This document shows positions 1-64,000 of a stretch of DNA of 64,000 nucleotides, in pieces (positions within the stretch are counted from its first letter, which is position 1; every line of letters starts with the position of its first letter). The position numbers were made by a program, and so were the translations under genes. The notes beneath the pieces are model-generated. The model saw nothing but the letters and a program-made list of their open reading frames with translations. It was not told the DNA's origin and ran no database searches. The stretch is from assembly GCA_963741295.1 (NCBI GenBank), contig CAVUHI010000001.1, positions 18,275 to 82,274 on the forward strand. The letters are read 5' to 3'. This DNA is from Candidatus Bathyarchaeota archaeon (GTDB lineage Archaea > Thermoproteota > Bathyarchaeia > Bathyarchaeales > Bathycorpusculaceae).

Positions 1-1282
1 CGCATCTACATCGACCACATGGACAACACAATTTATAGCGTCAACACTCAATACGCAGGCAACTCAGTAGGCTTCAAAAAACTTGCTTTTCGCTTAGCAA
101 TTCGCAAAGCCAGCAGTGAAGGTTGGCTAGCAGAACACATGCTGCTCATGGGCGTGTTTGGTCCAGGTGGACGCAAAACCTACTTTGCAGGAGCTTTCCC
201 AAGTGCTTGCGGAAAAACCTCAACTGCCATGCTTTCGGGCGAAACCATACTTGGAGACGACATTGCTTACATCCGTGACATCGACAGTGCTGCGCGCGCG
301 GTGAACGTTGAATCAGGCATATTCGGTATCATCCAAGACGTTAACCCCAAAGACGACGCATTAATCTGGAAAGTGCTAACTAATCCAGGCGAAATCATCT
401 TCTCAAACATCCTTGTAAAAGACGGCAAACCTTACTGGCTGGGCATGGGACAGGAACTGCCCAAAGATGGGTGCAACTACAGCGGAACATGGTATGACGG
501 CAAAAAAGACGAAACAGGCAACGACGTTCCAGCAGCAAACAAAAATCGCGCGTTATGCAGTAGCGCTTAAAGCACTCGAAAACGTTGACCCAGAACTGGA
601 TAATCCCAACGGTGTCGAACTTGGCGGCATAATGTACGGCGGACGCGACGTCAAAGCTTACGTGCCTGTTCAGCAAAGCTTCAGCTGGGACCACGGCATA
701 GTCGCATACGGTGCCTCGCTGGAAACAGAAACCACGTTCGCAACCATCGGCAAAGAAGGCGTACCAGAAATCAACATGATGAGCATCCAAGATTTTATCA
801 GCATTCCGATGGGCAAAAACGTCCACAACAACTTGGACTTCGGAAGAAAACTCAAAAAACAACCAATAGTCTTCGGCGTCAACTATTTCCTTAAAGAAGC
901 CGGCACGGGCAAATACCTCAACAGCCCACAAGACAAACACGTTTGGATCAAATGGATGGAACTGCGAGTCCATAACGAAGTCGGCGCATTAAAAACACCA
1001 ACAGGATACATACCGAAGTACGATGATCTCAAAAAACTATTCAAATCGGTCTTAGGTAAAAACTACGCAAAAGAAGACTACATCAAACAATTCACCATAC
1101 GCGTCCCCGAAAACCTAGCAAAGATCGAGCGCGTCCAAAGATTCTATCAAGAAAATGTCACTGACACCCCACTGGAAATGTTCGGCATACTCTACCTACA
1201 ACGCCAACGCTTACTCGAAGCCAAAGAGATGTACGGCGATTATATCTCGCCCGAAAACTTTGAAAAAGAAGCAGAGAGTTAA
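1..1282 (+). CDS. pckG: GTP-dependent phosphoenolpyruvate carboxykinase, 5'-truncated by the window edge, one frameshift near 540-570
   Basis: Motifs GWLAEHM, AFPSACGKTS, GDDIAY and FGVNYF. ORFs 19..570 and 467..1282 are consecutive parts of one protein. Confidence 0.93.
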
Positions 1283-1425
1283 TTGCAAAGATGGCGAATA
1301 AAACAAACTTTTTTCCCCTTTCTTGCGTCATCCTTTTAAATGAATGTGACATAACTGAATTAAAAATTCATAATTGTTAATAAATAAAAACAGTCATGAA
1401 AATTCAAAGAAAAGAGTGATAGAAA

Positions 1426-1659
1426 ATGATGATGAAAAAGCTGGACAAAAAAACCTTGACGTACAAAATAAACATGGCCACTGTTGAAGAAGATGGTTCG
1501 TTCCAGTGTCCCAAATGCGGACTCTCGATATCACCTGATGACGAATCGGAAGAGAACTATCAAATCTTGGAAACAAAAATCGTCAACGACGAACTATCGG
1601 AGTTAATGATTAGCTGCAACAAATGCAGAAGTACCATAAAAGTTACTGGTTTCCAGTAG
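1426..1659 (+). CDS. small Zn-ribbon protein
   Basis: CPKC...CNKC pair in a 77-aa ORF, followed by a T-rich terminator-like tract. Confidence 0.75.
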   Translation: MMMKKLDKKTLTYKINMATVEEDGSFQCPKCGLSISPDDESEENYQILETKIVNDELSELMISCNKCRSTIKVTGFQ

Positions 1660-1785
1660 ACTTAGAAAATTAAACCGTTCGACCAATTCTTTAGTTAATT
1701 TTTATTTGTTGGCGAAAGCTTGGAAATTTTTTGAATTAGATAGCGTTGGTAGGGTAGCGCAGAGTGTTCTTTACATTGAGTTCTG

Positions 1786-2047
1786 GAGTTAAAGTTGAAA
1801 GAAAAAAAAATCGTGGTTTAAAAAAATTGTCATTTTTCTTCTTCTAATCGACAGCGGTCTTTCAACAAAAACATGAGACTTCAGAAGCCTGCGATCTCTC
1901 CTGTCTTTTGTTAGAAGAAGAAAAACGGCTTTTTCCAACGGGAAAGTTTTCCTTCTTCTTTCAAAGACCATTTACTCTGCATTTTTCTATCTGAGAGAAG
2001 AAGACACCACACCATCACTTCTTCTTTCAGAATATTCTGCTGACTCT
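1786..2047. repeat. non-coding triple-hairpin element, copy 1
   Basis: 1786-1870 aligns directly to 59691-59770. 1883-2047 aligns to the reverse complement of ~59773-59952. Arms are GAAGAAG.../...CTTCTTC. Confidence 0.8.
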
Positions 2048-2170
2048 AACAGCAACTGTCTTTCCCGCTCAGTTAATCCAAGAAAACCAAAAGTTTCTGC
2101 TGATTTACTCTGAAAGTCAAGTTGTCAACAGCAGTCAAGGCAAATATTTTATTCTATCCTCAAACAGTAT

Positions 2171-2809
2171 TTGTTTGGGATTAGAATGCTTGTTGAAACT
2201 TTTACTGTGGGCATGTTGTCAGCGAACTGCTACGTCGCGAGTTGTCCAGACACAAAAGAAGCCATCATAATTGACCCGGGGCTTGACTTTCCTTCCGAAG
2301 CTCAACCAATCTTTGAGTACATAGAGGAAGCCCAGTTGAAAGTCAAATTCATCGTTGACACTCATGGCCACTCAGATCACGTGAAAGGCAACATTGTTTT
2401 CCAAGAAAAATACAACGTTCCCATCTATATTCATCCCTTAGATGCCCATTTCATCGAAGGAGCAGAAAAAGGCAAGCTCCAAGCCAACGTTATGATAAAT
2501 GAAGGCACTTTTCTCCAATGCGGAGGCGAAACCCTCAAAGTCATTCATACACCCGGACACACTCCTGGCAGCATTTGCCTTGTGGGCGAACACCTCATTT
2601 TCACGGGAGACACATTGTTTGCAGGGGGCATTGGCAGAACTGATTTTCCAGGTGGCTCAATGAGCGATATGGCAGCTTCTTTAGAGAAACTGACCCATTT
2701 CCCCGATTACTTACTGTTGTATCCTGGGCATGGGGAAACTTCTATGCTTGGAGAAGAAAAAAGAACAAACCCATTCCTGAATAACAAAAGCGAAAAGATG
2801 CTATTTTAA
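2171..2809 (+). CDS. metallo-beta-lactamase-fold hydrolase (glyoxalase II-like)
   Basis: THGHSDH, HTPGHT, FTGDTLF and PGHG motifs. Confidence 0.92.
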   Translation: MFGIRMLVETFTVGMLSANCYVASCPDTKEAIIIDPGLDFPSEAQPIFEYIEEAQLKVKFIVDTHGHSDHVKGNIVFQEKYNVPIYIHPLDAHFIEGAEKGKLQANVMINEGTFLQCGGETLKVIHTPGHTPGSICLVGEHLIFTGDTLFAGGIGRTDFPGGSMSDMAASLEKLTHFPDYLLLYPGHGETSMLGEEKRTNPFLNNKSEKMLF

Positions 2810-3835
2810 TTATAAGTTGGGTGGGTTTTGACTGATTTCCTGTAGAGCCCTCAACCGTTTAATTATGTTAGGGTGGGTAGAGAATATCTCAGCGAACTTG
2901 TCAACCGACGAGGGCTGTTTGCCAAGGGTTTCTCGTAGCAGGTCTTCTTTGTTTGTTATGCGGTTTGAGTTTAGTTCTGCATAGTCTGCAGTTGCGCGAT
3001 CGGGGTCAGCAATGAAGAGAGCTTTGTAAGAACTGTTGCTTTTCTTCTCATTCTTGTTTGGTTTGCCAACGCGTTTGCTCTCTTGCACGATGGTTACTAA
3101 ACCTGTGGAGAGTTTCTGAGCACCATTTTCAACGATTAATGCGCTGTGCCTGTCGGCGTAGTATTCGCGTAGGCGGCTTAGATAGAGTGTAAATAGGGTG
3201 AGGACCCATGAGAAAGCCATGAATGCGATGCCGAATAACGCGTTGTTTCCGCCGCCTCCGTTTTTGCGGTCCGTGTTACCGCCGCCGAACATGCCTGAAA
3301 GCATCATGGAATAACCTATATAGTAGAACAATGCGGGCAGGAAAGAAACAACCATCATAACTTGAACGTCACGGTGTTTTAGGTGACCTAGTTCATGGCC
3401 TATTACGGCTTCGACTTCTCCACTGTCCAGGTTCTGGAGGAGTCCTTGGGTGACGGCGACACGGCTTCCAGTTAAGGGTGAGCCATATGCGAAGGCGTTT
3501 GGCAGTGGGATTTGGGAAAGCATGAGTTTTGGGGCTGAAATTCCACTTTTTCGGCTCAAATCGGAAACCATCTGATGGACTTGGAGGTTTTCATTCTGAG
3601 GCATTTCTTTTACTTTGTAGATCCAGCCGACAAGGTACGGTGACAACAGCCACTGTCCGACGTTAAGGACTACGACTAAAGCGCCTACAGTGATTAAATT
3701 GAAGTATCCTACCCAAAGGAGCACCGCTGAGAAAACCAAGGTTGTTAAACCAAAAATGGCGGCGAGTGTAGCAACCATCGAAAAGCGAAGCTTCCAAGCA
3801 TTCATGCATCGGTCACCGTTCACCAAACGTCTCAA
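2810..3835 (-). CDS. htpX: M48 zinc metalloprotease HtpX (start probably 3805)
   Basis: PNAFAYG, HELGH, SRLREYYAD and FSTHP motifs; TM helices. Confidence 0.93.
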   Translation of the reverse strand: MRRLVNGDRCMNAWKLRFSMVATLAAIFGLTTLVFSAVLLWVGYFNLITVGALVVVLNVGQWLLSPYLVGWIYKVKEMPQNENLQVHQMVSDLSRKSGISAPKLMLSQIPLPNAFAYGSPLTGSRVAVTQGLLQNLDSGEVEAVIGHELGHLKHRDVQVMMVVSFLPALFYYIGYSMMLSGMFGGGNTDRKNGGGGNNALFGIAFMAFSWVLTLFTLYLSRLREYYADRHSALIVENGAQKLSTGLVTIVQESKRVGKPNKNEKKSNSSYKALFIADPDRATADYAELNSNRITNKEDLLRETLGKQPSSVDKFAEIFSTHPNIIKRLRALQEISQNPPNL

Positions 3836-3898
3836 GGACGCTTATAACTTTTATGCGCTAACGCTAACGATCCATCCTTTAAATGACTCGCCAGAAAA

Positions 3899-4624
3899 TC
3901 ATTTCGCTTCAACAATTAAGATGAGGCGCGGCGATTGAGAGCTGAATTTTCCATTTTCGTAATCGCCATAAACTTCCTTAACTTCAAAACCAGCGCTTTT
4001 CAACATGCCCTCAAGCTCAGTGCGCTCGTACAAACGAACTTTATGTTCAAAAGTAGATAGCTGACAGTTTAACTTGTCTTGAATAATCCACAAATCGCAT
4101 AACCAATCGCCCTCGGGGCTAACGGTCCTTTTTTGTCGTAGGAAAAAGCGAGGGTATTCTTTCTGTTTGTCAGGCTGGTTTTTGTCTTTGTATTTTTGGG
4201 TTAGTTCTTGACGGTTAAAAACATCGATGACGAAAACGCTTCGTTTTCCAAGCACCCTTTTTATTTCAACCAAACTAACCATATCCTCCTCTTCCGTAGG
4301 CAAATACCCAAAGCTCGTGTCTACGCTTATGGCAGCTGCAAATGCTTCAGCCTTAAACGGCAAAAATCGCATATCTCCCCTGACCAATTGGGTTTCTTTG
4401 GAATGTTGCTTGGCGATTCTAAGAAGGTTCAATGAAACATCTAACCCCACCATGTGATGCCCTTGTTGGCTTAGAGGAATTATATGCCGCCCCGTTCCAC
4501 AAGCAACATCCAAAACAATCATGTTGGGTTCAAGGTGTTTTTTTAGGAATTTCACTTGCTTTTCCGTTTGGTTTTGATCCGCCATTTCAGCCCAGTAAAC
4601 GCCCATTTCATCAAAAACGTTCAT
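3899..4624 (-). CDS. class I SAM-dependent methyltransferase
   Basis: VLDVACGTGRH and GDMRFLPF. Confidence 0.9.
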   Translation of the reverse strand: MNVFDEMGVYWAEMADQNQTEKQVKFLKKHLEPNMIVLDVACGTGRHIIPLSQQGHHMVGLDVSLNLLRIAKQHSKETQLVRGDMRFLPFKAEAFAAAISVDTSFGYLPTEEEDMVSLVEIKRVLGKRSVFVIDVFNRQELTQKYKDKNQPDKQKEYPRFFLRQKRTVSPEGDWLCDLWIIQDKLNCQLSTFEHKVRLYERTELEGMLKSAGFEVKEVYGDYENGKFSSQSPRLILIVEAK

Positions 4625-6215
4625 GCTGCCGTTTCCGCCTTACCAGCAAAAATGCCAAAATTCCAAGCGCAATTATAATTGCAAGGATAATGGCTGCAAT
4701 GTATTCAGGGTTTGTTGAAGTTCGAGTTGGTGAAGTTGTAGTGGTTGGCGAAGATGTGGAGATTGATGGAGGGGGCGATGGACTTTGGGAAGGTGCTGTT
4801 AATGGAGTTAGGGTTGAGCCTGCCGCTATAGTGTAGTCTTGTGTAGGGGCAGCTGAGTTTGGCGAAGTTAGAAATGGCTCATAAGTAACGTTGCCCAGGG
4901 CAGAGTCATTTTTGCTGTCGTAGATGGTTTGGTTGATAAATTCGGTGTCGTTTGTTCCCCACCAGTTGTTGGTGGCATCAACATTTCCAGTTAACGAATA
5001 ATTGTCGAATTCGCCTGACGCAAAATTGTATTGACTACTGTTTTGAATGTTGTTATAGCTGCAATTGGTTCCAAGGACACCATAACTGTTATTGAAGATG
5101 GTATTTTCAGTGATAATGCCTCCTAAGACGCCGTATTGATTTTTAGCAATTAGGTTTCCCTGGATTATACTTGGAGGGTTTGCCTGAATTCCATAAGTGT
5201 TGTTAGAAACGACATTTTCCATGATTGTAGCTTTATTACCGTTTCCGTATGGATTCGGTACTTGAGCATCTTCTGAGTTTACAAGAATTCCCGCTGTTGA
5301 ACATCCAGAAATGATGTTTAGCAAAATTGTTGCTCGGGAGGACCATCCATAAAGAGTTGGGTTGAGGTCTGATTTCATGTTTATGCCGATTTGTGATGCT
5401 GTAATTTCGTTGTTCTTGATTGTAGTTTCAATTAAGCCTACGGAGGATGATGGAGCTATGTTTATTGCCGTATCCATACTGGTAATTGTATTGCTGGAAA
5501 CGGTCGATGTCCCACTTGAAATAGTAATGCTCCCTTGAATGAAATTATTTGAAACTATGCAGTTTCCAACAAGGTTTAGGCTTCCAGTTATGTTATTGTT
5601 TTGTGCTGAAGCAAATGGGGCAACGTCACCCAATACGTTATTGTTTAGAATTGTGTTCGCGCTTACGTCACCGATTATGGTGCTGCCTGAAATAACGTCG
5701 CCGCTGACCTCTCCATTTATGTCACTAAAGGATATGATGCCTGACATACCATTCACGGGGGCTGTAATTGTGCATTGATTTATTTTTGTAGTATTATCGA
5801 TAGATAGTGTTGTAGCGTTAAGAATTCCATTCTGAATTATGCAGCCGGAACCTGTTTGTTTATTGTAGCCGTTGCAGTCTGATGTGAAGCTAAGAGCGCC
5901 TAAATTGAATTGCACAGGATTATTGATAGTGCCTATTGCGACTAAAGTGCCGTTAACTTCAAAGTCGTAGCTTCCCAGGTCCACTATTACTCCAGGCTCA
6001 ATTGTTAAGGTTACGCCTTGATTGACAAAAACATCGTTCGTGAGGATATATGGGTTGCCTGAAGGCGCCCAAGTTATGTCTTGACTTATTGCGCCATTCA
6101 CGTTTGTGGAACCCTGCACTAAATCAATCTGCGTAGAACCAACTAGCATCAATCCAATGACCATTACAGCTATCAGAGAAGCGCCAAAAAATGAGTACTT
6201 ACTCATAATGCTCAA
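4611..6215 (-). CDS. secreted right-handed beta-helix (NosD/pectin-lyase-like) surface protein with C-terminal membrane anchor
   Basis: Signal peptide, N/I/G-rich repeats, NNWWG, Pro/Ser/Thr linker, TM helix plus basic tail. Confidence 0.8.
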   Translation of the reverse strand: MSIMSKYSFFGASLIAVMVIGLMLVGSTQIDLVQGSTNVNGAISQDITWAPSGNPYILTNDVFVNQGVTLTIEPGVIVDLGSYDFEVNGTLVAIGTINNPVQFNLGALSFTSDCNGYNKQTGSGCIIQNGILNATTLSIDNTTKINQCTITAPVNGMSGIISFSDINGEVSGDVISGSTIIGDVSANTILNNNVLGDVAPFASAQNNNITGSLNLVGNCIVSNNFIQGSITISSGTSTVSSNTITSMDTAINIAPSSSVGLIETTIKNNEITASQIGINMKSDLNPTLYGWSSRATILLNIISGCSTAGILVNSEDAQVPNPYGNGNKATIMENVVSNNTYGIQANPPSIIQGNLIAKNQYGVLGGIITENTIFNNSYGVLGTNCSYNNIQNSSQYNFASGEFDNYSLTGNVDATNNWWGTNDTEFINQTIYDSKNDSALGNVTYEPFLTSPNSAAPTQDYTIAAGSTLTPLTAPSQSPSPPPSISTSSPTTTTSPTRTSTNPEYIAAIILAIIIALGILAFLLVRRKRQHERF

Positions 6216-6306
6216 CTAGCAGGGTTACATTAAAATTTATTGAATCTTGTCAACTTCATATTATTTTGGAAAAAGGGCAATGTTTTGGCGCATGCGATTT
6301 CAGTAA

Positions 6307-7059
6307 GTGATTTCGAGCCGCTTAAATATTCAACCAATCATTTCTAAGTCATTGGAGAACCATGCGTTGACCGATAAACAAGAGTGGCAGCACCTCTATA
6401 TGCTCCTAAAACTCGCCGAAATGGGCGCATACAAGCGAACAGCTAAAATCTCAACCGAATACCTGGCGAAGAAACTCGGGATTTCCCAGCAAACCGCATC
6501 ACGCTACCTAATAGACCTCGAGCGTAAAGGCTGGTTACAACGCAACATATCTCCTGAAGGCAGCTTAATCAAAATTGAAGAGCAAGGAATCAGGGAGCTA
6601 CAGAAGTTATATTTGGGACTTAAGGTTTTGATGGAGAAATCTTACCCGCCCTCTGTAACTTTGGAAGGCACTGTTTTTACAGGGTTAGGTGAAGGCGCAT
6701 ACTATATTGGAAAAGAATCCTATCGAAATCAAATCATTGAAAAACTAGGTTTTGAACCATACCCAGGCACGCTTAACCTTAAATTATCATCAGATTATGA
6801 CATCAAAACCCGCATGGAGCTGGATGGATACCCGGCAATTGAAGTGAAAGGCTTCCAAAACCAGGACCGAACCTTCGGGCTGGTGAAATGTTACCCAGCG
6901 GTAATCGGCAATGAAGTGAAAGGAGCATTAGTCACAGCCCTGCGCAGCCACTATGACACTTCCGTGCTGGAGATAATTGCGCCCGTTTGCCTACGAAAGG
7001 CTTTGTGCCTAAAAGACGGCAACAAAGTCAAAGTTGAAGTTTACACTCAAAGTAGCTAA
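6307..7059 (+). CDS. ribK: CTP-dependent riboflavin kinase with N-terminal wHTH (start probably ~6367)
   Basis: HTH LAKKLGISQQTASR, plus GLGEGAYY, PYPGTLN and LEIIAPVCLR. Confidence 0.92.
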   Translation: MISSRLNIQPIISKSLENHALTDKQEWQHLYMLLKLAEMGAYKRTAKISTEYLAKKLGISQQTASRYLIDLERKGWLQRNISPEGSLIKIEEQGIRELQKLYLGLKVLMEKSYPPSVTLEGTVFTGLGEGAYYIGKESYRNQIIEKLGFEPYPGTLNLKLSSDYDIKTRMELDGYPAIEVKGFQNQDRTFGLVKCYPAVIGNEVKGALVTALRSHYDTSVLEIIAPVCLRKALCLKDGNKVKVEVYTQSS

Positions 7060-7688
7060 AAAGGTAAATTAGACTGCCTGTACCTGAATTCGGTTTTCTC
7101 ATTTTTGTTTTTGCGTCTCGAGGCTATCAAATAACCAGCTACTAAACCAAAGATCAGCCCACCTAAGTGTGCCAAGATATTTACGCCTGGTTCCACGTTG
7201 ATGAAGAACAAAAAGAAGGCGAAAACCAGGGCTCCTAGAATGGACTGTCTCACAGAGCGCCGGTCATAAATTACGCACGCGCCAAAAAGTGCGAAGATTG
7301 CGCCTGAAGCTCCAATACCCGCGACATCAAGTGGTCCAAACCCGAGATACAGGAGGTTGCCTGCTAAGCCGCCGAGAAGATAGATACCAAGGAATTCGGG
7401 CAATGAGAACATTTCTTCTCCTCGTAACCCAAAGATTAGAAGGAAAAGCATGTTTCCGACTAGATGGAATATTGAAGCATGGATAAACATTGATGTGAGC
7501 AGTTGGTAGTATGCGCCTCCATACAAAACTAAACCGTTGACTTGCCCCCATTGTGCGTAGATGGTACTGCTTGTTTGAATAGCGTCTCCGCCAATTATTG
7601 CGCCTACAATGTATATGGCTACGTTTAACGCGATTAGAATGTATGTTGGCTTGTACTTCTCGCATCCCATAAGCTTGCAACCAATCAT
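7056..7688 (-). CDS. rhomboid intramembrane serine protease
   Basis: HLVGNM, GASGA and AHLGG motifs. Confidence 0.92.
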   Translation of the reverse strand: MIGCKLMGCEKYKPTYILIALNVAIYIVGAIIGGDAIQTSSTIYAQWGQVNGLVLYGGAYYQLLTSMFIHASIFHLVGNMLFLLIFGLRGEEMFSLPEFLGIYLLGGLAGNLLYLGFGPLDVAGIGASGAIFALFGACVIYDRRSVRQSILGALVFAFFLFFINVEPGVNILAHLGGLIFGLVAGYLIASRRKNKNEKTEFRYRQSNLPF

Positions 7689-8143
7689 TTGGAAAGTTTG
7701 TCTATTATTTTCTGTTTAATCTTGGAAGAACTATCTAAAGCATTCTCCGCAAACTTAGCGATTTTCACGACTTTTACGAGCAGTTTATGCTTTGCAATGT
7801 ATGATTGGACTGCAGTTTCCATATCGGTCTGATCGTAGCCTAAAGCGATTATATCTGGCTTGACTTTTCCAATAACCTCACCGATATCAAAGTCCGCGTA
7901 ACCCAGAACTGCTTGGTCAACAACCTTTAAAGACTCCACGAGCGCACGCCGCTGATCCTCAGACATTATGGGTTTTCTGCCCTTCATCTTTTCCACGGTA
8001 CTATCACGGGCTATGACAACTATGAGTTTAGAGTTTTCTCCTCCTACGTTTTTAGCTTCTTCCAGAAACCGTACGTGACCCAGATGCAGCAGGTCAAAGA
8101 CGCCTGAGGCTAAGACAACTTTTCTTTTTGGTTTGTTGGCCAT
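7685..8143 (-). CDS. ribL: archaeal FAD synthetase (cytidyltransferase family)
   Basis: GVFDLLHLGH, LGYDQ and SSSKIK; close to ribK. Confidence 0.85.
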   Translation of the reverse strand: MANKPKRKVVLASGVFDLLHLGHVRFLEEAKNVGGENSKLIVVIARDSTVEKMKGRKPIMSEDQRRALVESLKVVDQAVLGYADFDIGEVIGKVKPDIIALGYDQTDMETAVQSYIAKHKLLVKVVKIAKFAENALDSSSKIKQKIIDKLSK

Positions 8144-8394
8144 TCGAAGTTCACTGCGCCGATTAATCTTAATGCGTCAAGTAGCCCTTCACAGTAAGCT
8201 ACCGAAGTTAAGCTGGTTTCAAGGTTGCCCTGCGTCTTATAATACTTTGCATCCTCCAAATAATCCATCGCATAACTCAAAACAGAAGCTATCACTTCCA
8301 CAGATATGCCTATGGTAGTTTTGTTCTTAGTAAGTTCGATGAATACTTTTTCAGCCATAGAAATATACTTTGAAGTAAGTGCCTCTAAACTCAT
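8110..8394 (-). CDS. DUF357 family protein
   Basis: YLEDAKYY...YCEGLLDALR; usual position next to dph5. Confidence 0.85.
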   Translation of the reverse strand: MSLEALTSKYISMAEKVFIELTKNKTTIGISVEVIASVLSYAMDYLEDAKYYKTQGNLETSLTSVAYCEGLLDALRLIGAVNFEWPTNQKEKLS

Positions 8395-9188
8395 TTCACA
8401 AGTCTCCTAAACTCTGCTGGTGCACCTGCAAAAGCAATTAATGAATCAACCTCCATAAAATGCAACTCGCCAGGGATAATGAGGCTGTAGGGTGGTTCTC
8501 CAAAATCAAAATGCGCTATGTCTTTTATGAAGTCGGCTTTTAGAACGGGGTTATCGCTGCCTGCTCTTGCGATTCCAACCGCAACGGTATCTGGAGTTAT
8601 TACGCCGTTTTTCTTTTTCTGCTCAACCTCTCTCAGAAGCGTTATGGCTTGGTTAATGGTTAAGTACTGGTTTTCCTTAGCTTTCAAATCTAAAAGGCAA
8701 AGCGTGTGTAACCCGATTTTTTTGTTTTGGGCGATAACGTTGTAAGGGGTTTCTGAAAAATTTTCGGGGAAGGGCACTGTGACGGTTTTTCCAAACTTGT
8801 AATTGTGTAATCCAGATAGGCTTATGATTGCGGACATGATGGATATGCCATGTACTATGCGGGTTTTTATTCCCTGTTTTTCTGCGTCAATCCGCAGGGT
8901 AACATGGGTTGTTGCGATGAAGGGGTCGCCCGGAACCAAAAATACTGCTTTGCCTACTTTGGCGGCTTGCAATATTAGTGTTCCATTTTCGTCTTCAAGT
9001 GTTTGCCTTGTAACCACTTGGACTTTTTTGCCGCATAACGCTTCAAACCGTTGCAGGCTAAAGTCAGGCATGCGGCTAGTGTAGTTTTCCATAAAAACTG
9101 TGTCTGCCGATTTGGTTTCCTCTAGACCCTTGACGCTTATGCCTTTTTCATCGTTTAATCCTAAGCCTATGAAGACAAGTTCATTCAA
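8391..9188 (-). CDS. dph5: diphthine synthase
   Basis: FIGLGL, GDPFIATTH, YKFGKTVT and GLHTLCLLD. Confidence 0.95.
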   Translation of the reverse strand: MNELVFIGLGLNDEKGISVKGLEETKSADTVFMENYTSRMPDFSLQRFEALCGKKVQVVTRQTLEDENGTLILQAAKVGKAVFLVPGDPFIATTHVTLRIDAEKQGIKTRIVHGISIMSAIISLSGLHNYKFGKTVTVPFPENFSETPYNVIAQNKKIGLHTLCLLDLKAKENQYLTINQAITLLREVEQKKKNGVITPDTVAVGIARAGSDNPVLKADFIKDIAHFDFGEPPYSLIIPGELHFMEVDSLIAFAGAPAEFRRLVK

Positions 9189-9229
9189 AGTGAGCCCTGA
9201 TGGAATAAGTAAGTGCTTAAAATTTAAAG

Positions 9230-9418
9230 CTATTTTTCTTTAATATCGCCGCTTTCGACCAAAATGTTGTAGTAATACTTGCATGTTCCTGAAGAAAGCC
9301 CGTGGCGCGAGCAAAATATTGTGAGAAGTTCCTCTATGGATTGGTTTGGGGGTTTGTCTTTAACCATTTGTCTTAACTCTTGGATTTTGTGTTTGTCTAG
9401 TTTTTCGCTCATATGCAT
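9230..9418 (-). CDS. small hypothetical protein
   Basis: 62-aa ORF with GAGGT RBS, upstream of dph5. Confidence 0.6.
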   Translation of the reverse strand: MHMSEKLDKHKIQELRQMVKDKPPNQSIEELLTIFCSRHGLSSGTCKYYYNILVESGDIKEK

Positions 9419-9571
9419 CTACCTCTCAAAACGTTTACACTATCATTGTTTCGCTTGTTCAAAACCCTTTTGCTGACAAGTTCTTAGGCTGGAACATTCA
9501 ACCAAACATTTATATGATTTATGTCAACAAGAAACCATGGAATTTAGCGGCATAGCGAAAGGAAACAACCA

Positions 9572-10703
9572 ATGAAGCCCATTGAAAGCCTAATCAGGGA
9601 TAACGTTAAGAATCTAAAGCCCTGTGTACACGGTGCAGAAGTTTTAGGTGCCGCAGAAGAAAGTGGACTCTTGTCGAAGGACATTTTGGATTTCAGCTCT
9701 AGTGTGAACCCGCTGGGTCCATCAAAAAAAGCGCTTGACGCAGCAAAGGCCGCCTTCAGCCTAATTGCAGCTTACCCCGACTCAAACTCCAACGAGCTAC
9801 GACAAGTCATTAGCTAGCCACTATGGAATTAACAAAGGCAATATAGTTGTTGGGAACGGTTCCACCGAACTAATGTACTTGTTCGCAGAGGTCTTCCTCA
9901 AAGAAGGCGACAAGGTAGTAATGTCGGCACCAACTTTCGGCGAATACGAAAGCGCTGTCCGCAAAATTGGGATAACCTCAAAATTCGTGAAATTAAATAA
10001 AGCCTTCAACATCGATGCAGAGGCCTTCAAACGTGAGATGAATGATGCAAAAGTGGTTTTTCTCTGCAATCCAAATAACCCAACTAGTAAACTCATCCCC
10101 CAAGAAACGCTTACAGATATCATTGAAACAGCCCTAAAACAAAACACTCTTGTTTTCCTCGATGAAGATTTTTTAGAGTTTGTTGAAGACGAAAAGAATC
10201 TGACAATGATTGGCAGAATCAAGCAGTATCCCAACCTTTTCATTCTGCGGTCTTTCACTAAGATTTATGGGTTAACGGGTCTACGTGTTGGGTATGGCAT
10301 CGCCAACGAAGAGATCATCAGCGTACTCTCTTGTGCAAAGATTCCCTGGAATGTTAACTGTTTAGCTCAGGCAGCTGCAGTTGCCGCACTAAAAGATGAA
10401 GAACATCTGCGGGTGACGCGAGAACTTATCAAAAAAGAGAAGGCGTTGTTGCTAAGTGATTTAAGTAAATTTGGTTCCTTCAAGTTTTCTCCTCCTGACG
10501 CTAATTTCTTTTTCATTGATATTCGCAAATCTGGCTTAACTGCAGCTCAAATAAAAAGCAGTGTGCTCAAGCAGGGTATTCTAATCCGCGATTGCACCTC
10601 TTTTGAAGGACTAGATGAATTTCATATTCGGGTTGCCGTTAAGACGCATGTGGAGAATGAGAGGTTGATTGAAGCTTTCAAACGGACAGTAAAGGCAGTT
10701 TGA
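9572..10703 (+). CDS. cobD: threonine-phosphate decarboxylase / HisC-like PLP enzyme, frameshift near 9810
   Basis: DFSSSVNPLG, CNPNNPT and RSFTKIYGLTGLRVGY; adjacent to cbiB. Confidence 0.82.
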
Positions 10704-10712
10704 TTCGTCGCC

Positions 10713-11684
10713 ATGTTTACGCTTAACCCCTCATTGCTCTTGGATTCCGTCTTGATTTTTGCCTTAGCTTTCTTGATTGACATGGTCTTCGGTGAATACC
10801 CTGACAGGATTCACCCGACAATCGGCATAGGCAAACTCATTACCTATCTAAAACCCAAAACAAGACATCCAAATTCACGAGTTGAGAAAGCAAACGGCGT
10901 CTTAATGGCGCTAATAATCATGCTCATAGTTGCGCTTCCAGTTTTTCTGTTGCTGTTCTGGCTAAGAACATTGCCCTATGGCGAAATATTCTACATAATC
11001 GTCGGCGCAATTTTGTTCAAAGCCACATTTGCCATCCGAGGCATGGGGCAATATACCCTTCCCATCGCAAAAGCACTCAAACAAAATGATTTGGCCGAGG
11101 CACGAAGATGGTTACCCTACATCGTTAGGCGTGACCCAAACAGCCTTAATGAGCGACAGATTATTTCTGCAGCAGTAGAATCAATCGCCGAAAGCACTAC
11201 TGACGGCATAACGGCACCTTTCTTCTTTTACGCGTTGTTCGGGGTTCCAGGAGCTTTTGCCTATCGAGTAATTAACACTTTAGATTCGATGGTTGGCTAC
11301 AAGAACGCAGAATTCAGAAACATCGGCTGGTTCTCCGCAAAAATGGATACAATAACCAACTATATTCCCGCACGTGTTACAGCTTATTTGATGGTTGCCG
11401 CAGCATTTGTTCTGCGTCAAGATTGGCGAGAATCATATCGCATTCTGCAACGCGACAAACACAAAACCGCAAGCCCAAACGCAGGCTTCACAATCTCCGC
11501 AATGGCAGGAGCCCTAAACACCCAGCTTGAAAAACAAGGTTACTACACGTTGGGGGATGACCATGGAATTTCACATGAACACATTACGAAGGCTCTACGG
11601 ATTATGACTGTGACCGCTGCCCTATTCGGCTTGGTTGTGGTTGTGCCTTTTTTGGCTTTGAGAATTTACTTCTTCGGGCTTTGA
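10713..11684 (+). CDS. cbiB: adenosylcobinamide-phosphate synthase
   Basis: HPTIGIG, ESIAES, YRVINTLDSMVGY and SPNAG. Confidence 0.93.
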   Translation: MFTLNPSLLLDSVLIFALAFLIDMVFGEYPDRIHPTIGIGKLITYLKPKTRHPNSRVEKANGVLMALIIMLIVALPVFLLLFWLRTLPYGEIFYIIVGAILFKATFAIRGMGQYTLPIAKALKQNDLAEARRWLPYIVRRDPNSLNERQIISAAVESIAESTTDGITAPFFFYALFGVPGAFAYRVINTLDSMVGYKNAEFRNIGWFSAKMDTITNYIPARVTAYLMVAAAFVLRQDWRESYRILQRDKHKTASPNAGFTISAMAGALNTQLEKQGYYTLGDDHGISHEHITKALRIMTVTAALFGLVVVVPFLALRIYFFGL

Positions 11685-11884
11685 TTTCTCCGGATTTCAA
11701 ATAGGAGTTCATCAAGTAATCTATAAAGAGTAGATCGTATCGGTGTTTTCAGCACTCATTAGCACGTTAGAAAAAGATCAACTTTGTCCAAGGAAAAAGA
11801 CATAACAGAAAACATGCAAAAACGCTTTAAAACAAGCCAGACTAACTAACACATCATAAAGGGGAGTTTGGGAGCCTTGCCAGT

Positions 11885-13087
11885 TTGAAGCCGTTTAGCT
11901 TTGTCCACGCCGCAGACTTGCATTTGGGGTATTCGCAATATGGCTTAGAAGCGCGAAGGCAAGACTTCGACAACGCATTCAAAGAACTCGTCGACAAAAC
12001 AATTGAACTCAAACCTGACTTTATGATAATCGCCGGTGACCTTTTTCACCAGGCAAGACCATCCAACCACACCCTCGAGAACACCATACGGAGCTTCAAA
12101 CGGCTCAAAGATGCAGGCATCACTGTTCTAACGGTTGATGGATCACATGATTCCGCCCCAAACACCATAACAAGCACCATCCTCTATCCACTTGACAGCG
12201 CAGGCTTAATTATCCATCTGCCTAGGCATCAAGGTGCATGCTGGAGCAAGCCGGATTGCTGCTACGTCTATGGCATCCCCACCTACCATAACAGGCATAA
12301 AACGCAAGAGGCGCTGCCAAAGTTCATGGAGGAAAACCAGCCAACCCCCAAAGCAGGAGTAGCCAACATCTTTGTTTTTCATGGTGCTTTGGATATACCG
12401 AGCCTCAAGGGTCCTTTTGAAGCAGAAATCTTGCCTGAGGAGTTGCCAAGCGGTTTTTGCTATTACGCTGCTGGGCATGTACATGAAAGATACCTTGGCA
12501 AGTTTAAGGAAGGGATTTTGGTTTACAGCGGCTGCACGGAAACGGTTAGTTACGGCGAAGCCAAGTACCCGAAAGGCTTCTACCACGTGAAGGTAGACGA
12601 GAAGGGCCAGGTTCAACCTGAATTAATTGAGTTGTGTTCACCGCGCAGATTCGTCATCATCGAGCAAGATTTCTCAGGAATGTCCTCAGCTAAAATCACC
12701 GAATTAGCCACTCAATTGGTAAAAGATGCAGAAGCTGAGGGCGCAGTGATAATTCCAGTTCTCAAAGGAACACTACCACCTGAAGCAAGCCGCACAGAAA
12801 TCGACATATCAAAAATTCGAAATGCAGCTTCAAAAGCCCTTCTTGTTCACCCAATTGTTCTGCTTAAGGAAACGGCGGTTGCAGATGAAATCGTACGTTC
12901 CATCTTCGAAAGCGGCTTCAAAGACTTGAAAACAAAGGGCTTTGAGTATTTTGTTGAAATCTTTTCGGCACGTTACGGCAAAGAGGAAGCTGAAAGAATT
13001 GCCAAAGCCGCCCTGGGCTTAATTGAGCCTTTAACCCGCAAACAAGACGATAAAGTCAAGCAAACCATCGAGGAGCTGACGAAATGA
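11885..13087 (+). CDS. mre11: DNA double-strand break repair nuclease Mre11
   Basis: ADLHLG, GDLFH, GSHD and GHVH phosphoesterase motifs; overlaps rad50. Confidence 0.93.
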   Translation: MKPFSFVHAADLHLGYSQYGLEARRQDFDNAFKELVDKTIELKPDFMIIAGDLFHQARPSNHTLENTIRSFKRLKDAGITVLTVDGSHDSAPNTITSTILYPLDSAGLIIHLPRHQGACWSKPDCCYVYGIPTYHNRHKTQEALPKFMEENQPTPKAGVANIFVFHGALDIPSLKGPFEAEILPEELPSGFCYYAAGHVHERYLGKFKEGILVYSGCTETVSYGEAKYPKGFYHVKVDEKGQVQPELIELCSPRRFVIIEQDFSGMSSAKITELATQLVKDAEAEGAVIIPVLKGTLPPEASRTEIDISKIRNAASKALLVHPIVLLKETAVADEIVRSIFESGFKDLKTKGFEYFVEIFSARYGKEEAERIAKAALGLIEPLTRKQDDKVKQTIEELTK

Positions 13088-15171
13088 AGATTGAGATTGT
13101 TCAGCTTGAGAACATTCGCAGTCACGTTAAATCCACTGTGCCCTTCACGCATGGATTTAACTGTGTAGTTGGCGGTGTAGGCTGCGGTAAATCCAGCGTC
13201 ATGTACGCAGTGGATTTCGCCTTGTTTGGGGATTCGATTGGCAGAAGTTTTGAGTATTTGCTCCGGGAAGGTTCTGACTATGCCAAGGTTACAATGCAGT
13301 TCACCCACAATGGCAGCACATACAAACTTACTAGGGGATTAAAGAGGAAGGGCAAAAGCATCAACCAAGACTTTGAAGCCCTCAAACTCTATGAGGACGA
13401 AAAACTCGTGGCAAGCATGAAAACCGACGCTATCGCTGAACAATTAAAAGCCATCACGGGTTTGGATAAAGACCTTTACCGGGAAATCGTCTGGTTTAGG
13501 CAAGAGCACCTCAAAGAGCTGTTGGATTCTGCACCGCGTGAGAGACAAAGGCGCCTCGATGACTTGTTCGGTCTGTCAGATTACGAAGTGGCGTGGAGCA
13601 ATATAGCCCAGTACCAACGTGACTACGACACTGAGAAGCGGGTTTATGAGAAAGACCCTGACGTTATGGGCTTAGAAAAACTCAGCAACGACTACAACAG
13701 GGCAAGCGAAGAATTTACTTTTTTAGAGATGGATTTAGAGACAGCAACTCAGAAGCTGGCAGTTGCCAAAAGAGCGTTGGACGAAGCAAATGCTGAACTC
13801 AAGCAGCTTGAAGAGAAGAAACTCGCGGTAGAAGAGCTTAAGCGCAAAGAAGCACGTCTAAACGCAAACATAACCAACATGACAACAACGTTGGCTTCTC
13901 TCAATCAACGCTTAGAAGACAAAAAAACAATCGTGGATAACTTGCAGCAGCGCAAAAGCTCGCTGGATTCTCAGAAGAAGCTGTGTATAGTTAAGCTTGA
14001 GCAAGCAGGATTACCCGTCAATCAGCCTATGGAACAGTTGGGTTCTTGTTTAGCAGGATTTGATGATAAAATCAGCAGTTTGAAAGCTGAGCAGGAAGCC
14101 ACTTCCAGAAGTATGCAGACAGACCAGAAACGAGTGGGGCAGTTGTCGCAGGAAGATATGTGTCCGCTTTGCATTCAGCCCTTAACTGGGGAATACAAGA
14201 CAGGGCTACTGCAAAGGATAAAGCAGGAAAACATTGAACGGGAAAAAACGATTAACCATCTTCGACTTGAAGTTGTAACTTTACAGAAAACCAAATCCAC
14301 AGCGTCAGAGGCATTTTCGAGTTTGCAAACCTGCATCGCTCGCGATACAGATTTGAATTCAAGGTTAGGGGAAGAAGAAAACAACCTTGCCAGCCTCATA
14401 TCTGAATTGGCTGAGAAACAGAAGATTGAAGTGGATTTGCAGTCGCAGTTAGAGGCTGTGCAGTTTGAAATTGGCAAATTCAACCTTTCTGACGTTGAAG
14501 AAGCCCGTGCTCGGAGAGAACATGCACTCAAGCATTGTTATGCAATAGAATCAGATTTGCGAACCAAGGAGAACCGCAAAAAAGACATCGCCCAACGTTT
14601 AGACGACACAAAAGAACGCATAAACCTTGCCCAAGAAAAAATGGAGCGCATGGAGAAAATCCGCAAAACAGTCGAAATGCTCGGTGCAATCCGCGACGCC
14701 TACCGCAGCATCCAGCCGAAACTGAGAAGCGAGTTTGTTAAGGTTCTGCGCAATTTTGTTCAGCAAGTGCTTGATAGCTTAGTTTGCGGCGAAACCCCAA
14801 TGCTTAACGTAATTATCGACGAGACTTACACGCCGTATGTGAAGAGCGAAACTGGTGTGGACCGCGAAGTCTGTAACCTCTCAGGCGGAGAACGTACGCT
14901 TTTGGCGTTTGCCTATCGTCTAGGCTTGGGGCAACTGATTATGCAGTCGAGGACGGGTCATGGTTTGAGTTTGCTAATGCTTGATGAACCTACCGAGAAT
15001 TTGGGAAGTGAAGATGGCAGCATTGAGCGTTTAGCTGAAGCGATTAGCCGATTCAAAGCTATCGAACAAATAATCGCTGTCACCCACAGTGAAGCATTTG
15101 CGGCAAAAGCTGACCATGTTATTACTCTTGAAAAAGAGTCTGGAGTCAGCAGAATTTCAATCGAAAGATAA
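13084..15171 (+). CDS. rad50: Rad50 SMC-like ATPase
   Basis: Walker A GCGKSS, coiled coils, CPLC zinc hook, LSGGE and LDEPT. Confidence 0.93.
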   Translation: MKIEIVQLENIRSHVKSTVPFTHGFNCVVGGVGCGKSSVMYAVDFALFGDSIGRSFEYLLREGSDYAKVTMQFTHNGSTYKLTRGLKRKGKSINQDFEALKLYEDEKLVASMKTDAIAEQLKAITGLDKDLYREIVWFRQEHLKELLDSAPRERQRRLDDLFGLSDYEVAWSNIAQYQRDYDTEKRVYEKDPDVMGLEKLSNDYNRASEEFTFLEMDLETATQKLAVAKRALDEANAELKQLEEKKLAVEELKRKEARLNANITNMTTTLASLNQRLEDKKTIVDNLQQRKSSLDSQKKLCIVKLEQAGLPVNQPMEQLGSCLAGFDDKISSLKAEQEATSRSMQTDQKRVGQLSQEDMCPLCIQPLTGEYKTGLLQRIKQENIEREKTINHLRLEVVTLQKTKSTASEAFSSLQTCIARDTDLNSRLGEEENNLASLISELAEKQKIEVDLQSQLEAVQFEIGKFNLSDVEEARARREHALKHCYAIESDLRTKENRKKDIAQRLDDTKERINLAQEKMERMEKIRKTVEMLGAIRDAYRSIQPKLRSEFVKVLRNFVQQVLDSLVCGETPMLNVIIDETYTPYVKSETGVDREVCNLSGGERTLLAFAYRLGLGQLIMQSRTGHGLSLLMLDEPTENLGSEDGSIERLAEAISRFKAIEQIIAVTHSEAFAAKADHVITLEKESGVSRISIER

Positions 15172-15269
15172 TGTTTTTCATGTATCATTTTTAGGCGGTT
15201 TAGCGCTTTCTGGACAAACCTTATATCTAATTTCAATCCAAAGAGAAACCAGAAAAAATCGGTGATTCA

Positions 15270-15803
15270 ATGAATAAAAAAACTATGTATCTTATCGTTG
15301 CGGTTTTAGTGATTGTGATTATAGTTGCAGGCGCAGCTGCCTATGTTTTGATGAATAATGGAGGCGGCGGAACGACAAATCCGACAACTACACCCTCACC
15401 AACACCTGCCCCATCTGTTGTGGGCGCGAGTACATTGCAATTCAAAGTTAACGAAACCACCAGTGGACAACTAGTAAGTTACAACTTTGCAGCTAAAAAC
15501 GTAAACACTACAACGGAAGTGCTGAGAATGGACATATTGGGCGGCAGTGCAGGCAATTACAGCTACATTGTAAACCTTGGTACTCAAAAATCCGACTTCA
15601 AGATTAATGATGGCGCATGGACTACAAGTAACTTCAATACTGATTCGTCTTATATTGTAGCGTTTGCTGACTACCAAACTGCCCTAATCAACTGGACTGG
15701 CCAAACAAGTTATTCATACTCTGCCCCAAGCGGTGCATCGATCGTCATCTACGATATCCAAGTGAACCCTACACTCAGCGACTCGCTTTTTGCAACCAGT
15801 TAA
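15270..15803 (+). CDS. N-terminally membrane-anchored extracellular hypothetical protein
   Basis: Basic N-terminus, TM helix and Pro/Thr linker; GGTGA RBS. Confidence 0.75.
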   Translation: MNKKTMYLIVAVLVIVIIVAGAAAYVLMNNGGGGTTNPTTTPSPTPAPSVVGASTLQFKVNETTSGQLVSYNFAAKNVNTTTEVLRMDILGGSAGNYSYIVNLGTQKSDFKINDGAWTTSNFNTDSSYIVAFADYQTALINWTGQTSYSYSAPSGASIVIYDIQVNPTLSDSLFATS

Positions 15804-15966
15804 ATTAACCGCATAAATGTTGGTCTATCCCCAACACATTCCCTTTTTTTGATTTTTGCCAAAGTAAACGATAAGTTTTCTGTTTGTATGGTTCTAATGC
15901 AGTTTCTGGAAATGTGGGTGAATAATGGTTTGACTAACTTGAGTTCGTATTCAACCCTGAAAGTCG

Positions 15967-16662
15967 CTAAATTAAAGCATACACGATAATGACTATACCA
16001 AATACGATGCTTGCGGAACCTGTGAGAGCTTGAATTATCTTGTGCACTCGCTCAAGGTTCGATGATGTGTACGCCATAACGGACCCCACTAAACAAGCAA
16101 TACCCATCATGCCCAAGATTACGCCGACGCCGAAGAGAAGAATAAAGACCGCTCCAACCTCAACTGAATTAACCGTTGAGAGGGTTACTAACATTAGGGC
16201 GGCGCTACCTCCTAATCCCTGCACAGCACCTGTGAGGGCTGATTTGTGCAGATGAGAGTGCCCGTGGTTATCGTTGGTGTGGTCGTGTGGATGTGTATTC
16301 GGATGCGTGTGTGGGTGGGTATGGCTGTGTTCATGGATAATCTGGTTAGAGCGAACTCGTTGGATAATTAACGGTCTAAGGACCAATGTACCCAGAATTA
16401 TAAGCAGAACTCCGGCTGCCACGTCGAAAATTTTAAGGACCGTTGGATGAATAACGACGCTGAAGGCAAGCACCAGCAACCCAACTACCAATAGTACCGC
16501 CGAGTGCCCAATTCCCCAGACTGTGGCGGAGGTGATGGATTTGCGTAGGCTTTTGTTGTTGCATAAGAGGGTGGATACTGCGACAACATGGTCCGGGTCA
16601 AGGGAATGTGCTAAGCCTAACCCAATGGCTGTTAGAAGAATAAAGATTATCGACAGATCCAT
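15967..16662 (-). CDS. UreH/NiCoT-like nickel/cobalt permease
   Basis: HSLDPDHVVAV, WGIGHS and a His-rich loop. Confidence 0.85.
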   Translation of the reverse strand: MDLSIIFILLTAIGLGLAHSLDPDHVVAVSTLLCNNKSLRKSITSATVWGIGHSAVLLVVGLLVLAFSVVIHPTVLKIFDVAAGVLLIILGTLVLRPLIIQRVRSNQIIHEHSHTHPHTHPNTHPHDHTNDNHGHSHLHKSALTGAVQGLGGSAALMLVTLSTVNSVEVGAVFILLFGVGVILGMMGIACLVGSVMAYTSSNLERVHKIIQALTGSASIVFGIVIIVYALI

Positions 16663-16728
16663 AGCTCCGCATACTATTTGATGAAATAGTAATACCTTTC
16701 GATACTAAAATGAAAAACTACCTAACAA

Positions 16729-17832
16729 TCAGGAGTGACCAACGCGAGCTTTCTCGAAAACCGCCCGCAAAACACATTTTGTATAGGGACCTAATTGCGC
16801 TTCATCTTCAGGCTTTCCTTTGTTCAAGACAAATTCGGCAGGATCAAGCGAGGAGCATTTCGTCGCCGACAGAACAATCTCTTGAAACGAAAGCTGATTC
16901 ACCGCGTCAGCGGCTTTTTTAGGAAGCAACCCTTTCGCTAAATCTTCATCAAGCCTCAAAGCAGCAAGCACAAGTAAAGCAACCTTTCTATCACTCAGAA
17001 TCGATTCAAGCTGTTTTTTTAGTTTCTCGTATTCGGGGCTTTTACTCGTTACCTTTCCATCACTGACCTGAGACACAATAGTTTCAAGTGACAAACATCT
17101 ATCGGCCAACCTATCAACAAGCGGTCGATTCGGCGCAATATCCTCCTGTTTGAAAATAGCAGTCTTCACGCCCTCCCTAACAGATTTCCCAATCAACTCA
17201 CCAATAAGTGTGAAGGTTCCAGCGTACTGTATGGGTTCTCCTTTTTTGGTACAAGCTACTGCGACACTATCTGTCAATGTTCCAGTTGCAAGGTCGCCTG
17301 AGAACCTACTTCTAATATCTAACTCTCGAATAGCCACTGTTTTTGCTTCAGTGACAGTTTTTACTACTTCGACCATGCTGCCGTCAGTTAAATTTCCATC
17401 AACAACAACTATGATGTTTATGGTGCCGATTTTTTGGAGTTGACTTTTTGAAGCGGCGGGTTCGCCGGCCGTAACTGCAACGGTTGCGCCAGCTGTTACA
17501 AAAATCGCTAAAGTCGCATCATCATATTTTTTAGTCGATGCCACGACATTCTTCATTTTGGCAGCGGTCATCAATCCAACGATTTGGTCCTTTGGAAGTT
17601 GCAACTGGTTTGCAGTGTTGATTAGAAAGTTTTCTGGACCCATCCAATGCATGTCGTGCATGTCTTTGCCGGAGCCTTCGGGGACCTGAACGTTAATTAT
17701 TCCACTTGCCCCAACCAAACCGCCATTCAAAAGAGCGGAACTGAGAACCCTGAGCGGTTTTTTTGACCATATAATTAAAGTTTGGTTTTTGACTTCAGCA
17801 GTTATGTTCGCGATTCCTGTATCCAATTTCAT
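16729..17832 (-). CDS. cbiZ: adenosylcobinamide amidohydrolase with C-terminal extension
   Basis: LSSALLNGG, GLMTAA, GTINI, TEAK and ATGTLTDS. Confidence 0.9.
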   Translation of the reverse strand: MKLDTGIANITAEVKNQTLIIWSKKPLRVLSSALLNGGLVGASGIINVQVPEGSGKDMHDMHWMGPENFLINTANQLQLPKDQIVGLMTAAKMKNVVASTKKYDDATLAIFVTAGATVAVTAGEPAASKSQLQKIGTINIIVVVDGNLTDGSMVEVVKTVTEAKTVAIRELDIRSRFSGDLATGTLTDSVAVACTKKGEPIQYAGTFTLIGELIGKSVREGVKTAIFKQEDIAPNRPLVDRLADRCLSLETIVSQVSDGKVTSKSPEYEKLKKQLESILSDRKVALLVLAALRLDEDLAKGLLPKKAADAVNQLSFQEIVLSATKCSSLDPAEFVLNKGKPEDEAQLGPYTKCVLRAVFEKARVGHS

Positions 17833-17897
17833 TGGGTAGCCAGCTTTTAATTTTGATGGAAGGTGAAGTTTTGATTATTTAAGGCTTAAGCTTAAGG

Positions 17898-18557
17898 TTA
17901 ATCTATTAAGAGCAAAGCGAAGGTTTCAGGATTCTTATCAAAAGGCAATGTGAATTTTATGCCCGCTTTTTCCGCCGTTGCTTTAACGTTAACTCCGACG
18001 CCCTCCTCAGAATATCGCTTCATCGTTGGATGGATGCAGACGCCTTTTTCCACATTGCACTTTTCACATAACTGACATGCCCCGGATACCAAGCCAGCAG
18101 CAAGTAAATATCCTTCTTTTGCAGCGGATTTTTCGAGGTCATGAACAATGTTGAGCAACTTCTTCATTTCGTCTTTCCAGCCAGACCAAAATTGCTCCAC
18201 TTTTACCTTCATCTCTGCTGGAATCGAGGGGTCATCAGCTTTAGATAGATACTTTATGAGTTCGGAATCTCCCTCGACTTGCGTTTTAAATTTCATAAAC
18301 ATGGCATAATGATATTCGTTGACGATTTTTCGGAATTCTTCAGGCGTTGGAGCGTGTGGGGGGCACGCGAGGGTTTTGCCGTATTTTTCGCATCCAAGTT
18401 GACATTTGAAAACTACACGGTCTTCGATGATGATTTTTTTTACTGGAATTATTTTTGTGTCTGCTGCGCCTAATTCATAAGCGCGTTTTTTTAGGAAATC
18501 AAATGATTCGCTCTTGTCGGCTTTTACCATTTTCATTTGCCTCTTAATTCTTTCCAA
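17898..18557 (-). CDS. DUF2284 metal-binding protein
   Basis: KCQLGC...CPP and GACQLCEKC...CIHP...GVNV. Confidence 0.88.
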   Translation of the reverse strand: MERIKRQMKMVKADKSESFDFLKKRAYELGAADTKIIPVKKIIIEDRVVFKCQLGCEKYGKTLACPPHAPTPEEFRKIVNEYHYAMFMKFKTQVEGDSELIKYLSKADDPSIPAEMKVKVEQFWSGWKDEMKKLLNIVHDLEKSAAKEGYLLAAGLVSGACQLCEKCNVEKGVCIHPTMKRYSEEGVGVNVKATAEKAGIKFTLPFDKNPETFALLLID

Positions 18558-19670
18558 ACGCGGCAGGTCGATAGACGCATGCGGGGTCTTGGTTTAAACT
18601 GTCCTTGCTAAAGATGTAAGCTCGAGCACGGCAACCGCCACAGATAATTTTGAATTCGCAGACGCCACATTTGCCTTTGAGGTTGTTGCGGTCTGCTAAC
18701 TGTCTTTAATTTTTCAGATTTTGGCATGCGGTCCATGATTTGCTGGATGCTGTCGGTTCGTATATTACCGAATTCCAAGCCTAATGGGGCGCAGGCGTAG
18801 GCTTTTCCATCCTCAAGAATTTCCAGCCACTCGCATTTTTTGAGGTTATCACACATACTACAGGTGCTTCTTAGCTCGCGTGTGGGTTCTTTCGTTTTTA
18901 GGATGCGGTTGTTGAACATTTCGTAGGGTACGATGAGGATTTTGTCTCCAACTTTTTTGTTGAGTTCGTAGATTTCGTTGAGTTGGTCTTCTCTTTGCTG
19001 TGCGTTGGTTCTAATGGTCCAAGAATTTTGAACTGATTTTCCACGTCGATTGGCTGCGGAATCAATGATGCAAGATGGAAACTTCGGGCACCCAACGTCA
19101 TTGCAAGTTTAACTAAGTCCGTGACTTGGTTGGCAACGTATTTGGTGTTAATGACACTTATGGCGAATGGAATACCGAATTCTCTGCATAAAGTAACAGC
19201 ATTAACGCTATCCTCAAAAGCTCCTTCCCCACGCAGTTTAGCATCAACTTCCTGAAGCCCCGCAAAACATATGATAGCCTTACAGTTTGCGTCAGCGAGC
19301 TCTTTTGCAATTTTAGCGGTAAAATGCCAACCAGTAACTTTCACATAAGGCGACAAATTCAATTCAGCGACTAGCGGATGATTTCTATGAAGTCTTCGCG
19401 CATCAGCGGCTCTCCCGTCCAGCCAGCGCCAGAAATGAAAAGGTTATCAACTCCAAAATCCGCGACTTTCTTTAGCATAGCCTTTGCTTCAGCTGTGGTT
19501 AATTCGTTAGGTAAGGGTTTTCCGTCACCAAGAGAAAAAGCGTGCTTAACAGGATAAGCTCGTGTGCATGACCAGATGAAATGGTCAAGTTTATTGCCAC
19601 GTTTCTCGGCTCCGAAAGGTTGTTTATCATTTTCTTTTGGATGCCAATTAAGTTGTCTCCTTTTGGTCAA
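18544..19670 (-). pseudogene. radical SAM/SPASM protein, disrupted
   Basis: ELTTAE, GEPLMREDF and C-terminal CxxC/CGGCRA/DPAC pieces. CxxxCxxC is degenerate; in-frame TAG at 19371-19373 plus frameshifts. Confidence 0.75.
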
Positions 19671-21001
19671 TAGTTTGGTGATTGGTTTAGGTTCTATCTT
19701 TGATGTGCCCTGGAATTTCCGTTTGTACGTTTCACAATTCCATCTTGGCATGGGTTGCGTTAACAAGTGTCGGCAGTTCGGAAGGGTGATTGATGAATAT
19801 GGCACCTGCTTTCTTTAGTTCCGCCATCAGGGCAGTTGCTTTTCCATCTGTGAAATCGCGACTTTCAATAGGCACTTCATCGATCACATAAGTTCTGATG
19901 CCCCGTTTAACAGCGTCAAGCGCCGTCTCCAAATTAGAGAGGTTACCATAACCAAACGGAACTGAAGTTACCACGATAATGGCAGCTTTATTTATCATTT
20001 CTAAAGTTTCTATTTAGATTGTTCAGTTATGGGTGAAAAAGGAGCCTCGCTTACCGTTGGAATTTTCAGAAGCTCAGTCGTCTCGTAGTCAGTGTCTAGC
20101 ATGTTGAGTACGCCAGCTGTCACTTCGTAGCCCTCATCCACCAGACGCCTTCATCACAACTGTTCCTGTTCCTGCTCCTGCAATCAGGTGAATGGCGCAG
20201 TTTCGTGGCGCAGAAGGCTTCTGAGGAGTACAGAGGAATGACAAAAAGAGAATTCGTGACCAGACTTTTCTTGACGATTGCGTCAACTGGAAAACAGTCT
20301 CTTATGTTTTCACTTGTCAAAACATTTTCCACAGGTCCAGCGGCAAAAATTTTTGCGCCTTTAAGAAGAAGATTGAGCTGCAATAGCGTGCTGCCAGGTT
20401 TAAGTCGTGAATAACTTCTAAAACAATCAAGCGTTCTTTGACGCATAATTCCTTAATAAGATCCATGATTTCAAGTTGGTTAATCATGTCCAAATGCGTC
20501 AGAGGTTCATCCAGCAACAGAACTTTTGGTTCTTGAGCTAATGCACGGGCGATGACTACACGTTGTTTTTCTCCACCGCTTAACTCGTTTATGGGTCTGT
20601 CCGCAAGATGCCAAGTGTTGGTTCGATTCATCGCTTTTCGACAATGGTCATGTCTGTTTCTGATTCCATTTGGAACCGCTTCATATGTGGGTTGCGACCC
20701 ATCAACACTATGTCAAGGCGCTAAAGCTAAAGCCTATGTTACTTTCTTGTGGGACAATGGCCATTTGTTTGGCTAAGATCTACGCTTTTCAAGCTATAAA
20801 TGTCGGATTTATCGAGAATGTATGGTTCCTTTGTAGGGTTTGAGGGTTCGGCTAATGCTTTTTAGCAGGGTTGTTTTTCCTGAACCGTTGGGTCCAATGA
20901 TACCTACGAAGTCGCCTTCGTTAACTGGTAAAGTTGACATTTTCCAGTATCTTCACTGAACCATAGCGGCATTCAACTCCATCCACGCTAAGTACTACCA
21001 T
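19668..21001 (-). pseudogene. btuD: cobalamin/Fe-siderophore ABC ATPase with C-terminal extension, multiply frameshifted
   Basis: [23 protein letters not shown] and HDLNLA spread over several frames. Confidence 0.8.
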
Positions 21002-21016
21002 GTTCCATCAGCCATC

Positions 21017-22100
21017 CTAAAGTGAGTAACTTGTTTTTCTTTTCCTAAGCAGATAGATAAAGAATGGGGTTCCAGCTAAAGCAGTTATGACTCCGACTGG
21101 CAGCTCTGATGCTCCAGTTGCAACACGAGCAAGAGAATCACAGAGAATTAGGAAAATGGCTCCAACAATTGCGGATGTAGGCAAGAAGAATTCGGTGATC
21201 AGGTCCAATGACAAGTCGTGTCATGTGAGGAATAATTAGCCCAACAAACCCGATGACTCCGCTGATTGATACAACGGCGCCTGTTATTAAAGAACTTATG
21301 AGCAGAAGAATTTGCCGCACCCTTTCAGTGTTAACGCCTAAATGTTGCGCTGTATCATCACCCATAGAGAGCATGTTAAGATCTTTAGTAAAGAAATATG
21401 CAAGAACAATCCCAATCAAGACAAATGGAAAAACAGCGTAAATGTCCAACCAAGTAATGTTTGAAAATCCACCTGCTATCCAAGCAACAATACCTATAAG
21501 AGCCTTACCAGAACGTAGCTCAAATACTGTTTGAAGTGCCAAAATGAATATGTTTACAACGATACCTGAGAGCAGAAGTGTAGTTATCGGCACCTTGTTT
21601 CCAACACGTGACATAAAGTAAACAAGGAAAACTGTTAAAACAGCACCTATGAAAGCAATTATCTGAAATATTCCAAGTCCAAGAAAAGTTAGGGCAAGGG
21701 AGCCAGCATAAATCGCAGTTAAAGTGTAGCCCAAAGATGCCCCAGCTGAAGCACCCAAAAGGTAGGAATCAGCCATCGGGTTTCTAAAGACGCCTTGGTA
21801 CATGACACCAGCGGCTGCTAAACCTGCTCCTACAATAGCACCTGCTAGAATTCGCGGGAGACGGATTTGGAGAATTATAGCTTGATTAACGGTTGACACT
21901 GATGAAGAGTTTATTGAGCCGTTAAGAAAAGGAATTTGCTTGCCCAATATTGTAAGAATATCTGAGAAATTGATCGGTGCATAACCTATGTTTAAACAAA
22001 GAATTATCGCAGCAATGAGCGCAACTATCAAAGCTAATAAGATCAGTTTCCATCTTGAAGGGCGCTTCGAATATTTACTCTCTACTTTGTCCGCCGTCAT
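21017..22100 (-). CDS. btuC: FecCD/BtuC ABC permease, frameshift near 21180
   Basis: [22 protein letters not shown] and ELPVGVIT. Confidence 0.88.
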
Positions 22101-23107
22101 ATCTTAACACAAAAAAGATTAAGGTGGAAGTGGAGTTAAAAAGGTCTGGGTAGAAAGCTTGGGCAGCAACTGCAATGTTTTCGGCGATTCTGGGACCTGC
22201 TTCAGCAAATAGATCTCCGTCGACGACGATTATTCGATTGTTTTGAATTGCACTAATCGAACTCCAGCCTGGTCTTTCTTTCACCTGCGCCACACTTCCA
22301 TAGAACGGTTTGTCTCCTGGGTTTGCCATGTCGGTTGGTAGCATTATAACATCAGGGTTCTTTTGAACAATTGTCTCTGAGCTGACGGTAGGATATTGCT
22401 GTGTTTCGTTTTCAAAGATGTTTATTCCTCCGGCTTTTGCGATTACATCATTGATGAACGATGTTGAACCTGCCGACATTAATGGGTCGGGATACCAGAC
22501 CTCATAGTAAACCAGCGGCTTAGTCTCATTCGCGGCTGCTATCTTCGCTTCTATGGTATCAATTTTATTGTTTATGGAATTCACTAATGTTGTTGCGTTT
22601 TGGTCTGCTCCTGTTGCTTTGCCAACCATTGTGATATCTTTGAGCACTCCATTAACATCGTTGGGATTTAGGACCAATACTTTGTAGCCTAAGCTTCTAA
22701 GTGTAACAACGTCAGGATCATTGATGGGTGTGGCGAGAATTAGGTCTGGGTGCAATGAAGCAATGGCTTCTTTGTTAGGTGTGGAAAAGCCTCCAACACT
22801 TGTCATGTTGCCTGCGGCTATCCAAGCGGTGAAATTGTAGGGGAGGTGGTCGTAATCGGTTACACCTACAACTTTGTCGCCCACGCCTACGGCGAAAAGG
22901 ATTTGAGTGTTACTTGGAGCTAGCGAAATGATTTTTTGAGGAACTGAGGTGAAATTGGTTGTGTATCCTTCGTCATCTATAACTGATAAAGTTTTGAGAA
23001 TTTGTTTTGTTTGAACCTGCATTGTTGTTGGTGTAAATGAAAGCGCCAGAAACGATTACGACGATTATTAATACTGCGGCAATAGAAATTGTAACTTTTT
23101 TGTTCAT
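22075..23107 (-). CDS. btuF: cobalamin-binding protein of the ABC transporter, frameshift near 22980-23020
   Basis: IISLAPSNTQILFAVG and PDLIL; the signal-anchor ORF starts at ATG 23107. Confidence 0.85.
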
Positions 23108-23318
23108 TTTTTCCTTTAAACCCCTTATATCTGGATGGATTATCCAGCCCAATATATAAACTTTGACACAAAAATCAACAAAGGATCAAACCTCAAAAAG
23201 TTGATGCCGCATTTGAACTGTTGTTGTATCGATACAGCCACTTACGTTTAAGAATGCAATCGTCAACCAATAAAGATAGTTTTATCGATCGTTTTTTGAT
23301 TCTTGAGGAGGTGGATTT

Positions 23319-23519
23319 ATGGAAACAGCAGAAAAAGCCGGTAAAGTAAAGTTTACTTTTGAAATGGAACTAAACAAGCCAGTGATGGATCTAGTTAGGC
23401 AAGACATTGACATGATGATGGATTTAGCTGCGCAGGGCGCTGACATCTGGAGAAAGAACATGGGAGAAAGAAGAAAGATGGGCCACGGCATGGGCATGAT
23501 GATGCATGGTCAAGAATAA
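23319..23519 (+). CDS. small Met-rich hypothetical protein
   Basis: GGAGGTG RBS, 66 aa. Confidence 0.6.
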   Translation: METAEKAGKVKFTFEMELNKPVMDLVRQDIDMMMDLAAQGADIWRKNMGERRKMGHGMGMMMHGQE

Positions 23520-23529
23520 GCTCTCGAGC

Positions 23530-24306
23530 TTAAAGGTAATCCATGCTAAACGGCGGTTCATCCGCTACCGAAGCAATAATTTGCTCGGCAAATTCCTCTT
23601 GTTCTTTTTCGCCAGTGACAGCTATCCAGCATCCGCCTTCTGCACCGCAAACTCCTCCAGCGGCAATTAACTCCACGGTGGCTGCAGTCAGAGCCGTCAG
23701 GGCATCTATTTCCGTGAACACTTCTCCATTAACTGGCAGCAAACGATATCCTCCTGTGCCAGGGGCATTAAGTTTATCAGCTAACTCATTTAGATCGCCG
23801 TTTACACGTTTCTCTAAACCAACAGGAATGATTAATCTAACTCTACGACCAACCACTGCAGGTAATGCTAATCCGATGGTTCCTGCTTTGGGGTGACCAA
23901 TCAAAATAGCAGCTTGCTTACGTGTTAAATCCAGCGCGTTTGCTCCTTTCACGATAACATCTCCTTCTTTTAGAGAGTCAATTACGTCAGCGATTGTTTT
24001 TCCTCTTTGCCAGACACCCTTAGTTATCACGACGTCGCCAGGAAATTTGCTTTCATCCGCTAGCCTGCCTTCCTCGGACACCTTTTTGGATGGCGGCAAT
24101 GTTAAACCCCGGAAAAAGTGTTTTCTTGAGAAATCATCGGCTATTTTGTGGATTTTGAGGATTTCTTCAGCTACATAACCATTTGTTGTTCCAGCAACAA
24201 TTACCACGGTCCCATTTCTAAGTGCTTTTGTGATTGCTGGGTGAGTTGCTAAGGTTCTGGCGATTAAACGTTTTCCTGCTTGGGGAGTTAGAAGAAATTG
24301 TTTCAT
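23530..24306 (-). CDS. conserved hypothetical protein
   Basis: 258-aa ORF with GTTNGY, KGANA, PVGLEK and [16 protein letters not shown]. Confidence 0.75.
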
Positions 24307-24447
24307 TTAACCTCATCTTGATTCATTAAAACATATAATAGTCAATAAAAGTTTTGTACAGATAACTCACTTCTTAGAAAACCCAAAGTTTCTTCGGTTG
24401 GATAGAACAGCTTTAAATGCAAGCACGCCTTAGAATGGAAGGTTTAA

Positions 24448-24725
24448 TGGTGAGTATTTTGGCTCAAAAAGTTCATGGAAGAATAACTAATTACCGCACT
24501 GGGATTAGAGAACAAACATCTCAAGAATGTTTAATTGAATTTGAAAACGTTACCTCAGTTGCCCTTGCAAGTAAACTAATCGGACAAAAGGTTACATGGC
24601 AGAATGGAACAAAAAAGCTTGTGGGAAAAGTTAGGGGTCCGCATGGAAAGAACGGCATGGTTAGAGTAAGGTTTGTACGTGGCGTTCCAGGACAAGCAAT
24701 CGGTTCAGTCGTTGAACTAAGCTAG
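24448..24725 (+). CDS. rpl35ae: 50S ribosomal protein L35Ae (start uncertain; ORF open from 24417)
   Basis: GKV..PHGKNGMVRVRF..GVPGQAIG. Confidence 0.88.
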
Positions 24726-24763
24726 CTAAAAAACTGTTTAGTTTTCTTTAAAAAAAACTGTTT

Positions 24764-24934
24764 TTATAATTCGCCTTCGTCGGGACCTTCATAGACGTAT
24801 TCGATTATTTCGATTTTTCCATCTCTAATCAGAACTTGGTAGTCTGCTTCGCATATTGGACATGCAACGATTTCGCCGTCTTTTAGTCCCTCGCGTCTGA
24901 AGGTGTTTCCACAGTCAGTGCATTTTAGGATCAT
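24764..24934 (-). CDS. LysW-like Zn-ribbon protein (56 aa, not in the ORF track)
   Basis: Manual translation MILKCTDCG...GEIVACPICEADYQV...EYVYEGPDEGEL; 11 nt after the aIF1A stop. Confidence 0.75.
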   Translation of the reverse strand: MILKCTDCGNTFRREGLKDGEIVACPICEADYQVLIRDGKIEIIEYVYEGPDEGEL

Positions 24935-24945
24935 GTTTTGTTCTC

Positions 24946-25254
24946 TTACTCCATTTTGAGGTAGTTGTGGCTTCTTAGCCAGTCAGATTGGTTTTTGCGG
25001 TAACGCCAAAATATGTCGCCCCTAGTGTCGGACTGAAAATCCCAAGGCGAAACTAGAACGACATCGCCTTCACGAATCCAAACACGCCTTTTTAGTTTGC
25101 CGCGAACTCTACACATTCGTTCTTTGCCATCTTGACATTTAACCGTGATTCTTTCGGCACCGAGCATCTTGACTGCCACACCCAACACATCGTTTGAGGA
25201 AGGTAGAACCATGCTGTCGAGGCTGCCCTCGTTTGTAATTTTTCGTTTACCCAT
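24946..25254 (-). CDS. eif1a: translation initiation factor aIF-1A
   Basis: MLGAERI.V.CQDG, RGKLKRRVWIREGDVVLVSPWDFQ. Confidence 0.95.
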   Translation of the reverse strand: MGKRKITNEGSLDSMVLPSSNDVLGVAVKMLGAERITVKCQDGKERMCRVRGKLKRRVWIREGDVVLVSPWDFQSDTRGDIFWRYRKNQSDWLRSHNYLKME

Positions 25255-25624
25255 TTTTTTACACCTATTTGGCTTACGCCAACTAATAATCAGAATAGTT
25301 TTGAGAAAAAGCAATAAGTGGTCTAACTCTTCCTCTAAAGAATTCTAACCTTAACCACTATGGGATGTAGCAGGTATATTAGGTTAGCTTACTCAAATTG
25401 TTTTTTTTACATGATTTTAAGACATTTTTCAAAAATAAATTTTAAAAAGACCCAATATTCAAAAATCACCTTGAATTTTTTCTGTTTTCCAAAAAAGTCT
25501 TTTATTATCCATTCCTTTATAAGCACGCAGCGACACTCAAGGGTGAAGAGTTTCTTTTATCCTCTTGGATAACCTGATTGAATAACGGATCCTTTTCAAA
25601 AAAACAAATGAGAGGTAAATAGCT

Positions 25625-25759
25625 TTGTGTATGTTAAGAGCAGGTTTAGTTAAAAATTGCCGCAGATGTAAATCATCAGTCCGACTAAATTGTGTCCTAA
25701 GGAAGAAGTCTGGAAAGAAGAATTACACCGACAACAAGAAACGAACCGGTTCAGAATAA
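25625..25759 (+). CDS. small basic Cys-containing protein (~44 aa, not in the ORF track)
   Basis: (M)CMLRAGLVKNCRRCKSSVRLNCVLRKK...; GAGGT RBS at 25612-25616. Confidence 0.5.
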   Translation: MCMLRAGLVKNCRRCKSSVRLNCVLRKKSGKKNYTDNKKRTGSE

Positions 25760-25944
25760 AAACCAAATTCATTCAAAATAACGAGTTTTTTCTCGTTCCT
25801 TAGATTTTATTTTTAGAATTCTTAAATTTTTAATATCAAACTTTATTTTAAAGTCCATCTTTCGTTGGATAGCACAATTTTTAGAAGATAATAAAAATAA
25901 AAAAAGAAAATTATTAAAGATTTTAAAGATATTTAGCTAAAAGC

Positions 25945-26085
25945 TTAGTATCTTCGTGGTGGTCTTCGTTTTGAGTAGCACTCTCGGCAGTAAACTGGCC
26001 TTGTACCGTCTGGCTTGAAAGGAACATCACATTCTTTTCCGCAGTCAGCGCAAGTTGCCTTGTGCATCTCTTTGTTATTATACAT
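25945..26085 (-). CDS. CxxC-x17-CxxC zinc-finger protein (46 aa, not in the ORF track)
   Basis: MYNNKEMHKATCADCGKECDVPFKPDGTRPVYCRECYSKRRPPRRY; AGGAG RBS; TATA ~26161-26168. Confidence 0.9.
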   Translation of the reverse strand: MYNNKEMHKATCADCGKECDVPFKPDGTRPVYCRECYSKRRPPRRY

Positions 26086-26428
26086 TCGCTATTTCAACTC
26101 CTACTACTTTGGCTGTGCAAAAGTCTCTTCCGCACAGTAACATCTAACTAATGTTCGATGCTTATAAATTGAGTGCTTCAATAATAACAATTAAAACTTT
26201 AGGAAAAACGTTTCACACACTTAGATTCCAATTTAAGCCTGAGTAAAGGACTTTTCGGGGAGAAAAGTTGTTTAGACTAAACTGCTTAATTCCCGATTTC
26301 CATCGTCAACCTAATATAGTTAACATTGTATTATTAGGTAAATACTCGGGTAATTGAGAAAAAGTGTGAAATGGCATCCCTGCATTTGCTTTTTCTCTTA
26401 ACTTTGACTATAATTTGAGAGGGGTAAT

Positions 26429-27046
26429 TTGAGACAGAAAAAATCAACATTAGGCGAGCATCTTGCGCTTCTTTCAGTGAAATACAACATTTATCCTAAC
26501 GAAGTTTTTCAAGCTTTGATTTCTGCAAGAAACAATGAGAAAGCAGTCTGCGGAAACCTGACAGTTGAATACCGCGGCAAAGTGAAAGGCGAAACAATTT
26601 TTCTAATAACAAAAGATAGCGCGGTTGTTGCACAGTTCCGAGTTGGCGAAGAATTTCTTCTCAGAAAAGATAACCCCTTCGAAAGTTGGATGAGTACCGA
26701 CAAAATACGCAAGAAAATTGCTAAGCAAAACACTGAATCTATCTACACTTCAATCCATGATTTGAGGGCAGGTATGAAACGAGTTAATTTGAAAGCGGAA
26801 GTCATAGAGATTCCTAAACCCGCCCAAGTTCACACCCAATTCGGCAATACAGTCATGGTAGTCAACGCATTGGTTGGAGATGACACTGGAAAAACCAAAC
26901 TCTGCCTCTGGGAAGGACAAATAGGCACCATCGCAGTCGGTAACAACATTGAATTAAGGAATGCTCAGGTGTGCGTTTTTAGGGGCGAAAGACAACTTCG
27001 GCTTGGGAAGAACGGTGTTCTTAACGTGTTGTCAAGTCTCAGCTGA
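26429..27046 (+). CDS. OB-fold single-stranded nucleic-acid-binding (RPA/SSB-like) protein with an uncharacterised N-terminal domain
   Basis: IHDLRAGMKRVNLKAEV...GDDTGKTKLCLW...LRLGKNG. Confidence 0.82.
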   Translation: MRQKKSTLGEHLALLSVKYNIYPNEVFQALISARNNEKAVCGNLTVEYRGKVKGETIFLITKDSAVVAQFRVGEEFLLRKDNPFESWMSTDKIRKKIAKQNTESIYTSIHDLRAGMKRVNLKAEVIEIPKPAQVHTQFGNTVMVVNALVGDDTGKTKLCLWEGQIGTIAVGNNIELRNAQVCVFRGERQLRLGKNGVLNVLSSLS

Positions 27047-27129
27047 AAGCGCAAAGCAGCAATTAGCAACTGCGGCAGTTAGATAAAAAATAAATTTTTT
27101 TTAAAAAAAACTAATATTTTTTATTTCTG

Positions 27130-27339
27130 TTATTTCCAGTCGGTTCTACGTCTGGACCAAGCTTGCTCTTTGTTAGAATCAGCGCTTGAACCTTTATGTT
27201 CAGTGCCCCTTGGTGTGCTGTGTTTAGCTAAGCATTCTCGACAGTAAACTGGTTTTCCAGCTGTTGGTTTAAAGGGGACAGTGGCGGATTTGCCGCAATC
27301 ACTACATTTAATTTCGGTTACATTTGTTCTTTGAGACAT
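27130..27339 (-). CDS. CxxC-x17-CxxC zinc-finger protein
   Basis: CSDCGKSATVPFKPTAGKPVYCREC. Confidence 0.9.
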   Translation of the reverse strand: MSQRTNVTEIKCSDCGKSATVPFKPTAGKPVYCRECLAKHSTPRGTEHKGSSADSNKEQAWSRRRTDWK

Positions 27340-27877
27340 TAAATTACTCCATATTATTGTGAAAATTCGGAAAAAGTTCCTATTTTTCGAGTATTTAAAG
27401 GTGGAAGTTTGACTTAAACTTTTCCATTAACTTATCAACCAAAGAAACTAGAAAAACAAAGCCCCGCAAAAATGCATAAAGCTATATGTGAAAGCTTCAC
27501 TAAACGATTTTGGAACAAAAATAAATAACTGCATAAAAGAAAACATCGGTTGACCCTAAGCTCCTACAAGAAAGCTAACTAAGCCTCCTATCTTAAAAAC
27601 AACTAAACAACACCCAAAACTAAGAAGAAATGTTTGGTAATCTTTGAAGCTCACTAAAGACAATCGTGCACTCAATTTTTTTCCAAATTCATCTTATGGT
27701 GAAATTCTGTGGTGGATGTGAATCTCGATTTAACAGCACCAAGGTTTAATCTGTTTGCTCCAATCTACCAACATTAAACAAAAGATTTTCCCAGCCTTTG
27801 TTGGAGTTTTAGGAAGACGGTTTTTATAGATGTATGAAGTATTTGGTGGGGTAAGAGAGAAGAGGGAATAGTGTTAA

Positions 27878-28531
27878 TTGACCCTTATTGTTGATGATGC
27901 GGGCAGCGGCGATTTACTGTACGGAGTTGTAGTTGGCGCGTATCATGAGCCGACGGACGAATTCAAATATGACTTAATCGACGTCAGGTTCTACCAAGAC
28001 ATTTTTCGCGAAAAAGAGTACCTACAAGAATCCAGCCGCGTCGTCTCCAAGCTTGTTTCGAAGTTTAATCTGGCTCCTGAAGAGGAAATTCACATTTGCC
28101 AAGGCTGCATCTTCGACGTTGCCGCCGAGGAACTCCAAAAAGTCTACGGAGAAAGCCGCGTTAAACGTATCCGTGTCGTCGGTGAAACGCAACGGCTCGT
28201 AGAAATCGCATATCTGGATGAAATCCGCAACTTAGGCTATGAACCACTTGCGGAGCGCGAAGAGAAACGGGGCAAAAGTTTCTTCCATATGATGCGTTGG
28301 CTAAAAAACAACCCAGAAATGTTACAGTACGCAAAAACCGGTTGGCCACGCCTAAAGAACTATCAAATGTTCAAGCAGTTCCAAGCCTCACAAGCCTTCA
28401 AAGCCGTGTGCAGCGAATGCGGAGCCGAATGTGAAGTACCCTTCAAACCCAAAACAGACAAACCCGTGTACTGCCAGAAATGCTGGTTAAACCATAAACC
28501 TCAACGTAAAGGAAACGCAGTAAAACACTAA
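27878..28531 (+). CDS. RNase H-fold (RNase HII-like) protein fused to a C-terminal CxxC-x17-CxxC finger
   Basis: N-terminal VDDAGSGDLLYGVVV resembles RNase HII xDEAGRG; C-terminal CSECG..VPFKPKTDKPVYCQKC. Confidence 0.7.
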   Translation: MTLIVDDAGSGDLLYGVVVGAYHEPTDEFKYDLIDVRFYQDIFREKEYLQESSRVVSKLVSKFNLAPEEEIHICQGCIFDVAAEELQKVYGESRVKRIRVVGETQRLVEIAYLDEIRNLGYEPLAEREEKRGKSFFHMMRWLKNNPEMLQYAKTGWPRLKNYQMFKQFQASQAFKAVCSECGAECEVPFKPKTDKPVYCQKCWLNHKPQRKGNAVKH

Positions 28532-28546
28532 ACTTTGGTATAAAAC

Positions 28547-28861
28547 ATGAATGTAATCTTCAGTTTCAATTCAGATTGGTATGTCCTCCTGTTCGGGTTC
28601 TTAGCAGCCTGGGCTTTCTTGATGGTTATTCGCGGTAAAGGAATAGCGAAACACGAGCTTAAACAGCAGGTGTTCCTAGCGTTCGGAGGAATGATTTCAC
28701 TGGCGCTCATGGAATTCTTCGCCGTGTCGACAGGACTCTGGAATTACACTCCCGGTAACTGGCCCGTGATATTGTGGCCCACTTACTTCGTCGCCATCCT
28801 CTTTGGTTACCAACTGCTCCGTAGCGTTGAAAGCATATTCCCTCACCGACCCGTCATCTAG
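28547..28861 (+). CDS. small membrane protein
   Basis: Three hydrophobic helices; E.FAV..GLW.Y motif. Confidence 0.7.
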   Translation: MNVIFSFNSDWYVLLFGFLAAWAFLMVIRGKGIAKHELKQQVFLAFGGMISLALMEFFAVSTGLWNYTPGNWPVILWPTYFVAILFGYQLLRSVESIFPHRPVI

Positions 28862-28921
28862 TTTTTGGGCTTGAATGCTTAAATACCGATTTACCAACTT
28901 TTTTAGTGGTAGTGTTTTAGT

Positions 28922-29434
28922 TTGGCTTCTAACATTAAACAAGTTACTCACGAGGTTGTTTGGGCAGGTAAACCCTGGATTGCTCCAGCAGCCATCGTTC
29001 GAACCGTTACCGTCATCGTGCTCGCGATTCTTTTTCTATCACTTGAATTCTACTCTGGCGGAGCCGCGTTGAGTCTGATTGGATTGTCAGTTTGGGCTTG
29101 GACAATTCTGCTGTTTACCATAATTTGGCTCATCAGCATGCTTGATCTCCTAGTTTTTCGCGCCTCAAATAACTATATTCTAAGACAGGATGGATTAGAA
29201 GTCAAGCGCGGCATATTGCGGCTGAATTCATTTGTGGTTACGCCGTCGGGTTTCGGCGACTTACTCGTGTTCCAATCTATCGGGGGCAGAATCTTCGGTT
29301 ATGGCGACTTAACGGTTAACTCGCAGGGGGAAAGAGAAACCAGACTGAGGCTTGTTCGCCACCCCTACAACGTAGCAGACACGATGCGTGACATAATGGG
29401 TAAACCCATCGTCCGCATAGAAGGCCACGTCTAA
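28922..29434 (+). CDS. membrane protein with a bacterial PH (bPH_2) domain
   Basis: Two TM helices, then RGIL...QSIGGRIFGYGDL. Confidence 0.8.
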   Translation: MASNIKQVTHEVVWAGKPWIAPAAIVRTVTVIVLAILFLSLEFYSGGAALSLIGLSVWAWTILLFTIIWLISMLDLLVFRASNNYILRQDGLEVKRGILRLNSFVVTPSGFGDLLVFQSIGGRIFGYGDLTVNSQGERETRLRLVRHPYNVADTMRDIMGKPIVRIEGHV

Positions 29435-29720
29435 CACATTGAGTTTTATTCGATGCCTGCAGAGAACCGGCTGCATCACATCCCACTGTTCCGAGAGTTT
29501 GCGTTTGGTGTGTAATTGTTTAAGGTTGAAACTATGGAGATACATTAAGGCTTCATTTGTTTACAATTATATCTTTAGCTGCAAGCAAATGCTCAACTTA
29601 TTTATTTGTTGTTAGACAACTGAACATATTTTCATAAATGTTATGAACATTTCTTAAAACCCTTTAAATCCCATCCAGCACACACAAAAATCAGAGCAAA
29701 ACAAATGCGGTGGATATGGT

Positions 29721-29846
29721 ATGCTGGATTTAGCAACTCAAGAATTGTGCTGTGAAGGCATGTTTACCTTGCCCTTCATATTCATGGGCACCCCAGCCCC
29801 GGCTTCAGTTCAAGCCAAGAGCAGTAAACAAGGTGAACTTGCATGA
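29721..29846 (+). CDS. putative micro-protein 1 (41 aa)
   Basis: GGTGG RBS-like motif; stop overlaps the next start (ATGA). Confidence 0.4.
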   Translation: MLDLATQELCCEGMFTLPFIFMGTPAPASVQAKSSKQGELA

Positions 29847-29947
29847 ACAGAACCATTATCTTGGATTGCCAAACCAAAACCGCCATTCCCTGCTCCGAAG
29901 ACCGCATCGCCTATAAAACCTGCAGCGCTCACACCCAAAAAGGGTAG
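29843..29947 (+). CDS. putative micro-protein 2 (34 aa, 3 Cys)
   Basis: GGTGA RBS at 29832-29836; ATGA coupling. Confidence 0.45.
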   Translation: MNRTIILDCQTKTAIPCSEDRIAYKTCSAHTQKG

Positions 29948-29957
29948 CGGCGTATAC

Positions 29958-30035
29958 ATGGGCATGTTACATAGCCTTATAAGAGAAAAACACCCATGCA
30001 CCATGTCTCAGGAGGAGGCGAAAAAAAAGTGTTGA
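29958..30035 (+). CDS. putative micro-protein 3 (25 aa)
   Basis: Starts 10 nt after the ORF2 stop; its stop overlaps the start of ORF4. Confidence 0.3.
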   Translation: MGMLHSLIREKHPCTMSQEEAKKKC

Positions 30036-30154
30036 GTAGAGACTGCGACGGCTGTACACTTCTGCACATGTGCAGTGAAAGATACAGACGAGTCAGCAAA
30101 GACGAGAAAGTTTACTGTCCAGATGGAACCGCACACCTAGTAGACCAAAATTAA
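30029..30154 (+). CDS. putative Cys/His metal-binding micro-protein 4 (41 aa)
   Basis: Strong GGAGGAGG RBS; MLSRDCDGCTLLHMC...YCPDGTAHLVDQN; T-rich tract downstream. Confidence 0.65.
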   Translation: MLSRDCDGCTLLHMCSERYRRVSKDEKVYCPDGTAHLVDQN

Positions 30155-30177
30155 ACCCCAACTTTTCCTAATTTTTA

Positions 30178-30771
30178 TTGTTTTATGGGGCAAAAGCAGA
30201 AATGCAAGCGTATCGCAATATCGTTTTGATTGGTGATTGTGTGGATAAAGCCGATTTCTTGATGTGGAACCGCAAGTACGATAAGGCGTTTGGTTGGCAG
30301 GCGCAACGGGAGCGGGAACTCGGCGCAAAATTCCGAAAAAACAAATCCTTGACCTGCAAGGATTTAGCTGCAATTGTTGAATGGAAATTCAAGGGCGATG
30401 AAGAAAAGAAAGCGCGAAGCTTGGAGTTGGTAGCTCGCAATGACGAAGCCACGGTCAGTCGATTAACAAGCCAAGCGTTGAGCATTCCGGGTTGCGAAGA
30501 TGGCTACCGCATGAACTGCCTTACTCTGCTCGAAGGAGTCAGCCCCATCCTCGCCAGCATCATCCTTACATTCTTTGACCCTAAAACCTACTGCATCCTC
30601 GATGCCCACACTTGGAAAGCACTGTTAGGCAATGTACCCCCAAACATGCAAACCACCCAAAACTACCTCGTCCTACTTGCCGTCATCAGAAAAACCGCAG
30701 CCAAACAAAAACTGGATGTTAGGATAATCGACAAAGCATTTTTCAAAAAAGCCCTCGACGAATCCAAGTAG
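30178..30771 (+). CDS. hypothetical protein, HhH-GPD/glycosylase-like helical fold
   Basis: IVEWKF, L.GVSPILASIIL, ILDAH and IDKAFF. Confidence 0.6.
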   Translation: MFYGAKAEMQAYRNIVLIGDCVDKADFLMWNRKYDKAFGWQAQRERELGAKFRKNKSLTCKDLAAIVEWKFKGDEEKKARSLELVARNDEATVSRLTSQALSIPGCEDGYRMNCLTLLEGVSPILASIILTFFDPKTYCILDAHTWKALLGNVPPNMQTTQNYLVLLAVIRKTAAKQKLDVRIIDKAFFKKALDESK

Positions 30772-30877
30772 AATGAAGAGATAATCAATTCTCGCCTAGT
30801 TCAGATTCGACGCAGTTTTTTCGATAAGTTATTAAGCGTGATTTAGCCCCAACTAGATTCGTCGTAAGGTTGGGAGT

Positions 30878-31633
30878 TTGAGGAAAAAACGCATCATTCT
30901 GGCTATTGCCGCTATCTTGGTTTTGGCTTCTGTGAGTTTAGTTGCTGCAGATGAAGCAGGCATCTTCACTATAAACATTTTCAACAGCCCCAACAGCCAA
31001 CTAACTACCAACATTTCAAACAGCACCATAGAGGGACATACAAATTACAACAACAGCCAAGCGGTCGAAAACATAACTTTAGCCAACTCCACACTGACCC
31101 TTAATGTAAACGGCCAAAACATCACAATAACCGACCAAGGCGACAACCTAACAATTAATTCACCCAACCAAACCCCAATACCTGAACCAACAGGAAATCC
31201 CACACCTACTGGAACACCAACGCCCACTTCAACGGCAACAGCAACTCCAGCTCCGACGGTAACGCCAACTGGCACTCCAGCACCTGCTCTTTTGAGTGTA
31301 ACCTTCATCAGTTATAGCCCAAACCATAGCCCTATCGGAAATGGAACCCAATACGACTTTAATGTAACCGTGAACGTTCCAACAAGCCTAAACTACCCTT
31401 GGGGAAAAAACGTAACCCATGACAAGTTGGGCCAAGCGCTAGTCCCCTTAGCCACCAAATACAACTTAGTTACCCGCAATAGCAGCGGTTTCACGACCGC
31501 CGCATGGCAAAATATGGTAGTAGTCGACGGCGAAAACACCTTCAGCCTATGGAGCATTTCGCCCCTAACAACAGACCAAATACAATCCCTAACCACAGAC
31601 CTCTACGATGCCTTTTCCATATCAATGACATAG
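30878..31633 (+). CDS. secreted Pro/Thr-rich hypothetical protein
   Basis: Signal peptide, PT repeats and N-x-T/S sequons. Confidence 0.75.
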   Translation: MRKKRIILAIAAILVLASVSLVAADEAGIFTINIFNSPNSQLTTNISNSTIEGHTNYNNSQAVENITLANSTLTLNVNGQNITITDQGDNLTINSPNQTPIPEPTGNPTPTGTPTPTSTATATPAPTVTPTGTPAPALLSVTFISYSPNHSPIGNGTQYDFNVTVNVPTSLNYPWGKNVTHDKLGQALVPLATKYNLVTRNSSGFTTAAWQNMVVVDGENTFSLWSISPLTTDQIQSLTTDLYDAFSISMT

Positions 31634-31799
31634 AGATTTTTTGTAAAATTAAAGTCGTAGCTTAAGATTCAAATTCATCCTGCCGAATCATCAACAAAGC
31701 ACTCTACAAAATGTACCCGACAAATCCAGCTAACCTGTATCTTTTTTTATAACGCAAAATAGAAAAGAAAGAAACCCCGTAATAGTCGTAGTCACAGCC

Positions 31800-32093
31800 A
31801 TGAAGACCATAAAAGAAATAACCGCAACACTGGAAACGCTAAAACCCACGCTGAAAGAGCGGTTTAAAGTGAAAACCATCGGTATCTTTGGCTCTTACGT
31901 TCGCGGAGAACAAAGAAAGCAGAGCGACATTGATGTGCTCGTTGAATTTGAGGAGCCGGTGGGATTGTTCGAATTTATGGATTTAGAAATTTATCTCTCA
32001 GAAGTGCTAAGCATCAAAGTTGACTTAGTTTCCAAAAAAGCGCTCAAAACGCACATCGGCAAACGTATCCTTGAGGAAGTAGTCATAGTATGA
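31800..32093 (+). CDS. minimal nucleotidyltransferase antitoxin (MNT)
   Basis: FGSYVRGEQ..SDIDVLV and KVDLV. Confidence 0.93.
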   Translation: MKTIKEITATLETLKPTLKERFKVKTIGIFGSYVRGEQRKQSDIDVLVEFEEPVGLFEFMDLEIYLSEVLSIKVDLVSKKALKTHIGKRILEEVVIV

Positions 32094-32440
32094 AAACCCG
32101 CGACTTCATGGATTATCTTCAGGATATTTTGGTCGCTGTAAACGATATAGATTCATTCGTGGGCAACATGACCTATGACGAATTTATTAAAGATAGAAAA
32201 ACCCTCAATGCCGTTGTCAGAAGCATCGAAATCATCGGCGAAGCATCCAAAAACATCCCAGACCCAATAAAGGAAAAATACAAAGAACTCCCTTGGAAAC
32301 AGATGGCTGGAATGAGAGACAAACTAATCCACGGCTACTTTGGAATAGACACCGAAACCATCTACAAAGCCGCCCAAACTAACATCCCACAATTAAAAGC
32401 CCCAATCAAAAAAATGCTAAAAGAACAAGAAAAACAATAA
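32090..32440 (+). CDS. HEPN/DUF86 RNase toxin (HepT-like)
   Basis: IEIIGEA and MRDKLIHGY (RX4HXY); ATGA overlap with MNT. Confidence 0.93.
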   Translation: MKTRDFMDYLQDILVAVNDIDSFVGNMTYDEFIKDRKTLNAVVRSIEIIGEASKNIPDPIKEKYKELPWKQMAGMRDKLIHGYFGIDTETIYKAAQTNIPQLKAPIKKMLKEQEKQ

Positions 32441-32588
32441 AGCAAAATCGCCGCCCAGCCTGAACCATCGACAAAGCACCCTACAAAAAAGCCAGTTGAA
32501 ACAAAACAAACTAAGCTTAAGAACGCCGAGTTAATTAAAAATAGCCACCAAAAATATCCATTGTTAGCTTAACATCCTGATTGTCAAG

Positions 32589-34898
32589 TTATTTGAAAAA
32601 CAATTCTTTAATCCTCTCAAGTGCTTCCTCGCTTAATGGGTTTTTTGCATAACTATTTGTTACTATGTTTCCTACTCTATGAAAGTTGCCATCTTTTCCT
32701 AAATTCGCTTTATAACATATCACCATGCTCAGAATATCGGTGTTTTTTTCGATATCATGAACGGCATCATCTTTTCTAGATACTTTTTGTCCAACAACTT
32801 CTTTAGTTTCCTTATTAAGAAAAAATGTAATTTGCTCTGTTCCTAACAAGGCGTCCTCAATAAAATCGTCGCTTATTTCCGAACGTCCAATGTCCACAAC
32901 AATAATCCAAGGGGTATCTCGTAGTGCGGTCACATCCTTGAAATGGTGCCTCAATTCATCAAGTAATTTTCCTCTCGATCTATTTTTGATCTGCAATACT
33001 TTCCCATTCAAGTATTTTAACGGCTTAAATTTGTCTGGGCTGATCACTTCGACATAAATTTCGGGATCAAGCCCTATTTTCAAGTCAAGCTTTTTTCCAT
33101 TAAGTTCAGGCCCAATGTCTACGGTATAATTTTCAATGAAGGAAGAGATTACTTCTATTTCACTCAAGGTATCCAAAAATTGTCTATCGTTTTTCAACCC
33201 ATTTCTTAGATCTTTCACTTTATGAGCCTTTGAAATGATAGTCGATAACATATTATCAACATATCTCAAGAATGCCAAAGGCGTAATCATCCACCGAATT
33301 TTCAGAGAAAGAATGCTGCGCTTGAACTCATTATTTTCAGATTTAAATGCGTTTATTGTCTCGTTAAACTTAGCTTCATTTATTTCAGACGATAGATTAA
33401 GTAGTAATGGGTGTGTTTTGTTATCCTTCTCTTCCATCGACTCAAACCATTTCATACCCAAAAATTCTCGGATGTTTGGATATTGCTCAAGATTTTTCAT
33501 TATGATTTCGAAATCGAGGCTTTTGGGGTCATTTTCTAATTCCTTAATTATACATATACACTGAAAGAGTTTCTCTGGCTCTTTTTCCATTATTGGCTTT
33601 AAATCGATATTTTTCTTCGCAGAAATTTCCTGTAAAAATGAATAATAGGCATCTATGATTACAAGATTTTCCTTATGGGGTGGATATATGTTTGTGAGCA
33701 CCTTTTTCATTGTTTCCAGTGCTGTTTTCTCAAATACTTTATCGTTAGACCACCAAGTTCTGATCGAAGCCAACAATTGCAAATAGTTTTTTCCGCTAAT
33801 TAAAGAAAGAATTTCTGGAATCAAAAATGGCAGGAGGCGTTTATCGTCTTTTTCGCCTATCCACGAAACCACTTCGGCGACGCATATTTCAAAATGGCGT
33901 TTCCCAATTTCAGCGATCGCATAATCAATGTCGTGTACAACTGAATACTTTCCATTTAATATCCAATTTTTTATTATTCTCAAAGATAATTCTGGAAAAT
34001 TTGGCCCTTTCCTTGCTAAGGCCAACACAACTCTTGACAAAACATTTTTGTCTTCATCATTACCACAAATGCTTAGTATCTCCACCGCGTCTTGGTCTTT
34101 CAAGTAATCTCGTATTCCAACTGTTTCTGCAAGCATAAACCTCAAGCGGCTATTACCTTTTTTAGCTAAGCAAAGAAGGCGTTTATTACAGTGGTCATAA
34201 CTAAATCGGCTAAACTCCAAATATGCATGGGCTGCTTCAATCGTAAGTACAGAATCCGGTTGTTCAGAAGAATATTTATCCAGTAACTTGAAAATTTCCT
34301 CACTTTTAAGTAACTTATCAGAGCCAAAGAAGGCTACTCTCAAAGTCTTAATACTGTCAGCGTTTAGAGAGGGGTTTTGACTTTTAAGATCTTCTTGGAC
34401 ATACTCAAAAACTCTGTCAAATTGCTTCTTGCCAGCACCTCCCAATAGGAAGCTAGAATATGGTAACAGGTCTGAGTCTTCTTTCATTTGTTTATACAAG
34501 CAGATTCCAAATTCTGGGTCTTGTTCACCGATGTTTATCAGCCCCGTGGTGAACATTCCTTGAGCTAAGTCGTTTTTTATTTTTAGAATTATTTTTTTGA
34601 CAAGTGATAAGAAATTTGCAGTTCTCGCTATCTCTGGAATTTTTCTACCGATGAATTCCAGCCAACGAAAAATATAATTATCATCAGCAAAATAGTTAAT
34701 GACCTCGAATAATTCATCGCTGTTTAGATTGTACTTAGATAGGTAACTATCAACCTCATCCGCTTTCCAATATTGGGCACCTTTGCTAAGTTCAAGTTTT
34801 ATTTCTTCAATTTTGCTCTTTTCCGTCTGGGTTACCCGTTCTTCCATGAGGCATAATATCCTTATAAGTCTTGCAAGCGGTCTTTCAAAATTTACCAA
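32589..34898 (-). CDS. large hypothetical protein, helical-repeat N-terminus and possible PD-(D/E)xK-like C-terminus
   Basis: 769-aa AT-rich ORF; KKLDLKI...IYVEV near the C-terminus. Confidence 0.7.
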   Translation of the reverse strand: MVNFERPLARLIRILCLMEERVTQTEKSKIEEIKLELSKGAQYWKADEVDSYLSKYNLNSDELFEVINYFADDNYIFRWLEFIGRKIPEIARTANFLSLVKKIILKIKNDLAQGMFTTGLINIGEQDPEFGICLYKQMKEDSDLLPYSSFLLGGAGKKQFDRVFEYVQEDLKSQNPSLNADSIKTLRVAFFGSDKLLKSEEIFKLLDKYSSEQPDSVLTIEAAHAYLEFSRFSYDHCNKRLLCLAKKGNSRLRFMLAETVGIRDYLKDQDAVEILSICGNDEDKNVLSRVVLALARKGPNFPELSLRIIKNWILNGKYSVVHDIDYAIAEIGKRHFEICVAEVVSWIGEKDDKRLLPFLIPEILSLISGKNYLQLLASIRTWWSNDKVFEKTALETMKKVLTNIYPPHKENLVIIDAYYSFLQEISAKKNIDLKPIMEKEPEKLFQCICIIKELENDPKSLDFEIIMKNLEQYPNIREFLGMKWFESMEEKDNKTHPLLLNLSSEINEAKFNETINAFKSENNEFKRSILSLKIRWMITPLAFLRYVDNMLSTIISKAHKVKDLRNGLKNDRQFLDTLSEIEVISSFIENYTVDIGPELNGKKLDLKIGLDPEIYVEVISPDKFKPLKYLNGKVLQIKNRSRGKLLDELRHHFKDVTALRDTPWIIVVDIGRSEISDDFIEDALLGTEQITFFLNKETKEVVGQKVSRKDDAVHDIEKNTDILSMVICYKANLGKDGNFHRVGNIVTNSYAKNPLSEEALERIKELFFK

Positions 34899-35069
34899 TT
34901 CGTAAATTGGGGAATTGGTGAATTTCGCGAGTATTTATATTCCAGACTATCTCAGTATTTTTTCGAGGAAAGAAGGGATGAAGGAAGTATTCATTCAGGT
35001 TAAAAGTTAAATTACTGCCTCACTTGAACAACAGTTTTCAGACCCTCTCACTTTTTTAATAAGTTTTAT

Positions 35070-37610
35070 ATGATTCTGTTGTCCTCAATTATAGTTTCAA
35101 GGGAGTCTCCAATGGACGAATTTTCCCGTAGCCAGTCCTCAGATTCTACGCCTAATAATATTCACATGAATACTGAAGAGAAACTTAGAGCAAGCGAAGA
35201 ACGTTATCACTCCCTGTTCTCAAACATGATTGATGGTTTTGCTTTCTGCAAAATGATCTTTGACGACAAAAACAACCCGGTTGACTTTGTTTACTTGGAA
35301 ATCAACGACGCTTTTATGCGGATAACTGGATTGAAGAGAGAGCTTGTTGTCGGGAAAAAAGTTACAAATGCCATTCCAGGAATCAAAGAAGCCAACCCTG
35401 AACTGTTTGAGATCTACGGAAGAGTTGCCCTTTCCTGCAGAGAAGAAAAATTTGAAGTATTTTTGAACCCGTTAAACATGTGGCTATCCATATCTGTTTA
35501 CTGTCCGCAAAAAGGCTATTTCGCTGCTATCTTTGAAGATATAACAAAACGCAAACAGATTCAGGAGGCATTGGAGAAAAGCGAGAAGCGCCTTAACCGA
35601 AGCCAAGAGATAGCGCATCTGGGCAGCTGGGAACTCGACTTGAAAAATAACAAATTGACTTGGTCAGATGAGGTTTACCGCATTTTCGGGTTAAAGCCCC
35701 AAGAATTTGGCGCAACCTACGAAGCCTTCCTCAGCTACATTCACCCAGATGACAGGGCTGCGGTAGATGCCGCTTATTCTGGTTCACTCAAGCAAGGAAA
35801 GGATTCCTATGAGATTGAGCATCGAGTAATCAAAAAGCATACTGACGAAATAAGGGTTGTTCACGAAAAATGTAACCATATCCGAGATGAATCAGGCAAA
35901 ATTGTACGATCGGTGGGTATGGTCCATGACATTACTGAGCAAAAGAGAGTGGAACAGGAAGTTTGGCAGGCAAAACAAGCTTGGGAACGCACTTTTGACA
36001 GTGTCCCAGATTTTATAGCGGTTTTGGATAATAATTTCAGGATTGTGCGAGCTAATCGGGCTATGGCTCAACAGTTGGGAGTAACTAAAGAGAATGCCGT
36101 CGGGTTGTTATGTTATGAATGTGTTCATGGATTAGATGGTCCGCCAGATTTTTGTCCCCATGCGCAAACAGTAAATGATGGCAAAGAGCACAAGACAGAA
36201 GTCTATGAACCTCGTCTTGGAGGAGACTTTTTAGTAAGTACAACTCCACTTAGAGATGACAAAGGAAAACTCGTTGGCACAGTTCATGTAGCCAGAAACA
36301 TCACTGAACGAAAAAAGGCAGAAGCATCCCTTAGTAATCTTAATCGCCACCTAAGGGCAATCAGCAACAGCAATGAAGCGCTCATGCATGCGATCGATGA
36401 AGGCAATTTAACTCAAGATGTCTGCAAAATAATCGTCCATGACTGCGGCTACGCACTCGTTTGGGTAGGAATGGCCGAACACGACAAAAACAAAACTGTC
36501 CGCCCAATAGCTTATGCAGGCTTCGATAAAGAATACATTGACCAACTCAACATAACATGGGCCGATAAACCGCGTGGACGAGGACCAACAGGAACTGCTA
36601 TTCGCACTGGAAAACCCTACATTTGCAGAAACATTAATTTGGATCCAAAATTTGAACCGTGGCGAGAACAAGCTACAAAAAGAAAATACACTGCTTCACT
36701 TGTCTTGCCGCTTTCCTCGTTTGAAGGCAAAACCTTTGGCGCCCTAAACATCTACAGCCAAGAAAAAGACCCCTTCACCGATGAAGAAAGCAAACTGCTA
36801 ACAGAATTAGCCAACGACTTTGCGTACGGCATCGAAATGCTTAGGCTTCGAAAAGAAAAAGATGAGGCAGCGGTTCAATTGGAAAAATATGCTAACCAGA
36901 TGGAGGAGCTTGCCAATGAACGGGCACGACAGCTCAGCCAAGCAGAACGGTTGATTACTATTGGTCAAACGGCAGGTATGGTTGGACATGACATCCGTAA
37001 CCCCTTACAAGCTATCGTTGGCGAACTGTACTTAGTAAAAGACGAGATAAACGCAATCAGTAATGTAGACTCCAAAAAGAGTTTAGAGGAAAGTTGTGCC
37101 TTCATCGAACAAAACCTGTTTTATATAGACAAAATCGTTGCAGACTTGCAGGATTACACTAAACCGTTGAAGCCTAACTGGGAAAAAATCAAAGTTGAAA
37201 AAGCCATTGAAGAAGCATTGCTCATCGTTGCCATCCCAAACAGCCTGAAAGTAGATATCGCAATCGAAGAGGACTTTCCACAGTTTACTGCTGACTTTTC
37301 CATGCTAAAGCGTGCCCTCATCAACCTAATCCAGAATGCCGTGCAAGCCATGCCTAAAGGAGGAAAATTAAAAATTAAAGCTAAATGCGAAAACAACCAA
37401 GCATACATAAGTATTCACGATACTGGCGAAGGCATTCCAGTTGAGGTTCAAGACAAACTGTTCACTCCCCTATTTACTACAAAATCTAAGGGTCAAGGCT
37501 TCGGTTTAGCTGTCGTTAAGCGATTGGTTGAGGCTCAAGATGGAAAAATAACTTTTAGTAGCAAACAGGGAAAAGGCACAACCTTCAACATCCAAATCCC
37601 TATAAAATAA
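35070..37610 (+). CDS. cytoplasmic PAS-PAS-PAS-GAF sensor histidine kinase
   Basis: PAS/PAC repeats, GAF, H-box HDIRNPL, NLIQNA, DTGEG and GQGFGL. Confidence 0.93.
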   Translation: MILLSSIIVSRESPMDEFSRSQSSDSTPNNIHMNTEEKLRASEERYHSLFSNMIDGFAFCKMIFDDKNNPVDFVYLEINDAFMRITGLKRELVVGKKVTNAIPGIKEANPELFEIYGRVALSCREEKFEVFLNPLNMWLSISVYCPQKGYFAAIFEDITKRKQIQEALEKSEKRLNRSQEIAHLGSWELDLKNNKLTWSDEVYRIFGLKPQEFGATYEAFLSYIHPDDRAAVDAAYSGSLKQGKDSYEIEHRVIKKHTDEIRVVHEKCNHIRDESGKIVRSVGMVHDITEQKRVEQEVWQAKQAWERTFDSVPDFIAVLDNNFRIVRANRAMAQQLGVTKENAVGLLCYECVHGLDGPPDFCPHAQTVNDGKEHKTEVYEPRLGGDFLVSTTPLRDDKGKLVGTVHVARNITERKKAEASLSNLNRHLRAISNSNEALMHAIDEGNLTQDVCKIIVHDCGYALVWVGMAEHDKNKTVRPIAYAGFDKEYIDQLNITWADKPRGRGPTGTAIRTGKPYICRNINLDPKFEPWREQATKRKYTASLVLPLSSFEGKTFGALNIYSQEKDPFTDEESKLLTELANDFAYGIEMLRLRKEKDEAAVQLEKYANQMEELANERARQLSQAERLITIGQTAGMVGHDIRNPLQAIVGELYLVKDEINAISNVDSKKSLEESCAFIEQNLFYIDKIVADLQDYTKPLKPNWEKIKVEKAIEEALLIVAIPNSLKVDIAIEEDFPQFTADFSMLKRALINLIQNAVQAMPKGGKLKIKAKCENNQAYISIHDTGEGIPVEVQDKLFTPLFTTKSKGQGFGLAVVKRLVEAQDGKITFSSKQGKGTTFNIQIPIK

Positions 37611-37630
37611 TTTAAAAAATAAAACTAAGT

Positions 37631-37949
37631 AGCGGTGGACCACTGCGGTTTGACGTCCAGAATCCGTCTGAAGCCTCCAAACCCTACACTCTTACCCGCA
37701 CCCCCTTGAGCGCATAACGTCCAAACTTAGGTTGCTCTCTCCCGAGCCTAGCCAGGTTCGCCTGCTAAACGACGAAGTAACTTCCCTACGGAAGCCACCC
37801 ATCGACCGCCAGCCCCAAAGGACGGATAGTCACTGGTTCGGAAATGGAAGTTCAAGCGGCCACTGACGCCTCATCCGCAGATGTTAGCCCGTCATGTAGA
37901 GGATTTACGGTACAATGGACCCCTAACCCACCGCCTAAGATCCACCGCC
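37631..37949 (-). ncRNA. ffs: archaeal signal recognition particle (7S) RNA
   Basis: Terminal helix GGCGGTGGA/TCCACCGC, Alu UGUAC motif, helix 8 GCTAGGCTCGGGAGAGAGCAACC; TATA at ~37971-37980. Confidence 0.9.
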
Positions 37950-38009
37950 GAAACATAGATGGATTAATCGTACTTTAAAACTTTCCCAGTGGCGATAGAC
38001 AGTTTCAAG

Positions 38010-38816
38010 CTAATTCGACTTTCGTGTTCCTGTTTTGAGGGCTTGAGCGGTAGTTTGGAGCTCTTTTAGCATGTTTGGGCTGTTTTTTTGGACGATGTTT
38101 ATGAAAGCGCTGCCAACAATGGCTGCATCCGCTCCTGCCCCAATTACTCGTTTGACATGATCGGGTTTTGATATTCCGAAGCCAACTGCCAACGGAATCT
38201 TTCCTGCCGTAAATGGTTGAATGCGTTTGATAAGCTGCACCGTTGAATCTGCGACATCAGATTGGGCGCCGGTTACCCCGAAACGCGAAACTAAATAGAG
38301 GAAACCTGATGACGCATCAACGATTTTGGTTAGACGTTCGTTTGAGGTGGCTGGGGAAGCAAGGAAAACTGTGTCCAAGCTATGTGTTGTCGCAGCTTTT
38401 CGGTAGTCATCTGCTTCTTCCACGGGTAAGTCAGGAACGATGAAGCCGTCAACTTTGTGGTTTTTAGCAGAAGCCATGAACCTGTCAAGCCCCAGATGGA
38501 ATATAGGGTTATAGTAGGTCATTATCACGATAGGCACGTCATTTTGGATTTTGATTTGTTTGGCTATTTTCAACACTTTCATGGGTGTTGTGCCAGAGTT
38601 TAGAGCGCGTACGCTTGCAGCTTGAATGGTAGGTCCATCCGCGATAGGGTCAGAAAACGGCAATCCCAACTCAAGGATGTCTACTCCACCACGGATTAGG
38701 GCATCAGCTATTCGTGGCGTGATTTCAGGGTTTGGATCTCCAGCCATGATGTAGCCGATGAGTAAGCCATTTCCTTCTGCTTCTTTTTTCTGGAAGGTTT
38801 CTTTGATTTTACTCAT
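38010..38816 (-). CDS. trpA: tryptophan synthase alpha chain
   Basis: [21 protein letters not shown] and VGFGI. Confidence 0.97.
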
Positions 38817-40009
38817 ATTTTCGCCCCGATGTAATTTGCGATTGTTTCAACGTCTTTGTCCCCGCGACCAGACAGTGTGATTACAATTGACTGGGTTTTC
38901 TTCATCTTTGGTGCCAATTTCATAGCGAACGCAAGGGCATGCGAGGATTCTAACGCGGGTAAAATCCCCTCCTCCCGTGACAGCGTCAGGAAAGCATCCA
39001 CTGCTTCTTTATCTGTGGCAGAAGTGTACTGTGCACGTTTGGAGATTTTTAGGAATGAATGTTCAGGTCCGACGCCTGGGTAATCTAAGCCTGCTGAGAC
39101 GCTGTGAGTGTTTTGGATTTGCCCGTTACTATCTTGGAGAACATACGTAAACATGCCGTGGAAAACGCCTTCTGAGCCTGCAGCTAATGTGGCTGCATGT
39201 TTGCCTGTTTCTATACCTTCGCCTGCTGCTTCAACACCATAGAGACCGACTTCTGTATCGTCTTCGAAGGGGTAAAACGTGCCCATGGCGTTGCTTCCTC
39301 CGCCAACGCAAGCCACTAACGCATCAGGTAGTTTGCCTTCTTTAGTCTGAAATTGGGTTTTGATTTCTTTTCCTATGATACTTTGGAAATCCCTCACCAT
39401 CATAGGGTACGGATGAGGACCCATAGTTGACCCAATCAAGTAATAGGTGCATTCAAGGTTGGTTACCCAATCGCGGAAAGCTTCGTTTATGGAGTCCTTA
39501 AGCGTTTTTGTGCCCGATTCAACGGGATGAACCTCAGCGTTCAAGAGTTTCATGCGGAACACGTTGAGGCGTTGTCGTTCGCAGTCTTCAGTGCCCATGA
39601 ACACAACGGCCTTCAAGCCTAAAGCAGCGCATGCTATGGCTGTGGCTACGCCGTGTTGTCCTGCGCCCGTCTCAGCGATGATGCGTGTTTTGCCCATACG
39701 TTTAGCTAGGAGAGCTTGACCGAGTGTGTTGTTAATTTTGTGTGCTCCACCGTGCGCTAGGTCCTCGCGTTTGAGATAGATTTTTGCTCCTCCCAATTTA
39801 CGCGTCAAATTCTCAGCGAGGTAGAGTGGCGTGGGTCGCCCAACAAAGTCAGCCAAATAATAGTCCAGTTCTTTTTGGAAAGTTGGGTCTTTTCTTGCTT
39901 TATTGTATGCTTGTTCGAGCTCGTTTACAGCTTCCATGAGGATTTCGGGGACAAATCGCCCGCCGTATTTGCCGTATTTCCCATCAACCGGGTAGTCGCT
40001 TAGTTTCAT
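38813..40009 (-). CDS. trpB: tryptophan synthase beta chain (TrpB1)
   Basis: [24 protein letters not shown] and CVGGGSNA. Confidence 0.97.
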
Positions 40010-40782
40010 GCCTGTACAAACTCCTTGACTTTTCCTTCAATGTTTTCAGTTAACATTATACTCGATCCAATGAGGAAAGCCTTCGCACCTGTTTCCCGTA
40101 GAAAACGCAGGTCTTCGGGTGTTTTGATTCCGCTTTCACTCACCACAACTTTGCCGCAATTACCATTTTTTTTGAGGATATCTCTTGTAGTGTTTAAGTC
40201 GATTTTTAGGGTTCCGAGATTTCGGTTATTTATCCCGATTAGGTCAGCGTCTGTTTCAACTGCCGCTTGAAATTCTTCTGGGGTGTGGGTTTCAAGCAAA
40301 ACCTCGAGTCCCTTTGAATGGGCAAACGCTACAGTTTTGTCCATGGTCATTTCACTGCAGCCCTTGTCAAAAAGCCCTTGAATTAGCAAAACCGCGTCTG
40401 CGCCAATCTGTGCAGCAACTTCGATTTGTTCCGCAACGATGATGATATCTTTCATCAATATGGGCAGGTTAATTACTTCTCTTGCTTGAATTAGTGCGGA
40501 CAAGGAGCCGTGGAAGTGTTTGGGCTCGGTTAAAACTGAAATGCCGACGGCGCCGCCTTTTTCCATGGCGTGAGCAATTTCTTTGGGGTTCACTTGGCTT
40601 CGGATCGTGCCAAGAGAGGGGGAGGCTGCTTTAATCTCTGTTATCACCGGGTTAGCTTTGCATTGCAAGATTGCGTTTTTTAGGCTAACTTTCGGTTTGT
40701 TCGTGGACGCCATGGTTTTGTAGTATCCGCTGTCAATTGTTTTCGTCGCATCCATGGCTAACGTGTCTAAGAAATCAATCAT
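40006..40782 (-). CDS. trpC: indole-3-glycerol phosphate synthase
   Basis: [21 protein letters not shown] and SESGI. Confidence 0.95.
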
Positions 40783-41833
40783 ATTTTGTTTCCAGCTCCT
40801 CAAGTCTTTGTAAGCTGCCATTTGATATTTTAATTAATTCTTTTAGTTTGTTGTATGCGGCTCCGCTCGCGATGGATTTTCGCGCTAATTCCATGCTTTC
40901 TGCAAAGTTTTCTGCTTTGCCGCCAACGATTATTCCTGCAGCACTGTTAACTAGGACAATCTCCGCTTTCGCATCATCAACGGTTTTGCCGCTTAAGATT
41001 TTATAGAGAATTTCAGCACTCTCTTCGGATGAAGATGACTGCAAATCAGCAATCGACGCAGTTTTTACTCCAAAATTGCTGGGAACCAACTCCAGTTTCG
41101 CCACGTTGCCCTTCTTTAAGTGGGCGATGACAGTTTTGCCTACAGTTGAAATCTCATCGAGCCCATCAAGCCCATGAACCACCATCGCTTCAAGGCAACC
41201 CAACTTCTCCAATGTAAAAGCCATAGGAACCACCAGTTTTGAGTCATAGACTCCAAGCAGTTGGGCATTGGCACATGCAGGGTTTGTTATGGGTCCGAGG
41301 ATATTGAAAACGGTTCGGATGCCGATCTCGCGTCTGGTTTCGCCAGCATACTTCATGGCTGGATGAAACGTTGGAGCAAACATGAAGCCTATCCCGATTT
41401 TTTCTATGATTCCTTCAACGGTTTTAGGTTCCAAGTTTATGTTTAAGCCCAGTTTTTCGAGCACATCTGCGCTGCCGCTTTTGCTTGTAACTGCCCTGTT
41501 TCCATGTTTAGCGACCGAGACCCCAGCGCCTGCAATAACAAACGCCGATGCCGTGCTCACGTTGAAGGTTTTTATTTTATCTCCGCCCGTGCCGCATGTA
41601 TCCACTAAGCGTCCATGCACGTTAGGGTGAATTTGACAACTACTGTTCTTCATTATCGAAGCGAATGCTATTAGTTCCTCAACCGATTCGCCCTTCATAC
41701 GCAAAGCGGTTAGAAAAGCGGCGGTTTGAGCGTTTGTGGCTTTTCCGGACATAACTTCTTGCATGATTTGGCCTGATTCTTCAGACGTTAAGTTTTTGGC
41801 TTCGATGAGTTTTTGGATGCCTTCCCGGATCAT
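40775..41833 (-). CDS. trpD: anthranilate phosphoribosyltransferase
   Basis: DTCGTGGD, KHGNR and GLDEIS. Confidence 0.97.
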   Translation of the reverse strand: MIREGIQKLIEAKNLTSEESGQIMQEVMSGKATNAQTAAFLTALRMKGESVEELIAFASIMKNSSCQIHPNVHGRLVDTCGTGGDKIKTFNVSTASAFVIAGAGVSVAKHGNRAVTSKSGSADVLEKLGLNINLEPKTVEGIIEKIGIGFMFAPTFHPAMKYAGETRREIGIRTVFNILGPITNPACANAQLLGVYDSKLVVPMAFTLEKLGCLEAMVVHGLDGLDEISTVGKTVIAHLKKGNVAKLELVPSNFGVKTASIADLQSSSSEESAEILYKILSGKTVDDAKAEIVLVNSAAGIIVGGKAENFAESMELARKSIASGAAYNKLKELIKISNGSLQRLEELETKYD

Positions 41834-42414
41834 TGTTTATTCTCCAGGAAGTTTTTGATAATGAGTTTGCCGTCTTCACAAAGGATGGATTCAGGGTGGA
41901 ATTGGACACCATAGATCGGGTACTTGACGTGGCGGATGCCCATGATTTCTCCGTCCTCGACAGATTCTGCGGTGATTTGTAGGCAGTCTGGGATGGATTC
42001 TCGTTCGCCTGCGAGCGAATGGTATCTAGTTGCACAGAGGGGGTTGCGGACTCCTCTGAAGATTGCTTTTTGGTTGTGTTTAATAGTGCAGGTTTTGCCG
42101 TGCATGAGTTTTTTAGCGTGGACGACTTTGCCGCCGTATGTATGGATGATTCCTTGGTGTCCAAGACAAACACCCAAGGTCGGTATGGTTGGGCTTAGCG
42201 TTTGCAGGATTGCTTTGCAGACGCCAAAGAACTTGTCGTCCTCGGGGTTGCCAGGTCCAGGCGAAATCACGATGCGGTCAGGCTTGAGGTCTGCAGCTTC
42301 TTTGAGGGTGATTTGGTCGTTTCGGTAAACCACGGTTTCCGCGCCAAGTTCCCCTATGTATTGGACAAGGTTATAGACGAATGAATCATAGTTGTCTATT
42401 ACGAGGACTTTCAT
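41830..42414 (-). CDS. trpG: anthranilate synthase component II
   Basis: IDNYDSF, SPGPG, GVCLGHQ and QFHPES. Confidence 0.96.
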   Translation of the reverse strand: MKVLVIDNYDSFVYNLVQYIGELGAETVVYRNDQITLKEAADLKPDRIVISPGPGNPEDDKFFGVCKAILQTLSPTIPTLGVCLGHQGIIHTYGGKVVHAKKLMHGKTCTIKHNQKAIFRGVRNPLCATRYHSLAGERESIPDCLQITAESVEDGEIMGIRHVKYPIYGVQFHPESILCEDGKLIIKNFLENKQ

Positions 42415-43841
42415 GGTTTCTTATCTCCTGTGGCATGTTCAAGCGCTTTCATGAGCGCCTTGGCTTTGTGGTCAGTTTCAAACCATTCTTTCTCTGACAC
42501 TGAATCAGCGACAATGCCCGCACCCGCTTGAATGTAAGCTTGGTTATCTTCAGCGAATAGGGTGCGTATTGTTATGGCGAAATCTGCGTTGCCGTTGCAA
42601 CTGAAATACCCAACTGCACCAGCATAAGGTCCACGGCGAGACGGCTCAAGTTCCTCAATTATCTCCATGGCACGGACTTTAGGTGCGCCCGAAACAGTCC
42701 CTGCAGGAAACACTGCCTTTAATGCATCAAAACTCTCTAAGCCATCCTTCAAGTCGCCTATAACTTGAGAAACGATATGTTGCACGTGGCTGAACTGGTG
42801 GACCTGCATAAACTCGGGAACCGAGACACTTCCATACTTACTGATTCTGCCAATGTCATTTCTTGCTAAATCTACGAGCATTACGTGTTCGGCGCGTTCT
42901 TTTTGGTCTTTTAACAGTTCTTTACCAAGGCGCAAGTTTTCTTTTGGGTCTGCGGTAGCGGCTGTTGTCCCTGCAATCGGAAAAGTTATAACTTTTCGGT
43001 TGTCGATGCGAACGAGCATTTCGGGGCTGGCGCCGACAATTTGGCGTTTGTCAGATTTGTAGTAGAACATGTAGGGTGAGGGGTTGATTTGGCGTAGGCT
43101 TTTGTAGAAGGTTAGGAGGCTGCCGTTGTATTGGAATTGGAAGCGTTTGGAGAGGACAACTTGAAATATGTCTCCAGCGGTGACGTACTGTTTGGCTTTC
43201 TCGACTGCTTTCTCAAAATCCTCTTTTGTTGTGTTGACCGTTGGCTGAGTGTATGTGAATGGTACTTCTTCTGCTGCTGGCTCATCAAGCAATGCCTGGA
43301 TTTCTTTTAGTCGGTTTTCTCTTCTAAAGTAATAGTAAGCTTGATTGATGGTGTGGTCAAAAACGATGCCGTCCTCAAAAATGCCCATCTCCAAATCAGG
43401 AAACTCGATGTCATCGGGTTTTTGATTGGGCAGTTTCTCGATGTACCTTATGGCATCATAGGAAATGTACCCTAATGCGCCGCCGACAAAACGGAAATCC
43501 ACCATGTCGTTTGCGTAGGGTAGCAATTGCTCTTTTATGAGTTTGAAGGGATCGCTGGTTTGCTGGGTGGTGGTTTGGTTGGTTTTCTGGTTTGTTATCG
43601 TGACTGTGCCGTTTTTGGCTGATATGGTGATTTTTGGGTCAAACCCTAAGAAGGAGTATTGGGCGAGTTTTTGGGGGCCTTCGATTGATTCTAAAAGGTA
43701 GGCGGTTTTGTATTTTTGGTGGAGTTTTGAAAATATTTCTATGGGTTGGCTGGTGTAGTTGAATTTAACGTAATTTAGGGGGTTGACTGTGATTTGGGTT
43801 TGTGTTGATGCTTTGCCAAAGGCGATTCCCCATTTTGTCAT
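42411..43841 (-). CDS. trpE: anthranilate synthase component I
   Basis: LLES, NPSPY, AEHVMLVDLARND and GTVSGAPK. Confidence 0.96.
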   Translation of the reverse strand: MTKWGIAFGKASTQTQITVNPLNYVKFNYTSQPIEIFSKLHQKYKTAYLLESIEGPQKLAQYSFLGFDPKITISAKNGTVTITNQKTNQTTTQQTSDPFKLIKEQLLPYANDMVDFRFVGGALGYISYDAIRYIEKLPNQKPDDIEFPDLEMGIFEDGIVFDHTINQAYYYFRRENRLKEIQALLDEPAAEEVPFTYTQPTVNTTKEDFEKAVEKAKQYVTAGDIFQVVLSKRFQFQYNGSLLTFYKSLRQINPSPYMFYYKSDKRQIVGASPEMLVRIDNRKVITFPIAGTTAATADPKENLRLGKELLKDQKERAEHVMLVDLARNDIGRISKYGSVSVPEFMQVHQFSHVQHIVSQVIGDLKDGLESFDALKAVFPAGTVSGAPKVRAMEIIEELEPSRRGPYAGAVGYFSCNGNADFAITIRTLFAEDNQAYIQAGAGIVADSVSEKEWFETDHKAKALMKALEHATGDKKP

Positions 43842-43891
43842 GCTTCCTTGTGGTTCAGAAGTATACTGAAATGTTTTATTTAAGGCTTACC

Positions 43892-43907
43892 AGTACAAAA
43901 GTGTACT
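43892..43907. promoter_or_regulatory. putative TrpY TRP-box pair
   Basis: Perfect inverted repeat AGTACA-AAAG-TGTACT about 50 nt upstream of trpE. Confidence 0.6.
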
Positions 43908-44076
43908 CGGGATAATGGGTAATGAATATATGCTTTGCGAACCAACCAAAACGAAGAAGGTCTTAATCTTGGAATAGCAAAAGAAGGGAGAAGATCTAGA
44001 AACGGCTCTTATAATGTACAGTGATTTTTTCTTGCATCATTCAACGTTCCTCTTTTTTCCGTTAAATTCAGACGAG

Positions 44077-44514
44077 TTAGACTCTATTTTTTGAATTCCC
44101 TTTAAAAATCCACTGAACACCAAATTTATCAAAAAACTGTCCATATGTTCCGAATGGCATTTCATGCAAATCTTGAAACGATTCTTTTTTTGCTCCTACC
44201 GCAAGCTGGTCAAACACGTTTTTCAATTCCTCATATGCTTCTCCGATAACAAATATACTAAACATATTACCCAGAATCGGCTCAAGTGCTGGGGATGCCA
44301 TCCAATCTGAAGCAGAAATTTCGATAGCGCCACTAAACAAATGAGCATTGATTATTCTGCCATGCTTTTCTGGCGGAAACTGGTCCTTCATAGGAGTATC
44401 GCCAAGCTTAGTAAGAGTTAAGTCGCCTCCAAGAGACTTTTGATAAAAAGTCATTGCCTCAGCACAATTTCCATCAAATAAAAGAAACGGAATACAACGC
44501 AACATTATTTTCAC
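44077..44514 (-). CDS. VOC/PhnB family protein
   Basis: FDGNCAEAMTFY and FGTYGQFFDKFGVQW. Confidence 0.88.
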   Translation of the reverse strand: MKIMLRCIPFLLFDGNCAEAMTFYQKSLGGDLTLTKLGDTPMKDQFPPEKHGRIINAHLFSGAIEISASDWMASPALEPILGNMFSIFVIGEAYEELKNVFDQLAVGAKKESFQDLHEMPFGTYGQFFDKFGVQWIFKGNSKNRV

Positions 44515-44554
44515 TCATTTATTTATTAGATTAATTATTTTAAAAAGTTATGAC

Positions 44555-44938
44555 TTAGCTCACCGCTTTCTTCACGAGTGCGCCGATCTTTGCCTCTTCG
44601 GCGACAGTCAATTTCTTGAGCGCAAAAGCGACTGGCCACATGTTGCCTTCGTCAAGGTTCGCCTCGTGTTGGAAGCCGAACGTTGCGTACCTCGTTTTGA
44701 ATTTCTCCGCGCTTTGGAAGAAGCAAACGATTTTGCCGTCCTTGGCATACGCGGGCATCCCATACCAGGTTTTCGGCAAGAGACCTGGTGCCGTAGCTTT
44801 GATGATATCATGGAGTCGCTCGGCTATGGCTCTATCCTGCCCCGACATCGCGGCGATCGCCGTGAGCACTGCGCTTTCCCCGTCCGCCTCCTGCTTAGGG
44901 GTGTTTTTTTCTTCTTGGCTTTGTTGCTTTTTTTGCAT
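44555..44938 (-). CDS. DUF1801/YdhG-like protein
   Basis: [20 protein letters not shown]. Confidence 0.85.
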
Positions 44939-45201
44939 AATAATTCCTTCTTTGAGGCTACCGTCATCTTAAATTAAAGAGTTTGTGATTGTGACTGAAC
45001 AATTACACGAGTATTGTTTTTCAATTTTTTTCTCGGAGTTGCTTATAAAATTCGCCTTTGCTATCCAGCTTATAATTATGTATTAGTGTTTCTAGCTTGC
45101 AAGAGACGCTTTTGTTATGGTTCTAGTACTGGCCGCAAAATCTATTGATTGTATGAGGGATGTTCTCAAATCAGATGTTTCAATATTCAAGGCTCCGAAC
45201 G

Positions 45202-45522
45202 TCATTTGAGCACTTCACCCATCCAATCCAAATAGACCTTTGAACCCTCAACAATCGGAATCGCCAAAACCTCAGGAACCTCATAACTATGCAACCCCTT
45301 CAAACGCTCCGCCAACTCCCCAAACAAATCCCGCCGAGACTTCATAACCACCAAACACTCCTCTGCCCGATCAATCTTACCTGACCAAAAAAAGAAAGAG
45401 GTAACTGGGTTAATGATATTGGCGCAGGCAATTAGTCGTTCATTTAGAAGTGCTTGGGAGATTTTTTCTGCTTCCGCCTTATTTGCGGTTGTAACAAAAA
45501 CCATGATGTATTCGGTATTCAT
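45202..45522 (-). CDS. cutA: divalent-cation tolerance protein CutA
   Basis: LIACANI and HSYEVPE. Confidence 0.93.
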   Translation of the reverse strand: MNTEYIMVFVTTANKAEAEKISQALLNERLIACANIINPVTSFFFWSGKIDRAEECLVVMKSRRDLFGELAERLKGLHSYEVPEVLAIPIVEGSKVYLDWMGEVLK

Positions 45523-45644
45523 GAAGTATCCCAGTTAACTTGTGGATTTTGAGAAATAAAAACTTGCCATTTAACAACAAAGCGCATTAACACATTTAAA
45601 TTTCCCAATTCCCTAGTATCAGCATAACAACGAGGCGAAGTTTC

Positions 45645-46143
45645 TTGAAGGAAGAACAAATCAGAATTCTAAAAACCATGAACGAAGCCACCAACCGCAT
45701 GGACATAACCATGTTTGCACAAGCCGTAAACCTAAACCCAAACCAAGCTATAGCAGGAGTGCAGGAGCTTGCCAAGGAAGGGTTTTTGCGCAAAGTAGGC
45801 GGCGGATTCGGTTTAACGGAAAAAGGCAAAAATGCGCATAAAAATATTTATGCAAGTTCCAGCGAGTCGGTTTTAACTTTTACGTTGATATTGGAAAGCC
45901 ACTGGGTTTTACAGCGTTGTCGATAGAGGAGTTTTACAGGTTCATCAAGCAGGTCACTACGGATTCGCTGGAATTTCATCTTTATCGAGGCGATTTTGAG
46001 AATTGGCTAAAAGAAGTTGTAAGGATGAGGAGTTGGCGAAGACTTTTGGAGCTTTAAAGACTGAGGAGTTGAAGGGCGAGGACCTCCGAAAAGCACTCCT
46101 AAAAGCCATGGATGCCAAATACGGCGTTGGAGAATTACTTTAG
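45645..46143 (+). CDS. wHTH + DUF5752-like protein, frameshifted
   Basis: wHTH N-terminus; downstream frame SLEFHLYRGDFENWL. Confidence 0.65.
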
Positions 46144-46605
46144 TTTTTGCGTTTTTCATGTTGAGTTTTTTCCACCAATCAGGAACTTTAGCGTTTTCTG
46201 CCATATCCCAGAAGTCATAAGTCTTAATGTCTAAAACTGGTGTCCCATCGTAAGCATCCAAACCTCTAACCGTTAAAACGTTGCCTTCAACTTTAACCAG
46301 TTCAACCAACGTTAACCCAATAGGATTTGGACGCAGCATAGTTCTGGCTACAAAAACACCCACTAAGGGCATATCATTCTGCCTCTTGGATGAACTTTCA
46401 AAGTTTTCTGTTGCTCATCCGTGACTTGGTTTAGATAGAACAGCACAAACAAATGTGAAAAGCCAGAGATGCCGCTTAAACCCTCAACCAAATCGTCACG
46501 AAGAACAATCTGTGACAATAACGCTTTATCTTTGACTTCTTCGCCTTTGGCAGTGGTTTTAACGTAACCTATGGGGTTTAGAACAATTTTTTCTTGAAAA
46601 GACAT
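46140..46605 (-). CDS. tsaA: tRNA m6t6A37 methyltransferase TrmO/TsaA-like, frameshift near 46372
   Basis: PIGYV, GVF..R...RPNPIGL and GLDAYDGTPVLDIK. Confidence 0.88.
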
Positions 46606-46841
46606 CGTTACTCCTCATTGTTTGAGTGAGCTGTGAAAATATTTAAAGCTTCGATAATTAGGACATTTTGCCTCTCTGATAAAGATACCCATCTAATAAT
46701 AGGTTTATCTGTGATTGTTGCAACCGCTGTTTCAAAATGCAGTTGCAGCAGCAGCAACAGCAGCAACTTCTCTATCAGGTTTGTCGTTTTAAGCATTGCA
46801 TTTCAGCAAGATATTATTCTCAGGTTAACCAAGTCTATATT

Positions 46842-47517
46842 ATGTTGCGTGTTGGTCATCGTGGCGCCAGAGCCTATGCACCCGAGAATACTTTGGCAAG
46901 TTTTAAGAAAGCCATAGAAATCGGCGTGGATGCAGTCGAGTTGGATGTTAGAAAAACCAAAGACAACCAACTTGTCGTGATTCATGATGCGGATGTTAAG
47001 CGGACAACTGACGGCGAAGGCTTAGTCAGCGAACTCACCCTTGCACAAATCAAGAGTTTTTCTGCTGAGGGCGGCGAGAAGATTCCGACTTTGGATGAAG
47101 CGCTGGATTTTTTGGACAAGAAAGTGAAAGTTTTAATTGAGTTAAAGGAAGCGGGCATTGAGGAACAAGTGCTTTCGATAGTTCATGCAAGGGAGCCTTG
47201 AGAAAAACGTTGTAATCACTTCTTTTCTTGAAGAAGCCCTAAAAAAAGTTAGAGAACTAAACAAAAGCGTTGAGACAGGTTTGATTTATGCAAAACACAG
47301 CAACCCAGTTAAAGCAGCTTTAGAACTCAAAGCAAACTACCTAATTGCGCTGTACAGATTTACCCATACAGCCACAGTCCAAAAAGCCCATGAAAACGGC
47401 TTAAAAATCATCGTTTGGACCATAAACACCCCAGAAGAAGCCCAAGAATACGCCAAAAAAGGCGTGGATGGCATAGCCAGCGACAAACCAGACATACTAA
47501 AAGGCATCAATACATAG
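46842..47517 (+). CDS. glycerophosphodiester phosphodiesterase, frameshift near 47190
   Basis: GHRGA..APENT, ELDV, IHD, IELK and VWTIN. Confidence 0.9.
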
Positions 47518-48435
47518 TTACCTGTGCTTTTAGAATCTGCTCTATCCGCTCTACATCCTCTTGGCTCTCATTGTTTAAAGGTGTCAACTGGATTTCATCA
47601 GCTGACTTAACTCCAAAACCCAGCTCCGCAGCCCTTTTCAGTTGATCTTGCTCAAAAACGTCAGCTTCGCCCACTTTTCCTTTTGCACCATACATTTTTA
47701 GAATCGCAACGCCAACGGCGTCAATGGCTACTCGGTCTTTGCTTGCAAGCAAAAGGTTTGGCTCAACTTCTTTGCCCTTTTCTGGACCGCCCGTAACGAA
47801 CGCTTTTATGCCATCCATCAAGACAAAGTCGAGATTGTAGTGGCTGTTTATTTCAGCAATCATCTGCCGCTGAAAAGGTGAACCATGCAGTTCCCACATG
47901 TAATCGTACATGCCGCCAGGAACTTTTTTGGCAACTAACCCCACAGAGTTTTTCAGGGACATAGTGAAGTGGCCGCCGAAACGGTGGGTTTTGAGGCAAC
48001 AGGTTTGCACGATTTTGTCGGCGTCATGGAAAACCTTTGCCATGTAGAAGCCATTTAGCCAGTGGGTTTTGTCGCGTTCAAATTTAATCCAGCCGTCTTT
48101 ACCGATGTCATCTAAAACAATTGCGTTAAAACCCAGTTTCCTCTGATAGTCCTAAGACGCCCATTTGCTCAAGCACCTGCTGGGTGTCGCCCATGCCGCT
48201 GCGTTCAGCCAACGTTATCCCGCCTGCACCAGCGCCTTTCAGGGTTTCCACTATGGCTCGCAGAGTGTCCAGATGGGTTGAAGCGGGAAACGGGTCAGCA
48301 CTGTTAAAATTAGCTTTAAGCGCCACTTGCTTCCCAGAATAATCAGTCTAAATCAAACTTTTTGAGAAGCGCAGGGACGCCTGTTGCGCGGTCAGTTGTT
48401 TTTAGAACAAAAACTTCACCCAAAGAATCAGCCAT
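47507..48435 (-). CDS. DUF362 family protein, frameshifted
   Basis: ALKANFNS, LKTH, SLKNSVG and DRVAIDAV in successive frames. Confidence 0.82.
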
Positions 48436-48551
48436 AAAACATCGCCACAAAAACTAAAGCGCTGCTTTTTATTTAGTCTTCACTGCATCAGGCTGCAACA
48501 ACAAAACCGCAAGCTCTATATTACTCAATGAAGCCCTTTTTCAAACCATGC

Positions 48552-48629
48552 GGGTCCGTAGCTCAGTCAGGCTAGAGCATCGGACTCTTAATCCGAGGGT
48601 CGCGGGTTCAATTCCCGTCGGACCCGCCA
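48552..48629 (+). tRNA. tRNA-Lys(CTT), intronless, CCA encoded
   Basis: Acceptor GGGTCCG/CGGACCC, anticodon arm TCGGA-CTCTTAA-TCCGA, T-arm GGTTCAATT. Confidence 0.97.
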
Positions 48630-48780
48630 TCTTCACCTTAGTAATTATTTGGGTATCTACTTCTGTTTTGGTTGTCATTTTTTGAGTTCCTCTAAAAGTT
48701 CTATATCTTCTTTGGATTGGTATGTGTATTTTAGCGTCTCGTTGTAACCTTGAGCTTGTATGATTTTCTTTTTGTTTTTA

Positions 48781-49159
48781 TCAAGTTTTTGTGTTAGCCA
48801 TTTTGTAACGATTTTGGTAATTCCATTTTGTTCTGGTTCTTATCTTCTTCTCCGACACAACCAAAACGTTTCCAAGAATCGCATCACCATAAGAAGACAC
48901 CACGAAAGAAACGATTCTAACTTTGTTCACGATGCTTTCATCTTTCAACCTCAAAAGAATATTTCCTGGAGGTTTGAAAAAGCCTCCTAGCCTTCCAAAA
49001 TCCTTATCGTTGGTAATAGTAACTCGATGCTCTTTGACTGCTAACCTCAGGATCTTCTCATCTTCAGCTCCTTTCATGCATTCGATGACCGAGACCGAGT
49101 CATATTTCAACTCTTTTAACTTCTGCGAAACCAAAATACCTGTACAATCGTGTACTAGA
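48781..49159 (-). CDS. DUF5615 PIN-like toxin (5' end frameshifted)
   Basis: AEDEKIL..A....RV.ITNDKDFG. Confidence 0.8.
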
Positions 49160-49178
49160 AAATTTCAAGTTACCTAAC

Positions 49179-49424
49179 TCAAGTAGCTGTGATCGGATAA
49201 GCTTCTTCTTCATCGGCAAGTTTGGCAGCGTAGAGTAAGACAGCGGAAATATCTTCTCTGCAAAGATGCGGATAGTCTTTTAGGATTTCCTCCAAGGACA
49301 ACCACTGAGCCATTAGCCTTAGGATTTGCTCAACAGTTACTCGCGTACCCTTCACAACTGGTTTGCCGCCCATAATTTTTGGGTTAACAGCAATCCGCTC
49401 CAGTGGGTCTTGGTTATTTTTCAT
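49179..49424 (-). CDS. DUF433 antitoxin
   Basis: PKIMGGKPVVKGTRVTVEQIL...YPHL. Confidence 0.92.
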   Translation of the reverse strand: MKNNQDPLERIAVNPKIMGGKPVVKGTRVTVEQILRLMAQWLSLEEILKDYPHLCREDISAVLLYAAKLADEEEAYPITAT

Positions 49425-49733
49425 TGAGGTACCTTCAAGTCAATTAATGGGGTTCCAATTAATAAAATATGACGATAACCCCGGGATCGTCAAAGAAGCA
49501 ACAAACGTAGTAGCAGCGCCCGCAACTGTGCCAGCCAAAACGATCAGGGCTTCCTTATTCTCAGATACCTCTATCTCATCAACCAAACAAATCACCTCCA
49601 AGAAGCATTAAACAGGAAAAATCGGATCGAAAACAAAATTCAAGAGTTTGCTAAAGAGCAGCAGCTCAGCGTGCCAATAAAAAAGAAGCAATCGATCAAT
49701 AACTGCTAAAAAAAGCAAAAATAGTGATATTAA

Positions 49734-50673
49734 CTATGAATATTTGCGTTTGTTTCTATAGATTCATAGACTTATGCCCAAGACACCGGCTGCCACTACC
49801 AATGCAATAACTAATGTCATCAGAAAAGGCTCTGACTGTGGTGGTTCGGGACCAGTATTAATGGTTGGATAAGGTGTTAGAGTGGGCATTCCTAGGATAC
49901 CAAAGTTAGGAATCTCAAAATCTGTTATCGGGTTGAGCAAGGGATGGTAGTCAACGCTTCGGTTAGTTACCCAAGATACCTAGTCCACATAAGGGGTATC
50001 CCAGATCCCAGAAGCATCCACTTCAGTGGCATTAGGGTAGGCAGATGTATAATTACTTCAATAGTTTCTATCCACAAAAGGTGCATCAGCTAAGTCAACA
50101 AGCGTTCCACTGTTGAAGAAGTTATTTTCCGTAATTACATCAAGCCCACCGTGGTTATAGTCAACGAAAACTCGAGCGTTAACGAAACTGTTATGTTTTA
50201 CTATGTTGCCTCCTCCACTACCGCCTAGAATATGTATACCGGCGCTCTCGAAGCGGTTCCCGATAAAGCTGTTGTTGTTTGAGGGAGTGTATATGCCTTC
50301 TAGGAAATTGTAAATTCTCAGATTCTTCACCACAACGTTGCCATAAGCATTGAAGGTTTGATCATGTCCCACCAGATTTATCGCTCTCACATTTACCGCC
50401 TGATTGCCTTCAAAAGTGTGCCCTGCTCCGTCAATTGTAATTCCTGCTCTTTGAACTGTTATGGTGCCAAAAATATCTACTACAAACGTGTAGATGGTCC
50501 CATTTCTTTAAGCCAAACAAAATCAGTGTCTGGTTCAATGCTTCCATCCGGCTTGATTGTTAGGTTGAGTGGTTCTTGCGCTTTAACTGGTAATGAGATG
50601 ATTGAAAGAGAAACTATGAGGCAGACTGTAACTAAAACAATGAAGGCTTGCATGGCTTATCAGAAACAGTCAT
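49734..50673 (-). pseudogene. NosD-like beta-helix surface protein, disrupted
   Basis: Signal peptide, IKPDGSIEP, NosD-type repeats, GIWDTPY/DYHPL and TM + YRNKRK tail, across frames with internal stops. Confidence 0.7.
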
Positions 50674-50696
50674 GAAGTTTTCGCCTTATAGGCATT

Positions 50697-50763
50697 TTCG
50701 TCAAGAATCCTTGACTAAGCACTACATGGAAACGAGCATTATTCGTCAAACTTCCTTGACTAA
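50697..50763. repeat. paired palindromic sites 1 and 2
   Basis: TTCGTCAA-GAATCC-TTGACTAA (50697-50718) and TTCGTCAA-ACTTCC-TTGACTAA (50742-50763). Confidence 0.85.
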
Positions 50764-51312
50764 CATTGTTGGCGCTTTTGAGCATTTTTTGTTTTGCTGT
50801 TAATTTTAGTGTTGCAATATACTAGGGAGACTATTTACAAGAAGATTGAGCGGTTAGGTTTAGAAGTAGTAGACGAAGAGGTGCACAACCTTTCGACTAC
50901 TACTTCTCTTGAGTTGCCCGAAGAGTTGTGAAGACACCTTTACTTTTACTGTACCCCTACTATTTGGTGAGGTCGTTTGCACATTCATTCTAAATGAGAC
51001 TTAACGGAATGTTTGATTCTGGGAACGTTACCCGTTCAAGGTTAAATGCCTTGCACAAGATCGAGCGAGCTCAAGCAGATTCAGACTTTGCTCTCCAAGT
51101 AGGCGTTAAGATTAAATTTTAATCTTTTTTTTTCTCTCTCTCTCTCTCTCTCTCAAACGCAAACGTAAATGACTACGAACTAACCTTCACACATACACAC
51201 GCTCCCGCCCACAGCTACATAATGTCAACCAGTCACACTGAAACTCTCTCTAACTGTCTGTTAATCTGTCAATCACTCTGTCAGTGACACAAAGAAATTA
51301 CTTAGCAGTTGT

Positions 51313-51935
51313 TCAATGTTTATGCTTCTTGAAGTAAACCAATGAAACAGAAGCAACAGCTAACAAAAATATCACACCTAAGAATGATAACTCTGGAACA
51401 GAAGGTGTTGGGGTTGAATTAGCAGATGAAGTGGGAGTTGGATTCATCTCGTATACAGATATAGGAAAACTTCTTCCTGTGTGACCATTGCCATCATTTA
51501 CATAAATTACTATATCAAAGCCAGCCTCACTCATACTTATAAACCATTCCAACCGCCTTCAGTAAATGCACCTGACATTGATGGGCTGATTGTACCTTTA
51601 CTTGCACTAAAGCTAACAGAACCTGTAAAATTTCTGTCCCAATAACCATTAGCATAAAGTGCAAACAGTCCTACTTCAAAGGTTCTCCCCAAAGTGACAT
51701 TGCATGGAACCAGAACACTAAAACCCCCAACTCCAGGGTCCTCTGAAACTGACAGTTCAGTTGTTTGAGGAAATGAAGGTGTAATGGTTACATTTGATGT
51801 AGATTGAATAGTGGTAACCGTAATAGCCATACTATGGTGGTGAAGGGAATTAGCATCTACTATCTCAACTGCTTGTATCCCAATCAATACTGAGACTGCA
51901 AACACTAAAGCACCGAGAGCATATTTTGCTTTCAT
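51313..51935 (-). CDS. cassette surface protein type B, frameshift near 51545
   Basis: MKAKYALGALVFAVS..VEIVDAN N-terminus; VPELS-TM-LVYFKKHKH C-terminus. Confidence 0.72.
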
Positions 51936-52572
51936 GGCTTATCCTTTCTTCTCTTAAAGTAAACCAACGAAACTATAGCAATAGCAACTATGAGGATTAT
52001 GGAGACTATTGCTATTTGGACTATTGTACTCAATATGCTGGCATTAGGTATAATTTGATTTGATGGAGTTGATGTAGGCATAGGGGTGCTTTGGGCTTTA
52101 ATGGTAAATGTCACTGAATTGGAAGAGTTCATGTGAAGTGTTCTAGAGCCTGAAGGTGAATCCCAATATGAGGCTTGTGCAAGAACAGTTATGTTGTGAA
52201 TACCTTCTCCCAACTGAGGTAAAGCAACTGACCCTTGTATTTGTGCAATGTATGGGTCCCATGAATCGTTGGCTGAAATTTGATATTCCAGTACGCTGCT
52301 ATTCTCTCCATCCAAACTGTAAGTAACAAAATAGTTAATATCAAAATTATACCAAGCTGTGAAATTTACGGCAATGCTAAGGTTGGTGCCTTTTTGGTAT
52401 TCTATGTTCTGAGGCTCTAATATGTTAATTTCAGAAGTAAATGGATAGCTGCTTTTGAACAGGGAAGAACTGCAAGACATAAGGTTGTCATAACAACCAA
52501 GGTAACAAATGCTATTCTTCTCTTTTCCACCAATTTGCTATTGGTTGTTGTTGCCAACAGTTTCTTTGGCAT
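51932..52572 (-). CDS. cassette surface protein type A, 5' part frameshifted/rearranged
   Basis: ATG CCA AAG AAA (MPKKLLATT) at 52572; Ig-like YSLDG/EGIHNITV; LVYFKRRKDKP. Confidence 0.7.
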
Positions 52573-52618
52573 TTGATGTTCCTGTTATATTATGTGAATA
52601 GGTTTGCTTAAGTGGTTT

Positions 52619-52664
52619 TTTGTCAAACTTCCTTGTCTGAGATTTGTCAAGGTTTATTGACTGA
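52619..52664. repeat. paired palindromic sites 3 and 4
   Basis: TTTGTCAA-ACTTCC-TTGTCTGA and TTTGTCAA-GGTTTA-TTGACTGA. Confidence 0.85.
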
Positions 52665-52714
52665 CGAGTGATAATAGAACACCCAACCGTGAGAAAAGGT
52701 TATTTATAAAATTT

Positions 52715-52993
52715 CTAAGAAGGGGTCTGTTTTGTTTCTTTACTCCTTAGAAGCATTATTACAAAAAGAGCATTAACTATTAAGGAAAACAAAAGAACAA
52801 AAAATGGGTCATTACGATAAGGCTCAGCTAATCCTCTCTGGGTAAGAAAAGAAACATAAAAGATGCCGACATTTACGATAGGTCGACCATCACTTGCAAG
52901 AAGTAATATTTGGCTGGACAAAAAGAAAAATACGCTCATTGCAACATTGAAGACAATAATTATTGCTGTAAAAACTTTTGTCAGAGCTGTCAC
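52715..52993 (-). CDS. small 2-TM membrane protein
   Basis: Two hydrophobic helices; ends RSKETKQTPS. Confidence 0.65.
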   Translation of the reverse strand: MTALTKVFTAIIIVFNVAMSVFFFLSSQILLLASDGRPIVNVGIFYVSFLTQRGLAEPYRNDPFFVLLFSLIVNALFVIMLLRSKETKQTPS

Positions 52994-53056
52994 TTCAAAT
53001 TCAAGTAATTTCGCTAAACGCTATTTGTTTTGACCTTGCTTAAAAAATTATGCAGA

Positions 53057-53353
53057 CTAAGAAGGGGTCTGTTTTGTTTCTTTACTTCTTTGAAGCACAA
53101 AGATGAAAAATATGTTAATCGCAAGAATGACGCAGAACAATACGAAAGGGACGTTCCAAAGTGGGGAAATTGCCATTTGAATTTGGGTAGTGCCAGGAAT
53201 TCGGTAGGGATAGATTAGAATTGGAGTCCAATTTGCTGCAATGTTCCATTTTGCCCACTTATCTACCTCAGCCCAAATCCAATAACTAGAAATAACATAA
53301 AGCAAACCCAACAAGACGTTAACCGATACCATTCTCACATGTTTTGGCTGCAA
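53057..53353 (-). CDS. small 2-TM membrane protein (paralogue of 52715..52993)
   Basis: Same architecture; identical last 30 nt. Confidence 0.65.
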   Translation of the reverse strand: MQPKHVRMVSVNVLLGLLYVISSYWIWAEVDKWAKWNIAANWTPILIYPYRIPGTTQIQMAISPLWNVPFVLFCVILAINIFFIFVLQRSKETKQTPS

Positions 53354-53372
53354 GGTGGGAATACCTATGCTT

Positions 53373-54131
53373 CTATTTGTTTTGACTATGCTTAAAAGAT
53401 TTTAGAATCTGTTTGATGTTAAAGGATTCCGTTTTTTGCCTCACGTCTTTTTCAATGCTTACTCTTCTTCTAAAGTAAACCAATACTGTTGAAGCAACAG
53501 CTATAATCACAATCACAGAAGCTATAGCTAAGATAGGCACCGAATAAGTTGAAAGGTCTGCAGTTGTAGTTGAAGAAGGCATTATTGAAGGACTTGGTTG
53601 CTGCTGTTCTACTGTGAAATAAACGATATCTGTAACTATGTTTGGGTATTTGTAAACGTGCAGCCCATTGGAAATACCATTTGTATCTATGGCGGTGTTG
53701 TCAAATTTTTCTCCTTTAGCGTAGGTGAAAGATAACAAAGTGATATTCAACGAATGGCTGCCTGTGCTTGTATCATTTAGGGGGAGGATATATCTATCTT
53801 GGTTAAGGTCGTTATATTGATAACGTTTGATGAGATTTCCATCTAAATTCACTTGAATAGAATCAAGCTCACCGATATAGTGAATTTCCGAGGGAGTTAA
53901 TGGATGATAGTGAGCATCCCAGGACTCTGGTATCGTCACGCTAAAGTTGACATCAACGTTATATTTGTAGTTTGAATGGTTTTGCGGTGTCTCGATCGCC
54001 AAAATGGGGCTTTCTTGGTTTGGCTTATATGGCCAAGGAACAGGATTAGCATCTGCCACCTCAACCGCTTGTATAACCATCAATATTGAGACTGCAAACA
54101 CTACAGCAAATACAGCATATCTTCTTTTCAT
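53373..54131 (-). CDS. cassette surface protein type B
   Basis: MKRRYAVFAVVFAVS..VEVADANPVPWP; TM + LVYFRRR. Confidence 0.8.
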   Translation of the reverse strand: MKRRYAVFAVVFAVSILMVIQAVEVADANPVPWPYKPNQESPILAIETPQNHSNYKYNVDVNFSVTIPESWDAHYHPLTPSEIHYIGELDSIQVNLDGNLIKRYQYNDLNQDRYILPLNDTSTGSHSLNITLLSFTYAKGEKFDNTAIDTNGISNGLHVYKYPNIVTDIVYFTVEQQQPSPSIMPSSTTTADLSTYSVPILAIASVIVIIAVASTVLVYFRRRVSIEKDVRQKTESFNIKQILKSFKHSQNK

Positions 54132-54847
54132 AGTTTACCCTTTCTTCTCCTAAAGTAAACCAATGAGATAGAAGCAAAAGCCACTATAACAATCACAACA
54201 GCAAGTATGATGTAGACTATAGGCGGATTCAACTCAACGGGCAATGTGGGACCTGCCTTAATTGTAGGCATACTTTGGCTTGGAGTTGGAGTTGGGTCAA
54301 GAGAGTTTGGAACTGCAGGAGAGGGGGAAGTTGGTTCTTGAGTTATGTCCCGTGTCAGGATTATTTGTGAGGTTGCTGTTCCCAAGGAAATGTATTCCTC
54401 AGTGTACCTTCGATTAAACCAGGCAGAGTTATAATAGCCATAATTGACCTCAACAATGTAAGTGCCACTTGATAAGCTTGGGAGATTTAATAGTTCAGCT
54501 GTTCCTCTGAGAATGTACTGTACATAGGGGTCATATGCATAGTCATCCGATATGGTAGTATTACTAACTATGGAAAGGGCATTTACCTCAAAAGATTTTG
54601 AGTCTAAAACGATAAAGCAGTGGCTATCTGTGAGGTTAGAACCTGTTGCCCAATAATAGTTAGTTTTTATGGTAAAGGAAAGTTGGGTGGAATAAGCTGG
54701 GCTATCAATAGTGACTATTGCATACTTTGGCTTTTGCCCAAACATTCCTACAGGATTAGCATCTACTACCTCAACACATAGTGTGCTAACAGTTGATGCT
54801 AAGATTGTTGCTAAGATGATTGTTGTTGCCAAGATTTTTTTTGGCAT
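54128..54847 (-). CDS. cassette surface protein type A
   Basis: MPKKILATTIILATILAS..VEVVDANP; PT linker; TM + LVYFRRRKGKL. Confidence 0.8.
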   Translation of the reverse strand: MPKKILATTIILATILASTVSTLCVEVVDANPVGMFGQKPKYAIVTIDSPAYSTQLSFTIKTNYYWATGSNLTDSHCFIVLDSKSFEVNALSIVSNTTISDDYAYDPYVQYILRGTAELLNLPSLSSGTYIVEVNYGYYNSAWFNRRYTEEYISLGTATSQIILTRDITQEPTSPSPAVPNSLDPTPTPSQSMPTIKAGPTLPVELNPPIVYIILAVVIVIVAFASISLVYFRRRKGKL

Positions 54848-54894
54848 ATAAATTACCTAATTATTCTATGAGAATAGATTTGCTTAATAGCTTT

Positions 54895-54940
54895 TTTGTC
54901 AAACTTCCTTGTCTGGGATTTGTCAAGGTTTCTTGTCTAA
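54895..54940. repeat. paired palindromic sites 5 and 6
   Basis: TTTGTCAA-ACTTCC-TTGTCTGG and TTTGTCAA-GGTTTC-TTGTCTAA. Confidence 0.85.
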
Positions 54941-55647
54941 TTCAGTTTTAGATTTATGCTTCTTAAAATAAACCAGTGAGATTGATGCAACAGCAACTAT
55001 TGCAATTACAATAGCTATCAAAATTAGATTTGTTTGATTTAGCAAATAATCAGAGCCAGTACCTATTCCGCCTTGGGTTGGGGTTGGTTGCTCTATGGTA
55101 AAGTAAACTATGTCAGAAACAACTATATGGGGTATTGGTAAATTACTTGCTGAACGGAGACACCATTGATGATGTATTCCTCAATAATGCCGGAGGGAAT
55201 GGAGGAGTTGCCGTAAATTGGTTCTCGATAGTAAGTGTATGATTGAACGGTTACGTTCAGTGAATGTTGTCCGGGCGAGGTCTGGTTTAGTTTAACAGAG
55301 TAACTTGAACCGGAAATGTATATTCTGCTGTAATCGGTCAGATTTCCATTTATTAGTTTTCCATCTAGGTATTGATTTACTGAGGCTATTTTACCCAAAT
55401 AATACCATTCAAACATGTGTTGGATTTTATTCCAAGAGGCAGGCGCAGTAACTGTAAAATTAAAGCTAACAGTACTGTCGTTATATGTTGTGTAGTTTTG
55501 TGGGGTTTTAATTGTCAGAGTAGGTTTTTCTTGGTTTGGAGTAGACGGCCAAGGAACAGGATTAGCCTTTGCTGCCTCAATTGTTTGCACCACAATCAAT
55601 ATTGAAACTGCAAACACTACAGCTAATAAAGCATATCTACTATTCAT
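54923..55647 (-). CDS. cassette surface protein type B, frameshift near 55125; stop codon lies inside site 6
   Basis: MNSRYALLAVVFAVS..ANPVPWP; the shifted frame continues SDIVYFTIEQ...LVYFKKHKSKTELDKKP*. Confidence 0.75.
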
Positions 55648-56279
55648 GGCTTCTTTTTCCTTCTTCTAAAGTAAAATAGAACACCTAATCCTATGATAAC
55701 TGCAATAGATATTATGACTAAAGTGTAGCTTTGTTGAATAGCAACAAGTTTTTCTTGGAAAGCTCTGTTAGGGTTTATTGTTGGAGAATTTGAAGGAGAT
55801 ACACTTGGTAATAATGAAGGAACTGGAGTTATGTTTGGTGTGGGATTTGTCGGCATTGCAGAAGCATTTACATAGAATCTAACTGTAGCAGAGCCTACTG
55901 TTATATTGTGCCAACCCTCATCTAAGAAAGACAAAACTATGCTAGCTTCTAGAGTAACCTCAGTATATGGATCGTAATTATTGCTGGTTATCTTTTGCTG
56001 TTTAACAATTTCTAATTGACTGATTTTTTGGGGAGTACCCAAGTCAATTGTGTAGTAGTAAGACCTTGCAATCGTAACTGCGTTCCTTACTAAGGCAATT
56101 TTAAGGGAAACAGGGTTTGTGTAGTGGTTGTTGTTTTGTGGTGATTGAATACTAAATATTTCATAATATGGTTTCATGTTCATTGGGTTGGCAACTACTA
56201 TCTCAACACCTATTGTGCTAACGACTGATGCTAAGATTGTTGATAGGATGATTGTTGTTGCCAAGAGTTTCTTTGGCAT
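55644..56279 (-). CDS. cassette surface protein type A
   Basis: MPKKLLATTIILSTILAS..VEIVVANP; EGWHNITV; TM + FYFRRRKKKP. Confidence 0.8.
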   Translation of the reverse strand: MPKKLLATTIILSTILASVVSTIGVEIVVANPMNMKPYYEIFSIQSPQNNNHYTNPVSLKIALVRNAVTIARSYYYTIDLGTPQKISQLEIVKQQKITSNNYDPYTEVTLEASIVLSFLDEGWHNITVGSATVRFYVNASAMPTNPTPNITPVPSLLPSVSPSNSPTINPNRAFQEKLVAIQQSYTLVIISIAVIIGLGVLFYFRRRKKKP

Positions 56280-56621
56280 CTAATGACCTATTATGATATG
56301 AGAATAAGTTTGCTTAAGAGGTTTTTGCAGGTGCTATGTTACCGCTTGCTGAATTTTTGTTTTCTCATACTTTAGGATTTGGTACTGAGGAAATGGTTGG
56401 GGTTAGGCATCCAGATTTCGAAAAGATTCACGCTGCATTCTTACAACACTACAGCAGGAACCTTCAACTCGGCGAAGAGTCAAAGTTTTGTTTTCTTGCT
56501 TGCTCATACTCAACTGATTTGTGATTCGCTCAGTTTGCAAAATATTCATAGAATCAAAATGTCTTAAAACAAAACCAATATTTGCGTGGCAATTCCCGTC
56601 AGACCCGCCAAAATTCACCCT

Positions 56622-57353
56622 TCATTTCCACTTCGTCAGTATCTCTTCTCGTTTGAAAGTAGATTTGCTCAAGAAGAATAGAACTATGTCAGCGACCAAA
56701 ACAATACCCGAGAAGATCAGAAGGTTGGCGATACTGAAAGGAAAAATTCCTTCTGCTCCTGCAAATAAGACAACAACGAATGGAATAAACATGAGGCCCG
56801 CGATCTGGTTTGCACCTCGAACGTCGTTTACCCGTGATGATGCAATCACCGCTACTTCAATGCTTAGAATTGCTGCAAGAGGAGCGAGAAGCAGCAGCAT
56901 AACTGCTGCGTTCCAGTTGGGAAAATAATAGTAGCCTAATCCCCCATTGTATAATATGTAGTCGGTTGCGGCCATGAAGATTGATGCGCCTATCCAAGTC
57001 GATAGAATGGGAGGTATGAATGATGCGATGCTTTTTCCGAGAAGGATATCGCCGTCAGTTGTCGGGGTTGCAAGCAACGGTTCTAATGTCTTTTCAACTT
57101 TTTCGCCTACTATACTGTACGCTGCAATTGTGCTGGGAAGAACAGTTGCTAAAACGACGAAGATGTAAATGATGGATTCGGCACCTACCGATATTGTCGT
57201 GGGGATTCCAGAGGCTATTTGATCTTTGATGACGATTGAGAAAGCAATTGCGATGAGAAGGGGGAGCCCAACAGTATAGAAGATGATGCTTTTCTTTCTG
57301 CTGATCACTTTTAATTCTTTGCGAGCTATCTTCCAGGGCATCCAGGTGGTCAT
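56622..57353 (-). CDS. ABC-2 type exporter permease
   Basis: SIVGEKVEKTLEPLLATP..ILLGK; 6 TM. Confidence 0.9.
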   Translation of the reverse strand: MTTWMPWKIARKELKVISRKKSIIFYTVGLPLLIAIAFSIVIKDQIASGIPTTISVGAESIIYIFVVLATVLPSTIAAYSIVGEKVEKTLEPLLATPTTDGDILLGKSIASFIPPILSTWIGASIFMAATDYILYNGGLGYYYFPNWNAAVMLLLLAPLAAILSIEVAVIASSRVNDVRGANQIAGLMFIPFVVVLFAGAEGIFPFSIANLLIFSGIVLVADIVLFFLSKSTFKREEILTKWK

Positions 57354-58273
57354 TGAATATTCTCCTTCACTAGTTTTAGGTAAGCGTCTTCTAGCGAGCT
57401 GCTTGTCACTGTAACGGTTTCGATGCGTCCTCCCGCTGCGATGATTGCGTTTATAATTTCAGGATTTTCTTCTTGTGGATTCACGATATCGATTGTAAGC
57501 TGGTTGCCCTCTTTGACTATATTCTTTAGCTGGAGTTTCTTCAGCGAATCGAGAATCGTTTCATTCACTTGTCTTAACTGAATCACTGTTTTTCTTCCGT
57601 GGACAGACCGTTCGAGTTCTTGAGGAGTCCCCACTGCCATGAGCTTGGTATTCAAGATACCAATCCTATCGCAGACCCGTTGCGCCTCATAGAGGTTGTG
57701 AGTGTTTAGAAAAATAGTCTTCTTCTCTTTCTTCAATTCAAGGATGAATTCTCTCACCGTTTTCGCGGACTCTGGGTCTAGATTCGCAGTCGGCTCGTCC
57801 ATGAAAATTATCTCAGGATCATGAATCAAGGCACGTGCTATCGCAAGCTTCTGTTTCATCCCCTTTGAGAACGCCCCGGCTAGAACATTTCTCTTCTCCC
57901 AGAGCCCAAGCAACTTGAGGAAGTATTCGTTGCTTTCTTTCTTTTGGGAGTCGGTCAGCCTGTACAGTGTTCCGTAGTAGTCTAGGTTCTCGTAGGCGGT
58001 GAGGGATTCGTACAGCCCAACATTGTCTGGGACGAGCCCAATGATCTTTCGGATCTTCAGAGCATCTTCGGGCCGGCCGATTTCATAATCACCAATTCGG
58101 GCGGTGCCGCTTGTCTTAGATATCAGGCAACAGAGCATTCTAACAGTGGTGGTCTTTCCCGCTCCGTTAGGTCCAAGAAAACCAAAAATTTCGCCCTGAT
58201 TTACCCTGAAAGTCAAGTTGTCAACCGCAGTCAGCTCCCCGAACTTCCTTGTAAGGTTCTCAGTCTCAATCAT
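57350..58273 (-). CDS. ABC exporter ATP-binding subunit
   Basis: GPNGAGKTT, FSKGMKQK and DEPT. Confidence 0.93.
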   Translation of the reverse strand: MIETENLTRKFGELTAVDNLTFRVNQGEIFGFLGPNGAGKTTTVRMLCCLISKTSGTARIGDYEIGRPEDALKIRKIIGLVPDNVGLYESLTAYENLDYYGTLYRLTDSQKKESNEYFLKLLGLWEKRNVLAGAFSKGMKQKLAIARALIHDPEIIFMDEPTANLDPESAKTVREFILELKKEKKTIFLNTHNLYEAQRVCDRIGILNTKLMAVGTPQELERSVHGRKTVIQLRQVNETILDSLKKLQLKNIVKEGNQLTIDIVNPQEENPEIINAIIAAGGRIETVTVTSSSLEDAYLKLVKENIQ

Positions 58274-58403
58274 GACAAGCCGCTACCAATCAGCTTCGTT
58301 CCCATAAATAAGCACAGGGGAACCTATATAGTCAGCCACATCAACGCCAACTAATGCTGCATATCAGTAACATACCCCTGCATTTGGTCAATTTTGCTAA
58401 ATA

Positions 58404-58580
58404 ATGGAAGAACACCTATGTGAAGTCTACCTATTTGACTCTTCCCTCAATTCTTCCTCTCGCATTCTCAATCATTCCTTCATAGTTGACGACAAAGGCA
58501 AACACCTATCCGCCCACACCAAAGAGGCAATATGGCAACGCATTCAACCCTTCATCAATCAACAACACGTCCACAATTAA
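58404..58580 (+). CDS. possible 58-aa hypothetical protein abutting the IS end
   Basis: Open frame MEEHLCEVY...HVHN*; no recognisable motif. Confidence 0.3.
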   Translation: MEEHLCEVYLFDSSLNSSSRILNHSFIVDDKGKHLSAHTKEAIWQRIQPFINQQHVHN

Positions 58581-59640
58581 GGGACAGTTCTTCACGGTGA
58601 AATACTTCTAAGGTTGATCATAAAACAGGCTGCTTATTCTTAAGCACCGAAAAACAAACCACCAACAACTTTCTAAGCAGCCGCAACTCTAGGAGTTTTC
58701 TTACCTCTCCTACCTGCTAAGCAACGGTACGACCGGCTAATCCAAGTATCATATTTGCTAACATGTGTAGAAGCACATTCCATCATGATTCAACGCAGCC
58801 ATCTACTGCCCTCTTTAGTTATGTTTCCATGACGAACCATGCCTCCTGATTGATAAGTGGAAGGCACCAACCCAGCATAGCTACAAAGCTTCTCAGCAAA
58901 CGGAAAACGACCGATATCGCCAATTTCACTCTTAACAAGAAGTGCAGAGTAATAGCCAATCCCCGGAACAGTCATCAACAGCCCAACATCTTCATCACCT
59001 TTGGCTTCCCTCTTAAGCTCATTAGATAACAGTCTGATTTCTTCACTTAAACCGTCGATAAGTCTGATATAAGATTCAACCGGAGTCAAATTGAGACCAT
59101 GAAGCCAAATCAACCCAGCCTTAGTCCACAATCCATGATCATCAGGCCACTTCAACCCTTGATAGGTTAGATAGCTCTTGATTTTCACTCGCAGTTTGAC
59201 TCTTTCTCTAACTAGGAAAGCTCTTCTGCGAACCTTCTCTCTCAAAGCACTTGTATCTTCATCTGGGACATAAGATAGGGGCAACCAATCCATCCTAAGC
59301 AACTGCGCAATAGCTTTAGAATCTACTTTATCGCTTTTAATTTTAGCCTCAGCAATTAACTTAGTCTTCCTAGGATGGGAAACTACCGCATCAAAACCTT
59401 CTTTCTTCAATTGTCGATAAAGAGGTGCAACTGCAGTGGAGGATTCCATGGCGACTTTTCCAACCTTGAACCGCGACAGGTAAGAAGCTACTTTCTCATT
59501 CTCCATTCTTGTTTGATCCACTATTTTTCCTTCAGAGTTCAAAATAGTCGCATAAGTGCTATCCTTATGCACATCCAACCCACAAACCAAGGCGCTCATA
59601 GTATGGCGTGAGCGCCCACGGCGTATAACACTTCCCATAC
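58581..59640 (-). mobile_element. IS110-family element; DEDD/Tnp20 recombinase frameshifted in its last ~60 codons
   Basis: GLDVHK, AMES, KSDKVDS, VPGIG, YAGLVPS..QSG and TKEGSRWLR; no terminal inverted repeats evident; ends approximate. Confidence 0.88.
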
Positions 59641-59690
59641 CATCAACAACAATTGAAAATGCAGTGTTGTTGTTCTTCTCTTAAGTTGCA

Positions 59691-59952
59691 GAGTTAAGTT
59701 GAAAGAAGAAAAAATCATTGAAAAATTGTCAATTTTTTCTTTTTCTAACCGATAGCAGTCATGCAACAAAACAGAGGCAACAGATACTCTGAAAGAAGAA
59801 GAAAAGACGGTGGCGCCACTTTCTTCTTCTTCTCTCAGTTAGAAAGGTGCAGAGTAAATAGTCTTCGAAAGAAGAAGAAGGACAACACTTTCCCCATAGG
59901 AAAGAACTGTTTTTTTTCTTTACAAAAAAGAAAGAGCGATCGCAGCTTTTCT
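59691..59952. repeat. non-coding triple-hairpin element, copy 2
   Basis: Homologous to 1786-2047 with the distal module inverted. Confidence 0.8.
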
Positions 59953-60901
59953 ACAGTCTACGGGGTTTCTGGAATGGTTGACTTTTTGGTTGGTCAGGGT
60001 TTGGTTTGGTTTCTGCTGTTAGGAGCTGTTTTAGGCGCAAGGCTAGTACGTCGCGGTCGTTGGGTTGCTGATGTGTCCATTGTTCACGGTATTCTCGGAA
60101 TTGCTGCCCTGTGATTTTGCCCTTTGTTTGCAGATCGCTAAGTAGCTTTACGAACGCTCTTAGTTCCAATTGTTCGTTGGTTACTACGTTTATGGTTTTT
60201 CCTTCTCCTGACGGGTTGGTTGTGGGTTTTTCGCTATCTGGAGGCGGATAAGTATTGTATAGGAAAACCGCAAAATACAAGGCATCCCAAGCTCGAGTTA
60301 ACGTTAAACTGTTTTTTGCTTTTAACAACTCATTGGTATAGTATTCATATTCTTGTCCAATTGAAAAAAATTTCGTTTGTCCGCTGGGGACATCAGCTAT
60401 TCGGTTAACAAAATGCCTCAGGTGTTGATTATTAAAAATCGGCAATACCGTTCCACTTTCATAATTGAAACAGAATATGATTTCTTTACCAAGCTGTTTG
60501 TCTTGCCCTAATCCACCTATCCTTTCCCAGAGAGCATCAACTTTTTGGGCTAAAGACTTTCGAGTGTCCACCGCAGCACGCAACAGGTTTTTGAACTCCC
60601 CGATCTGTAGTCGGGCGTTTCGGTAAACGTTGGAGCTGTTAAACGTGGAGCGACCAAGAGGCTTAAGGGAACCTTCTAAAAGACAGAAGAATTCGCCGAC
60701 TTCATCAGGATTTATCTTGAAGAGTTTTTCTGGATCCAAATATTCTATTGAGCGAAGATTTTCGGTGAAAGGATATTTTTGCCTAAATTCTTTAAGTAAT
60801 GCAAGCGCTCTATCGACTTCTGTACGGGTTACCTTGACTCTGTCGTATGCAGTTGCTTTTTCGAGCATTGAGTTACTTTGGGACATTTTTAACCATAGCA
60901 A
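59951..60901 (-). CDS. hypothetical protein
   Basis: 316-aa ORF with an HhH-like IGGLG segment. Confidence 0.7.
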   Translation of the reverse strand: MLWLKMSQSNSMLEKATAYDRVKVTRTEVDRALALLKEFRQKYPFTENLRSIEYLDPEKLFKINPDEVGEFFCLLEGSLKPLGRSTFNSSNVYRNARLQIGEFKNLLRAAVDTRKSLAQKVDALWERIGGLGQDKQLGKEIIFCFNYESGTVLPIFNNQHLRHFVNRIADVPSGQTKFFSIGQEYEYYTNELLKAKNSLTLTRAWDALYFAVFLYNTYPPPDSEKPTTNPSGEGKTINVVTNEQLELRAFVKLLSDLQTKGKITGQQFREYREQWTHQQPNDRDVLALRLKQLLTAETKPNPDQPKSQPFQKPRRL

Positions 60902-61069
60902 TATGATTAATTGAACTAATAAGAATTACAATAATATCGTCTAGAATCTCTTCACTTTGTTTTCATCTTGCAAATAGATACAGCATTTTATGGGATATAG
61001 CCAATGCTTGAAGGCCAATTTCTGATAAATATTATAAATATCTATAAGAAATCATAGAGGGGTACTTCC

Positions 61070-62563
61070 TTGACAGTCAAGTCGTTAATCATAATCGGTG
61101 CAGGTCTAGCTGGTCTAGCTACGGGCTGCTACGGACAGATGAACGGTTACAAAACTAAAATTTTTGAGATGCAAGACAAACCCGGCGGTGTATGCGTCTC
61201 ATGGAAACGCAAAAGCTACGCATTCGATTATGCAGTGCACAACGTTTTTGGTGTGACGCCGAACTCCGTTAACAATCATATGTGGCAGGAACTGGGCGCT
61301 CTTAAAGGCTTAGGAGTGCATAGTTTCCAAGAATTTGTTCAAGTGGAAGACCCGAGTGGCAAAGTCTTAACTGTTCACACAGACCTTGACAAACTTCGAG
61401 AGCACCTAAAATCTCTCTCGCCAGCTGACGAGAAACTCGTAAAAGAATTCATTAAAGCAGCTAAACGGTTTAGTGGGTATGACTTGTTTGCCGCCATGTC
61501 TGGTGGCATGGGAACCAAGTTAAAGATGCTTCCTCTGATGGGCACGTTGATAAAGTACAGCAAAATAACTCTCAAAGACTACGCCGAAAAATTCTCCGAT
61601 CCATTTCTGCGCAAAGCATTCTCCACCATTCAATACGACCTCCCAGAAGCACCTGTGGTAATTGCCCTGATCTTCTTAGCAACACTAAACAACAGGGACG
61701 GAGGATGGCCAATAGGAGGCTCTATGGCGCTCTCAAGAAACATTGAACAACGCTATATAGAACTTGGAGGAGAAGTAGCTTACAACTCAAAAGTCAAAAA
61801 GATAATCGTAAAAGACAACGCCGCCTTCGGTGTTATGCTTGAAGACGGCAGTGAACATTTCGGAGACATAATAGTTTCTGCAGCGGACGGCTACTCCACG
61901 ATTTATAGCATGCTGAATGGAAAATACCAAAATCAAACAATTAGTGCCTACTACAAGGCTTATCCGAAGACGCAGCCTTTCGGGCTTGAAGTCTGGTATG
62001 GAGTTGCCAAGGAATTTTTAAACGAACCACATGCTATAGTGCTCTTCCTTGACAAACCCATAACCATAGAAGATGCGGTAAGAGACAGGCTTAACATAGA
62101 AGTTTTCAACTTTGACCCTTCATTGGCGCCAGAAGGCAAAACAGTCGTTAAGGTAGTGATGGATTCCAACTATGACTATTGGAAGTCCTTATCCGTTGAT
62201 GGGGAGAGATACCGAGCTGAAAAACAAAAAGTAACAGAATTAATAGCAGAACAACTTGAAAAACGGTTTCCAGGATTCCAAAGCCTAATGGAAGCTACAG
62301 ACGTAGTTACACCAATTTCTGCTGAGCATTGGACGGGAACGTTCCGCGGATGCCAAGCATATGGCGCCCCAAAAGAATACGCTAAAGAAGTTGCTAAAAA
62401 AGGCGTCAGCAAAACTCTACCAGGGCTACAAAATTTCTACATGGTGGGGCAATGGGCAGGTGGCACAATCGGGTTAAACACCGTTTGCTTGATGGGACGC
62501 AACCTCATTCGAGACATATGCAAAGAAGACAACAAAAAATTTCATACAACAACCCAAACCTAA
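61070..62563 (+). CDS. NAD(P)/FAD-dependent oxidoreductase, phytoene-desaturase-like
   Basis: IIGAGLAGL, KPGG, P.GGS and NFYMVGQW..G.GL. Confidence 0.88.
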   Translation: MTVKSLIIIGAGLAGLATGCYGQMNGYKTKIFEMQDKPGGVCVSWKRKSYAFDYAVHNVFGVTPNSVNNHMWQELGALKGLGVHSFQEFVQVEDPSGKVLTVHTDLDKLREHLKSLSPADEKLVKEFIKAAKRFSGYDLFAAMSGGMGTKLKMLPLMGTLIKYSKITLKDYAEKFSDPFLRKAFSTIQYDLPEAPVVIALIFLATLNNRDGGWPIGGSMALSRNIEQRYIELGGEVAYNSKVKKIIVKDNAAFGVMLEDGSEHFGDIIVSAADGYSTIYSMLNGKYQNQTISAYYKAYPKTQPFGLEVWYGVAKEFLNEPHAIVLFLDKPITIEDAVRDRLNIEVFNFDPSLAPEGKTVVKVVMDSNYDYWKSLSVDGERYRAEKQKVTELIAEQLEKRFPGFQSLMEATDVVTPISAEHWTGTFRGCQAYGAPKEYAKEVAKKGVSKTLPGLQNFYMVGQWAGGTIGLNTVCLMGRNLIRDICKEDNKKFHTTTQT

Positions 62564-62613
62564 ATCCAAAAAAAGCATATTAATCTTGGCGATTGTTGAT
62601 TTCCGATTAAAGC

Positions 62614-63024
62614 ATGAAAAAGCAAGTGTTCATTTCAGGTCCTATCATAGGCATGGAAAAACAGCAGAACTACCGAGAGGCAATCACCGAAGTCTGCGCC
62701 AAATTGGGTTTTGATGTTATTGACCCCTGGAAAAGAGAAAGGGTCATCTACAATGGAACCGAGGAATGCTGGTGGGATAAGGTTCCAGTCTTTGATTTTG
62801 TTCAACGTGACCTAGATGATGCTGACCGATGCGATATCATGGTGGTTTACTTGCCTATACTTTCGGCGGGTGCGTGCATGGAAATGTTCTACGCCAAACG
62901 CAAAGGCAAACACGTGATTGTGGTGTCGGAGCTGAAATGCCTCAGCCCCTGGATAGTTTTCCATTCAGATGCAATAGTAAAAAGTTTCAGCCAACTAGAA
63001 GAAGCGCTTAAAAAGTTTCTTTAA
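62614..63024 (+). CDS. nucleoside 2-deoxyribosyltransferase-like protein
   Basis: FISGP, RDLDDADRCD and SAGACMEMFYA. Confidence 0.85.
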   Translation: MKKQVFISGPIIGMEKQQNYREAITEVCAKLGFDVIDPWKRERVIYNGTEECWWDKVPVFDFVQRDLDDADRCDIMVVYLPILSAGACMEMFYAKRKGKHVIVVSELKCLSPWIVFHSDAIVKSFSQLEEALKKFL

Positions 63025-64000
63025 GCTTTGGTTGGCTTGAATTCTTCTCGGATTTTCATCTGCCGTCTCTTGCGGTTGTACCCAAGCGCAAAGTCGTGGG
63101 CTGCATCACGGATTTTTCTAATCAAGAGCATCATTTTGCTGTTCTTGTCAAAGTTCCTCGGTGCAGATTCGTCGGGCAAATAGATTTCTTCACGCTCTTT
63201 AGCTAAGCCGATGAGTGGAAGTTGAAGCCCAAGGGTTTGTAAGGAAGCTTTTGCGGCGCTGACTTGTCCTGGTCCGCCATCAATCAATATTAGGTCAGGC
63301 ATCGGAGTTTTCTCTTCACTTAACCGTTTATACCGCCTCAACACGACCTCGTGAACAGAGGCAAAATCATCTTGCCCCACAAAGGTTTTGATCTTGAATT
63401 TGCGGTAGTTTTTCTTGTCGGGCTTGGCGTCTTTGAAGCTGACCATACCTGAAACTACATGTTCGGTTCCCAAGTTGGATATGTCAAAGCACTCAATTAC
63501 ATGAGGCAGCACGGGGAGGTTGAGGTTATTCTGCAAATCAACCAAAGCGCTATCAACCTCTAAGCCTGATTCCAAGTTTTTCTCGGCCAACCGCACAAGC
63601 CCCAACTTATCGGCACGCCTTGGAATCGTTAGCGAAACTGGCGCAACCCGCTTAGCTGAAAGAAACTCTTCCAAAGCTTTTTTCTCCTCCACACCCTGCC
63701 AACAGGGCTTGTTTAGCAAGATTTCCCTGGGAATAGGGTTCGAGGTATAATATGCTTTCAAAAATTCTTGTTCAATTTGGGGCTGCACATCTACACTGAA
63801 TTCTTTCTTACCCAAAAGAACGCCTCTACGCATGCCCATCTGAACAGCCAACATTTTCTCGCCTACCTGTCTAAACACCAGTACGTCTTGATCGAAGCGG
63901 CGTTCTTTATCGACGATTTGATGTTCCGTGACGAGTCTTATGGAGAGGATTTGGTTGCGGAGTTCAAGTGCGGTCTCATATTGCAGAGCTTGGGAGGCGG
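63021..64000 (-). CDS. uvrC: excinuclease ABC subunit C, 5'-truncated by the window edge
   Basis: YETALELRNQI (UVR), IECFDISN, DDFAS, LIDGG.GQ and RDAAHDFA. Confidence 0.93.
   Translation of the reverse strand, partial: ASQALQYETALELRNQILSIRLVTEHQIVDKERRFDQDVLVFRQVGEKMLAVQMGMRRGVLLGKKEFSVDVQPQIEQEFLKAYYTSNPIPREILLNKPCWQGVEEKKALEEFLSAKRVAPVSLTIPRRADKLGLVRLAEKNLESGLEVDSALVDLQNNLNLPVLPHVIECFDISNLGTEHVVSGMVSFKDAKPDKKNYRKFKIKTFVGQDDFASVHEVVLRRYKRLSEEKTPMPDLILIDGGPGQVSAAKASLQTLGLQLPLIGLAKEREEIYLPDESAPRNFDKNSKMMLLIRKIRDAAHDFALGYNRKRRQMKIREEFKPTKA

Follow-up and report, generated by a model that had tools for sequence, protein, structure and literature searches.

Positions 59641 to 59952 of the window (the whole analysed stretch of 64,000 nucleotides) hold a non-coding series of hairpins that adjoins an IS110-family recombinase gene and has a partly reversed counterpart some 58 kb away, near the window start. 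This raises the question of whether the hairpins belong to the insertion sequence (IS), move by themselves or come from elsewhere. The likeness of the two copies, described in the first-pass annotation, is confirmed by BLASTN, in which module A gives a direct alignment (78% across 108 nt, E = 5e-15) and module B an inverted one (74% across 175 nt, E = 2e-21), non-palindromic linkers included; both values stay the same with DUST masking. The two copies fold more stably than shuffled sequences (z = -4.76 and -3.06), and a search of Rfam finds no family matching either of them. The copy at 59641 (copy 2) consists of four units rather than three, because the IS has split its first unit, H0, leaving the left foot of this unit on the far side (Table 1). 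Nor is it a two-copy element: the genome of this window (G000) contains 61 such hairpins, and BLASTN of G000 finds closer relatives on contigs C22 (87%, E = 1e-73) and C9 (82%, E = 4e-67). The element is a four-unit array of a repeat family. Integron attC sites have a 5' core ending in AAC and a 3' core starting with GTT, and they occur as single sites between gene cassettes. This assignment was rejected, as H1 carries the two cores the other way round and no gene separates the units.

Table 1. Positions in the window of the hairpin units, the neighbouring IS and the parts of copy 1
Feature	Position	Strand	Remarks
H0, left foot	58403..58414		Severed by the IS; 2-bp core at its end; site intact at the orthologous G010 locus (L178)
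IS1111-type element, IS110 family	58415..59645	-	Sits in an arm of H0
Subterminal inverted repeats of the IS	58418-58428, 59628-59638		3 and 7 bp from the ends
Predicted seek/bridge RNA core	58495..58600	-	Guides vary with flanks in L006, L008, L009, L284 and L285; scaffold conserved
Predicted target guides	near 58587-58593 and 58560-58568	-	Within predicted RNA core
Predicted donor guides	near 58528-58538 and 58502-58511	-	Within predicted RNA core
DEDD recombinase gene	58634..59599	-	PF01548 (E = 2e-20), PF02371 (E = 2e-17); broken, stop after codon 271, more stops later
H0 unit	59644..59678		Arms (CAA)n/(TTG)n; corresponds to terminase allele coding EQQQ...CCCSS; IS target
H1 unit	59698..59749	+	Like allele coding KEEK...IFSSS; copy 1 version weakly matches L153 terminase gene (E = 0.007)
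H2 unit	59789..59838	+	Agrees in arms, loop and 3' flank with the terminase gene on viral contig L251 (81% across 57 nt, E = 3e-6)
H3 unit	59865..59921	+	Most decayed; inner GC stem in loop; copy 1 version weakly matches L153 (E = 0.002)
Copy 1	1748..2145	+	Insert of ~390 bp flanked by imperfect 8-bp direct repeats
Copy 1, H0 stub	1765-1778		Part of copy 1 insert
Copy 1, H1	1794-1848		Part of copy 1 insert
Copy 1, reversed H3	1911-1964		Part of copy 1 insert
Copy 1, reversed H2	1991-2030		Part of copy 1 insert
Copy 1, ABC gene fragment	2045-2137		~93 bp; from the ABC-ATPase gene adjoining copy 2
ABC-ATPase gene part, source for copy 1	58139..58233	-	85% over 95 nt, E = 4e-23

The IS does not belong to the array but is an insertion into its unit H0. 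Its boundaries are seen at the orthologous locus of G010, which keeps H0 unbroken, and in contigs of the public runs X1 and X2, which join 58407 to 59644, skipping exactly the IS. The subterminal repeats, located 7 and 3 bp from the ends as in IS1111 (7 bp on the left and 3 bp on the right; PMC11187229), and the layout with a short upstream end and a long downstream non-coding end assign it to the IS1111 type. The recombinase gene has a single copy in G000; its relatives have open frames of 347 to 371 aa, and close relatives of the IS are found in metagenome-assembled genomes of Bathyarchaeia or Bathyarchaeota (seven named records). The downstream end contains, in this order, a complement of the right half of the target, an identity to its left half and two donor matches, a sequence of parts that agrees with published IS1111 elements. 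Since the minimum-energy fold of this whole end is unremarkable compared to shuffles (z = 0.64), the assignment of the guide RNA is based on covariation with the flanks: the guides show small changes in L006, L284 and L285, fit a different target in L008, and fit both a different target and a different core in L009. The IS is a new archaeal member of IS1111, with a guide RNA predicted from the sequence. Known IS1111 examples with a seekRNA or bridge RNA include ISPa11, which targets REPs, and ISKpn4, which targets attC (PMC11187229, PMC11208160). Features shared with IS1111 are the 7/3-bp repeats, the downstream non-coding region, a repeated folded target, natural reprogramming among relatives and the top-strand guide preceding the bottom-strand one; what differs here is the archaeal host, the broken recombinase and a target palindrome that also occurs in a viral terminase gene.

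Nine distinct insertion sites were counted for this IS group, with a single IS end visible at L275, L281, L288 and L289. Five of them are in an H0-type arm, either in arrays (window/L014, L007 and L285) or in the viral gene (L006/L281 and L275). The remaining sites include two within arrays (L284 and L289), an unclear one (L288) and one outside any palindrome (L005). The earlier proposal of a preferred IS110 target is supported for the first unit, H0, where insertions into H0-type arms go together with matching guides; the proposal does not extend to the other units. At L006/L281 and L275, insertion of the IS1111-type element into the palindrome has disrupted the viral gene. Sister IS elements (L008, L024, L009 and L015) have other guides and other targets; L008 and L024 adjoin tRNA-like sequence, and the core of L009 changes along with its donor guide.

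Template switching is a model for the origin of inverted and composite inserts such as copy 1. Among the best 15 orthologous loci fetched (107 of the 120 genomes matched the query), the insert is present in 4 and its site is empty in 11. Block B is reversed in copy 1 of all four species that carry the insert and forward in copy 2 of the same species, where G010 lacks H1 and G132 lacks H2. The joints of copy 1 display short microhomologies, and each of the seven joint regions tested has at least 5 mismatches to both the IS target and the IS donor. Four public sequencing runs, which contain 5 to 10% of the sequence words, yield a sole opposite-strand joint, the one predicted by copy 1. Two RNA runs give no contig across 59720-59961, a result that speaks neither way. 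The idea of an invertible element, for which reads in both orientations of block B had been suggested as a check, finds no support here: the orientation is fixed per locus across four species, and the joints fit neither target nor donor. The description as MITE-like is partly apt, in that the repeats are dispersed and non-coding. MITEs have defined terminal inverted repeats and a target duplication; here there is an imperfect 8-bp repeat around copy 1, and 20 copies from genome G061 have ragged ends. Block B was most likely reversed long ago in one template switch, by which three pieces of the copy 2 locus were copied.

The hairpin family has a narrow phyletic distribution. The palindrome scan of G000 returns 61 hairpins, compared to 1, 1 and 2 in three shuffles; a control with reversed arm order gives 19 matches, not a number near zero, and we think that many of these span neighbouring units. 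Outside the terminase-gene remnants discussed below, 55 of the 61 hairpins form 29 clusters of one to four units. Their loops are mostly 13 to 24 nt long, and GTAG or GGAG is found at some of the palindrome feet but is not constant. A strict version of the pattern is found in 68 of the 120 genomes of the genus (control count, 0), with up to 94 overlapping matches in G061, and is missing from the other 52. In a class-wide draw, it is present in 5 of 201 genomes, all from the same family, and in none of the 173 genomes outside that family. The clusters occupy many intergenic sites and are not enriched between convergent genes (8 of the 29 are convergent and 8 divergent). A tRNA T-arm motif is found within 300 bp of 6 of the 29 clusters, versus approximately 2.5 expected, a modest link to integration sites. 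Between orthologous loci, arrays gain and lose whole units, and they diverge faster than their flanks (84 to 91% versus 95 to 97% identity).

Expansions with a genome-specific consensus are found in G061, G090 and G134. The one in G061 involves a composite element of approximately 250 to 300 bp with ragged ends (20 of 47 matches aligned), and its listed copies keep palindrome lengths of 37, 40 or 43 bp. This composite (L290 to L309) occurs in at least 40 places and consists of two palindromes and a conserved left part; the left part occurs without palindromes in G004 (L311). A comparison of its flank with the viral loci gives no match. G061 has the most matches of all genomes yet encodes only a distant terminase pair, with no match to the provirus capsid protein, so the repeats can spread without a cognate virus.

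Several palindromes of G000 are located, in frame, inside a gene for a protein of approximately 150 aa or its remnants, and this genome has 13 terS-like loci, most of them broken. Of 81 genomes of the genus, 52 have homologues of the gene, as do 57 viral contigs, where an alignment search gave 57 loci and a single-protein scan gave none. In G099, the gene lies between tail genes and a gene for a 482-aa large terminase (PHROG 2, E = 5e-38), within a full, intact provirus that has integrase, capsid and tail genes. The predicted structural model consists of an N-terminal three-helix (HTH) domain, a low-confidence linker (residues 56 to 65) and a helical core, and the palindrome encodes the predicted unstructured linker that follows the HTH. 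Small terminases (TerS) have the same plan, with an N-terminal HTH, a linker and a helical oligomerisation core (PMC9611059). Searches with this small protein against Pfam and PHROG show no family match, and a fold search with the model gives no significant one, with known small terminases ranked 6 to 8 at E values of about 0.4. Because these searches are not significant, its identity as TerS comes from its position before terL and its predicted domain plan, which make this assignment likely. In the same loci, the gene that follows terL (L081:17051-18490) encodes an ABC-ATPase with a weak acetyltransferase match, and many viral contigs end approximately 3.3 kb after terS, near the end of this gene. 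No long tape measure gene is recognised in the provirus; a 182-aa gene (L082:2612-3160) is found where one is expected.

The palindrome varies in concert with itself. Of 136 loci surveyed, 118 distinct segments were retained (two loci had no anchor and the others were duplicate or partial), and the palindrome was called present at a stem score of at least 8, a value reached in 88 of the 118. It is present in 72 of the 73 copies that have at least one of six provirus genes in the locus, compared to 16 of the 45 copies without any, among loci that differ in length. There are at least five arm types, encoding EQQQ/CCCS, EEEE/SSSS, EVVD/STTS, EVVV/TTTT and DDD/SSS. Arms pair with their own partners at a mean score of 11.4, compared to 7.0 for cross-pairs (29% of which reach 8 or more). 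As the encoded amino acids vary, the two arms vary jointly. Many alleles beat their synonymous shuffles at p ≤ 0.05; the CAA/TGT types are borderline, and many are non-significant (p = 0.03 to 0.11). Mismatches on the coding strand show no excess of wobble pairs (A-C, 14; G-T, 9). The viral contigs contain 83 pattern matches, several of them on the same contigs as the 57 homologue loci.

A signal with these properties has a known counterpart in bacteriophages. The pac site of P22 is located inside terS (PMC9611059), and pseudo-pac sites start generalized transduction in P22 and SaPIs (PMC6687093). As in the P22/Sf6 type, the presumed signal is found in the small gene before terL and has look-alikes over the host chromosome; here, however, it is an archaeal palindrome with co-changing triplet arms. 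On balance, the palindrome would seem to be a pac site or a part of it. How TerS reads its site is called unclear and controversial (PMC9611059). Ends of viral contigs at the palindrome were considered as packaging cuts and rejected: the two contigs in question end there because an IS end follows.

The resemblance between array units and the viral gene goes beyond the arms. Loops of 46 of the 54 units score better against gene loops than loop-shuffled controls do (p = 1.5e-8), a test that may partly reflect shared A-runs. Flanks of the arrays match the gene weakly (26 higher and 24 lower than the control), and intergenic units keep the reading-frame length no more often than by chance (27 of 67, p = 0.14). 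Tandem gene fragments with different alleles, two each on contigs C14 and C19 of G000 and three in L177, are the intermediates expected between a gene and an array. Taken as sequence evidence, these data make it very probable that the array units derive from the terminase gene. The overall reading that we prefer, with a probability of roughly one-half, is that the arrays are copied pac signals that would act as pseudo-pac sites on host DNA. Unlike the chance look-alikes described in P22 and SaPIs (PMC9611059, PMC6687093), they would be nearly faithful copies, with several alleles lined up in an array. Against this reading, the P22 pac site is described as asymmetric rather than palindromic (PMC9611059), the family and fold searches with the small protein are not significant, the intergenic units show no conservation of reading-frame length, and G061 has expanded its element next to only a distant terminase pair. 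That the arrays still start packaging is less likely than not.

A possible mechanism can be outlined as follows. The TerS ring would bind the two arms on double-stranded DNA and TerL would cut near the palindrome. Short pieces around the signal might be captured by microhomology repair, trimmed to units of 50 to 70 bp and spread by duplication and conversion as BIME-like arrays. Upon infection or induction, the arrays could divert to host DNA the terminases from several variants of the virus, and the misdirected packaging would waste capsids and transduce neighbouring genes. For the IS, a guide directed against this signal would open up numerous insertion sites, most of them harmless, and give access to proviruses.

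In one group of 22 rows, the palindrome is missing; these rows are terS-terL pairs whose loci show no virus gene. They form a single clade among the virus copies (SH-aLRT, 82, in a quick tree of 95 rows with the palindrome columns included), so that this group may represent one or two events, its members being kin rather than independent cases. Twenty of the 22 come from wide loci, where they are mostly intact and located among host genes; their large terminases keep the Walker A motif and mostly the C-terminal HDD motif. Such lone pairs are seen at several sites and in several genomes (L151, L152, L154 to L156, L158 to L163, L165 to L172 and L174 to L176), and G000 has a broken one (C6:156212-158074). 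Judging from their sequences, they are candidate domesticated terminases that might serve in anti-viral interference or in packaging of host DNA. The loss of the signal fits this idea, since with the signal retained a terminase that stays in the host would target the locus encoding it. A terS-terL pair that does have the palindrome is found among host genes in G014 (L083/L084, G014:C1:48876), with no other virus gene in the fetched flanks. TerL is found in 56 of 81 genomes and the provirus capsid protein, the one capsid family searched, in 33 of 81; some genomes encode several TerL and have no match to this capsid protein. A dispersed or split gene transfer agent of this capsid family finds no support, as TerL outnumbers the capsid gene and no such split is evident.

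Several other explanations of the arrays have to be weighed against copied pac signals. The units might derive from the terminase gene and nevertheless be neutral debris, that is, trimmed provirus remnants, passively copied and without present function. The mostly broken terS-like loci of G000, the faster divergence of arrays than flanks, the loss of whole units and the lack of matches in 52 of the 120 genomes agree with this. However, both arms persist where the loops differ, the listed G061 copies keep their discrete palindrome lengths, each array combines several different alleles instead of repeating one, and copy 1 persists in four species, which makes mere debris rather unlikely. An RNA-level role, in which the viral palindrome would terminate, attenuate or stabilise the late transcript and the arrays would act for the host as bidirectional terminators or stabilise its mRNAs, as REPs can, has in its favour the stable predicted folds, the pyrimidine-rich 3' arms on both strands, the inner stem of H3, which scores as terminator-like on both strands, and the location of several G061 copies after gene ends. 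It is nonetheless improbable, given the absence of a G-U excess on the coding strand, the size of the loops, the equal frequency of arrays between divergent and convergent genes, and the lone terminase pairs, which manage without the stem.

The alternating, BIME-like units, the large expansions in G061, G090 and G134, each with a consensus of its own, the GTAG or GGAG at some feet and the imperfect 8-bp repeat around copy 1 would also suit an independent selfish repeat of the REP or MITE kind, mobilised by a so far undetected enzyme, which entered the terminase gene in the distant past. With REPs and BIMEs (PMC2817692, PMC6006769), the arrays share extragenic palindromes in tens of copies, mosaic alternation, taxonomic restriction and use as a target by the IS110 family; in contrast to them, the arms are AT-rich and there is a counterpart inside a viral coding sequence. 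REPs are defined by a 5' GTAG or GTGG tetranucleotide and a loop of 2 to 5 nt (PMC6006769), whereas here the tetranucleotide is not constant and most loops are several times longer. No RAYT/Y1 HUH gene is found in G000 (75% complete), none of the 20 Y1 loci of relatives examined is flanked by hairpins, and the 61.8 kb around those 20 genes contain one weak hairpin. A classical REP/BIME was rejected on the tetranucleotide, loop length and RAYT, the mosaic, extragenic, multi-copy layout and the role as an IS target being in agreement. The viral gene has more arm types (including GTA, GTT and GAT) than most arrays, always in one place, and the ends of the G061 element are ragged, so that an independent selfish origin has only a slim chance. 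Finally, adjacency to the IS and the reversal of block B had led the first-pass annotation to suggest a bridge-RNA-like element, or a segment flipped by the recombinase. This is highly improbable: the hairpins are outside the IS (58415-59645), the guide segments that change with the target are at its far end (~58500-58595), each locus has a fixed orientation in four species with joints unlike target or donor, and the recombinase is broken here.

The terminase gene is a probable, traceable viral origin for this REP/BIME-like repeat family, in archaea. Its palindrome is a candidate pac signal recognisable by sequence alone, with a natural allele series of protein and site. Arrays that start packaging would be inherent hot spots of transduction, or decoys against viruses, in a lineage abundant in sediments, and the IS and its relatives provide a compact archaeal set of IS1111 guide RNAs with at least three natural target programmes. 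A more far-reaching version, which we regard as unlikely, sees the arrays as a non-CRISPR memory of the pac sites of a whole virus family: they would be terminase decoys that launch transduction of host DNA, next to domesticated signal-less terminase pairs and an RNA-guided IS reprogrammed to the same signal in arrays and virus. Tailed proviruses of Bathyarchaeia are in print (PMC11697101, PMC11705971, bioRxiv 10.1101/2023.08.24.554615), and Bathy-6 genomes are reported to commonly carry a siphovirus-like provirus that encodes a terminase and an integrase (PMC11697101, PMC11705971); main-text parts of the latter two reports do not mention the small-terminase palindrome, the arrays or the lone pairs. 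A literature search, with supplements and most subscription papers outside its scope, found no publication on any of the three.

Certain arrays start right after a duplicated tRNA 3' end (L123:1340-1750, L196, L113, L120, L111 and L121), and the one in L196 lies between a tRNA fragment and a full-length tRNA gene, an arrangement reminiscent of a very small integrated island. A decayed provirus end in G000 (C13:3016-6103, L049) has palindromes of three arm types, in a cluster that adjoins a broken integrase gene and a piece of the post-terL gene. In the window itself, a 316-aa open reading frame (59951-60901, minus strand) overlaps the right end of the array; it has no Pfam match, and the orthologous loci have conserved it. 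The phosphoenolpyruvate carboxykinase gene (PF00821) at 1-1282 is split into two frames, with a break near 540-570 that is due to a frameshift or an assembly error. The window also encodes an archaeal SRP RNA (37633-37947, minus strand) and a tRNA-Lys (48552-48626, plus strand).
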